A stretch of 64,000 nt of DNA from Chiloscyllium plagiosum (taxonomy: Eukaryota), in the NCBI RefSeq assembly GCF_004010195.1, contig NC_057749.1, forward strand, positions 17,131,750 to 17,195,749, read 5' to 3'. The notes beneath the pieces were generated by a model. That model worked only from the letters and a program-made list of their open reading frames with translations. It had not been told where the DNA came from and did not search any database. Positions within the stretch are counted from its first letter, which is position 1. Each line of letters starts with the position of its first letter. The position numbers were made by a program, and so were the translations under genes. Positions 1 through 64,000 of the stretch are shown here, piece after piece.

Positions 1-1175
1 GGTTGAACTCTATCTGCAACTTCTCAGCCCAGCTCTGCATACTGTCAATGTCCCGCTGCAACCGACAACAGGCCTCCACACTATCCACAACCCTACCAAC
101 CTTTGTGTCATCGACAAACTTACTAACCGACCCTTCCATTTCCTCTTTCAAGTAATTTATAAAAATCACAAAGAGCACAGGTGCCAAGACCGATCCCTGC
201 ACAACACCACTGGTCATCAAACTCTATGTTGAATACTTTCCATTTACCACCACTCTCTGTCTTTGTCTCTATGGACCAGCCAATTCTGTATCCAGACAGA
301 CAGGTTTCCCTGTATCGTATACCTTCTTATTTCCTGAATGAGCTTACCATGGAGAACTTATCAGATGCCTTGCTAACATCCATGTACATCACATCCACTG
401 CTCTGCCTTCTTCAATGTGTTTTGTTACATCCTCTAAGAATTCAATAAGGTTTGGGAGGCATGACCTACCCCTCACAAAGCCATGCTGACTATCATTAAT
501 CAAGCTATGGTTTTCCAAGTAATCATAACTCCTGTCCCTCCGAATCCTGTCCAGTATTTTGCCCACCATTGACATAAGACTGACTGGTATGTAATTTCCA
601 GGATATTCCATTTTCCCTTTCTTGAACAAGGGATTAACTTCTGCCACTCTCCAGTCATCTGGCACAGCTCCAGTGGGCAGTGAGGCCCAGACATCATCGC
701 CAAAGGCACAGCAGCCTCTTCCCTTGCTTCCTGTAGTAAACTAGGGTATATCGTATCTGGCCCAGGGGATTTATTTATCCTCATGATTTCAAAATTTTCA
801 GCACATCCCCTTAATATCAACCCGTTCTAGCATATCAGTCTGTTTCACACTGTCCTCAGAAACATCAAAGTCCCTCTCGGCAGTGAATACTGAAGCAAAG
901 TATTCATTAAGGACCTCTCCTTCCTCCTCTGACTCCAGGCACAAGTTCCCTCCGCTATCCCTGATTGGCCCTACCCTCACTCTGGCCATCCTCTTGTCCC
1001 TCAAATAAGTGTAGAACGCCTTAGGGTTTTTCTGAATCCTATCTGCTAAAGCTTTGTAGTGTCCCCTTCTAGCTCTAAGTCAATTCATTTCCTTCCTGAC
1101 AACTTTGTCACCCTCTAAAGCCCAGTCTGATCCTTGCCTCCTCAACCTTAGCTAAGCTTTCTTCTTCCTCTTGAC
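1..1175 (-). mobile_element. CR1-clade LINE, decayed RT fragment
   Basis: Frameshifted ORFs with KSPGPD, DWRVAEVNPLFKKG, NYIPVSL, SQHGFVRGRSCLPNL, VDVMYMDVSKASDK. Confidence 0.9.
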
Positions 1176-1176
1176 T

Positions 1177-1501
1177 AGATTAGATTAGATTAGATTAGAT
1201 TACTTACAGTGTGGAAACAGGCCCTTCGGCCCAACAAGTCCACACCGACCTGCCAAAGCGCAACCCACCCATACCCCTACATTTACCCCTTACCTAATAT
1301 TACAGGCAATTTAGCATGGCCAATTCACCTGACCTGCACATCTTTGGACTGTGGGAGGAATTCGGAGCACCCGGAGGAAACCCACGCAGACACGGGGAGA
1401 ATGTGCAAACTCCACACAGTCAGTCGCCTGAGGCGGGAATTGAACCCAGGTCTCTGGCGCTGTGAGGCAGCAGTGCTAACCACTGTGCCACCGTGCCGCC
1501 C
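1177..1501 (-). mobile_element. HE1-like tRNA-derived V-SINE
   Basis: Minus strand: head GGCGGCACGGTGGCACAGTGG (A box), GGTTCAATTCC (B box), V-domain GTGGAGTTTGCACATTCTCCCCGTG, CR1-like tail GGGCCGAAGGGCCTGTTTCC, then (TCTAA)n. Confidence 0.9.
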
Positions 1502-1715
1502 ACATCCCTTGTCAGGCAAGGGTCACTCAACATCTGCCATCTGTTTGAGCATAATTCATCTCCAGAACCAAAATATCTATAGAGTACTTTGGATAAGAGT
1601 CAACCTGCAATTAACTTCGAGGTCTGATCTTGTAAGCGAATAATAGTTTTTTTTTTAAATATAATGCTGCTCACAGACCAAAGGTGACCTTCAGCTCTCA
1701 GCTTGCAGTTTTTTT

Positions 1716-2021
1716 TAGATTAGATTAGATTAGATTAGATCCCCTACAGTGTGGAAACAGGCCCTTCGGCCCAACAAGTCCACACCGATCCTCCAAAGAG
1801 CTACCCACCTAGACCCATTCCCCTACATTTACCCCTGACTAATGCACCCAACGCCATGGGCCAATTCACCTAACCTGCACATCTTTGGGCTGTGGGAAGA
1901 AATCGGAGCACCCGGAGGAAACCCATGCAGACACTGGGAGAATGTGCAAACTCCACACAGACAGTCGCCTGAGGCTGGAATCAAACCTGGGACCTGGTGC
2001 TGAGAGGCAGCACTGCTAACC
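1716..2021 (-). mobile_element. HE1-like V-SINE, head truncated
   Basis: Same body and (TCTAA)n tail as 1177-1501. Confidence 0.88.
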
Positions 2022-3685
2022 TCACAGCTCCAAATCAAAAATGATGATAAAGAAAAATCAGTGAGGATTCTAACATTTGCCAAAGTGTCTATGATTATGA
2101 TCAGTCTTTTCTCGGGTAATATTTTGATCAGTAGTACAATCGGAAAACCTAAAACTCAAAGGTATTGCATTGTTTGCTGCATTACTTGTTATCCAAATGA
2201 TAATTGAAATTAATCATTTCTAAAGTTTTAGATTTTTGGGTCTGTGTAGAACCACTGGAGACTCAATCCAGTTGTTTCATATTTCTTTAGCTTAAGATGA
2301 CTGTATGCTTATTAAATTTTGGCTTATCTATTCTAAGACGTATAGTAAGAACTATAATATTGTGGGAACAATCCAAAGAGCTTATTTTAAAATTTTACTA
2401 AGACTGATCATTTGTAAATTGCTGTATCAGAGCTGATATTTCCTTTTTCACGCAGGATGATTTTGAAAGGACTTTTATTTCTGTTAAGGATTGTGTTTTC
2501 CTAAAATTCTTCATTTGCAAAAAAAATGCCAAAGGAAGGATTATGCATGAATTCTAATCTTTCGTTATTTTGTGGTGGTGACCTTGCTCTTTATACTTTC
2601 ACCATTATGCTGAGATTTGTAGAACTGGTGACTGAGATATGATTTTCCATTTTCAGTACTCTGGTGTGGTGTGATGTTGCGGAAGGACATCCCCTTGGGC
2701 CCTGCATTCCCATGCATCAGTTTGTCCTTATGCTTCTGATTCTTTTGGTGAAATGGCTTAAAAAATTGCTGAAAATTGGCTTTTTTCTTTGAAGGTGGTA
2801 GTTATCTTAGTCTGTGTGATCATTAATAAGCTCTTACTAGGCCAAAACTATCTATGATCGTGTTTGCTACATTTCCTTTCATTGTGACTTGACGACTGCC
2901 TGAAATTCCTGTTAGTTTTTGTGTTCCTGTGTGGTTTGATATGAAATTCCAATCTTTTTCCTGTGGCTCACCAGAATGTCAGCCAACTAGTCTGTCATCT
3001 TATATCTGCTTGGGAAATGTGTGTGTGCAAACTTATATGATACAGACCCATTATGGCTAATTCAATCTAAGAATCACATATGATAATCCTTTCATAAATA
3101 TAAAAATCTACTCCGAAAAAGGTCACAAGTGAGAACTGGTAAATCTAACCCATCCATCTTCTAAGAGACTTCAGCGACTGCCCAAGCTCAAGTCATTTCA
3201 GTTAACCCTGATTTTGGGATCTCCTTTTCTCTGTGGCTCATTTGTATATAACAGTGCATTTGTGTTGTGTGTGATATATTTCAGTTGTAATCACTAACTC
3301 TGGGTGTTAATGGTACTGCAGCACAATTACTGCATGTCCTAAATCTCTGACATTTAATCTTGCATCTGTTTCTTCATTCCAGAATGCTGTCTAAGTAATC
3401 CTGCTTCTATTACTCTGCTCCTTATCTTTGTAGTTTGAACATTACATTTGTTTGTTCTGATTATTTTGCTAATTTAATAGTTCTCTTTTAAGAGGTGGCC
3501 AATGAGAATAGGTGCAATTTATTTCTTTATTGGTGCTGTCAGTTCTATAAGCACAAACAGAATTCTTGCCCTCCCCATTCATAGAAACGTGCAGTAATTC
3601 AGAACAGGATTTGAACCAGGATTTCTGGTTTCTAACTTGATGCCTTGTGGTCAGTGGTTTATACATGGAATTAAGTAGAAATTCC

Positions 3686-4470
3686 ATGCTGACCAGGTTT
3701 CCTAAAATGAACTAGTCTCATTTTCCCATGTTGGGCCCATATCCCTCTAAACCCTTCCTATTCGTGTACACGTCCAGATGTCTTTCAAATGTTGTAATTG
3801 TACCTGCCTCTGTCACTTCCTATGGCAGCTCATTCCATTTATGCACCACCTTCTGTGTGGAAAAAGCTGTTCCTCAGGTCCCAAATAAATCTTTCTACTC
3901 CCTTTAAACTTATGCCCTCTAGCTTTGGACTCCCCTACTCTGGGGGAAAGACCTTAACTATTCACCTTATCTATGCCCCTCATGATTTTATAAACCTCGA
4001 TAAGCACACCCCTCAGCCTCCTACGCTCTGGGTTTAAAAAAATGTCCCAGCCAATCTCGTCCCTCATTATATCTTGAACCTTTTACAACATCCTTAAATC
4101 TTTTTTGCATCCTTCCCAGTTTAATAACATCCTTTTTCAAGCAGGACTATCAGAATTGTGAGCAGTACTCAAAATGTCTTGTACAGCCGTAACATCCCAA
4201 CCCCTGTACTCAGTGCTCTGACTGATGAAGGCAAATATGCCAAATGCTGCCTTCACCACTCTGTCTAACTGTAATGCCACTTTTAAGGAACTATGTGCCT
4301 GCATCCCCTATGTCTTACTGTTTGACAACACTTCCCAGTGCCCTACCATAAACTCTGCAAGTCCTGTTATGGTTTATGTTACCAAAATGCAATGCCTTTC
4401 ATTTGCCATTCTTTAACCACAGGCCCAGTTGATCAAGATGCTGTTGTACTTTTAGATAACCTTTTACACT
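3686..4470 (-). mobile_element. CR1 LINE 3' fragment
   Basis: Similar to the CR1 3' ends at 48158-49080 and 52208-52805. Confidence 0.8.
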
Positions 4471-4605
4471 TGTTATCACATATCTTTTAATTCCCCTTGA
4501 CAGTTACAGCTTCAATCACCACCAAGTCTGTTGGTGCATTCTGAGCCTCTGAACCTTCTGTGTAAGGAGCTTTATTCATGTTTCTCAGCCAGGTCATAAA
4601 TATAG

Positions 4606-6521
4606 CTGAAAATGTGTTGCTGGAAAAGCGCAGCAGGTCAGGCAGCATCCAGGGAACAGGATAATCGACGTTTCAGGCATAAGCCCTTCTTCAGGAATGA
4701 GGAAAGTTTGTCCAGCAGGCTAAGATAAAAGATAGGGAGGAGGGACTTGGGGGAGGGGCCTCGGAAATGCGATTGGTGGAAAGAGGTCAAGGTGAGGGTG
4801 ATAGGTCAGACNNNNNNNNNNNNNNNNNNNNNNNNNNNNNNNNNNNNNNNNNNNNNNNNNNNNNNNNNNNNNNNNNNNNNNNNNNNNNNNNNNNNNNNNN
4901 NNNNNNNNNNNNNNNNNNNNNNNNNNNNNNNNNNNNNNNNNNNNNNNNNNNNNNNNNNNNNNNNNNNNNNNNNNNNNNNNNNNNNNNNNNNNNNNNNNNN
5001 NNNNNNNNNNNNNNNNNNNNNNNNNNNNNNNNNNNNNNNNNNNNNNNNNNNNNNNNNNNNNNNNNNNNNNNNNNNNNNNNNNNNNNNNNNNNNNNNNNNN
5101 NNNNNNNNNNNNNNNNNNNNNNNNNNNNNNNNNNNNNNNNNNNNNNNNNNNNNNNNNNNNCGCCAGTCAAGCTGAAGACTCTGGATCCAATCCATACTGT
5201 ACCAATCCACACTGTACCACACTGTACCTTCAGCTTCAATGCCAACTGTTCCAAAGACAAAGGCCAATGATCCACACCCAAGTTGCTCCATCTCAAACAC
5301 CTACCGCCCAACAAATATTCTGTTCCTTTACCAAGATGCTTTGTCCTCTATCGTCTCAAGGAATATCATGTGGGCTCCACGCCAACTGTTTGCTAAACAA
5401 AGGGAGCTGAGATCGGAACCGACGAAGAGAGTATTGGAAGGTGTGAGAGGTGCATACAGATTGCAAGAGGTAGGAGGAGCGAGGAAAAACAGGGTGATAG
5501 AGAGGGGGCAGTGAAAAAAAGACTAAAAACTGAAGGAGGCCAGACAGTGAGAGAGGTTCAGTGTGACCATGGGAGGACGATACGGAGGGGAGAAAAGAAG
5601 GGAGAGTTATGAATTCTGCCGAGGCCCAGTCGGAGTGGGTGACCAAGAGGTGAAAGCAAGGACAATGTTCCTTAAACATAACTCCTGAACTCGGAACTCC
5701 TGTGCGCTTCCAACACCATTCTCTGACAATTTGGACGTCGTGAACAGTCTATTTCTCCACTCTCAACTTCTTCATATTGTTAATTCTGCTGCTTATCATG
5801 TCTTAATGAGCATTTTAATCCTTTGCAAATTAAAGTTGTTGATATCTCCCTTGTCTGCTGGTTTGATAGTGAGGTTGGGGTTGGAACGGAGGGAGTGGAG
5901 GGCTGCACGTTCCGATGTCTGCTGGTTTGATAATGAGTTGGGGTTGCAACGGAGGGAGTGGAGGACTGCGCGTTCAGAGGGTGAGAGGTTGGAGTGGGTG
6001 AGAGGGGTGGGGGAGTTCAGGTGGCGGTTAATATCGCGGCGGCAGTTGGCTATGAAGAGTTCGAGGGCAGGTAGGAGGCCAGCACGGGGTGTCCAGGTGG
6101 ATGGGGTGTGTGGCGTGGGGGCGTGGTGATGGCGATCGGCGAAGGGGCGGGGTTAGACTTGGTGACGGATATCATGGCGTGACATCGAACAATTCTTCCG
6201 CCGCCTTCGCCTCCGCCTACTTGCGGAGTGTTTCAGAGAACACCTCTGGGACACCCGGACCAACCAACCCAACCACCCTGTGGCTCAACACTTCAACTTC
6301 CCCTCTTCCACCTATCACATTTCCGACGCCCCTCCCCCAAGTCCCTCCTCCCTACCTTTTATCTTAGCCTGCTGGACAAACTTTCCTCATTCCTGAAGAA
6401 GGGCTTATGCCCGAAATATCGATTCTCCTGTTCCCTGGATGCTGCCTGACCTGCTGCGCTTTTCCAGCAACACATTTACACCTCTGATCTCCAGCATCTG
6501 CAGACCTCACTTTCTCCTCAA
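4606..6521 (+). mobile_element. Composite non-autonomous PLE insertion with inverted ends (spans a gap)
   Basis: 15-bp TSD AGGTCATAAATATAG (4591-4605, 6522-6536). 4606-4770 is the reverse complement of about 6320-6477. Interior holds PLE peptides: IKPADKG (minus, ~5850), FFRRLRL and FREHLWDTRTNQPNHPVAQHFN (plus, 6190-6300). Confidence 0.8.
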
Positions 6522-6829
6522 AGGTCATAAATATAGTCTTTCTTTCTCGTTCTAGAACTCTGTGACTGGTGACAGTCTGTTGATAACTCCTTTTCAGCAG
6601 TTCATAATTTTTAAAAAATGCTTCTGTCAACCATTCTAACAAACAGTTACAACTTTTTCAGTCTTCCTTTGTGTTTATACTTCTTTATACTGGCCATCCT
6701 TTGAGTGAATCAATGTTGTATCATCTATATTGCTTTAGATTTTCTTTGTGTTGTGAAGCCTGGAAGTGTAATCTGGATGCTTAACTGTAATTGGCTTTAT
6801 ATGGATTTAAAAAAACTTACACTTTCAGG

Positions 6830-8520
6830 AAAATCTCAAAGCTTTTTATTCATATATAACGAGCAAGGGAGTAACTAGAGAAAGGGTTGGCCCACTCAAG
6901 GACAAAGGAGGAAAGTTATTTGTGGAATCAGAGAAAATGGGTGAGATTCTTAATGAGTACTTTGCATCGGTATTCATTGAGGAGAGGGACGTGACGGATG
7001 TTGAGGTTAGGGATAGATGTTTGATTACTGTAGGTCAAGTCGGCATAAGGAGGGAGGAAAGAAATGTTAGGTATTCTAAAAGGCGTTGAGGTGGACAAGT
7101 CACCAGGTCCGAATGGAATCTATCCCTGGTTACTGAGAGAAGCGAGGGAGGAAATAGCTGGGGCCTTAACAGATATCTTTGCAACATCCTTGAACATGGG
7201 TGAGGTTCCGGAAGAGTGGAGAACTGCTAATGTTGTCCCCTTGTTTAAGAAGAGTACCAGGGATGATCCAGGTAATTATAGACCGGTGAACCTGATGTCA
7301 GTGGTAGGGAAGCAGCTGCTGGCGAAGATACTGAGGGATAGGATCTGTTCCTATTTGGAAGAAAGTGGGCTTATCAGTGATAGGCAACATGGTTTTGTAC
7401 AGGGAAGGTCATGCCTTATCACCTTAATAGAGTCATTGATGGGAGAAAGGCTGCAGATGTCATGTATGTAGACTTGAGTAAGGTGTTTTATAAGGTACCC
7501 CATGGTAAGTTAATGGAGAAGGTGAAGTCTCATGAGTTCCAGGGTATACTAGCCAGATGGATAGAGATGTGGGCTGGGCAACAGGAGACAGAAGCAATGG
7601 AAGGGAGTTTCTCAAAGTGGAGACCTGTGACCGGTGGTGTTCCACATGGATCTGTGCTGGGACCACTGTTTGTGATATACATAGAAGATTTGGAGGAAGG
7701 TATACGTAGTCTGATTTGCAAGTTTGCAGATAGTTAAGAGGACTGTCTGAGAATACAGCAGAATATTGATAGATTGGAGAGTTGGGCAGAGAAACAACAG
7801 ATGGAGTTCAATCTGGGCAAATGCGAGGTGATGCATTTTGGAAGATCCAATTCAAGAATGAACTGTACAGTAAATGGAAAAGTCCTGGGGAAAATAGAGA
7901 GATCTGGGTGTTTGGGTCCATTGTTGCCGGAACGTGGCAACGCAGGTCAACAGAGTGGTCAAGAAGGCATAAGGCATGCTTTCCTTCATTGGACGGGGTA
8001 TTGAGTACAAGAGGTGGCAGGCCATGTTACAATTGTATAAACCTTTGGTTTGGAGAGGATGCAGAGGCGGTTCCCGAGGATGTTGCCTGGCATAGAGGGC
8101 ACTAACTATGAAGAGAGGTTGAGTAGATTAGGATTATTTTCATTAGAAAGTCACAGGTTGAGGGGGGAGGATCTGATTGAGGTCTACAAAATCATGAGAG
8201 GTATAGACAGGGTGGATAGCAAGAAGCTTTTTCCCCACAGTGGGAGACTGAATTACTAGGGGTCATGAGTTCAAAGTCAGAGGGGAAAAGTTTAGGGGAG
8301 ATATGTGTGGAAAGGTCTTTATGCAGAGGATGGTGGGTGCCTGAAATGTGTTGCCAGCGGAGGTGGTGGGGCGGGCACGATAACGTCATTTAAGATGTAA
8401 CTAGATAGATACATGAATGGGCAAAGAGCAGAAAATAGGCGACAGGTTTAGATAGAGGATCTGGATTGGCGCAAGCTTGGAGGGCTGAAGGGCCTGTTCC
8501 TATGCTGTCATTTTCTTTGT
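6830..8520 (+). mobile_element. CR1 LINE, 5'-truncated, decayed RT and 3' end
   Basis: KSPGPNGIYP, WRTANVVPLFKK, NYRPVNL, QHGFVQGRSC, GVPHGSVLGP, KFADS, RGEDLIEVYKI. Confidence 0.92.
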
Positions 8521-10677
8521 TCTTTTCAGATTTATATGTAAGACTTCTCATCAGAAAACACTAATCCTATTAAATTTTTATTACTTTGATAACTTGTGAT
8601 GAGTTTTTATTAAGATTTACTGCACACTGCCTTCCCTCATTCAAGGTATAATTACTTTTAATTTTTTTTCAACTAAACTGCTTCACCTCTCAGTTGTTGA
8701 TATTAAAATATCATCTGGTACTATTTTATCCATCTGTTACCTTATTTGTCCTCTTGTAGTTCAGTTTGGGTCCCTGGAATATTTAGTCTGCCTCCTATTA
8801 TAACACCATGTAAGAATTTGGACGTCATTCCTTCCTATTTTCACTCAACTATTGTTTGAACTGAAGTAGTGATTGTCTATTTTCATCATACCTGTGTAGG
8901 AATTATTATTTAAGATATCATGTCAGTGTTCTTTTAGCAGAATGGGGGAGAGAACTTTAAAAGTAATGAGCTTTAAACAAGTGTAGAAAAGGATAAGATA
9001 GAGAGGAAGAAAGGAAATGATGTGAGAAGTCCTTGATTGCTTACAATATTTAACTGTAATGAGCATGATCACCTTGTGTGACAGTTGAAAAATACACACC
9101 TTATATTTCCGTTCCATTGTTAGGTGAAATATGTCGTAAATCGTTTTGTGCTGTATTATGGGTAAGTCTTGCCACTTCAAATTATTTAGAGGCGATTTGT
9201 AGTGTAGTTTTCTTAAACTGAGAATTTTTTGACACTCAACGTGGGTATAGTTGGATATCCATGAGTTCAAAACAACTGAATTGCTGCAAAATATTTTGTT
9301 GAAAAATATATTTAACTTGCTGTAGCTTGGGAATGAATGTTATAATTCATTAATTTTATAGTGGAGGAAAAATGTGTGTTTTGAAAGGTTTGGGAGATAT
9401 TCATTGGACAACTTATTTATGCCTAAGTATTGCTGTCTCATCAAAATCATAATTCCTGCAATTAGCAAAACAATAAATTCAACTGTTCTTTGTTGCCCCC
9501 TCATTATTCCTGTTTCATTTTCTAAATTACAGTAGTTGATGTTAAACTTAAAACGTTGGTAACATTGAATTTTACTATTCTATTGAAAACATCATCTGAT
9601 CAAACTATTTCCAAATATTTCAGGGTAGTTTGATCAGGAATATTATATCAAGTTCATCTTCAAGTGTAAGTGTATAGGGAGAAATATTTAATTTCAAATT
9701 AGCTTCAAGCAGAAGAAAAAATAACATAGAAAATTGAATAAAAAGAAAGTGGAAACATTAAAATGTGAAAATATGCAGCGAATGATTAATCCCAAAGGAA
9801 TTTGCTTTTTAAACCTAAGGACATTGTGTATAACCTGAAATATATTTTTAACCCATGGTATACAACGGTAAATCTCTGTAGACTGTCCTTATTTGTATTT
9901 TGTAATGCTGAGTAATTCGAACCTGCATGTATTGACCAGTCACTTTGTAAGAACAGAATTAGGATGCAGAAAAGGCTTGTTCAGCTGGCTCCACTCTTCA
10001 GGTTGCATTCTAATTGTTTTTAAAATGGACTTCCAGTTCCTTAGCCCTCTCTCAACTGTTCATATTTTAATAATTTCGCTATCTTGAGCTGTGATATTTT
10101 CAAGCTTCAATAATTTGGGTACAAAATGGGTAGGGTTCAACTTACTCTAGGATCTTCCAATTCCAATGCAAGCTTGCAGGCAACCTTTAAAGGATGACAT
10201 ATTTCAAACAGTCCCATTCAGAGTATGTCGGGTGTGAAGCAAATGCTAATAAGTCAGAAGGAATACATAAAGAAAGCAGTGTTTTGGAAAGCAGTGCAAC
10301 TGTAGCAGATTGCCACAGTGGAGATTCTGTATCAGTTTCTCGGCTGATAATTTAATGTAATTGAAGCTGGTTCCTTTCAGGGATATTTTTATCAGTTGAA
10401 ACTAATTTCTTGGCAACTTATTCTGTTGTTTGTGGTGAAAACAGTATTTAGTAGTTCTTTTTGGAAGGCTACTTAGATTTGAGAGATCTAATGACTTCAA
10501 GACTGCACATTTGAGCTTAAATATAATGTTCCATTACATCTCACTAAGACTTTTACGACTTTTATAACAATAACAACTTGAATTTATCTGGCACATTTTA
10601 CTTATGTCATAAGGTTGCTAAGTGCTTCATAGGAGCAAATTATCAAGCCACAGAAGGAGCTATAAGGACAGATAACA

Positions 10678-11022
10678 GGGCAGCATGGTGGCTCAGTGGT
10701 TAGCACCGGTGCCTCAGAGCACCATGGACACAGATTTGATTCAACCCTCGAGTGGCTGGCTATATGGAGTTTGCTCATTCTCCCCGTATCTATGTGGGTT
10801 TTCTCTGGTTTCCTCCCACTACCCAAAGTTGAGCAGGTTAGGTTGGTTGGCCATGCTAATTGCCCATGGTGTCCAAGGATGTGCAGGTTAGATGGATTAG
10901 CCATTGAAAATACAGGGTTACAGGGATAAGAGTAGTGGAATGGTTCTGGTGGGAAGCTCTTCAGAGGGTTGGTGTGGACTCAGTGGGCCAAATAGCCTGC
11001 TGCCACATTGTAGGGATTCTAT
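10678..11022 (+). mobile_element. Older V-SINE (HE1-like)
   Basis: GGGCAGCATGGTGGCTCAGTGGTTAGCAC head, V-domain, GGGCCAAATAGCCTG tail. Confidence 0.82.
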
Positions 11023-11379
11023 TAGAAAAAAAATTGCATCACAAGACTTTAAGGGATGCTTTAAAGAGGAAAAGATAATGTTTATGGATGTGGAGCCAGA
11101 ACTAATGTTTGGGGAGTAGAAAACACTGCTGATGGACTGATTAAGATCAGGGATGGATTAATGGTCATAATTGGAGGAATACAGATATCTTATGAGGGGT
11201 GTAAGGTTGGCGAAGCCCTGGATGGGAGAATTGAGATGATGTACAGATTTGAAACTCAAAACGAGAATTTTGAAGTTGACATATTGCCTATTTTATAAAA
11301 TAATTTCATTTTACCACTTTCCCTCCCCATAATGTTGTGTTGACTCCTATTTTAGTAATGGTTCCATGGTTGGCAGTAA

Positions 11380-12330
11380 TTCCATACGATATAGGAGCTG
11401 AAATTGGGCCATTCAGCCCATTGATTTTGATCCTCTATCAAGTCATGGCTGATAAGTTTCTCAACCCACATTTCCCGCTTTCTCCCTGTAACTCTTGATC
11501 CCCGTGACAATTGAGAACCTACTATCTCCGTCTTAAATATACTCAATGACATGGTCTGCACAGCTTTCTGTGGCAATGAATTTCATAGATTCACCACTGT
11601 CTGGCTGAAGAAGTTTCTCCTGATCTCCATTCTAAAGGGTCTTCTCTTTACACTAAGGCTGTGCCCTCAGGTCCGAGTCTCTCCTACCAGTGGACACATT
11701 CTGAACATTCACTTTGTCCAGGCCATTCAATATTCTGTACATTTCAATTAGATCCCCCTCATCCTTCTAAACTCCGTCGAGTGTAGACCAGAGTTCTCAA
11801 ATGTTCCTCTTACATTAAGCTTTTCATTCCTGGGACCATTCTTATGAACCTGTTCTGAACACACTGCAGGGCCAGTACATTCTTCCTGAGATATGGAGCC
11901 CAAAACTGCACATAAATCTCTAAATGTGGCCTGACCAGAGACCTACAGAGCCTCAGAAGTGCATCCTTACAAAATATTCAAGTTCTCTCAAAATAAATGC
12001 CAACATTGCATTTGCCTTCTGACTCAATCTGTAAGTTTACCTTGAGACAATCCTGGACTAGCACTCCCAAGTCTCTTTGCACTTCAGACTTCTGAATTTT
12101 CGTCCCATTTAGAAAATAGACTGTTCTTCTTACAAAAGTGTGTGCCCTCACACTTTCCCACATTGTATTCCGTCTGGCAATTCTTTGCCCACTCTTCTAA
12201 CCTTTTGCAGCCTTCTGCCGCCTCGATATACCTGTCTCTCTACTTACCTTTGAATCGTCTGCAAACTTAGCCAGAATGCCCTCAGATCCTTCATCTAGAT
12301 CATTAATGTATAAAGTGAAAAGTTGTCATA
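11380..12330 (-). mobile_element. CR1 LINE 3' fragment
   Basis: Minus strand KFADD-type motif (aagtttgcagacgat) and QRDLGVLV; 3' end resembles 63600-63896. Confidence 0.82.
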
Positions 12331-14874
12331 GAGTCATAGAGATGTACAGCACAATCCCAAAACTGACCCAATGGCTATTCTTAATGTGTGAGATTTGATA
12401 GTTTTCTGTTTAATTTCACTGACATCACAGTCGCCAAACTCTGACTACTTCATTCCTGCATCAGCTATCTCCCAACTCTGCTTTATGGTTTGCCATGCCT
12501 GAAACAGTGCAATAGCTTCAGTCTGATTTGCTGACTGGTATGTCACCATTTCATTATTCTTTCTTTTTTAAACTTGTGTTAAAAATTGAACCTAGTTATG
12601 ACACCTTCCTGGTGGTTGAGTTGATTGATGTTCAATAATAATTCTTCTATGTGACTACTTAGTTGTCATTCTGGTGGAAATGTTGTAACAAGTAGATATG
12701 TAACTCAGCAAGGAATCAGTGCTGAAGAGGGGAATGATAAAGATTAATGGGTAACTGTTTTGCTTGAGTTGAATTTAAGATGGCAGAAACTGTCAACCAG
12801 GGTCTGAATTGTGATCATTATTCCTAATGAAAAGTTCATATGTTAAAGGCTATTGAGAACAGGATCAGACTTGATTGTGATATACCTGATGCAGGAAAAG
12901 CTGGCTATTCAACTGTTTATTGGAAGAATAATGACTTTGGCAAGATGGAAGTGATGTCTATGGAATTATTTTCCAGATGAATTAACACTTGGATGGGAGG
13001 TGAAAAAAAGGAGAGGGAGTGAAATCCTCTCTCTGGGCTGAATTTTATATTGCTGTCATTGCCTGAAATTATTCCTGGAGGATTACTTGACAACTACCTA
13101 ATAATTGATTTTATATAAACCTTAATCAATTGTGTTTTTATTTGATAACTTAACAATCTTTGCTATGCCATACAAGACTCTAACATTACTCAGGTCTGTG
13201 TTATGTGTCGAGAGTGTCTTCACTAATCTCATGAATTTGTATTTGGGCCGTTTACTGGTCTTTCTATTTCAAGATTACATGTTGCTCAGTTTCTGCTTTT
13301 AATTTTGAATGCATTTTGTTCGCAGAATTTTCGATGTGATTGATAGATGGGAAAGTTGGAGCATCTATTTTGAGGAAAGAAAATCTGGCATAGTCCTGCT
13401 CATAGTGTTGAATTTGTCCTTTGGTGACATGGTTTGCACTTCAAACTCTGCAGTATTCTGGGAGAAAGAGAGAGATGTCTTTTGCTGAGCAGCCAGCAAG
13501 GGGAGGGGAATATTGCATCAAAAAAGCCTTTGTTCATGAAAACCGTATACCGCTTTGAAACTACTGTACGATCAATTGATCTATCACACTCGTGAAGAAG
13601 ACCTTTGTGACTTATATGAACGAAGATCTTTCTTACTGTTGCATGTATCAACCACGTGCAGCTTTCTTTGCTGAATTTATCTTCATATGTACAATGTGAA
13701 TAAGAAAGAGTGAAATTTGTCCAGCTTTGTTACAGTGCGTGCATCATAAGTTGGACCTAGCTGTAAAAGGGTTTATTGCTCTCTGTTGATAACAGTGAAG
13801 AGCCTGACTGGTATGTCCACTCGGGTGGATTTTTTGACTGTTGATTTTGCTAATGTGCCTGACTAATCCTGTTGTCTTTGCTTGATTGCACTTCAATATG
13901 TAGTTATATCCAGTATTATTTATCTAAACTTTGTTGACTGCACTCTAGAAACAGAGCTAAGACCTGGCCATATAAGACCATACTACCCAAGAAGGAAATG
14001 ATGATTGATGTGAGTTGCTTGACCATAACAGAAGGATTTGTGAAACATGACAAATTGTATACTATAATTGGACAGTATACTCATGTCACATGCTAAAGAG
14101 CATCTTTCACTAAGGTCTAATGCTGATCCTTCTCTGGCCTGCATGTAGTTTAGTGGTTTTTCTTTCAAATAAGAGTAAGGACATGAAAGTTTAATGAGCA
14201 TAATTTAAACTTGAAGCTTTACAATGGACAGTGCCTGAATTGTGACCCATGTTGATTGGCACAAGGTTTGCCTATTCATTGATGACTGGACATAGAATGA
14301 CAACTGTATATAGTCCATATATGCCACTTATGCTCTGTTATTTGAATAGATTGAAAGTGGTTTTGGGCATAACCTATGCACTAAAAGAAAGCGAATATAT
14401 GCACCCTTTACAGGCAGATAAAGTGATTTGTTTCCTGAAATGTCATGGACCTGAAAGATGAAGTCTGTTTCTATCTCCGTAGCTCCTACCTCACCTAAGT
14501 ATTTCTGTTTTTTTTCTTTTGTTATTTCAGATATCCAGCATTTGCTTTCGTGTTAATGCTCTGTAACGGCATAGTTTATCTTCTATCATTTAAAATACTT
14601 GTGAGTTGACGATAAGCATGTGTAATTTCACAAATGTATAATGTTCATTATAAATATGTCTAATTTCGCAACCCTAAATGAGAGTCATTTGGAGGCTGGC
14701 ATTGTAACTTTTATCAGTTGATGCCATGTTGCTCAGTAGAATTACTGGTGTGAAACACAGATTGACAGAATTCTTCCTATGGGTGAAGTATATAATTGAA
14801 ATTTGTTAGATTTTCAAGAAGTTGACAAATCTGCCAAATGATTCTTTACAGTTTTTGAGGTTTTTAAAATTTGT

Positions 14875-15185
14875 TCAATAGGATGTGGCTATATGTAGGC
14901 CAGACTTTGAACAGATTTACATCCCTAAAGCTCATGAGTGAACCAGATGTATTTTTTGACAATTGGCAAGGGTTGCAATTAGGCTAGCCTTTAATTCCAG
15001 ATTTCACTGAATTTAAATTTCTTCATCTATCATGGTAGGATCCAAACCCATGTCCCTTCAACATTAGCCTGGTTTCTGGATTCCAGCAACACATTTTTTG
15101 GCTCTGATCTCCAGCATCTGCAGTCCTTACTTTCTCCTTCTGGATTATTAGTCCAGTGACATTACCACTCTGCACTGCCTCCCCA
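14875..15185 (-). mobile_element. Decayed tRNA-derived SINE with a 55-bp PLE tail inserted
   Basis: Similar to the SINE at 34838-35393. Insert 15083-15137 is flanked by the direct repeat TTCTGGATT (15074-15082, 15138-15146). Confidence 0.6.
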
Positions 15186-17911
15186 ATTTAAGACCATACT
15201 CTTGATTTTGAGTGCGTAATGTGGGCTGTCATTCCAGTGCTACACCATCAGATGTGCTACGTTGCAAATAAAATGTTCAAAACTCCATCTACCCTTTTAA
15301 ACTAATGCTGGTCAAAGAGGGGAGTTCACCAGGCCAATAACTAGCCCTTAGCCAATATTACTTTTAACATAAAATTTATCTGGTCATTTTGGTTGTCAAA
15401 AGGATGTAAGACAGAGGCAGAGAAGCTTTAAGTTGATAGCTAGAATAAGCCAGTTGTTTTATGAGGAAAATTCAGATAGAATAGGCGTTTTATTTTACAA
15501 ATTTAGAAGAGCGAAAAGGGAATTTGATTAAAAATCATTCTTTGATATGAATGCACTGCAGCAAAAATCACCAAAATGAGCAAGTTTCAGTGTGTAATAC
15601 AATTTAAAATGTAAGTTTTAATTCATCATTACATTAGATGTGTCATAACATGCCTGAGTAGGTTGATTTAAAAACTATTGAAACTTGGGTTTTGTCGAGA
15701 GAGGCATTCTTGTTTTCACTGGATGTTTTCGCATTTCAGTGTGGTAAAGAAAGAAGATTCAAACAGCCTTTCTCACAATATTGTTTTGTCTGCAAATAGT
15801 GTTAAGTAACTAAAGTTACAGTAATTTTTGTAGGCTGCTATGATGGTATTTTGTATTGATAAAGTGTGCGCCAAATGATACCCGACAGATGCATATCAGC
15901 AACGTAGCTATGAAATAAATGTTTGGTTCAAAAATGTAGTTAACTTTCCTGAGATCTTTACTTTTACTTAATCTGTAGCATTACAATTTACTGTGAAAAT
16001 TATCTCTGACTTGTTTAACATAATTTATCTATTTTGATTTTTTTAAAAGTTGCTATCTTTCCTTGAAGGTGTGAATATTTGCTGAGGTGTGATTCTGGGA
16101 TATGGTGCTGCCCAGTAACTTGCCCAACTGTCTTTAGTAACATATTGTTGACTAGTTAATTGTCATGTGTGACATCATCCAGTGTAGATGTCAACTCAGG
16201 TTTAGTCCAGAATTTCAAACAGCTAGAGATCAGGAACATAAAACATGTCTGATTGATATCTGCCTTCCCTGCTCCTGTCACCCAACCAGCTAGCGTAGGA
16301 TGCTAATTTTAGTTTAGTAATTCAGCTCCTTCAAAATCAAAAGCACAGACTTGAAATTGAACTTTTGGCTGTGTATAAATCTGTTTGAACAATGTGAACA
16401 ATGTGATGGGCTTTCATATCTATATGTGATTTTATAGGAGGATAGGATATCATGGTGCAGAATATAATTAGAGCAATGTTCTGCATTGAGTGAAAGTGCC
16501 TGCAGTTCAGTTTAACTGTGGATTAACTTTGGTTTTCTTATTAATACATAATTAGAATTAAGGTTGTGTTATATTACATTGCTTGATAATCCCTGTTTTA
16601 TTTAAGAGTTCAAATAAGATAGTTAAGCTAGAAAGGCAACTGTTTGTAGAATTTTGATCATGCTTTAGTTGTATAAGTTGTGATGATCTGACAGCTAATC
16701 ACAAAGCACTGAAATTTCAGAAGAATTGTTTAGGTCACCTTGAGAGTATTAGAATCGCCATCTAATTCTGTTTGCATACTATGAGAGATAATTCTGTAAC
16801 CATTGTCTTCCTTATCAATCAAAAATCTGTCCAATTCAGCCTTGAGCATATTCTATGACCCAGTCTCCACTGCTCCCTACAGAACAGAATTCCAAAGATT
16901 AAACAACCCTTTTGAAGAATAACTCCCTTTACTGTCCATTTTAAGTAGAAGATCCATTATCTTTATACAGTAGACCTTCGTTCAAGATTCCCTATGATGT
17001 GGATCATCTTGTCAGCATCTCCTCTGTGAGGACCCCTCAGAACTTTGTATTTAACTGCGATTGCCTCTTATTCTTAAACCCCCAATGATTGTAAGCCCAA
17101 ACTACTCAAGCTTTCCTCATCATAAACAGCTCATCACACAAATCAACTTAATGAGGGTCCTCTAAACTGCTTCCAGGGGCAAGTATGTCTCTCTTTCAGC
17201 ACACTAGTACAAAACTACACAGTACTTTTGTGTGGTCTATACAATGTCCGATGCAGCTATAGCAAGACTTGCCCATTTTTGCATTCCGTGCACCTTGCAA
17301 TAAATACCCGCATTGCATTAGCTGTCCTAATTACTTCCTGTATCACTGTGCTACTTTCTTCTGATGCTTGTGCAAGGATGCTGGGGTCTCTCTTTGCAGC
17401 ATTCTGTAATTTCTTTCCATTTAACTAATAATCTGCATTTCTGGTGTCTGTCAATGTGATCAACTTCACATTGCCCCAAATTATACACTCTGTTTTGTTA
17501 TTGAATATATGTTTAACCTATTTGTATCTCTTGCAGAGTCTTTCTATCCTCCTTGCAACTTGTTCTTACTATCATCAGCAAATCTGTCAGTTCCCTTCAT
17601 CTAGGACATCAACAGAGATCACTAATATCGTTGGCAGTTACTGTTTGCCTTTGCTGAAAGTAATCCATTTATCCTGCTTCTATTTTCTGTTAGCCCCAGC
17701 CCTCTATTGACCCTAATATCTTAACCCATATCTTGCATCGTGGCTTGATATTTGATACCTCATTGAATGCCATTCGGAAATCTGAATACATAGCAAGTGT
17801 TAATTTCCCTTTAATCCACCTGGTTTGCTGCATTCACAAAGAACTGTAATAAATGTGTCAAACAACATTTCACTTTTTTGCACAACCCATTTTGACTCTG
17901 CCTGAGTAGGA

Positions 17912-18085
17912 ACAAATTAATGCAGATGTTGGAATCTGTATTGAAAACAGTAAATGCTGGAGATCACAGTGGGTCAGTCAGCATCCAGTGAGAGAGAGCT
18001 CTGATGAAGTGTCATTTAGACTCGAAACATTAGCTTGCTCTCTCTCCAAGGCTGCTATCTGACCCACTGTGATCTCCAGTATTTA
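17912..18085. mobile_element. PLE-derived hairpin element (family 3)
   Basis: Arms taaatgctggagatcacagtgggtcag / ctgacccactgtgatctccagtattta enclose a hammerhead motif. Confidence 0.75.
17997..18035 (+). ncRNA. Minimal hammerhead ribozyme motif, slightly decayed
   Basis: AGCU-CUGAUGA-A-GUGUC(AUUUA)GACUC-GAAA-CAUU-AGCU: core, stem II and a 4-bp stem I. Confidence 0.65.
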
Positions 18086-19049
18086 ACTCTGTCTGATATG
18101 ATTTTTCAGACATCAGTTTGCTGCTTTCTCAGTAATGGATTTTGGCATTTTCCCACTGACCTGTGTTAGACGAACTGACCTACAGTTTCCTGCTTCAGGG
18201 ACGGAAGTGTGAAATTTTACAGTTTTATAATCTGAGATCTTTTCAGGAGGGAGGGAACTTTGGAAGATTATAATCAATGTATCCAGAGTCTTTGCAGCCA
18301 CAAACCTTTAAAACCCAGGGGGCTTTTCAGCCTTCTGTAATATTCCCATTACTTTTTGCAAAAGATTGTTTTAAATTCCTCCCACCCTTTTGATTTTCTT
18401 CTATATTTTGAATGCTTTTGTGTGTTCCACTGTGAAGACAGCTATAGAATACTTGTTCAGCACCTCTGCTATTTCCTTGTTGCACATGATTAATTTCCCA
18501 GTCTCATTCTCTCAAGGAACTAATGTTCACTTTAGCTGTTGTTTTACTTTTTAATGTATTGAAGAAACCGTTAATATCTATTTTTATATTTCTTGCTGTT
18601 TAACCTATTTACCCAGTTCACTTCAGCCAATACTTCCTTCTTATCCTTAATGGTTTTTATTTTAAGTTAAAATTGCAAGTTCTGTGGATCCATATTTTTA
18701 ATACTTGAACTGAATTTAAATTCCATTGTGTTCTTTATTTAATCCTGTCTATTTGCATATTGATATATCTAAGTTGCTTAATTCCTGTTATGTTCCAGAA
18801 TGTGGTGTTTTATGAAACTGTCCTGAATAAACTCTGAATTCATGCTCCAGGCCATCCCGCCATATTCTTTCTTCAATTTACATGAAAATTCAAGTTGCTA
18901 ATGATTATTCTAGTACCTTCTTTATAAGCCCCTGTTATTTTTGATGAATATCTGCCCAACAGTGTCACTACTGTTAAGGGGCCTATAAACTGTTTCCACC
19001 ATTGGTTGCTTTATTTTTTACCTCCACCCAAAATAAAGATAATTTCTCA

Positions 19050-19938
19050 TTGTGTGACACTGTGCCTTTGAGAAGTGTTCTATGCTGTTTTTATTGCAGA
19101 GGGGTGTTGTCATAGTGGTACAAAAATGTCTCCTTCAGATAGGCAATTAGTACACAGCTTTTAGGTTCTTGAGACAAAAGCATCATGAGTGGGCAGGCTC
19201 AGGGCTCACACAAACCCAGCAACACAAGTCACTGACCAAGTCAGGATGGTGAGTTTTTGTTGTGAGAAGGTGTCTGCTGGTTGTTGGAGCTAAAAGCTTG
19301 AGTTCTCTGCTGCTTGGGTGAAGTCTTAAGACAAAGTGAGGACTGCAGATGCTGGAGATCAGAGCTGAAAATGTGTTGCTGGAAAAGCGCAGCAGGTCAG
19401 GCAGCATCCAAGGAGCAGGAGAATCGATGTTTCGGGCATGAGCCCTTCTTCCAGGAAGAAGGGCTCACGCCCGAAACGTCGATTCTCCTGCTCCTTGGAT
19501 GCTGCCTGACCTGCTGCGCTTTTCCAGCAACACATTTTCAGCGCTGAAGTCTTAAGACAACAAGGCTTCCTCTTAAAAATCAAAAGGGGCAGATTGTTTC
19601 TTTTTGGAGTTTCTCTCTTCTGGGTTGAAGAGCAATAGCATGTGAAAATCATAACTGTGTTGCTGAATTTGCCTTTACCAAGGGTGTGTTTATGGAATGC
19701 TGCCCATATTAGAATGATTGAGGTTAGTGGTTCATAATACATTATTTTGATAAGTATTCCAGTAGTGTAAAGTTGTGCTAATTCTTTTTTTAACTGTGTT
19801 GTAAAAATAAAGTATGTTTTCATGAAAGCTTAGTGGTGGACCAATTGAATCAAATCTGGAATATAACACCTTAGACTTAAAAGTTAGGTTTACGCCATCT
19901 CCATAATATACTTTAGGGGACTGGCCTGGTCTATAACA
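19050..19938 (+). mobile_element. Solo-LTR-like repeat
   Basis: Ends CTATAACA; AATAAA near 19806. Start matches 34541 onward; end matches the inverted copy beginning at 46806. Confidence 0.6.
19335..19544. mobile_element. PLE-derived hairpin element (family 1)
   Basis: ~85-bp near-perfect inverted arms (19364-19450 / 19454-19542); 16-bp TSD TGAAGTCTTAAGACAA (19319-19334, 19545-19560). Confidence 0.88.
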
Positions 19939-19953
19939 GTACTGATCTCATTC

Positions 19954-20069
19954 TTGATTAGCAGAGATGCTACATCTTCTTTTCCTTATTTTCTTAGAAC
20001 TTCTTTGACTATTGATTAGCAGAGATGCTACATCTTCTTTTCCTAATTTTCTTAGAACTTCTTTGACTA
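19954..20069. repeat. Tandem duplication, 2 x 58 bp
   Basis: ttgattagcagagatgctacatc...ctttgacta repeated with one mismatch. Confidence 0.9.
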
Positions 20070-20139
20070 TTGTCATCTTAAATTTTTTCTGTCTCCTATT
20101 TGTGGTTTGCATTTTACTTAAAGCAGGACATCTATCTCA

Positions 20140-20462
20140 GTATAATATTCTAACTATTATTGAACCATCTTCCAAATGGATAGCCAAAACTGTCTTGAAG
20201 GACAAGGGCAGCCGATACATGGAAACACCATCACCTACAAGTTTTCCTCCATGCGACTCACCGTCCTGACTTGGTCAGTGACTTGTGTTGCTGGGTCAAA
20301 ATCCTGGAATTTCTTCCCTAATAACATTGTGAGACTATCCACACCAAATGAACTGCAGCAGCTCAAGAGGGCAGCTCACCAACACCTTCAGGGCAACTAG
20401 GAATGGACAATAAATGCTGGCCAAGGCAGTGCTGCTTACTTTCCATGAATGAATTAAATAAA
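20140..20462 (+). mobile_element. LINE 3' end sharing its tail with the tRNA SINE at 34838-35393
   Basis: Tail gggcaactag...caataaatgctggcc...atgaatgaattaaa; a related minus-strand piece lies near 29505-29680. Confidence 0.6.
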
Positions 20463-22237
20463 ATTCCAGGATGATTTACTAACTGGTAATCGGGAGTAAG
20501 ATCATTGATTTTCTTTTCACATCATTCCTCGACCAAGAGCACTTGGTTAACCTTTGTATTCTCATCACTGCTTGGATTAGTCTCCACCTCCTGCTGCTGC
20601 CTGGTTTGCTGTGTTCTCCCAGCCTCCTGCTTGTCTACTTTGGATTGGATCTATTAACTGAACTAACTTCTGATTTGCAAAATTCAGTGCTTCACTGGGT
20701 AATGCCATGGTGAGCCACTAAATCCTGAGTTTTGTAAGTTAAAATCGTAATAATCATCACTGTAGCTTCTACTGTATGTCACGACTGGAGAAATGTGTTT
20801 ATGTTAATGTTGATATTTAGGATTCTGAACATAGCATGTTTCAGAGAACTGGCGCTATAATGTTTTACCTCTTGCTGACCAAGGCTCTTCAACATTGGAT
20901 CTGTTGTGTTGGGAAAATAGCCCTATAATACTGTCTGAAGGGAGAAGGCTGCGCATTGCAATAGATTGCAATATTTGTCTACTTTTGGCTTGTTTAAACT
21001 TTGAGATTGTTTAAACTTCTATAATTGGGACAAAAATCTCTTGTTTATTTAGGTTTGACCCAGTCTGCAATGAACTTGACTACATGACAGCTAACGTTCA
21101 AAGTTAGTGTTCGACTGTGCTGGCTTTTCAGAATGATTTAGTTCACTGAGGTAAAGGTTTTGTAATGACTCTGAGTGAGTTTCTGTCTGGACTTGCTGCT
21201 TGGTCTGTGTTGGGAGTGGAGTTTCTGTATGATGTCATTCTCCTGTGCAGATGTTGACACTTGCCTGTGTTTTGTGTGCTCTCTCCAGTAATAATATCTG
21301 GGCGGGTTTCTACAGTTTTTTAAAAAAAATCTGGTTACAGGATATCGTTGAATCCTTGATGAAGGTTGCTAATGTAGTTAAAGCATTGAATGAGACCTGG
21401 TGCAGCAGAGAGAATTAAATCTGATGTACTGTTTTGCTCGTTGTATGTGAGATCTATTTTCATAGTAATTAAATAACATGACCCTAACTGAAATGTGCAT
21501 GCTGATGTTCACCTGTGAATAAGAGATTTGGTTTTCTGTAGGTAAATTGTGGTTTTCTTGAGCTACTGTTTCAGGAATAAAAGGTGTTTAGAGAGAAGAA
21601 TTGGATGATTGTGTAGAACACTTTCATTTTGATGTGGAATTGTTGATAGTTGATATATTTCTTGGTCTTTACAGAAGATTGGAATGCTGTGGGAAAGTTG
21701 ATTTAAATTTTGTTTCTGCTAGTTATTGGTTATAACATATTTTAAACAGGCTTCAGCCAAAGTGAAGTTGAATATTTGAAATTATGATGGAGTCAAAATA
21801 TGATGTTGAGGTGCCAGTGTTAGACTGGGATGGACAATGTTAAAAATCTCTCAACACCAGGTTATAGTTCAACAGGTTTATTTGGAAGTACAAGCTTTCA
21901 GAGCACTGCTGCTTCGTCAAGTAGCTAGTGGGGCAGGATCACAGGACATAGAATTTATAGTAAAAGCTCAAAGTGTCATACAATTGATGCGATGTATTGA
22001 ACAAACCTAGATTGCTGATAAGTCTTTAATCGTTTTGAATGGGTTTCAGTTTTCAATGAATTAATTTGTACATCCCAAAGCTGCTTCCCCATTGCATTCA
22101 TGAGATAACTTAAGGTTTTATAAAAAAAGTGACACCTCAGCTGAGACAATGCATTAAAGGTGTGAGGTTAGAGCCAGTCTGTGTACCAATCTTGAGTCAG
22201 ACCGGTTCTGTTTCCAAAGTAGGAATTTATAAAATTC

Positions 22238-23543
22238 AAAGTTTGTGAGAAGATTTGTAGCTCGGGTGCTCGTTGTTGTGGTTCTGTTCACTGAGCTGGG
22301 AATTTGTGTTGCAGACATTTCGTCCCCTGTCTAGGTGACATCCTCAGTGCTTCGGAGCCTCCAGTGAAGCGCTTCTGTGATCTTTCCTCTGGCATTTGTA
22401 GTGGTTTGAATCTGCTGCTTCTGGTTGTCAGTTCCAGCTGTCCGTTGCAGTGGTCGGTATATTGGGTCCAGGTCGATGTGCTTATTGATTGAATCTGTGG
22501 ATGAGTGCCATGCCTCTAGGAATTCACTGACTGTTCTCTGTTTGGCTTGTCCTATAATAGTAATGTTGTCCCAGTNNNNNNNNNNNNNNNNNNNNNNNNN
22601 NNNNNNNNNNNNNNNNNNNNNNNNNNNNNNNNNNNNNNNNNNNNNNNNNNNNNNNNNNNNNNNNNNNNNNNNNNNNNNNNNNNNNNNNNNNNNNNNNNNN
22701 NNNNNNNNNNNNNNNNNNNNNNNNNNNNNNNNNNNNNNNNNNNNNNNNNNNNNNNNNNNNNNNNNNNNNNNNNNNNNNNNNNNNNNNNNNNNNNNNNNNN
22801 NNNNNNNNNNNNNNNNNNNNNNNNNNNNNNNNNNNNNNNNNNNNNNNNNNNNNNNNNNNNNNNNNNNNNNNNNNNNNNNNNNNNNNNNNNNNNNNNNNNN
22901 NNNNNNNNNNNNNNNNNNNNNNNNNNNNNNNNNNNNNNNNNNNNNNNNNNNNNNNNNNNNNNNNNNNNNNNNNNNNNNNNNNNNNNNNNNNTGATCCGGT
23001 GTGTGTTCTCTATTTCTGTGTTTTAAATGATTACAAAGGTGTCATCCACATATCTGATCCAGAGTTTGGGTTGAATTTGCGGTAGGACTGTTTGTTCTAA
23101 TCTTTGCATTACCGTTTCTGCTATGAGTCCAGAGATGGGTGTGCCCATGGGTGTGCCGTTGATTTGTTCATATATTTGTTTGTTGAATGTGAAGTGTGTT
23201 GTGAGGCACAGGTCCAGTATTTTGAGTATGCCGTCTTTGTTGATAGGTTCAGCGTCCTGTTAGGACATCCCACTCAGACCCATAGTATCACTACCAGGGA
23301 CACCATCACACAAACTGGCTAAAGAACTACAGCAGAAACTGAAACACCTGATCAGCGGATCCAGACACTCTATACAATCAACACAGGAATTCTTGGACAT
23401 CATCAGAAATATACACATCGACAAGGAAGAAACCATGGCCTCATTCGATGTAACGGCACCGTTCACCTCTATCGACAAAACCCTAGCCAGAGAAACAATA
23501 GCCAACCTGCTGGACATACAGAACAGACAACAGGACGTTGAAC
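22238..23543 (-). mobile_element. Nested PLE (family 4) with a 5' inversion (spans a gap)
   Basis: 22270-22575 is the reverse complement of about 59030-59330. Minus-strand RT motifs GTPMG and RYVDDTFVI (22992-23260); plus-strand RPIVSLPGTP...ASFDVTAPFTSI (23262-23543). Confidence 0.88.
22311..22350 (-). ncRNA. Minimal hammerhead ribozyme motif
   Basis: GCA-CUGAGGA-U-GUCACCU(AGAC)AGGGGAC-GAAA-UGUC-UGC. Confidence 0.72.
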
Positions 23544-25226
23544 TTGTGAGAGAGAGCTTGTATTTGAGAGAGGATCTGTGTGAGTGTGATCTTGTGTAGG
23601 TGTGTGTGTATAGTGTAGTGGAGTCACCTGTAGTTTGTCAGGAACCCAAAATCCCAGTTGAGGCTATGCTCGTGGATAATGAACCTGGTTATCAGCATCT
23701 GCTAGGCGATTCTGCATTGTTGTGTATCCTGAAGTTCGCCTTAGAGGACAGTCACCTGAAGATCCGAGGCCGAGGCATACCATGGTAGTTACACAGTGAT
23801 ATTAACAAGTTCCATCCCACAATCAGACTTACCTTGGGCTACTCTTCAGAATCAGTCTCGTTCTTGGACATGCATCTCCGTCAAAGACTGGAACCTCAGT
23901 ACCTCACTCTCTACCGCAAGCCCACTGATAAGCTCCTGATGCTGCACTTCTCGAGCTTCCACCCTAAACATATCAAAACAGCTATCCCCTACAAACAAGC
24001 CCTATGCACACACAGGAAATATTCAGATGAGGAGGAACGCAACGAACATCTCAAGGATGCTCTTATAAGAACAGAATACAATGCCCAACTCATTGATCGC
24101 CAGTTCCAGTGTGCCACAACGAGAAACTATAATGACCTCCTCAGGAGACAGACATGGGATATGAACGATAGGGTATCCTTCGTTGTCCAGTACTGCCCAG
24201 GAATGGAGAAAATACACCATGTTCTTAACAGCCTGCAACACATTATCGATGAGGATGAGCACCTCACCAAGACCTTCCCAATGCCTCCACATCTCGCCTT
24301 GAAACAGCTGCCAAACCTTAAACAGACCATTGTTCACAGCAAACTGCACAGCCTTCAGGACAACATCGACCACAATATCATACGATTCTGACATGTCAGA
24401 GTGTCAACATGGATACTACCATTCTACTTGGGGACACCACACACCATGTGCACGGCAGGTACTGATGTGACTCAGCCATCATTGTCTATCTTGTCTACTG
24501 CAGGCAAGGATGCCCAGAGGCATGGTACATTGGCGAGACCAAGTAGATGGTATGACAACAGATGAATGGACACTGCACAACAATTGTCAAACAGGGATGT
24601 TCACTCCCAGTTGGGAACACTTCAGCGGTCAAGGACATTTGGCCTCAGATCTTCGGGTGACCGTCGTCCAAAACGGACTTCAGGATACCCAACAGCACAC
24701 AGTCACCGAGCAGAGGCTAATAGCCAATTCCGTACCCATGCGGATGGTCTCAACTGGGATCTTGGGTTCATGTCACACTATAAGTGACCCCACTACATAA
24801 TGCACTCCTGCGCACTCTCACTCTCGCGCACTCTCACTCTTGCACATTCTCTCTCCTACATGCACTTTCTTGCACACAGGCACATACTCCGTCATGCACA
24901 CCCATAAGTCTATGGGGTGAATTTGCATTTGCAGATTTGTATTTGCTTTTACAATCTATTTTTGTTCAAAAAGCGCACAATCTGTAGGCAGTCAGTCCAT
25001 GTGACATTTTGGAATACAGACAGACTAACCTCTCACCTTTTATCCCAGGAATGTGACTTGAAAGAAGTTCTGGGATTTACATATTAATGACTCGAAATTT
25101 GCAACCCATTCAAAGTGATTAAAGACTTAGCAGCAATCTAGGTCCATTCAATACATCACATCAATTGTATGACACGTTTTGATCTTTTACTATAAATTCT
25201 GTGTCCTATGATCCTGCCACACTAGC

Positions 25227-25261
25227 TACCTGACGAAAGAGCAGTGCTCCGAAAGCTTGTA
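25227..25261 (+). ncRNA. Minimal hammerhead ribozyme motif
   Basis: UAC-CUGACGA-A-AGAGC(AGU)GCUCC-GAAA-GCUU-GUA, with palindromic AAGCUU; a decayed antisense copy lies near 21888-21925. Confidence 0.68.
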
Positions 25262-25439
25262 CTTCCAAATAAACATGTTGAGCTATAACCTGGTGATTTT
25301 TAACTTTGAGAACTTAATAGTTTAATTTATCTACTGCATGCTTGTATCAATTTTATTTGCTTGTTTCAGCCTCTGTTAGGATACTATTGCTTGGCTTTCC
25401 GTAATTTATTTTGTAGATGTTTAGTTTGTGGTTGCATGT

Positions 25440-25990
25440 CAGGGTTATTACAAGTTTTAGTGCCAGGTCATTCAGGAGAGATGTTAGAAACCACTTCTAC
25501 CCGCAAAGAGTCGTGAAGCTGTGGAACTCTTTCACAAATGGCAATCAATGCTAATTCAATTGTTAAATTTAAATCTGAGACAAATTTTTATTAAGCAAGT
25601 ATGTCAAGGGATGTGGCCCCAAGGCAGGCATATGGAGTTAGACTGAAAACAAAAAGAAAATTCCTGGAAATCATCGTGGGTCAGGCAGCATCCATGGAGA
25701 GAGAGAGAGCATGCTAATATTTTGAGTCTAGATGACTCTTCATCAGAGTTATCTAGACCTGAAAACATTAGCGTGCTCTCTCTCCTGGGCCGAAGGGCCT
25801 GTTTCCACACTGTTGAGAATCTAATCTAATCTAACTGCTACCTGACCTGCTGAGATCTCCAGCATTTTCTGTTTTCAGTGCAAATTGCAGCATCTGCAGT
25901 AATTTGCTCCTATATGGAGTTAGACCACAGGTTAGCCATTAACATTTTGATTGGTGGAGCAGGCTTAAGGACCTGGCAAGGCCATTGTTA
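25440..25990 (+). mobile_element. Old CR1 3' end with a nested family-3 hairpin element (~25645-25912), itself carrying an HE1 tail (25786-25834)
   Basis: CR1-like flanks; hairpin arms similar to 17912-18085; insert TGGGCCGAAGGGCCTGTTTCCACACTG...(TCTAA)3. Confidence 0.7.
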
Positions 25991-26659
25991 CAGTTGCCCA
26001 ACAATAAAGTTTTACTTATTGTCAGAACACCACTGCATGGGTATAAACTTGTTTTTCCATTTTTGCCCCGAATTATCCCTTTATGATGTGTTATAGATTC
26101 AGAATGTACAAAACGCTGCAGAGTTATGTGCTGTTTCATGACATGTACTTGCATTTACGAGAAATTGGATTGTGACTAACATAGTTCTAAGTCTGACATC
26201 TAGCTGACTGTTGCTCCGCAGGCACTCTCCAGTATCTTATCAAAGCAGCCATTCATGTGTCGGGCTTTTTGCTGATTGTTAGAATCATAACAGACCAGCT
26301 CCTTTCTGTCCATTATATGCATTTTGTAATTCAGTGGTCCTCCCTCAATCAGCATGTGTGTGTTATTGTGCATTTCAAACTACCACTTGACAATAAAAAT
26401 CACGCAGTCATTGACTTATTAACAGAATTCTTGTTCTGCAACTCTAACACTTGCTAAAGGTTTAGCAATCGCCATGTGCTCTGACTTCACTGGAAAAGGT
26501 TCAAGTTTGAAAATCTTGGAAAAGTTGCAAAAGGCAGTTTGAAAATCAAATCTATATAATGATTTCAAGGAAAGCCTTCCATTCTTGAATATGCACGCAA
26601 TAATAATTGCACTTCAATAATCCATTGGATTTTAAAAAAGAACTAGCATTAAAATTTCA

Positions 26660-26990
26660 TAACTACTATATCTCTCAGAGGGTTTTGCAGCCAGTGAATT
26701 AGTTTTTGAAATACAGTCTCTGGTGTGATGTAGGAAATGTGGCAGCTAACTTGAAACAGCAAACACCCACAAAGAGCACATGTTCTGAACAAATAATTGT
26801 TTTGTTTTATGAATTGAGGGGTTAAATATTGGCCAGGATGCTGAGGGAAAACTCCCTTGCTCTTCAACAGTACCATTTGATCTTTTACATTCACTGAAAG
26901 AGGTAGGTGGACCTCTGTTATCATCTCATGCAAAAAATAGTCTCTCCAACAGTGCAATGCTTCCTCAAAACTGATTCAAGTGGCCTTGAT
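26660..26990 (-). mobile_element. Decayed Deu-domain SINE (SacSINE1/AmnSINE-like)
   Basis: Reverse complement resembles the Deu domain as I recall it (gtaaaagatc...gagcaagggagtt...cctggccaatattt); a weaker plus-strand copy lies near 15210-15390. Confidence 0.55.
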
Positions 26991-28432
26991 GTTTTTAGTA
27001 TCTAAGCTCTGGTGTGGAGTTTAATTCAGAAGTGGATGCCAGCTGAACAAAGGATAGATAGCATTTTGGAATTTCACCAATGTGCAAGTCTTTAACTTTG
27101 GGTGTTTTATTTCTCCCATTTGTGTTCATGAATTAACTAACTCCAGATTGGAAGTTCTGAAGAAGAATCATTTTAATTAGATGTTTACTCTATTTCTGTC
27201 TCCACAGATGCTGCCAGCCATGCTGGGTTTCCATCGCACTATTTTTTAATATCAGATTTCCAACAACCACAATACTGTAATTTGTTTTTGAGTATAAAAT
27301 AGATTGGCAAATGACCATGAGGTATTTTGGTATGAGTACAATGTTAGCACATTTAACCAGTATGCCATTGCAGGAGCATTGTTCTATTTCCACTAACACT
27401 CTTTAAATGTATTAATGCTAAACCTGGTTCTTCTCATCAAAACAAAATTTTCACCAGTTGCACTACTTGTAGCTTGATAAGGGAATTTTTCAAGTCATTT
27501 TTTAGGTGCACATCATGAGTCAGCACACTTTAAAGATTTAATATTTATAGATATATTACTTTCTAAGTAGTTATTGAATAGCAAAAAACTAGTATATCTT
27601 TTTTTCTGATTTTTAGTGATTTTTAAAACTGGGTCACTCATAAATGGAGGGGTGGAGACCAATTAAAAATGTCATAATGCTGGATATCACAAAAGATGAA
27701 TTAAACTACAGCTGGCTGCTGCTCTTCAGATTTTTTTAATGAAAAAAATTGTGTTCTGTAAAATGACTGATTGCAAACATTTTACGTTTGGGACTATGTA
27801 AATTATTTTTGTCATAAATTTAACCTGTAGCCAAACAATAACTTAAAGCTTGATTTGTCCTCCGTTTCCTAGTTGCAACTGAGATAAGGTTGTAGCTCCT
27901 GCACATTTAGGTGCACTCCTGCCAAGATCTATGGCATCGCTTCGTCTGAAATTTTGTTGGGCATTTCCTGTTGTGACAGCCATAGGAAACAGAACTTGCC
28001 TTATGGTGTGCACTTTTCAATTATTTGAAATATAAAAAAAAAATTGTGATAAATGTTAAAGAATTACTGTCTTGGGTATACAAGTCCGGTTATTAGAACT
28101 TCTTAAATGTTCTTGCATTGTGATTTTTTTAGAAAAACATTTGTAATGTATTATCCCTCCAATGAAATAATTTTCTTTACTAACCAGCTGTTGGTGGGTT
28201 CAGTTATAGGACTAAAGTTTCATGTTTGTACAATATGCAATTTCAAAATCAGTAAAGTCATTCTGGGGGAAATTCTCTGGCTAAATAGTGATTTGCAAGA
28301 AGCCTTTTGCACACAGCCACAGACCTCTCAGCCCTGTGCAGGTAAAGCCAGAGGGGAAAGATTTAACTAGAATTACTCCCATTGAAACCACTATGTAGAT
28401 GTGATTTTAAACTGCCTTTCACATCTTGGAGC

Positions 28433-28740
28433 GCAGCACGGTGGCACAATGGTTAGCACTGTTGCCTTAGAGCCTGGGTTCAATTCCCACCTCAGGCAAC
28501 TGTTCTGTGTTGAGTTTGCACATTCTCCCCGTGTCTATGTGGGTTTCCTCCGGGTGCTCCTGTTTCCTCCCACGTCCAAAGATGTGCAGGTTAGGTGAAT
28601 TGGCCCATGGTGTTGGGTGCATTAGTCAGGGGTAAATGTAGGGGAATGGGTCTGGGTGGGTTGCTCTTCGGAGGGTCCGTGTGGACTTGTTGGGTCGAAG
28701 GGCCTGTTTCCACACTTGGTAATCTAATCTAATCTAATCT
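28433..28740 (+). mobile_element. HE1-like V-SINE
   Basis: A and B boxes, V-domain, CR1-like tail and (TCTAA)n. Confidence 0.9.
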
Positions 28741-29848
28741 TTGTACCTTTTCCATTGAAACCAGAAGAGATGGTAATTGCTAAACCTTAAGCAAATGGTA
28801 AAGTTATAAGTCTTAAGTTTTTACTGCTTATACACTACTTTTTTCTGTGCCTTTGTTTATGATTATTTGAAAAAACGTTTTGTGACTTATTGATCAAGTA
28901 GTTTTAAACTTACTAGGGCATTGGTACTTTCCCCCCTGCCTTCCCATACCTCTTCACTTGCACAGTAAACGTTAGGATTATTTTGGAGGTAGTTTAACTG
29001 ATGAAGATGGTTGGAAGGAACAGTTATTGAGGTCATCAGGATTGTTGTCCTTTCTTACCAGAGAAGCCGAGTCAGAGTTAATTCCTTGCTTCTCACACTC
29101 CTTGACAGAGGAAAGAAATGTTCATCATGAGCTGCATTTTCTTCCCTTTTGTCACAGACTCTTATTTATTATGAAGCGATTTAAGATTGAAAAATTATTT
29201 TTTGTTTTCCCCTGCCTTCACCCACCTTTTGTGTCGGCTCTGATTTTACTGTAGAACATCATCAGGGGCACTGACCACCATCTGGTGCCATGAAGTGGCT
29301 GATCTTTGTATTGATCTTAGCTAGTGAATGTTGGATGGCTCTTGTGTCCCTGGATGGTGCAACACAGAATTCTGGTCGTGATGTACTTATTTTCCAATTT
29401 GTTATTTGTGATGAGGAGCTCACATTCTGACTTATTTTCTTTTCTATGTCTTCCTTCAAAGGTCATATTTGAAAGGTTTTGGATGAGATATGAGCAAGTC
29501 TAATTAGATAAGCATTTGGTGTCCATCCTTAACTGCTCTTGCAAAGATGTTAGTGAGCCATCTTCTTGAACTGTTACAGTATATACAATGTGGCAGCATC
29601 AAAGTGATGTGAGGACGAGTGTTCCAGGATTTCAACAAAGCATGCTGTTCAAAATTGGGATATTGTATGGCTTGGAGCATAGACTATTTTATCATAAAGA
29701 TATTGTGGGAGTTGTACTGAGAATATTTTTGTCGGGCTCTGGATAATATTTGATAATTAGAAATCTCTGCACACATTTTTCAAGAAATGCTAAGACTTAT
29801 AATTTGTATCTTTTTAATTAAAGGCAAATATTTTGAGTTATCACCTAC

Positions 29849-30561
29849 TGTTATGAAGATATGGGTGTACTGTACCTTTAAGAAAGTTAAGAGTTAGCAG
29901 AACTAGCTAATAGCACCAAGTGTTCTGAACAAGATATAATGTAACCTTTTGGTCCAGCAGGCAGTGTAGCTGGTTGCCTGGAGACAAAAACAAATTTGAA
30001 TTAGGCCAATCAGTTAAAATTATACCCTAAAAAAAAAACCAAACTCCAATCAAGTTTGAATTGAGTATATTGACAATATTAAAAGCCAATGACACAATCT
30101 GATGTTTTGCAAGTATAAGACTGGGAAAAATTGAACAGTTGAGGGAAAACTACCAAAAGACATAGGCTGCGAGTCAGAACTCTGAGTGCGATCTGCCTAG
30201 AGAAGGAGTTTGCACAGAGAAAAACATCAACACTGACCCGGAGAGCAAATCTACAGAGGAAGATATAAAGAAAAAATTTGATAGCTGGCTGGTTTTGAAA
30301 TTTGAATTTTTTCAGTAAATCTTAATCAGGGGTTTTATCAGACTAGTATTATAGAAGGGAAAGTAAAAGATAGCTTAGAGGAAGGAGTTGTAAATAGTTA
30401 TTAGTTAATTATTCTCTATTATACTTTAAGAAATAAAGCTGTTAATTTTTACTTTAGTCCTTGGTCTCTCGAACTTTCACAGATTACTGCACGGGATAAA
30501 TCGTTTCTGTGTTGCTGGTTTAAATTAAGCAGGAGGGTTTACTCCATGGAATGATGTAACA
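29849..30561 (+). mobile_element. Solo LTR
   Basis: TGTTA...TAACA termini; CCAAT (~30005, ~30086), TATAA (~30114) and AATAAA (~30432) in U3-R order; no coding remnant. Confidence 0.6.
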
Positions 30562-31107
30562 GTAGATCACTACTATTTTACTCATGTTCAAGAAACAGCA
30601 CTTTCTCATTCAGTGAAGTAATGTGTTACAGCCTTGTGAACTGATTATTGGTTCAAAACATTGAATTTGTTTTCTCGTCACACATGCTCCCTAACATGCT
30701 GAGTATTCTGTTTCTTCTGTCTACATATTAGGACTGATAGCTCAATGGGTTTCAGATGCTTTGGGTGGATAGAAAAAGAGGCAAAGGATGAGGAGGAATG
30801 GTGTTTTTGATTAAAGGAAACATTACTACTGTAAACAGAAAAGATATCTCTGAAAAATCATCCAGTGAAAATGAGTGGAAATTAGAAATAAAAAAGGAAT
30901 GATCATCTTGATCGGATTGTCCAATAGACCCCCTCCCCCAGTCTTCAGCGAAATTGAGGAGCAAAAGTGTAGAGATCTCAGATATATGTAAGAATAATAA
31001 GGTTGTGGTAGCAGGTGCTTTTAATTTTCCAAATGTTGACTGGGACTACAATAGTGTGGAAGGTTTGGATAGTGACAAATTTGTTAAATGTGTTTCAGAA
31101 AATTTTG

Positions 31108-31545
31108 TTTCGGAGGCTGAGGGGTGACCTTATAGAGGTTTATAACATCATGAGGGACATGGATAGGATAAATAGACAAAATCATTTCCCTGGGGTGGGA
31201 GAGTCCAGAACTAGAGGGCGTAGGTTTAAGATGAGAGGGGAAAGATATAAAAGGGGCAGCTTTTTCATTTGGAGGGAGAGAGGGAAAGATTTAAAAGAGA
31301 TCTAAGAGGCAACTTTTTCACACAGAGGGTGGTACGTGTATGGAATGAGCTGCCAGAGGAAGTGGTGGAGGCTGGTACAATTGCAACATGTAAAAGGCAT
31401 CTGGATGGATGTACGTATAGGAAGGGTTTGGAGGAATATGGGCTGGGTGCTGACAAGTGGGACTAGATGACGTTGGGATATCTGGTCAGCATGGACGGGT
31501 TGGACTGAAGGGTCCGTTTCTGTGCTGTACATCTCTAATACTCTA
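31108..31545 (+). mobile_element. Younger CR1 3' end nested in the older CR1
   Basis: RRLRGDLIEVYNIM...GNFFTQRVVRVWNELP plus 3' tail. Confidence 0.85.
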
Positions 31546-31920
31546 TAATATGTAGATGTTCCTACTAGACAAGGAGCAAAACTTGACCTTCTCTTGGGTA
31601 ATAAGACAGGTCAAGTGACTAATGTGATAATTATGGAACACTTTAGATCTAGTGATCATAATTCTATTTGTTTTAAAATAGCTTTGGGAAAGTTTTTAAT
31701 TGGAGTAAGGCAAATTTTAGTGGTTTGAGTCAAGAACTTTCAAAAATTGATTGGCATAGACTGTTTGCAGATAAAGGGAGTCTGATAAGTTGGAGGCTTT
31801 CAAAAATGTGATAACGAGAGTTCAGAGTCATTATGTTCCTGTTAGGATGAAAAGCAGCGTTGGTAAATGTGGAGAACAAAGGATTAATAAAGACATTGAG
31901 CTTCTAGTCAAGAATAAAAA

Positions 31921-32700
31921 AGATTGCCAGGGTTGGAGGATTTGAGCTATAGAGAGCGGCTGAACAGGCTGGGGCTGTTTTCCCTGGAGTGTCGGAGGTT
32001 GATTAGATTACCTACAGTGTGGAAACAGGCCCTTCGGCCCAACCAGTCCACACTGACCCTCCGAAGAGTAACCCACCCAGACCAACTTCCCTCTGACTAA
32101 TGTACCTAACACTATGGGCAATTTAGCATAGCCAATTCACCTGGCCTGCACATCTTTGGACCGTGGGAGGAAACCGGAGCACCTGGAGGAAACCCACACA
32201 GACACGGAGAATATGCAAACTCCACACAGACAGTCACCCGAGGCTGGAATCGAACCTGGGACCCTGGTGCTGCGAACCAGCAGTGTTAGTCACTGTGCCA
32301 CCATGCCGCCCTATAAGGGGTGACCTTATAGAGGTTTATAAAATCATGAGGGGACTGGATAGAATACATATACAAAGTCTTTTCCCTGGGACGGGGGAGT
32401 CCAGAATGAGAGGGCGTAGGTTTAGGGTGAGAGGGGAAAGATATAAAAGAGACCTAAGGGGTAACTTTTTCACCCAGAGGGTGGGACAGGTATGGAATGA
32501 GCAGCCAGAGGAAGTGGTGGAGGCTGGTACAATTGCAACATTTAAGAGGCATTTGGATAGGTATATGAATAGGAAGGGTTTGGAGGGATATGGGCCGGGT
32601 GCTGGCAGGTGGGACTAGATTGAGTTGGAGATATCTGGTCAGCATGGACAGCTTGGACCGAAGGGTCTGTTTCCATGTTGTACATCTCTATGGCTCTATA
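31921..32700 (+). mobile_element. Younger CR1 3' end interrupted by a SINE
   Basis: LSYRERLNRLGLFSLE, then the SINE, then RGDLIEVYKIM...WNEQPEEVV. Confidence 0.85.
32000..32311 (-). mobile_element. HE1-like V-SINE
   Basis: Same structure as 1177-1501. Confidence 0.9.
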
Positions 32701-32717
32701 ATCATATATTAGATATA

Positions 32718-32901
32718 ATGTGGATGTGCCAGTGTGGACAAAGTTAAAAATCTCAGAACACCAGGTTATAGCCCAACAGGTTTATTTGGAAGTACAAGCT
32801 TTCGGAGTGCTGCTCCTTCTGAAAAGTTTGTACTTCCAAATAAACTTGTTCGACTATAACCTGGTATTGTGTGATTTTTAACTTTGTCCACACCGGCACT
32901 T
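32718..32901. mobile_element. PLE-derived hairpin element (family 2)
   Basis: Inverted arms match the ends of the 21803-25308 PLE; 13-bp TSD TATATTAGATATA (32705-32717, 32902-32914). Confidence 0.85.
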
Positions 32902-34112
32902 TATATTAGATATAGACAACTGGATTCAAATGAATCTCTTATCTGCGTAAAGAGTGTATGAGGGAGATCAGCAAGGTAAAGAGAGGATATGAGATAACCT
33001 TGGCAAACCAGGTTAAGGTTAATCCGAAAGGTATTCTACAAGTTTATTAAGAGCCAGAGAGCAACTAGAGAAAGAGTAGGGTGTCTTAAAGATCAGAGGT
33101 TATCTTTTTGTTGAACCTCAGGAGATGGGAGGGATATTAAATTAATATTTTGCATCAATTTGTACTGTGGAGAAAGAAATGGAGGCTAGAGAACTCTGGG
33201 AAAGAAATATTGACGTTTTGAAAAGCGTTCACATTACAGAAGAGGAAGTGCTGATGGTCTTAGAAAATGTAAAGGTGGATAAATCTCTGGGACTTTATCT
33301 AGTGTATCCCAGGATGTTGTGAGAAGTTAAGGACAAAATTGTGGGGTTCCTTGCAGAAATATTTATATCAACTATAAATACGGGGAGGTGCTGAATAACT
33401 GGAGTGTAGCTAATGCACCTTTGTTTCAGAAGGGATGTAATGAAAAGCCTGGGACCTATTGACCTCAGAGTTTATCTTCAGCGGTGGGTATGTTGTTGGA
33501 AGTGTTTATGAAAGGTAGAATTTATATGCATTTTAAGAGTCAAGGAGTGATTAGGGATAGTCAGCATGGTTTTGTGGGAGGAAGATCACGTCTCGCAGAC
33601 TTGCTTGAGTTTTTTGTGTGGAATTAAATAAAATGATGGCAAGGTGGTAGACGTTGTTTACTTGGACTTTAGTAAAGCCTTTGATAAAGTTCTGCCTGGT
33701 AGACTTATTAGTAAAGTTAGATTACACGGGATTCTGAGTAAGCTTGCCAATTGGATACAAAATTGACTTAATGGCTGGAGACAGAATAATGGTGGAGGGT
33801 AGTTTTTTTGGACTGGAAGTCTGTTACCAGCTGTGTTCCACAGGGATTTGTGCTGGGTCCATGTTTGTTTGTCATTTATACAAATGATTTGGATGAGAAC
33901 ATAGAAAGCATGGTTAGTAAGTTTGCGGATACACCAAGATTGGTGATTTAGTGGCGAAGATGGTTATTTAAGATTGCAAAGAGATCTTGATCAATTGGAT
34001 CAGTGGGCTGAGGAGTGACAGTTTAATTTGGATAAATGCATATTGCATTTTGGCGATAAAAAAACAAATGCAAGACTTATAACAAAAGAAATAGGGCCTT
34101 AGATAATGTTGT

Positions 34113-34331
34113 AAAAACAATGACTGCAGATGCTGGAAACCAGATTCTGGATCAGTGGTGCTGGAAGAGCACAGCAATTCAGGCAGCATCCGACGAGCAG
34201 CAAAATCAACGTTTCGGGCAAAAGCCCTTCATCAGGATTCCTGATGAAGGGCTTTTGCCCGAAATGTCGATTTTGCTGCTCGTCGGATGTTGCCTGAATT
34301 GCTGTGCTCTTCCAGCACCACTGATCCAGAA
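34113..34331. mobile_element. PLE-derived hairpin element (family 1 variant) with a hammerhead motif on each strand
   Basis: ~90-bp inverted arms; 16-bp TSD CCTTAGATAATGTTGT (34097-34112, 34332-34347); the arm matches the PLE tail at 43880-43975. Confidence 0.88.
34203..34240 (-). ncRNA. Minimal hammerhead ribozyme motif, intact
   Basis: GAAUC-CUGAUGA-A-GGGC(UUUU)GCCC-GAAA-CGUU-GAUUU; mirror copy on the plus strand at 34239-34271. Confidence 0.72.
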
Positions 34332-34532
34332 CCTTAGATAATGTTGTCGAACAGAAGGGCCTCGGGGTTCATGTACATAATTCTTTGAAGTTTGCATCAC
34401 ATATATATCAAGTGGTTAAGAAGGGTTTTAGCATGATTACCTTCATTGCTGAAATCTTTGGGACTTTATGTTGAAATTATGCAGGGCATTGGTGAAGCCT
34501 CTGCTGGAGTCCTGTGTCGGATTCTGATCTCT

Positions 34533-34740
34533 TGTTATAGTGTGACATTGTGACCTTAAGAGATACGTTTGCCCTGGTTTCTTTTAAAGACAGATTGGGG
34601 GACAGGTACGGAGCAGTCTCTGACACGATAAACAACTTGCAAGGGTTTGGGGTTATTTAAAAGTTTGAGCAATTGAAGCAGCCTGATTGGGTGTGTTCAA
34701 GCTCACAGATTAAGGATGTTTAGTTAGCTTTCAGCTGCTC
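34533..34740 (+). mobile_element. 5' fragment of the LTR-like repeat seen at 19050
   Basis: Begins TGTTATAGtgtgacattgtgaccttaaga. Confidence 0.45.
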
Positions 34741-34837
34741 CCCCAGGGGAATGTGTTTGCTGCCAACTTGTGAATGATGGTCTTTGTGAACGGTACTTGA
34801 ACTGATTCTTGACTTGAGTGAGTTGCATTTCTAAATA

Positions 34838-35393
34838 CAGTGGCCGAGTGTTAGTATTGCTGGACTGTTAATCCAGAGACCCAGCTAATATTCTGGGGAC
34901 CTAGGTTCAAATCATGCCATGGCAGACTGGAATTTTGAATTCAACAAAAATCTGGAATTAAAAATCTATAATGATGACCATGAATCCATTGCTGACTATT
35001 GGAAAAACCCGTCTGGCTCTCAAATGTCCTTCAGGGAGAGAAACTGCCATTCCTACCTGGTCTGGCCTACATGTGACTCCAGTCAAGATTACAGTGGTGC
35101 TGAAAAAGCACAGCAGGTCAGGCAGCATCCAAGGAGCAGGAAAATCGACCTTCATGGGGCTTCTGTCCAAAACGTTGATTTTCCTGCTGCTCGGATGCTG
35201 CCTGACCTGTGCTTTTCCAGCACCACTGTAATCTTGACTCTAATCTCCAGCATCTGCAGTACCCACGTTTGCCTACATGTGACTCCTGGCCCAAAGCAAT
35301 GTGGTTGACCCTTAACTGTCCTCTGGGCAATAGCAACGGACAATAAATTCTGGCCTAGCTAGTGACTCCCTCATTCCGTGAATGAATTAAAAA
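34838..35393 (+). mobile_element. tRNA-derived SINE (non-HE1 family)
   Basis: A-box-like start, B box GGTTCAAATC, LINE-like tail ending gaatgaattaaaaa; other copies at 14875 and 42250/44600. Confidence 0.75.
35081..35270. mobile_element. PLE-derived hairpin element (family 1 variant)
   Basis: Inverted arms; 16-bp TSD GCCTACATGTGACTCC (35065-35080, 35271-35286). Confidence 0.85.
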
Positions 35394-35514
35394 ATGTATA
35401 GGTACACAGTAATTTGTTAACCTTTTTCTTAGAAGATATCATAGAGAAATGTATGATCTGCTTGAATATGTGAACAGGAGTAGGCCATTTAATCCTCAAA
35501 CCTTCTTTGCTATT

Positions 35515-36400
35515 CATAGAACATTGCAGTACAGGAATGGGCTTTTGGCCCATGATGTTGTGCTGAATGTGACGCCAAATTAAGCCAGTCCCTTCTGCCT
35601 GTCCTTAGTCCATATCCCTCCATTCCTTGCATTTTCATATGCTTATTTAAAAGCCCCTTAAATGCCCCCATCATATTTGCCTCTACTAGCACCACCCTGG
35701 CATCCCATTTCTAGACTCCTCCTGCTCTGTGTTTAAAAAGAAAACTCACCCATTACATCTCCTTTAGAATCCCTCCCCCCACCTCACCTTAAGAGCATGC
35801 CCCCAGTGTTAGTCATTTCAACTCTGGGAGAAAAATATTCTGACTGACAATTTTATTTATGTATCTTCTGTCAAGATTCCCCTCAGCCTCTGCCACTCCA
35901 GAGAAAACAACCATAGTTTTTCTCGCCTCTGCTTGTAGCTCATACCCGCTAATCCAGGTAGCATTTGGTAAACTTCTTCTGCACCCTCTGCAAAGCCTCC
36001 ACATCCTCCTTGTAATGCGGTGACCAGAATTGGACACAATGCTGTAAGTATGGCCTAACCGAAGTCTTATAAAACTGCAACATGACATCCTGATTCTTAT
36101 ACTCAGTTCCCTGATCAATAAAGCCCAAGCATGCCAAATGCCTTCTTTCTCTCACTATCTACTTTTGTGGCTACTTTTAGAGAGCTATGGACTTGAACCT
36201 CAAGATCTCTTTGAAGATAAATGCTGTTCAGGGTCCTGCCATTTAATTGTATACCTTTCCTTAACATTTGATCTCCCAAAGTGTAGCACCTCTCACTTGC
36301 ATGGATTAAATTGCATTTGCGATTTCTCTGCCCATGTCTGCAACTGATCTATATTTCGCTGTATCCTTTGGCATTCTTTTACATTGTCCACAACTCCAAC
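35515..36400 (-). mobile_element. CR1 LINE 3' fragment
   Basis: YKTSVRPYLQHCVQFWSPHYKEDVEALQRVQKKFTK. Confidence 0.88.
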
Positions 36401-38462
36401 TACTGTCTGAAAACTATCACAAAATATAGTTATGCTCAGTTAAGGCATAAATAATCTTCCACCTCGGTGCCATTTTCCTGCATTACATCTGTATGCTTTG
36501 ATCTTCAGTATCTCAAAATTTGATTTAGTTTATCGTATCAAACTTCAGTACTGCTGAAAAAAGACATTTTTGTCAAAGTTTCATCATTACTCAGGGCATT
36601 TCGCAACAAATGATGAAAGAAAGGGAAAAGATTATTTTTAGGGTAATAGAGAAAAGTACTGATTTGTTAGCATGTCGAAAAAGGCATGCCATTTGCTCAT
36701 GTAACTGTCTGTCAACCTGGTCAGGCATTGTTTAAATTTCTCCAGTTTATTTCTCAGGGCTAGGCTTTGACCAATCAGAGTCAGTCTGCCTTTATTCAAA
36801 TCCAGATAATCTAGAAATTTGTTCTTTATGTTCAAGACACCGATCAATGATTGAGTCTCCACGGTCCTCAGGGTGTTGTGAATTCCAAGAAATTCCACCT
36901 CATCTTAGTCTTAAATGACCTATCGCTTGTCTGAGACTCTTATTCCCTGGTTTGAGATTCAACAGTAGAACAAACACCTTGCCTGCATCTATGCTATTGA
37001 GACCTGTAAGGATGCTGAATGTTTGGTGCAAGCAAACTTCTCCATCAGGCAGTTACCGATACTCCATGTGGTACCTTGCTGGAAAATTAGTCTAAAATTC
37101 TTTGTGGTAATGTATGTCATCAGAGTGTAGCCCTTGGTTTTAATTTTATCTTTCTTGTTGCTTCACTGTAAAATCTCTGGTGCTGTAATATTTTCTATCT
37201 TGTTCAAAACACTTCATATTTGAGAGACCAATGTTTATCCCTTGAAATGAGTGATTTCAGTTTGGTTCGGAACTGTCCTTTTTGTTTTGAAAAGTTTCAC
37301 AAGGTTAGGATAGATGCAGTGAACACATTGGTAAAATTCACACAAATCAGCACAACAATAGTAAAATAATTACAAACCAGTCGCAATTAAGAAAGTCACC
37401 CTGTGGTAATGTGAGAGAAGATATACATTTAGTGGTTCTGTTGCTGCTCAAATAGTTGGATGCAAGTCACAAATATTTTTCATTTCATGAGAGTTCAAAA
37501 TCAGGTAATTAAAAAGGCATTTCACAGAATACCTTTGCATTGCAGTGGATGTCTTGTTATTAGAATGTAAGAAATAGGACCGGGTGGTAGGCCATTTAGC
37601 CCTTCAAGTCTGTCTTGTCAATTCACTAAGTTCATTTCTGATGTACCCCAGGCCTCAATTTCTCCTCCATGCCTAAGGAACTCTCAACTCAGCAATATTT
37701 AAATCATTGATCCACCTCCTTTTTAAATAATATGTATCAACCTCTACAACTCTGCAGTAAATAATTTCAGGCATGCACCACCCTCTTGAGAGGTGAAATT
37801 CCTTCCAGTTTTAAATGAGAGTTCAGTATTCTGTAATTATGTCCCTCATTTGAGATTTCCCACTAGTGGAATTGTCTTCTCAGCATCGACTCTGTCAAAC
37901 ACCCTCAGAATCTTCTATGTTTCAATAGGATTGTCCCTCATTCTTCTCAACTCTAATGATTAAAGGCCTAACCTGTTTAGATTATTTTTAACAAGTCAAC
38001 CCTTCATCACAGGAATCAACCGAGTGAATCTCTTTTGAGCTGTCCCCAATGCCACTATATCCTTTCATAAATGGGGCCTCACCAATGTCCTGTGCAGTTA
38101 TACAGTAGTAAGTTTCCTTATTTGTAAGCCTTCAAACACCCAGCAATAAAGGCCAGAGTTCCATTTGCCATCTTAACTATTTGAACCTATATTTCATGCA
38201 TAAGAACACCCAAGATCCCTCTGTATTGCCCCTTTTTTTTTTGGAGTCTCACTCTATTTAAATAATTATAGCTTGCCTTTTGAATATTTCTGCCAAGTGC
38301 ATAACTCTCACTTTCCCACATGAACTTCCATCTACCAAGTTTTTGCCCACTCGATTTACTTATGTATATTCCCTTGCAGATTCCTTTTGTCCTTGTTGTA
38401 TCATGTCTACCCCCCGCACTCCACCACCCCCCCCCAAACCACCACCACTACTACCCCACCAC

Positions 38463-38944
38463 TGTTAGCTTCTTTTCCCGAGGTTTCACACATGAGATGC
38501 AATTCGCACAAACCAACTTCTGCAAACAGTTAAAGTTTATTAAAGCTTGGACAAACTAGCTGTGACCCCCTTTGACCCCCCTCGCAGGTGTGCGAGGTCA
38601 AGTCAAAGTGAGGCATTGAACAAAGAAAACACATCCTCTTTATACAGGTGAGTTGGGAATGATTACCAAATGATTTCCTGACTCACTGATTTCCCCAAGA
38701 TAATGCCGGTGTGACATACCTAGCTTCAGGGGATGGCTAGAAAGCATTTCTGAATGGAAGAGATTGAGTGATAGTTTAATTTGATAATAGTAGGAGAAGT
38801 AGTAGCAAATGAAGGGGGGGGGGGTCATTCGCACTCTTGAATTAATGTTGTCCTCACCCACTTCCAGAATGTTCAATCAGTGTAGTTTAACCATTTAATA
38901 TTACATTAATGTCCAGAGAGATATTTCCATTTAATCTTTTAACA
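38463..38944 (-). mobile_element. Solo-LTR-like insertion
   Basis: TGTTA...TAACA termini; minus-strand AATAAA near 38536; interrupts CR1 sequence. No clear TSD. Confidence 0.5.
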
Positions 38945-39639
38945 TTGCACCACCTCTTTTTGTATCATCAGCAAATTTGGATGCCTTATTATTTTGCCCC
39001 TTCCTCCAAGTCATGAATGTGGAATGCAAATACTTAACATCCAAGGATTGCTCCTTGTGGCACTTCTCTAGTTATGTCTTTCCAACCTGAATGTCAGTTC
39101 CAACACCTGCAGTATTGTTGGCTTATAGCACGTTCAATAATCTTGCATGTGGCACTTCATCAAATGTCTACTGGAAATCTAAATACACTTCATCTTCTGA
39201 TTCCCCTTTATCAACTCTGCTTGTTATATAATTAAAGAGCTGTAGAAAGTTTGTCAAACATGCTGTCCCTTTCTCAATACCAAGTTGACTTTGTGTAAAA
39301 CTTTTTTGTGTAAAATATTTCTAAATATCCTGCTATTTCTTGGTAATGGACTCCAGCATTTTCTGTCAACGACTAATTCTGACATATTTCCATTAAATGT
39401 TGTTACGCTAGCTGTCCTATTATGTTCCTCCTTTCTTGAAAAGAGCTATGATTGCTGCTTATCTAAATTAAGGACATAACTACAAATCTGTTAGCTCATT
39501 AGCCACCCCTCTTAAGGCCATGAGATGAATACTGTCTGGACCACCATCCATCCATTAAACCCCCCCCCCCCCCGGCTTGTACTTACCATCGGCTTGCTTT
39601 GTACTGCTTCCTTGGAGTCGTAAAACCACACATGGAAAC

Positions 39640-39895
39640 ACGGTCCAACAGTATTGACCAGATATCCTAAACTGATCTAGTCCCATTTTCCAGCATTTGG
39701 CCAGTATCCCTCTAAATCCTTGCTATTCATGTACCTATCCAGATGCTTTTTAAATGTAATTGTACCAGTCTTCACCATCTTTTGTACCAACCCATTTCCA
39801 TACAGTGCTACCCTGTGCGTGGAAAAGTTGCCCCTCGGCTCCCTTTTAAATCTTTTCCCTCTCACCTTAAACATATGCCCTCTAAATTTGGACTT
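39640..39895 (-). mobile_element. Short CR1 3' end
   Basis: RGHMFKVRGKRFKREPRGNF...FKKHLDRYM. Confidence 0.8.
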
Positions 39896-41734
39896 CCCCA
39901 TCTCCTTCATGATTGTAATTTTACTAAACTCTTCTTTCCCTTCCACCACCTGATTTATGACTATTACTGGAAAGTGTTTTATAATCTCTTCAGTGAAGAT
40001 AGGAGCAAAATGTTTTTGTTCACTTAATCCACCACTTCCCTTATCATCTATTAACTGCCTACTCCCAGGATCTCTTAGACGATCAGTACTATGTTTACTG
40101 ACTGCTCATTTAAATTCCTGCTATTTAAAAATTTTTGCTATCTGTGTTTGCATTTCTCTTTGCCTTCCCCTCATACTCTAATCTATTCCGACTGATTCTA
40201 GAACTGCAGAAAATGTCTAAAATTTTATTCTGACCTGTCACTTGCCTGTGGACATTTATATGCGTTTGCCTTAAGTTCCCTGCTTTCCTTACTTTCCTTA
40301 TCTAACCGTGGGTGGTAGGTCCTCCCTTAAGAATTCTCCTTAATGGTAGGAATATGCTTATTCTGAATATACTGAAATTTTCAGTTAAATGTCCATATTT
40401 CTAATGATCTATCCCTTAGCCAGCCTGCCATCTTATTTCTGAACACTTGTCCTTATTTAGTTTTAGAATGCTAGTCTCAAACACAATTTTCTCCCTTTCA
40501 AACTTCATGTAAAATTCAACCATATTGTGATCACTACTATCTCGGGCTGTCCTTTGTTTGAGGTCATTAACTAATCTTGTCACATTACACAATGCCAAGT
40601 CTCATATAACCTGCTCTTTATTTGGTTACAGAACATAATGATCTAAGAAACTATCTTGAAAGCATTCCATGAACTCCTTGTCCAGTTTACTACTGTAAAT
40701 CTGAATTTTAAAGTTTCCATCCAGATTAAAATCACACAAGATTATTGCTGTCCCTTTATCACAAGCTTCCAGTATTTCTTCTTGTATACTTTGTCCCATA
40801 TTGTCGTTAGTTAGGGGTCTGTAAACAACTCCCACGAGTGACTTCTTTACTCCACTGTTCCCCATCTCTACCCAAACCAGGTTTACATCTTGACCTCCTG
40901 AGCCAATGTCATCTCTTATTGTTGCTCAAATGCCATCCATTATTAACTGCACTGATCTTCTACTTTTACCTCACCTTTTCTTCCTGAATGACATATGCTC
41001 TTCAATAATGAGCGAATCCTTGTCATTCTGCTGTCACTTCTCAGAAATGGCTAAATTAAAGAAAGAATGTTGGAGATCTGAAACAAATCAGAACTTGTTG
41101 ATGAAACTCAGCAGGACTGGCAGCATCTGTGGGACAAAGCAGAGTTAATATTTTGAGTCTGGTGATCCTGAGTCACAGATGCTGACAGACCTATTGAGTT
41201 TTGCCAGGAAATTGTTTTGTCTCTAAAATGGCTATTAAATTATGTTTATTTAATTCATTGTACGCTATCAATTTGTTGACTTTGTCATGAATGCTTTGCA
41301 CTTTCAGAAATAGAGCTTTTAGTTTTGTCATTTTTGTTATCTTTGTAACACCTGGTCTTGATTGGTGTATCCAATTTTTTTTTTCTGTCCCTTCCTGCCA
41401 TTTTCTGACCCATGTTCCCATTTTTCTCTTATTTCATCTCTACTTTTTGATATACCACATCTTCCCATGTGATAACTTGCCCCCAGTATTTAGTTTAAAA
41501 CCTTCTCTACTTTCCTGATTCTGCAGTTGACAAGACCACTGGCCCCAGCACAGTTGAGGTGTAGACCATCCCAACAGTGTAATGCCCATTTTCCCCAGTG
41601 TTGGTGCCAACACCAATCTTTGAGCCATGTAATAATCTGTAACCTATTTCAATTTTCATGTAGCTCAGCTAAAAATTCAGAGATTAAAACTTCTGAAGTT
41701 TCATTTTTAATTTCATGCTTAGCTTGATATACAT

Positions 41735-41935
41735 GCTGAAAATGTGTTGCTGGAAAAGCGCAGCAGGTCAAGCAGCATCCAAGGAGCAGGAAATCGACGT
41801 TTCGGGCATGAGCCCTTCTTCAGGCCCGAAAGGTCGATTCTCCTGCTCCTTGGATGCTGCCTGACCTGCTGCGCTTTTCCAGCAACACATTTTCAGCTCT
41901 GACCTCCAGCATCTGCAGTCCTCACTTTCCCCTCC
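41735..41935. mobile_element. PLE-derived hairpin element (family 1) with a hammerhead core on the minus strand (41791-41824)
   Basis: Direct repeat TAGCTTGATATACAT(GCTGA) at 41720 and 41936, with a third copy at 41955. Motif CUGAAGA-A-GGGC(UCAU)GCCC-GAAA-CGUC. Confidence 0.85.
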
Positions 41936-42249
41936 TAGCTTGATATACATGCTGAGCTTGATATACATGCTGTGCAGAATGTCTTTCCTGGTTTTGCCCA
42001 TTTTATTGTTACCTATGTGGACAATGACTGTTGGAGCCTCCTCTTTTCACTGCAAGTTCCTTTCCAGCCCCTGGCAGATGTTCTGAACCCTGACACCAGG
42101 CATGTCTGTCTGGATTCTTGCTCTTTGCTGCAGTGAACAGCATTGATCTCCCTCATTGTGCTATCCCTACTACTACTACTACTACTACTAGATTCCTTGT
42201 TGCTGTCAGAAATTTGAAGTAATTATTATTTTGCTTAATATGAGCATTT

Positions 42250-42473
42250 AAAAAAAATTACTTGAGAAATGGGCGTCACTGGTTGGTGAGCATTTATTAG
42301 CTGTCCTTGAACTGAGTGGCTTGCTATGTCATTTCAACAGGCACTTGAGAGCCAACTACATTGCTATAGATCTGGATTACATGTCGGCTAGCCCAGGTGT
42401 GGATGGCGATTTCCTTTCCTGGAAGATATTAGTGAGACAGATGGAGTTTTCTGATGATCAGCAATGGCTTCAT
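42250..42473 (-). mobile_element. 3' half of a tRNA SINE (5' half at ~44600-44724)
   Basis: The two halves together align to the reverse complement of 34838-35393. Confidence 0.65.
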
Positions 42474-43975
42474 GAATATCCAATCCCTCTACACCTCCAT
42501 CCGCCATGACCAGGGCCTCCAAGCCCTCTGTTTCTTCCTCTCCCGACATCCCCAACAGTACCCTTCCACCGACACACTCATTCGTTTGGCCGAACTGGTC
42601 CTCACCTTTAACAATTTCTCCTTTGAATCCTCCCACTTCTTCCAGACCAAAGGGGTATGGGCCCCAGCTATGCCTGTCTCTTTGTTGGCTACGTAGAACA
42701 GTCGATCTTCTGTAATTATACTGGCACCACTCCCCACCTCTTCCTCCGCTACATTGATGACTGGATTGGCACCACCTCGTGCTCCCACAAGGAGGTTGAA
42801 CAATTCATCAACTTCACCAACACATTCCACCCTGACCTTAAATTTACCTGGACCATCTCTGACACCTCCCTCTCCTTCCTGGACACCTCCATCTCCATTG
42901 ATGACACCGATTTGACACCGACATCTTTTACACCCCCACCGACTCCCACAGCTACCTGGATTACACCTCTTCCCACCCCACCTCCTGCAAAAATGCTATC
43001 CTGTATTCCCAATTCCTCCGCCTCCGCCGTATCTGCTCCCAGGAGGACCAATTCCATCACAGAACACACCAGATGGCCTACTTCTTTAGAGACTGCAATT
43101 TCCCTTCCCACGTGGTTAAAGATGCCCTCCAACGCATCTCGTCCACATCCCGCATCTCTGACCTCACCCCTCCAACCGTAACAAGGACAGAACGCCCTGG
43201 TGCTCACCTTCCACCCTACCAACCTTCGCATAAACCGAATCATCCGCCAATATTTCCGCCACCTCCAAACAGACCCTACCACCAGGGATATATTTCCCTC
43301 CCCACCCCTTTCCGCCTTCCGCAAAGACCGTTCCCTCCGTGACTACCTGGTCAGGTCCACGCCCCCCCTATAACCCACCCTCCCATCCTGGCACATTCCC
43401 CTGATACCGCAGGAATTGCAAAACTTGCACCCACACCTCCTCCCTCACCTCTATCCAAGGCCCTAAAGGAGCCTTCCACATCCATCAAAGTTTTACCTGC
43501 ACATCCACTAATATCATTTATTGTATCTGTTGCTCCCGATGCGGTCTCCTCGACATTGGGGAGACTGGACGCCTCCTAACAGAGCGCTTTAGGGAACATC
43601 TCCGGGACACCCGCACCAATCAACTACACCGCCCCGTGGCCCAACATTTCAACTCCCCCTCCCACTCTTCCGAGGACATGTAGGTCCTGGGCCTCCTTCA
43701 CCACTGCTCCCTCACCACCAGACGCCTGGAGGAAGGACGTCTCATCTTCCGCCTTGGAGCACTTCAACCCCAGGCATCAATGTGAACTTCAACAGTTTAC
43801 TCATTTCCCCTCCCTCACCCCAGTTCCAAACTTCCAGCTCAGCCTCAGCACTGTCCCCATGACTTGTCCTACCTGGTATTCATGATGAAGGGCTTTTGCC
43901 TGAAATGTCGATTTTACTGCTCCTCTGATGCTGCCTGAACTGTTGTACGTTTCCAGCACCACTCTAATCTAGAAT
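42471..43975 (+). mobile_element. PLE (family 1), 5'-truncated: RT, GIY-YIG endonuclease and hammerhead-type tail
   Basis: MNIQSLYTSI, LAELVLTFNNFSF, MGPSYACLFVG, RYIDD, LSFLD; IIYCICCSRCGLLDIGETGRLLTERFREH...VAQHFN; tail atgatgaagggcttttgcctgaaatgtc. Confidence 0.92.
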
Positions 43976-43977
43976 AG

Positions 43978-44580
43978 AAATGTCGCGTGTTCTTTAATGT
44001 GAAACGTATAATGAAATGTTTTATAAGTCACATCATGGCAACTATATTATTGAGACATCGTTCAATATAAAAAGGTAAAAATAAGACAAGGTTCATCACA
44101 GTTCAGTTGTGTCTCCTGGCATAGGGAGAGCTGATTAACGAATGATGGAATACCCTGAAGATAAGGGACAGAACTGCCATGTTGGGCTGTTGGAAGCCAC
44201 CTTGACATTGGGCTGGGAGAAGCCTCCTGTTCCCCATCCAACACTCCTCCAGGCACTGCAGCATCTTCACCGATGGTTTCACTCCTTCAGATGACTGAGC
44301 CTAGTTGTGGACCTGGAGTCCAGGCTGGGACAAGTCAGCCCAGGACCTGCTCCTTGTTCAGTGGGAGACCCTGGGCTGGGTGGAACCATGTCCAGATCAT
44401 CCTTGCGTTGTTGCAATTGCCGCTGTTGGAGGCTGTCTCCTTTACCGGCCACTTTCCAGACTTTAAAGAAGAGAAAAACTAAGAAAAAAAAGTAAAGAGA
44501 AGCAAAAAAAAGAGAAAGAAAGCCGATGGAGGATGACAATTCTTGGACTCAACACCCTTACTGCGCTGCCATTTTGGAAT
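43978..44580 (-). mobile_element. Non-coding insertion, possibly a non-autonomous LINE derivative
   Basis: Minus strand starts ttccaaaatggcagcg and ends in a tail loosely like the Rex1 3' end at 52811-52870; lies inside the split SINE. Confidence 0.4.
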
Positions 44581-45619
44581 ACAGCATGCTTATCAATAGA
44601 TCCCTCATTCTAGATCTTTTTTCACATTGAATTCATATTCTACCATCTGCTGTGGCAGGATTTAAACACAGGTGCTGAGTTTTTGGATTAATAGTCCAGT
44701 GATAATACTGCCCGGCCATCGCCTTTGCTATTTGGCATTAATATGTTTTCATAATAATGTGTTAAATTATTTTATTGATCTTTTTAATGTACATCTACAC
44801 CAATGTTTTTGGATTCATTGAATTGGAGATGTTGCACATTATGACACTGTCAGAAAGCAAGTTAACACTTGAACCCTCTGGGAATGCAGATTGTTAATCA
44901 TGATCTTTGTGCTTTGGGGTTAAGTCTACATCTCCAATAGTATCAAAGACCTGAATTTTCATGGCTCTTGAAAATACAGGTCATTGACCCTTTAATAAAT
45001 CTGATAAGTACTTGCAGTATTCAGCTTTTAAAAATGACAATGGGCAATGTGCCACTTGTATAATGCAGTGACTTAATTAAGTATCAGACTTGTGTACGAA
45101 GCAGCAAGGCTAATAGCAGTCTTTTGAAATATCTAACATGACTTATGGTATTGTTGTGTTATGAATCATTTGAATTTTTGAGATGCTGTGGCAAAAATGC
45201 TTCTACATGCGTGTGGAAGTCACAGTGGAATCTCCAACTGTTTATTTCATTACATGAATTTCCTCCACTCCTATTGCCTGTCACTGGATGTGTTGAAATA
45301 ATTTGTGGGTTACTAAGCAACCATTTTGGTTGCAATTTGGAGACACCTTCTTTGACCACCAAGTCTTGAACTCAAAAATTTTGACTCTGAGATAGGGACG
45401 CTATTGAGTATGACATATGACTTCCCTAATACTTAAGTAGACCCTTGCAAAATGTAACAGTATCATGTATAGTCACGTTGTTTGGAAATTTGCATTTAAA
45501 CATGAATGAAGATATTTGTTTTATTTGTAGCCTGTGGTTACAGAGTATTAGGCTGTGGCGATGTAATATTCCATGCTAAATACAACTGAAAATTTAATCT
45601 GCTATTGATTTTGTTTCAG

Positions 45620-45683
45620 GTGTGATGTCATGAATCCTACTGTATGGATGTGCTATCAGTGCTGATGGCACAGTTGATCCAAT
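45620..45683 (+). other. MYO9A: 5' UTR part of the MYO9A first coding exon, with splice acceptor
   Basis: Pyrimidine tract and acceptor ttgattttgtttcAG|G at 45619/45620, 64 nt upstream of the ATG; fits a non-coding exon 1 lying elsewhere. Confidence 0.8.
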
Positions 45684-46526
45684 ATGAATGTGCATGACAT
45701 TGGAGGAAGACGACGCTATGAAGACAATGAGTTTACATTACAAGTTTACCCAGGGAATATAGCAGAAGACACCATTTATTGCCCTGTTACTGCAAGGAAA
45801 AACACTAGTGCTGCAGAAGTTATAGAAACCCTTATTTATAAATTGCAGCTTGAAAAGACGAAATGCTACGTCCTGGCAGAAGTAAAAGAATTTGGTGGGG
45901 AGGAGTGGATACTCAATCCATCAGACTGTCCTGTGCAGCGCATGATGCTTTGGCCACGCAGTGCCCTAGAAAATCGATTCAGCAGCGAGGACTATCGCTT
46001 CTTACTTAGAGAAAAAAATCTTGATGGCTCAATTCATTATAATAATCTACAGTCATGGCTGAGAGTGACGGAGGAGCGAAGGAGGATGATGGAGCGGGGA
46101 TTTTTGCCCCAACCCCCGCAGAAGGATTATAATGATTTGTGCAATCTACCGGACTTGAATGAAAAAGCACTCCTGGACAACCTGCGCAACAGGTTTAAAC
46201 AAGAAAAAATCTACACGTATGTGGGAACGATTTTAATTGCCATAAACCCTTTCAAATTTCTTCCTATTTACAATCCCAAATATGTAAAAATGTATGATAA
46301 TCACCAACTGGGAAAGCTGGAGCCCCATATATATGCAGTTGCTGATGTGGCATATCATGCCATGCTGCAACGCAAAAAGAACCAATGTATAGTTATTTCA
46401 GGTGAAAGTGGTTCAGGGAAGACACAAAGTACAAATTTCCTGATCCATCATCTTACAGCTCTGAGCCAGAAGGGTTTTGCCAGTGGAGTGGAACAAATTA
46501 TTCTTGGAGCGGGTCCTGTACTGGAG
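45684..46526 (+). CDS. MYO9A: Unconventional myosin IXa, first coding exon (281 codons: Ras-association domain plus N-terminal part of the myosin motor domain)
   Basis: Intact [27 protein letters not shown]...[24 protein letters not shown]...[16 protein letters not shown]...[15 protein letters not shown]...[19 protein letters not shown]...GAGPVLE. Closely matches the vertebrate MYO9A N-terminus as I recall it (GGRRR.EDNE start and [23 protein letters not shown] favour 9A over 9B). Ends at a phase-0 donor GAG|GTAAGA (46526/46527). Confidence 0.96.
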
Positions 46527-46635
46527 GTAAGATGCTGCTATAGATATTTCTCTTTTTACAGAAGGAAGACTACAGATGTAGTCAAATGCTGTTTTTATTA
46601 TAATAAATCAGTGCTGTATAAAGAGCAAGTCTTGT

Positions 46636-46790
46636 GATATAAACCAAAATTGCTGGAAAAACATTTCTGAGGATTCCTTAGATCTAAAACATTAACTTTG
46701 CTTTCTCTCCACAGATCTAGCCAGATCTGTTGAGTTTATTCAACAATTTTTAATTTTTGTTTCTGATTTCCAGCATCTGCAGTTCTTCAG
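46636..46790. mobile_element. Decayed PLE-derived hairpin element
   Basis: Imperfect arms and a tctgatttccagcatctgcag tail; similar relics near 14440-14545, 27145-27285, 41055-41225 and 50545-50675. Confidence 0.55.
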
Positions 46791-46805
46791 TAATATGTTG
46801 GTTGT

Positions 46806-47240
46806 GTTATGGATCAGACCAAACCCCCTTAAAATGTATTAAGAAGATAGCCTAGACCCTAATTGCTTCTTATTTTAAAGGTATGTTAAGACATTGTGCT
46901 CCAGATGCAATTTGATTGGTCAAACTACTCTTTCAGCAAAGCACACTTCATTTTTACAGTTAAAATACAGGTAAAATAAAAGAATTGGATTAACTGTAAC
47001 TATCAAAATGCTTAACAAAATAATATATATTAACTGCTACTAATTAACTGTTCCAATATAGTAACATCCCATACACACACCCTTGGCAAAGGCAAAATCA
47101 GTAAAATAGATTGTCCCATAAACAATTCTAACAACAAGATGGCAGCCCCAGCTTGTTAGCTCTAACAGAGATGAATAAGAGGTTCCACATCCAGCTTCAA
47201 GACCCCATCAACTGCTGAAAGCGAAAATTAAAACTAATAT
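46806..47240 (-). mobile_element. 3' part of the LTR-like repeat seen at 19050-19938, inverted
   Basis: Reverse complement ends ttaagggggtttggtctgatccataaca, matching 19910-19938; also shares tttgcctttgccaagggtgtgt. Confidence 0.6.
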
Positions 47241-48157
47241 CACCTATAGTGTTTTCCAATTTTTGCTTATAATGACAGCCAACTCTAAGCTCTCCTGTTG
47301 TAAATACCAATCATTTTATCTCCTAGATCCCTCAATCCCTTCTGCTTCAAAAATGAATTAAATGACATTTTGACATCTTATGCTGGTAAAATTGCTGGTT
47401 GCAAGCATCTAACTAACTGCTTGAAACCCATACCATTAAACCATGCTGCCTGACTTTAAGTCCATTTTGGTTCTGTTCAGACAATGTAAATCAGGTTATG
47501 AAATAAAATCTTGCAAATTCCAGGAGATGATTGGATTAATTTGGATGATTGTGAGCTTTATAGTAACAAAAGATATATTAAAGGCCCGAAGATTAAAAAA
47601 ATGCTGAAAAGTAATCAAATTGTGGTTAGATAATAAACTTGTAATTTCAAGGAGGAAAGAAATTGCAGTTGAAATCCTTGGAAGGAATGAGTTAAAGTTC
47701 ATTGTGTTGATTTAACCTTGAGGGTTGTGAAAATACAAGACAGTCACTTTCAGAAGCTTGGCTGTTTTTCAGGAAATTTTGAGCATCCTCTTGTTCTCCT
47801 TCCATAAATCAGAAGTAAAAGGCCTGTGAATTTGTTTCTGCTTTTCTTAAACGAAGTATGATGTTGTTGACTTCTTTCAGCTTTAAATCAGTGTGATTGG
47901 CCCCTCAGTATATAAATATTCATTTTTGCAAAAGTGCATTTCTTTGATCAAACTGTGCGCATAAATTGTGTTAACCAAGTATATTACTTGCATCTGGATT
48001 GATCCCTAAGAGCACAATAAAATGTGCTGCAAAGTCAACAATGTTGGCATTGTTTAAGGTGGGGAGGGAGAGACCCAACAATATGGGAAGCATTCATCTT
48101 ATCATAGGAAAAGAACAGAAATAAAATTTCCCAGAAGGTGCCTCAAAAACACGCAGA

Positions 48158-49080
48158 TAGAGTCATAGAGATATACAGCACAGAAACAGACCCTTTGGTC
48201 CAACTCATCCATGCCGACCAGATATTCTTTAAAAAACCAAGTCCCATTTTCCAGCATTTGGGCCTGTATTCCCTTAAACCCTTACTATTAATATACCTAT
48301 CCAGATGCCTTTTAAATGTTGCAATTGTATCAGCCTCCAGCACTTCCTCTGGCAGCTCATTCCATGCACACATCCTCTGAGTGAAAAGGTTGCCCCTTAG
48401 GTCGCTTTTAAATCGTTCCCTTCTCATCTTAAACCTATGCCCTTCAGTTTTGGACTCCTCCATCGCAGGGAAACGACCTTGTCTATTTACCCTATCCATG
48501 CCCGTCATGATTTAATAAACCTGTTTAAGGTCACGCCTCCGCCTCCAGCACTCTAGAGAAAATAGCCTGTCTATTCAGCCTCTACGTATAGTTCAAAACC
48601 TCCAACACTGGCAACATCCTTATAAACCTTTTCTGAACCCTTTTCAAATTTCACAACATCTGTCCTATAGCAGGGAGACCAGAATTAGAAGCAATGTTCC
48701 AAAAGTGGCCTAACTGATGTCGTGTACAGCAGCAACATGACCTCCCAACTCCGATACTCAGTGGACTGACCAATAAAGGCAAGTAAAGCAAAGCTGCCTT
48801 CACTACCTGCGACTCCATTTTCAAGGAACTATAAACCTGCACTCCAAGGTCTCTTTGTTCAGCAGCATTCCCCAGGACCTAACCATTAAGTATATAAATT
48901 CTGCCCTGTTTTGCCTTTCCAAGATGCAGCACCTCACATTTAACTAAATTAAACTCCATCTGGTCCATTGTCCATTGGTCCATCTGATCAAGATCACGTT
49001 ATACTCCAACATAATCTTCTTTGCTGTCCGCTACACCTCCAATTTTGGTGTCATGTGCAAACTTACTAACCATACCTCCT
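48158..49080 (-). mobile_element. CR1 LINE 3' fragment
   Basis: RGNLFTQR...WNELPEEV; KFAHDTKIGG motif near 49040-49065. Confidence 0.9.
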
Positions 49081-49212
49081 ATGATTAACGAACTGCTTAT
49101 TTTAAGTATCTATGGGTGCAGAACCCAAAATTTTAGAAAATCGCTACCTGCATCCTGTCTTATGAAAAATATCTTGGCCTTGTACTTTAAACACAATCAT
49201 AGCTGGAGCAGG

Positions 49213-49680
49213 TGAAATAACAGCATAGAGGCTGATATCCCGTCACCAAGCCACCCTTTATTCATATGTGCGCAGTACATAGGCAGCCAGCTCGGAGTCA
49301 GTCCCTACAATAAGGAGGATCTCTGAATCTTCTGTTTATATTTGTCAGCCAGGGCTCCCTGATTAACAAACTCAATCAAGGATCTCATAGTCAATGCGAT
49401 CCACCTGGCCCTCATTCCAATCACTACATCATCTCCCAAAAAAGTCTGGGAATGTTGGCTTGTTTCTTACTTGTAGCTTCTCCTGTGACGTTTTCACCCC
49501 AAGTCCAGTTTCTCTGACTCTGACTCACACATGGGCTGTGTGTACTGGATTCTTGTCTGGGTCTTGCACCCCGAACATCTTGGGAGAGTTTCCTCTTGTT
49601 CTTACCTTATCGTTGTTGCAACTGCAACCTCCACCTTTTTGTCTTCAGCCCCCTAATGGAAATGGGTTTGGCATGGCTTG
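49213..49680 (-). mobile_element. Short Gypsy-like LTR (49213-49428) with adjacent internal remnant
   Basis: Minus strand TGTAGTG...AATAAA...TTTCA, preceded by purine-rich GGGAGATGA. Confidence 0.5.
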
Positions 49681-52207
49681 ATGTGCTGCAAAAAGAAACT
49701 AACATTTTAAACCCCAAAAATGATGAAATGTGTTTTTTATGTGTGCCGTGGAATCTCTGCTTTGCTCTCCATTTCTGAGAGGGCTTTTCTCAAATTTGTG
49801 AAGTGAGATGAGAATACCAAGATCAAGTTTGCTAAAATGCTGGGATGTGAGATACAGTAACTCGCAGAAGCAAAAGTGATCTGGTTAAGTTTTCCACTTG
49901 CAAGGCTGAGTAGCTCTTTATTTATTTATCTGTTGCAAAACCTGGTCCTTATCATTACATTTGATCTAGAATTAAGGCTATGCAGGTTGCACTCTTCACC
50001 ACCATAACACCATGCAAATAATATTACTTTGAAAGTATAGTGCTTTAATAGCATTCATCATTGATCTGTATATGGATGGATGGATTGATTTATTGCAGGC
50101 TTCTAGACAAATTATTTCTTACATTTCTAATTGTAGTTTAATTAATGGCTTCACACTGAGTAGATATTGTAAGTTATGTAACTAGTTAAGGTCATAAACA
50201 CGTTTTTAATGATCAATAATTGATATCTCTGTAATACCCTGCAGACAATTCCTTGTCATGTCACTGTCAATGCATTTCCATCCACCTTTTGCATTCTCTG
50301 TTTTAGGCCATTTTCAATTCCCCTCAAAACCTTCCTCCCAATAGCTTGTCTTTTTTATTTTTGAGGACAAATTAAATGTAGTTGAAAATCTGCAAGCTGA
50401 GCTTACAGGGAGGTGAAGGCGAGTTACAACATTTACCTCTTGAATGTCCCACAAGTGAGAGGCTTTAGACTAGGTTATAACTGGACAGTGGTTTGGGATG
50501 CATTGTTCACGACCTGAGAATGAGGTGGTGTTAATTGTAAAAAAAACCTGAAGACCTGCAGATTCTGGAGGTCAAAAACAAAAACTGACATTCCTAAAAA
50601 AACTCAGCAAGTCTGGGATTGAGCTGTGGAGAGAAAGCAAAGTTAACATTTCAGGTCCAGTGACCTTGCTTTAGAACTGTTTGTGAATCTCTGCTTTCAC
50701 TCCCAGGAATTTTTCCCGAAATTTTTGTCTGTGTTGATAATAAGAATTTGCTACGTTCACTAAGTTTATGAATTGTAATATTTGTGCAACCAAAAGAGAT
50801 GAGTTAATTTTGTTGCAGTACTTTTTGAAATAGTGAAACATCATCTCTAAAAATATATTCAATAATTAAGAAATAAAATTGCATAATGTTTTCAGGATGT
50901 CAGTTTTAACTGTTGTCAGTTTATCACCTGGAGAAAAAAATTCTCATTTGGAATGCAGTTGGCTAACAATGTATGGCCATTAATTTTAGCATAGTTGTTA
51001 ATTTCAAACTAGTTGGTTAATAATATAGTTGAAGTGCTTTGCGTTGGAAGCAATTGTTTGAACAACCTGATTTGCTATCAACCTATTACTGATTAATCTG
51101 TGTATTGGAGTGTTCAAATGCAGCTTGAGGAATGTGTTTTGTTAGTTTGCCAGCACTGAAGGCCAATATTTTGCTCTGAGTTCATATTTGTTGGGCAGGT
51201 GGGAGCGCAGCCAGTGCTTTTAGTGTAATGTTCATCTGTGTGGTTACCATTCCTTTCAGCAGGAGTTTTGTCTGTTGATGAGGGCTTTAATACCTTATGA
51301 TTTTTTAAAAAGTTTTCCAGCGTCTCGTGTATTTTTTGCCTGATAATACTGTCAAATTAATTGGAAATGAAAACAATTGAGTAATATTTTGTTTTGGGAC
51401 AGTGACCTATCAATACTGTCTGAGGTATTTCACTCAGGTGTCATTCTTCAAGTCTCCATCTTGATACTGCATACTAAAAGGCAAATTTAATGTGGACATT
51501 ATCACAACTAGTCCTTGATATATTCTTGTCTGACATTCAGATGTGTTCAAGGGTAATTGGAGTAGGAATCTTAATGGTTCCTTCACTACGCAACCACCAC
51601 ACCCTCCCATTCCAGGAGTAGTGAGGACAGTTATTGTAACCAACTACAAAAACAGTATTTTTAAGAAGCATTATTCCAAGATTAGGTTGGATTTTTTTGA
51701 ACTGCGTTTAGGGAACATACATGCTTCAAGTGCTTATTTTGATCAGTTATCTGTTAAATATTTGTTGAAGTTGTGATAATGTGTTGTACTAATTCTGGTG
51801 CAAAAGGTGAAATTTTCCCATTCTCTAAATTACTTTTGCATTACCAGTAGAATAAAATGATACAAAAATTAATTTTCAAAACATGTTCATGTGACTATAA
51901 GCCATGTTATTTTCACAATTTCAATGACAAAGGAGCTTCTTCATTCAGAAAAAGGCCACAACATTGCTATTGCAATTAATTTTATGAATTAAATATTTTT
52001 ACAGTCATTGTGAAGAATATGGATATATTCTTCAAGGCATTTATTGAAGGAGTTGAATGCACTTTCTGCATCATTTGCCATTAAAATAAATATGTTTTAT
52101 ATTGATTTAATTATTTCTAAGTTTGAGTATCTGGCAATTATATTTATGATATTGTCTAGTTAATGGATTTAGCAATAGAATTCCCTGGAATCATGTGCTG
52201 TTAAAAG

Positions 52208-52805
52208 TCATGGAGTCATAGAGGTGTACAACATGGAAACAGATCCTTTAGTCCAAACTGTCCATGCCGACCAGATATCCTAACCTAATCTAGTCCCATT
52301 TTTCAGCACCTGACCCATATCCCTCTAAAGCCTTCCTGTTCATGTACCCATCTAGGTATCTTTTAAATGCTGTAATTATACCAGCCTCCACCACTTCCTC
52401 TGGCAGCTCATTCCATACACACACCATCCTCTGTATGAAAACGTTGCTCCTTAGGTCCCTCTTATATCTTTCACCTCTCACCCTAAACATACTCCGCCTA
52501 GTTCTGGACTCTCCCTCCCCAGGCAAAAGACCTTGGCTGTTTATCTTATCCATGCCCCTCATGATTTTATAAACCTCTATAAGGTCACCCTCAGCCTCTG
52601 ACACTCCAGGGAAAACAGCCCAGCCTATTCAGCCTCTCCCTATAGCTCAAATCCTCCAAACCCTGGCAACATCCTTGTAAATCTTTTCTGAACCCTTTCA
52701 AGTTTCCCAACATTCCTTCCAATAGGAAGAAGATCAGTATTGCACACAATATTCCAAAAGTGGCCGAACCAATGACCTGTACAGCTGCAACATGACCTCT
52801 CAACT
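52208..52805 (-). mobile_element. CR1 LINE 3' fragment
   Basis: GDLIEVYKIMRG...WNELPEEVVEA; LERVQKRFTRMLPG. Confidence 0.9.
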
Positions 52806-53635
52806 CTTGAATTGAATTGAACTGAATTTTTTGTCACGTGTACTGAGGCCCAGTGAAAAGCTTTGTCTTGTGAGCAATACAGACAGCTCACATAGTTAAG
52901 TAGCATAGGTAAACAGCGGCAAAAATAAAAACACAGGTACAGGCAAATGTTAAGTTTGAGTCCATTCAGTACCCTAACAACGGTAGGGTAGAAATTGTTG
53001 CGAAACTGGCTGGTGTGTATGTTCAAGCCTTTGTACCATCTCTCCGATGGTAGAGGTTGCCAAGGTGGGATGGATCTTTGAGAATGCTGGCAGCCTTTCC
53101 TTGACGGCGGGCCTGGTAGATGGATTGTATAGATGGGAGGTTGGCTTTCGTTATTGTCCGGGCCGAGTTCACCACTTCTGTAATCGTCTCCGATCTTGAG
53201 TGGTACAGTTGCCATACCAGGTAGTGGTACATCCAGACAGAATGCTCTTGATAGCGAACCTGTAAAAGTTGGCAAGGGTATTCGTCGTCATGCCAAATTT
53301 CCTCAGCTCCCTGAGGAAGAAGAACATTGTTGACCCTTTGTAACCAGTGCGTCCACGTGAAGAGTCCAAAAAACGTTGTTGTGGATGATCACTCCCAGGA
53401 GCTTGAAACTCTCCACTTGTTCCACCTCTGTGCTGTTAATGTGTAGGGAGAGCATGAGTAACATCACGCCGAAAGTCAATAATGAGTTCCTTGGTGTTGC
53501 CGACATTGAGAGCTAGGTTGTTCTCCAGGTCTTCCACCTCTCATTTATAGTCTGTTTCATTGTCATTTGAGATTCGATCGATGATGGTGGTGTCATCAGC
53601 GAACCTGTAGATGGCATTAGTCTGGTATTTGGTAG
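52806..53635 (-). mobile_element. Rex1/Babar-type LINE 3' fragment
   Basis: YRFADDTTII, VESFKLLGV, FFLRELRKFGM, NFYRFAIKSILSGCTTTWYGN, KAASILKDPSH, FYPTVVRVLN; short-repeat tail (TTCAA)n. Confidence 0.82.
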
Positions 53636-53649
53636 GAAGTTTCTCATTA

Positions 53650-54410
53650 ATGTCATTATGCCATACTTCAAGGAGATCCTTCAAAGTGTCTTGGAAATAT
53701 TTTCTTTGTTTTTTTTCCCACAAGTCCACTGGGCATGAATTAATCAAACTTAGTTCATGCAGACTAGAAAGTGTCACAATGACTTTAGCTTAGAAACAAT
53801 TTGATTTTTTTAGGAGACATACAGAAAAAAGTTTACAAGCTTGATCCTATATCAACAACTAGTTAGGTATTCTTGCCTTGAACAGTGTTAACACCACTGT
53901 TTGGTATCAGTTTTCTTAGTCCCAAGAGGAGGATTTTAAGCAATTGTTCAATATGCTGAGTCTGATTATGTTATGTATTTCTAAAAGTTTTGTTATTACC
54001 TTTAGTTTGTTTGGAATGCCATTTGTATTTTCCACAACGAAAGTGATGGCAATGTACTTATTCAACCCAAGCCCATTTCTAGGCTTCACATTCATCTTTC
54101 CCATCAGGCTGATTACCACTTTGGCCCTTCTCTTCCTTTTTATATATTTAAGGTAGCTCTCACTGACTTTTTATGTTACTTGCTAATTTGTTTTCTCAAA
54201 GTTCATTTTCCCCTCTTCATTTGTTTTTTGCACAATTTTTGTTTATTTTTAAAACTTTCCCAATACTCTGGGTTTACCACAAATAATGCTATGCTGTTTT
54301 TTTTTTGTTTCTCAATTTAATGCTGTCTTTAATGTCCTTGGTTGGTCATGGTTGTTTTATCCCTTTCCTAGAATCCTTCTTCACTCAGATATATCTTTGT
54401 TGAGAGTCAT
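53650..54410 (-). mobile_element. Old CR1 fragment, continuing after the L1 at ~60840-61000
   Basis: Resembles the CR1 region between endonuclease and RT (LNKYIAITFVVENT). Confidence 0.5.
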
Positions 54411-54458
54411 AATTAGTCATTTTGCATCAAACTTGAACAACTTGGTGTTGTTCTTAAA

Positions 54459-55255
54459 ATGGCTAAGGGCAAAAATTCCCGCAGTTTGCAACAGACAGGG
54501 ACCCCTCCCCCACTCCCTCCAGCAGCAGTGGAGACGCCCGTGGCCGCCTCAGGGGACTTACCTGCGGAGGCGAGCCTGATCTCCAGGATCAACAAGCTGC
54601 AGGAGAAGATCGATGCCTTCATTGAAGAATCCAGGACCAGGTGGGAGTTGTTGAAAACCTTGAACAGCGCGACAGAGGGGCAGAGCAAAAGGCCGCGGCC
54701 TTGGAGACTCCTGCTGAGTCAACCGTGGGCCAGATCCAGGCTCTCGAGCAGTGAATCTGGACCGTGGAAGAGCACATTGGTGACCTCGACAATCGGGGCT
54801 GTCGAAAAAATATTCGGTTGCTGGGCCTTCCCGAACATGAAGAGGAAGGCCACCCTGTAGACTTTCTGAAGCAATGGCTCCCTCAAATATTAAAGTTGGA
54901 GTCTGGATCAGGCCAGGTACAGGTGCAGGCCTGGGTCAGACCAGTGCCCCCGCCCAGTTCTGTTCTGGCTCCAATGTTATAGAGAGAAGCAGATGTTCCT
55001 GGAAGCCTCAAAGTCCTGGGGAAGGATCCTCAGGCCATGGTGCACAAGGATTCCAGAATTATGTTATTCCAGGAATTTTCTCCAGACGTGGTCTGCAAGA
55101 GGAGGGCATTCGATGAGGCGAAAAAGTGTCTAAGAGACCTAAATATCCAACACACTATGTGTTACCCAGCAATGCTGCGCTTCAGCTTCGAAGGATCCAT
55201 ATATAACTTTGGATCACCGGAGAAGGCTAAAGAATTCTTGGACTCTAGACTGTGA
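54459..55255 (+). pseudogene. L1 ORF1, frameshifted
   Basis: Coiled coil, DLDNRGCRKNIRLLGLPE, MLFQEFSPDVVCKRRAF, YPAMLRF, FGSPEKAKEFL. Confidence 0.85.
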
Positions 55256-58200
55256 GACTTAAACCGTATGGATGACGATTTTATTTTGCTGCCCCCCCCC
55301 CCCCCACCAAACCTGGTTTACCCTTTTTTCCTTTTTCATCTTTTTTTCATTACCTTCCCTCATTACCTTCCCCCCTCCCCACCCCCCGGGCTTATTTGTT
55401 ATTTGCTATGTGATTTTTATTTTACAGGTCGTGCGGCTTATTCGATTTGTGTGGGAGAGGGGTTTGTTTTGTTCTACCTTTTTACTAGAGCAGGGTTTTC
55501 TTCTTTCATTTTACTTAGTTTTCTAATAATTGCTAGCATTGTAACTTTGTAGTTTTATATATTTATATTTTGTATTATGCTTGCTAAATACACCTAGGTG
55601 TGGGTGGGGGGGTGGTTGGGTCACTCACTTTTAATTTTGGTTTCATAGAGCACTCGAATTTGTCTACTCTATTTTATACTGCCTGGGTCGAGGGTGGGAC
55701 ACTAGTTAGGAGAGCTTACAGTAAGGTTATTGACAGGTAGTTAGTTACTCCTCCTGGGAGCAAGGGGGAAAATCACCTTTCAAATGTGTTTTGTATTGTT
55801 TTCTTCACTTAGGAATAGTTTTTAGTTGTGTTGGTGTAAATGTCTTACAGAAGTTTTGCTTTTGTGAGTTTTCCATGGTCTTTATTCAAGGTGTTTTGGA
55901 TGGGGTTCTTCCTCCTGGGGGAATCTCGGGCTTGCCTGGATGATCATGACTAGCCATTTGCTTAGGTGGGGCACCTGAAATGTCAAGGGAAGTAATTCAC
56001 CAATCAAAAAGATTGGTGAATTATCAAACGTCAAAAAAGAAAGGGTTGATATAGCTCTCTTACAAGAGACACATCTACTTGACAAAGAACACTTAAAATT
56101 ACAACAGGGTGGGTTTGACCAGGCTTTTTTCTCATCTTTTAGTTCAGAAAGTAGGGGAGTAGTCATTCTCATTTGGAAGAATCTTCCTTTCAAAATCTTA
56201 AGCCAAATAAAGGTGAGTCTGGACGGTATATACTGATCAAAGCCCTAATATACGGAATTTTGAAACTTTATTGCCCCCCGGCACACCCCTTCAAATTTGT
56301 AGCGGAAGCGTTCTCTAAGTTGATGGTTTTTTGGGGCCCGCCATACAATTATAGGAGGAGATTTTAATTGTATTATGAACTCAGAGACAGATAGGATACC
56401 TAAGAGTACTGTGGGTATATCTCTCAGATCTAGACAATTGGAGGATCTGAATAAGGAGCTAGGGCTAGTAGATGTGTGGAGATGTCTTCACCCCCAGGGC
56501 AGAGACTTTACTTTCTACTCAAATCCACGCAAGTGTCATACTAGAACTGATATGTTCTTTGCTCCCTCGACCCTTTTGAATTCCATATTGTCCTGCAAAA
56601 TAGGTAATATAGCAATCTCTGATCATGCCGCAGTATATATGAAAGTTAAGACTAGGGACGATGGGACAGGCCCCCGCCATTGGCATATGGATAGCAAATT
56701 TATAAAATATTTTTCTCAGGAACTCAAAACCTTTTTGGAAATAATTCAGGCACGGCCAGTAACCCATAGATGATGTGGGAGTCCATTAAGGCTTATGCGC
56801 GAGGTTTGATCATCTCATAGTCTGTGACCCAGAAAAGACAAAAGGGAGAACAACAGTGCCTGCTCGAGGCTTGCTTGAAGGCCGCTGAGACAGCGTATGT
56901 TGATAGGTCCTCCGTTACTAAGCTACAAAGGATCACAGCCCTTAGGACAGCCTTGAATATCGCACTTACACAAACAGCAAAGAGGGAAATATTATTTGCA
57001 AAGCAAAGATTATATGAATATGGTGACAAGCCTGGCAGTTACCTAGCATACCTTGCTAGGAAAAAAAAAGGCTCCTCAAGCTATCACTTCCATTAGGGAA
57101 CGTGCTGGTACTCTGACTTGTGATTGTAAAAGGATCAATACAGTCTTTAGAAAGTTCTATTTTGAACTGTATAAATCGCAGGACTGTGAGGATAGAACTA
57201 AGAAGATGGAGTCCTTCTTCAAAAACTTGGCCTTTCCAGATCTAACCTTGGAACAGGTGTCTTTCCTGAATGCTTCCCCTGACAACCTAGGAAGTATTCA
57301 ATGCAATTAGACAGCTTCAGAGTGGCAAAGCACCTGGACCAGATGGATTCCAGGTTGAGTTTTACAAAGAATTTATAGGGGGACTGGCTAGTCCACTTAT
57401 AAACATGTATAATCGCTCACATAGTCAGGACTGCCTCCCGCCTTCGTTGAGAGAAGCAAATATTTCTCTCACTCTTAAAAAAGGGAAGGTCCCAGAAGAT
57501 TGTTCAAAATATAGACCAATATCCTTGCTAAATGTAGATTTTAAAATCCTTTCTAAAACATTAGCATTAAAATTGGAGAATGTCTTACCATATATCATAA
57601 AAGTGGACCGGACGGGGTTTATCAAGGGCCATAGATAAACTAACAATATTAGAAGGGTCTTAAATATGAAACAAGCCTGTCAACAGGGAAGAATACCAGG
57701 GCTAGTTGTCTCCTTGGATGCAGAGAAGGCATTTGATTGGGTAGAGTGTTCATAGCTTTTTTACACATTGGAAAGGTTCGGTATTGGAGAGGTATTTTCT
57801 AAATGGGTCTCAATATGATACAATGACCCCAAAGCAGCTGTGATCACCAATGGTTTCGGCTTGGATAGCTTCAGTGTTGGTAGGGGCTGTCGTCGGGGAT
57901 GTCCTCTCTGTGTTACTATTCACTTTAGTAATCGAACCACTAGCTGAAGCTATATGAACCTACTCTAACATAGCGGCTCCAAGAGTTGGTTCGGGTAAAT
58001 ATAAATCACTCTCTATGCAGGTGATGTCCTCCTTTTCTTAAGTAATCCTTTGATATCCATGCCCTGCTTAATTCAAGTTGTCAATCTGTTTAGTATGTTC
58101 TCAGGCTATAAAATCAATTTTATGAAATTGGAGACCATGCCGTTGGGTAGTCTCGTCAATATATCCAATTTATCGGATGGATCTTGTTTTCTCTTTCTGT

Positions 58201-58762
58201 GGTCACTGGAGGGTTTTCTATACTTAGGTATTTTTATCACCCCAGTATTTGGTCAGCTGTATAAAGCCAATTTTGTACACCTATTAGAGAAAATAAGGCA
58301 GGACCTTCAACACTGGGAAGATCTCCCAACATCTTGGTTAGGCAGAGTAGCTCTAGTTAAAATTAATATTCTGCCTGGTCTCCTATATCCTATAAGAATG
58401 CTCCCTCTGATGTTGCCGAGACTGGCGTTGCGTAAGCTATACGGCTGGCTTGGTTCCTTTATTTGGAATCATAGACGGCCTCTAATCAAATTTGAAAAGC
58501 TGCAGCTTCTAACAAGTACTGGATTTTCTAGACTTCAGGAAGTATCAGTTGAGCTCTTTATTATGCTATATAGCTGATTGGGTCTCTTGTGACCCTCAAT
58601 CAATTTGGCTAGACATTGAGACCTCCCAAGCAAAATGTCCCCTCATCAATCTTTTATTTTTAGATAAGATGAGAGCTATTGCAAAAACAATTAAAATTGC
58701 AAATACAATTAAAGCCTGGAGGATAATGTGGCAAGATGAGGGTAACCTACAAAAAACCTCTC

Positions 58763-59330
58763 GACTACTGCGACCCCTAGGACTCATAACGGCACACAAA
58801 CCAACAGCCACGCTCCGACAACAACTGACCAGAACGAAGGACCCGATACCCAACATGAGCAAGACGAATGTAGTGTACAAAATACCATGCAAGGACTGCA
58901 CTAAACACTATATAGGACAAACAGGAAGACAGCTAACAATCCGCATACATGAACATCAACTAGCCACGAAACGACACGACCAGCTATCCTTAGTAGCCAC
59001 ACATGCAGACAACAAGCAACATGAATTCGACTGGGACAACACTACTATCATAGGGCAAGCCAGACAGAGAACAGCCAGGGAATTCCTAGAGGCATGGCAT
59101 TCATCCACAAACTCCATCAACAAACACATCGACCTGGACCCAATATACCAACCACTACAGCGGACAGCTGAAACTGGCAACCGGAAGCGGCAGGGACAGA
59201 CCACTATAAACACCGGAGGAAACATCAAAGAAGCGCTTCGCAGGAGGCTCCCAAGCACTGATGATGTCGCCTAGCCAGGGGACGAAACGTTTGCAACAAA
59301 AACTTCCAGCTCGGCGAACAGAACTACAAC
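58763..59330 (+). mobile_element. PLE (family 4) 3' fragment with an open GIY-YIG domain, inserted in L1 ORF2
   Basis: VVYKIPCKDCTKHYIGQTGRQLTIRIHEH...REFLEAW; flanking direct repeat AACCTCTC (58755-58762, 59331-59338). Confidence 0.92.
59255..59294 (+). ncRNA. Minimal hammerhead ribozyme motif
   Basis: GCA-CUGAUGA-U-GUCGCCU(AGCC)AGGGGAC-GAAA-CGUU-UGC, with palindromic AACGUU. Confidence 0.75.
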
Positions 59331-60346
59331 AACCTCTCCTTATACTCCTATAGTGGGAGCATCAGGTTTTCAGCCAGGGCTGACAGATGCTGCATTTAAA
59401 ACCTGGAGGTCCAGAGGTATCTCCTGCTTGGGGGACATGTTCGATAGGGAGATTATGATGTCTTTTGAGCAGTTGCATCAGAAGTTTGGACTGCCTAATG
59501 GAGATCTTTTTCGGTATTTCCAAATATGAGATTATATACAGAAGAAGACCACATTATTAGACAGTCCCTACAAATCGGATAGGGAAAGAAGAGTGCTATG
59601 GCCAATGGGGCCACCCTTGGTCAGTACTCTTTATCACTTATTATATAATGAGGTATCAAAAGACATGGAACGACTGTTTAAAACATAGAACCAAGAATTG
59701 GGGTTAGAAATCTCGTTAGAAATGTGGGAGGGCATCTGGGAAAATGCCAGAAAGATCTCTATTTGTAATAGATCTCAAGCTATTCAATTAAAGATACTCC
59801 ATAGGGCTCATATAGCACCTGAACGACTGACAAGATTTAAGGTAGGAACATCCCCAATGTATCCTAAATGCAAAATAGAAGTGGGCACTCTCACGCACTG
59901 TCTATGAACATGTCACAAGATCTGAAGGTACTGGGACAGGGTAGCGAATGCTCTGACAGAGATCTTGGGAACGGAGATTAGATTGGATCCAGTGTCTCCT
60001 CTTCTGGGCTTTTCAAATTTCCCCCCCACCCATCCCGGATGTGCACGGGAGGAAATTATTTTCCATTCTCTCCTTTTGTGCAAGGAAATATATCTTAGTG
60101 AATTGGGTAGCTGAAGGCCCTCGAATTGGCACAGGTTAATCATGGAATATATCCTCCTTGACTTCCTCACAAATATGGTGCACCAAAAAACTGAATTATT
60201 CCATAAAATATGGCAGCCCTTTCTGAACTATATCGACACCGATATTTCAGCCATACTGTCAAGGGCTTTTTGTCTGGCTGTGGTAGTGGTTCTGGCTGGT
60301 TTGGGGCCCCTGGGAGGAGGAGTCCCATATAAATACAGGTTTTATT

Positions 60347-60494
60347 ATGACTTGATGTTAATTCATTTTGAGTATGTACTTATTTAATTATTCCGTTATT
60401 TTTCGCAAGTAATGTATGATATGACTTGATGTTAATTCATTTTGAGTATGTACTTATTTAATTATTCCGTTATTTTTCGCAAGTAATGTATGAT
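60347..60494. repeat. Tandem duplication, 2 x 74 bp
   Basis: Two identical copies of atgacttgatg...tgtatgat. Confidence 0.9.
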
Positions 60495-60604
60495 ATCCTA
60501 TTTTACGTTTTGGTTGTTTGTAGGATAGATTAGTAGTTAGTTGGATTTTTTTCCTTTTTTTGGTGTTTTGGTTATTATTTATTTTTTTTTCTCATTTATT
60601 TAAT

Positions 60605-60867
60605 TGTATATTAGTGTTTATACTTGTTTGTATTACTTCATAATTTTGTGAAAAAAAGTTTTTTTAAAGATTTCCTTTTTTTCCATTAAAGTACCTATTA
60701 AAACAGCATCTTCTCAATTGTCTTTTCTCTAATCTCTGTATATTAGTGTTTATACTTGTTTGTATTACTTCGTAATTTTGTGAAAAAAAGTTTTTTAAAG
60801 ATTTCCTTTTTTTCCATTAAAGTACCTATTAAAACAGCATCTTCTCAATTGTCTTTTCTCTAATCTC
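60605..60867. repeat. Tandem duplication, 2 x ~131 bp
   Basis: tgtatattagtg...ctctaatctc repeated nearly identically. Confidence 0.9.
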
Positions 60868-61119
60868 CTCTTTCAGTCCATTCTAGCCAGCTTTGCCCTC
60901 ATCCCTATGAAATTACGTTTATTTAAGTTTAGCACAGTTTTCTCACACTCCACATGAACGTGAAGTTCTCAAATATTGCGGTTACTGTTGTCTTACTCTG
61001 AAATAATTGGTATTGATAAATAAAGACCCTCCAAGGTGATTTTTAATCACTAATATCAAGACGAAAAGCTATATTTTAAAATGTCTTCAATTTCACTTCG
61101 TTTTTCAGTATAGAAAAGA

Positions 61120-62185
61120 TATTTTTCATCAGTATTCACACAGGAAAAAGACACTTGTCGAGGAGAACACTGAGATATAGGCTATTAGACTAGATGGGAT
61201 CGAAGTTCATAAGGTGTTAGCAATTCTGGAAAATGTGAAAATAGGTAAATCCCATGGGCCGGATGGGATTTATCCTAAAATTCTCTGGGCATCTACAGAG
61301 GAGCTTGCAGAGCCTTTGGCTTTGATCTTTATGTTGTCATTGTCTACAGGAACAGTGCCAGAAGACTGGAGGATAGCAAATGTTGTTCCCTTGTTCCAGA
61401 AAGGGAGTAAGGACAACCCTGGTAGTTATTGACCAGGGAGCCATACTTGGTTGTGGGCAAAGTTTTGGAAAGGCTTATAAGAGGATTTATAATCATCTAG
61501 GAATAATTTGATTAGGGATATTCAGCATGGTTTTGTGAAGGGCAGGTGGTGCCTCACAAACCTTTATTGAGTTATTTGAGATGGTGACCAAACAGGTGGA
61601 TGAGAGTGATGTATGTATGGATTTCAGTAAAGTTCTTGATAAGGTATACCATGGTAGGCTATTGTAGAAAATACAGATGCATGGGATTGAGGGTGATTTA
61701 GTGGTTTGGATCAGAAATTGGCTAGCTGAAAGAAGACAGAGGGTGGTGGTTGATGGGAAATGTTCATCCTGGAGTTCAACTACTAGTGGTGTAGCAACAA
61801 TGACCTGTTTTTGGGCTACTGCTGTTTGTCAGTTTTATAAATGACCTGGATGTGGGCGTAGAAGGATGGGTTAGTGAATTTGCAGATGACATTAAGATCA
61901 GTGGAGTTTTGGACATTGTGGAAGAATGTTGCAAGTTACAGAGGAACATAGATAAGCTGCAAAGCTGGACTGAGAGGTGGCAAATGGGGTTTAATGTGGA
62001 AAAGTGTGAGGTGATTCACTTTGGAAGGAGTAACAGGAATGCAGTGTACTGGGCTAATGTTAAGATTCTTGGTAATGTGGATGAGCAGAGAGATCTGAGT
62101 CCATGTGCATAGATCCCTGAAAGTTGCCACCCAGGTTGGTAGGGTTGTTAAGAAGGCGTACGATATGTTCAGTTTTATTGGTAGA
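61120..62185 (+). mobile_element. CR1 LINE RT fragment
   Basis: KSHGPDGIYP, DWRIANVVPLFQKG, EFADDIKI, FNVEKCEVIHFG. Confidence 0.9.
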
Positions 62186-62198
62186 GTCAGTTTTATTG

Positions 62199-64000
62199 AT
62201 AGAGATGTACAGCATGGAAACCGACCCTTTGGTCCAACTTGACCATGCCGACCAGAGATCCCAGCTCAATCTAGTCCAACCTGCCAATACCCGGCCCATA
62301 TCCCTCCAAACCCTTCCTATTCATATACTCATCCAGATGCCTTTTAAATGCTGCAATTGTAGTAGCCTCCACCACTTCCTCTGGCTGCTCATTCCATATA
62401 CGTACCACCCTCTGCGTGAAAATGTTGCCCCTTAGGTCCCTTTTATATCTTTCCCCTTTCACCCTAAACCTATGCCCAGTAGTTCTGAACTCCCGCACCC
62501 TAGGGAAGAGATTTTGTCCATGCCGTTCATGATTTTATAAGCCTTTTAGGTCACCTCTCAACCTCTGACACTCCAGGGAAAACAGCCCCAGCCTATTCAA
62601 CCTCTCCCTGTAACTGAAATTCTCTAACCCTGACAACATCCTTGTCAATATTTTCTGAACTCTTCCAAGTTTCACAACATCCTTCTGATAGGAAGGAGAC
62701 CAGAATTGCATGGAATATTCCAAAAGTGGCCTAACCAATGTTATGTACAACCGCAACATGACCTGAGGTTTCTAAACATGAGGTTTCTAAATTCTTGGAA
62801 GAGGAGAGTCGGATTAGAACAAGTCAACATGGATTTAGTAAGTGGAGGTCGTGCCTGACAAACCTGTTGGAATTCTTTGAAGAGGTGACAAGTAGGTTAG
62901 ACCTGGGAAACCCAGTGGATGTGGTCTATCTAGACTTCCAAAAGGCCTTTGATAAGGTGCCACACGGGAGGCTGCTGAGCAAGGTGAGGACCCATGGTGT
63001 TCGAGGTGAGCTACTGGTATGGATTGAGGATTGGCTGTCTGACAGAAGGCAGAGAGTTGGGAATAAAAGGTTCTTTTTCGGAATGGCAGCCAGTGACAAG
63101 CGGNNNNNNNNNNNNNNNNNNNNNNNNNNNNNNNNNNNNNNNNNNNNNNNNNNNNNNNNNNNNNNNNNNNNNNNNNNNNNNNNNNNNNNNNNNNNNNNNN
63201 NNNNNNNNNNNNNNNNNNNNNNNNNNNNNNNNNNNNNNNNNNNNNNNNNNNNNNNNNNNNNNNNNNNNNNNNNNNNNNNNNNNNNNNNNNNNNNNNNNNN
63301 NNNNNNNNNNNNNNNNNNNNNNNNNNNNNNNNNNNNNNNNNNNNNNNNNNNNNNNNNNNNNNNNNNNNNNNNNNNNNNNNNNNNNNNNNNNNNNNNNNNN
63401 NNNNNNNNNNNNNNNNNNNNNNNNNNNNNNNNNNNNNNNNNNNNNNNNNNNNNNNNNNNNNNNNNNNNNNNNNNNNNNNNNNNNNNNNNNNNNNNNNNNN
63501 NNNNNNNNNNNNNNNNNNNNNNNNNNNNNNNNNNNNNNNNNNNNNNNNNNNNNNNNNNNNNNNNNNNNNNNNNNNNCTGTTAGGCGAGGAGACTAGGACC
63601 CATGGACACAGCCTTAGAATTAGAGGGGGTAAATTCAGAACAGAAATGTGGAGACATTTCTTCAGCCAGAGAGTGGTGGGCCTGTGGAATTCATTGCCGC
63701 AGAGTGCAGTGGAGGCCAGGATGCCAAATGTCTTCAAGGCAGAGATTGATAAATTCTTGATGTCACAAGGAATTAAGGGCTACGGGGAGAATTCCGGTAA
63801 GTGGAGTTGAAATGCCCATCAGCTATGATTGAATGGTAGAGTGGACTCGATGGGCCGAATGGCCTTACTTCCACTCCTATGTCTTATGGTCTTATGGACC
63901 TCCCAACTCCTGTATTCAGTACTCTGACCAATAAAGGAAAGCATACCAAACGTTGCCTTCACTATCCTATCTATCTGCAACTCCACTTTCAAGGAGCTAT
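62199..64000 (-). mobile_element. CR1 3' fragment (62199-62764 and 63897-64000) split by a plus-strand CR1
   Basis: The sequence gcaacatgacc|tcccaactcc is contiguous in the copy at ~48735; LVRPLLEYSMQFWSP. Confidence 0.85.
62765..63896 (+). mobile_element. Young CR1 fragment (spans a gap)
   Basis: SQHGF, SCLTNLLEFFEEV, VDVVYLDFQKAFDKVPH; tail ending tcttatggtcttatgg. Confidence 0.88.

Follow-up and report, generated by a model that had tools for sequence, protein, structure and literature searches.

Palindromic insertions of about 200 bp in Chiloscyllium plagiosum read as the shortest products of ordinary PLE insertion

The short hairpins described here appear, on present evidence, to be the shortest products of ordinary insertion by Penelope-like elements (PLEs) and not a self-copying, self-mobilising family. 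They were studied in a 64-kb window of the Chiloscyllium plagiosum genome, by which we mean the whole stretch of DNA analysed, and were followed into the rest of the assembly. It is very likely that they were formed at insertion, either by two separately primed cDNAs or by one cDNA that folded back, and we lean towards the former: each hairpin would be a one-off PLE integration product in which two cDNAs were joined at their ends.

An inverted-repeat scan of the window recovered five palindromes of about 200 bases (Table 1), which are the five non-coding palindromes with long target duplications (TSDs) that the first-pass annotation had listed. The unpaired extension noticed earlier on a single arm is likewise seen in all five (24, 8, 29, 31 and 38 nt in hairpins 1 to 5, respectively), hairpin 2 with its 8 nt being atypical. 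In hairpin 5 an exact 20-bp repeat overlaps the element end by 5 bp, leaving a TSD of 15 bp, and within 41936-41972 the right TSD is followed by a second, partial self-copy that also takes in the opening bases of the element end. For comparison, among 2,000 random pairs of flanks with a similar geometry, 7 had 13 bp or more in common. When TSD lengths were tabulated for 30 close copies of hairpin 1, as had been proposed, all 30 were found to have TSDs, of variable length between 11 and 18 bp, and 22 fell within 14-16 bp. A sixth short palindrome belongs to a further end family, and no TSD was recovered in its flanks.

Table 1. Coordinates in the window of the hairpins, their arms and TSDs, and related insertions
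Feature	Coordinates	Strand	Remarks
Hairpin 1, left TSD	19319..19334	+	16 bp
Hairpin 1	19335..19544	.	apex ~19453; minus strand reads as tail-bearing PLE end (tail ~19335-19363), plus strand as tailless PLE end
Hairpin 1, right TSD	19545..19560	+	16 bp
Hairpin 1, arms	19359-19452/19454-19547		97% identity
Hairpin 2 (32718 copy)	32705..32914	.	TSD 13 bp: 32705-32717, 32902-32914
Hairpin 2, arms	32726-32802/32823-32899		90%
Hairpin 3 (34113 copy)	34097..34347	.	TSD 16 bp: 34097-34112, 34332-34347
Hairpin 3, arms	34142-34237/34239-34334		96%; tail at left
Hairpin 4 (35081 copy)	35065..35286	.	TSD 16 bp: 35065-35080, 35271-35286
Hairpin 4, arms	35081-35152/35171-35239		90-97%, in two pieces; tail at right
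Hairpin 5 (41735 copy)	41720..41950	.	TSD 15 bp: 41720-41734, 41936-41950
Hairpin 5, arms	41735-41791/41841-41897		98%
Sixth short palindrome (scan position 17951)	17920..18085	.	further end family; tail at left
Rearranged relative of the 17920 family	25640..25900	.	small palindromic centre 25701-25784
1.9-kb insertion with hairpin architecture	4591..6536	.	TSD 15 bp; assembly gap 4812-5160
Decayed PLE-like ORF pieces and end 25225-25308	23789..25308	+	end related to hairpin 2
Broken coding PLE	42480..43975	+	RT motif, Cys-rich linker, GIY-YIG-type motif; hammerhead-bearing end 43880-43975

The arms had been taken for the tails of PLEs present in the window, and BLAST bears this out: they match 43880-43975 at 79-87% and 25235-25308 at 81-85%. 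Hairpins 1, 3, 4 and 5 form one related group together with 43880-43975, while hairpin 2 is related to 25235-25308 and 21798-21915 and has no BLAST match to the other four; the five hairpins represent at least two unrelated end families. Judged by the match of their arms to the end of a broken RT/GIY-YIG ORF (42480-43975), the hairpins are insertions of endonuclease-bearing (EN+) PLEs. Translation of this ORF (42480-43800), in broken frames, shows the YIDD motif of an RT and a GIY-YIG-type motif, with a Pfam match to GIY-YIG that is weak and below the cut-off (E = 0.031). Its RT piece resembles clusters bearing RVT_1/HTH_animal (0.91-0.95 by features), which we treat as a lead, and its Cys-rich linker is, we assume, reminiscent of the Neptune clade. 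Three PLE ORF pieces gave no Pfam match at E 0.001, two of four pieces none at E 1, and the ORF pieces of 23789-25308 gave no Pfam match. In the subfamily of hairpin 1 itself, continuity of the end was traced into the 3' UTR, not into an ORF. The 3' part of the 42480-43975 PLE has 10,177 first-look candidates genome-wide. At 43875 this coding PLE lacks a 3' UTR stretch that is present in most of its relatives, and most of the 40 scored matches to a PLE query from this region end at query base 530-536. Another PLE family with a GIY-YIG-type motif is represented twice, at 58700-59330 (+) and 22200-22575 (-); this family has a hammerhead-like motif near 59260-59295, and its ends gave no hairpin in the window.

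Could the hairpins be MITEs mobilised by a DNA transposase? They are short and non-coding, with long inverted repeats and a high copy number, as MITEs would be. However, such an origin is contradicted by the variable TSDs, and it also has against it the asymmetric termini with a one-sided tail, the variable internal junction and the identity of the arms with PLE ends that are also found on coding PLE bodies. We consider it scarcely credible, and the earlier reading of the hairpins as PLE-derived and retrotransposed agrees with the long, variable TSDs.

According to a strict motif scan, together with the fold of stem II, a minimal type I hammerhead motif of the pLTR, a putative ribozyme, adjoins the apex. 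The first-pass annotation had placed the hammerhead region at the apex, and this holds as far as adjacency goes, but the apex is the 5' edge of the motif and not its cleavage site, and the same scan finds the minimal hammerhead intact on the two arms of the 34113 copy alone, with one intact arm at 41735. Both arms of hairpin 4 are cut within the hammerhead. In hairpin 5 the whole core lies on the tailless left arm, and the right arm, which bears the tail, begins 16 nt within this core. An Rfam scan of the window at the gathering score gave 0 matches, and folding of the hammerhead region gave no z-score beyond shuffles.

The abundance of the hairpins was estimated from 20 stretches, each 10 kb long and placed at round coordinates on five contigs (188 kb without N). 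These contained 10 short head-to-head PLE-end palindromes and one longer one, a density of about 1 per 19 kb, which in this small sample corresponds to the order of 10^5 across the 3.56-Gb assembly. A pattern search requiring stem II of a single subfamily on both arms, at most 30 nt apart, gave 1,758 hairpin loci for that subfamily (control 0). Among the first 50 of these in contig order, sorted by hand, we distinguished about 35 types of apex junction, with 27 singletons, 5-7 loci in the largest class and 2 of the hairpin-1 type; many of these junctions have added or locally copied bases. Shared apex junctions had been named beforehand as the mark of amplifying subfamilies. The junctions are mostly unique instead, and the claim of self-mobilising hairpin elements is not borne out, while the other reading offered at that time, truncation-inversion products of PLE integration, is backed by these data.

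A non-autonomous family, in which PLE proteins would re-insert complete transcripts of a hairpin master, is improbable in our opinion. It would fit the recurrence of some junctions, up to the largest class just given, and the at least 28 near-identical copies that carry the apex of the 19335 copy in either of two orientations and are young (97-99% identical). Moreover, non-autonomous PLE derivatives are described in the available text of two publications (MRC1, PMC8557442; retrozymes, bioRxiv 10.64898/2026.07.22.740005). However, the 30 look-alikes were chosen by similarity to the query, and the apex that seemed fixed among these best matches to hairpin 1 (two forms, mutual reverse complements, in 20 and 8 copies, plus 2 others) is seen in 2 of 50 in the unselected list; we rejected the fixed apex as an effect of ascertainment. 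The commonest junction is also present in a different subfamily (34113 in the window), indicating that it recurs by mechanism. The 30 close copies show 56 asymmetric and 5 symmetric differences, and the recurrent differences are confined to CpG sites or a few doubles; no shared non-CpG asymmetry that would mark a hairpin master was found among these young copies, a comparison of low power. Both arms of hairpin 2 have the same tail deletion of about 11 nt, and this marker has not spread, since it matches three places in the genome, two of which are its own arms. Hairpin arms also fail to cluster on a tree of 33 ends (95 columns; 11 hairpin, 14 body-attached and 8 solo ends, with too-short ends left out). 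This tree required 14 label changes against a shuffled mean of 15.6, a value as low being reached in 50 of 200 shuffles, and hairpin and body-attached arms required 9 changes against 9.5; the tree is weak, with 2 of its 29 branches well supported. A minority of hairpins may have been copied secondarily.

The point at which copies stop was followed in one subfamily with a pattern lengthened in the upstream direction from the hammerhead core (position 0), exact matches being counted at each step. Ends reaching positions 0, -3, -4, -5, -6 and -12 number 15,708, 12,253, 9,784, 6,827, 5,915 and 3,429, respectively, so that the loss in successive steps is about 8% per nt, 20%, 30%, 13% and about 9% per nt; point mutation and subfamily variation contribute to these figures, which count ends. 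By -12, 5' of the hammerhead core, 78% of the ends have left the template. The loss peaks directly past -4, an A, at 30%, compared with a substitution level of about 1% per site among the youngest copies. The sequence around this A resembles what we take to be the Initiator consensus, and the stop lies away from the hammerhead cleavage site, which by motif is about 28 nt downstream. Past -4 the non-templated base was C in 58, T in 30 and A in 12 of the first 100 of 2,957 rows, read by hand. The extra C is possibly a base copied from the cap, though the arm opposite is another potential source of C. No pile of RNA starts or ends was seen among 2,427 poly(A) single-cell reads of one run (X19). 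The stop at -4 probably reflects either the RNA 5' end or a structural stop.

The ends that pass this point link the hairpins to longer insertions. In the same subfamily, 3,429 ends run into PLE body sequence, and the head-to-head pairs among the first 100 matches listed cover spacings between 0 and about 3 kb. Hairpin-like ends are also seen on units of 357, 631 and 1,916 bp, whose TSDs measure 15, 10 and 15 bp, respectively; such longer insertions with TSDs are found at L032 and L050. In the window, the insertion at 4591-6536 has a tailless inverted end (4604-4696) and a tail-bearing end (6391-6519), both of which continue into upstream PLE sequence. Solo stubs with a TSD occur as well, tailed at L016, L022 and L040:7421, and tailless at L050:4012 (14-bp TSD). 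The variety of junctions, the body-attached ends and the units of 0.36, 0.63 and 1.9 kb together imply that the hairpins are minimal 'inverted pLTR + tail' insertions. Some insertions are more complex. Stretches within about 5160-6200 of the 4591-6536 insertion are not obviously of the PLE end family and are possibly captured or rearranged. In the 640-bp unit at L032:8970-9628, which has a 10-bp TSD, pieces of the PLE body have been linked in opposite orientations, which suggests several template jumps. At the 5' junction of the solo stub L050:4012-4101 the target site of this stub is briefly repeated in inverted orientation, and at L028:1494-1913 two adjacent hairpin insertions share target-derived sequence, as if they came from one event or one site had been hit twice.

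The ends of the arms fall at +88/89 or at +125-128 from the hammerhead core, giving either no tail or one of about 36 nt. We compared 17 head-to-head pairs that were not picked by their apex; they come from two related end families only and include four of the five window hairpins. Exactly one tail is present in 16 of the 17 (15 by script, L017 by eye), compared with a tail in 8 of 21 unpaired ends (the script scored 9, one of them a false positive). If the choice were independent, about half of the pairs would have one tail, and we estimate the chance of 16 in 17 at about 1 in 10,000. An old locus that departs from the one-tail rule, L031:1352-1688 (palindrome 1390-1644), is tailed on each arm, and its two sides share about 40 bp of flank past the tails. 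The shared flank at both sides of this locus, together with the assembly gaps within PLEs, would suit a post-insertion origin, in which a repair or replication slip made a second, inverted copy of a solo stub, or an assembly artefact. Against both of these stand the intact TSDs around the whole hairpin in all five window copies and 30 relatives, the independent substitutions by which the arms differ, and the presence of opposite-strand joints in independent reads; we regard either as very unlikely.

The arms also differ in their upstream reach. The tailless arm extends further in 9 of the 17 pairs, by up to 80-90 nt (L032, L050), and the tailed arm in 6, while 2 are not assignable; in the 9 pairs each arm holds sequence that is absent from the other. 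Since neither arm could have supplied all of its partner, two separately primed cDNAs are favoured over fold-back alone, in which one target-primed cDNA would stop near the 5' edge of the hammerhead and copy itself to near its start before the hairpin was resolved. Self-priming of this kind was proposed for PLE inverted junctions in the available text of PMC3846280. As the general source of the hairpins, fold-back appears to us rather unlikely, but it has real points in its favour: the deletion that hairpin 2 carries privately on each arm, two symmetric substitutions, likewise private, among the 30 copies, several junctions that read as a turn-round inside hammerhead stem II, and the arms of young copies, which are about 99% alike. 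Besides the upstream template missing from tailed arms, it has to face the tailless solo end with a TSD, the two apex orientations among young copies and the added bases at many junctions.

For dual priming speak the diversity of junctions with added bases, the peak in the loss of ends past -4, the graded head-to-head spacings with longer units of the same architecture, the single tail, the greater reach of either arm and the occurrence of both apex orientations in near-identical copies. Further support comes from PMC11167929, whose available text reports nicking and extension of two strands in vitro, a tail delimited by two internal RT start sites, and a predicted dimer. Several observations count against it. 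In hairpin 2 the shorter arm enters the tail and the deletion is on both arms, which fold-back or conversion between arms explains better; the two symmetric substitutions (L026, L028) are non-CpG; L031 is two-tailed; and a later deletion or flip of the palindrome centre could mimic the pattern of either arm being longer. The mixed make-up of the end counts, the lack of an RNA pile in the single run and the equal use of start sites between strands in vitro (PMC11167929, as available) also weigh on this side. When candidate partners were ranked for the arms, the own partner came first in 5 of 17, a ranking confounded by unequal arm lengths. Dual priming and fold-back may both operate.

In the dual-priming mechanism, a GIY-YIG endonuclease, assigned on the strength of PMC11167929, would cut both target strands about 14-16 bp apart, the spacing being that of the observed TSDs. 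The two target 3' ends would then prime RT on PLE RNA, one at a distal site (+125 to +128) and one at a proximal site (+88/89), and these positions, which would be RT start sites by comparison with the same study, would yield one arm with a tail of about 36 nt and one without. Both cDNAs would be joined head to head by microhomology or short added bases, and the variability of this joining would explain why junctions differ. Before joining, each would usually have stopped within a short distance upstream of the hammerhead core, a few bases at most, and most often at the Initiator-like A at -4. A cDNA that extended further or jumped would give inverted insertions of 0.4-3 kb, and a single primed end a solo stub, tailed or tailless. 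In a more specific and more tentative version, which falls somewhat short of an even chance in our judgement, one dimeric particle would prime both strands coordinately, one per RT start site, and both cDNAs would run to the capped RNA 5' end at -4, possibly with a cap-templated C, before being end-joined ('double strong-stop').

The architecture itself has been published. EN+ PLE insertions with an inverted pLTR, an optional tail, a TSD and a junction palindrome are described in the available text of PMC3846280, PMC8557442 and PMC2377424, and the hairpins resemble these inverted-pLTR PLEs in their head-to-head ends, the 30-40-nt tail at one end only and the TSD around the unit. They differ in being often reduced to the two ends alone, about 200 bp, in their copy number (order of 10^5) and in their TSDs, which are 13-16 bp in the window compared with 8-10 bp in the rotifer PLEs of these papers. 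For Poseidon PAc of Anolis, the available text of PMC11167929 reports that two internal RT start sites bound the tail in vitro, that both strands are cut and extended, and that the hammerhead lies upstream of the start sites and its cleavage is not needed; second-strand synthesis and the formation of inverted units were left unsettled there. The hairpin ends at +88/89 and +125-128 match those two start sites, and the 5' stop away from the cleavage site agrees with cleavage-independent insertion. However, start sites showed no strand bias in vitro, whereas the pairs examined here have one tail in 16 of 17.

The minimal hammerhead motif is that of PMC4209133, which notes dual minimal hammerheads on opposite strands at a distance of about 100-700 bp, as well as numerous single ones that come from truncated PLEs; the word 'shark' is absent from its main text, and its available text holds no TSD, tail or junction analysis. 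Non-LTR retrozymes, present in the single chondrichthyan sampled according to the available text of bioRxiv 10.64898/2026.07.22.740005, are likewise short, non-coding, PLE-derived and equipped with a type I hammerhead. They are, however, head-to-tail tandems with a hammerhead per unit, while the hairpins are head-to-head and often cut inside the hammerhead; both arms have a complete hammerhead in one of the five. In the literature searched (with Dfam, Repbase, supplements and subscription papers outside the search) we found no account of such short palindromes formed by PLE insertion for cartilaginous fish, and, with supplements and subscription papers again outside, no paper that links 'twin priming' with pLTRs. 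As far as the available text of the cited papers goes, the 5' stop pile-up and the rule of one tail with either arm longer go beyond them.

The hairpins amount to a natural archive of PLE integration on a very large scale, and testable constraints on the second-strand step come from the sharp 5' stop, from the rule of a single tail and from an apex asymmetry that goes both ways. If 'double strong-stop' were true, the roughly 10^5 copies would make the second half of PLE integration directly measurable. Repeat annotators could misname these hairpins as MITEs, and perhaps 10^5 near-perfect inverted repeats of about 90 bp have been added by them to the genome and its transcripts. Outside the PLE sequences, the window also contains an exon-like ORF at 45678-46637 with an RA domain (Pfam, 1.3e-20) and the start of a myosin motor (Myosin_head, 5.7e-46), an arrangement that we take to be that of class IX myosins.
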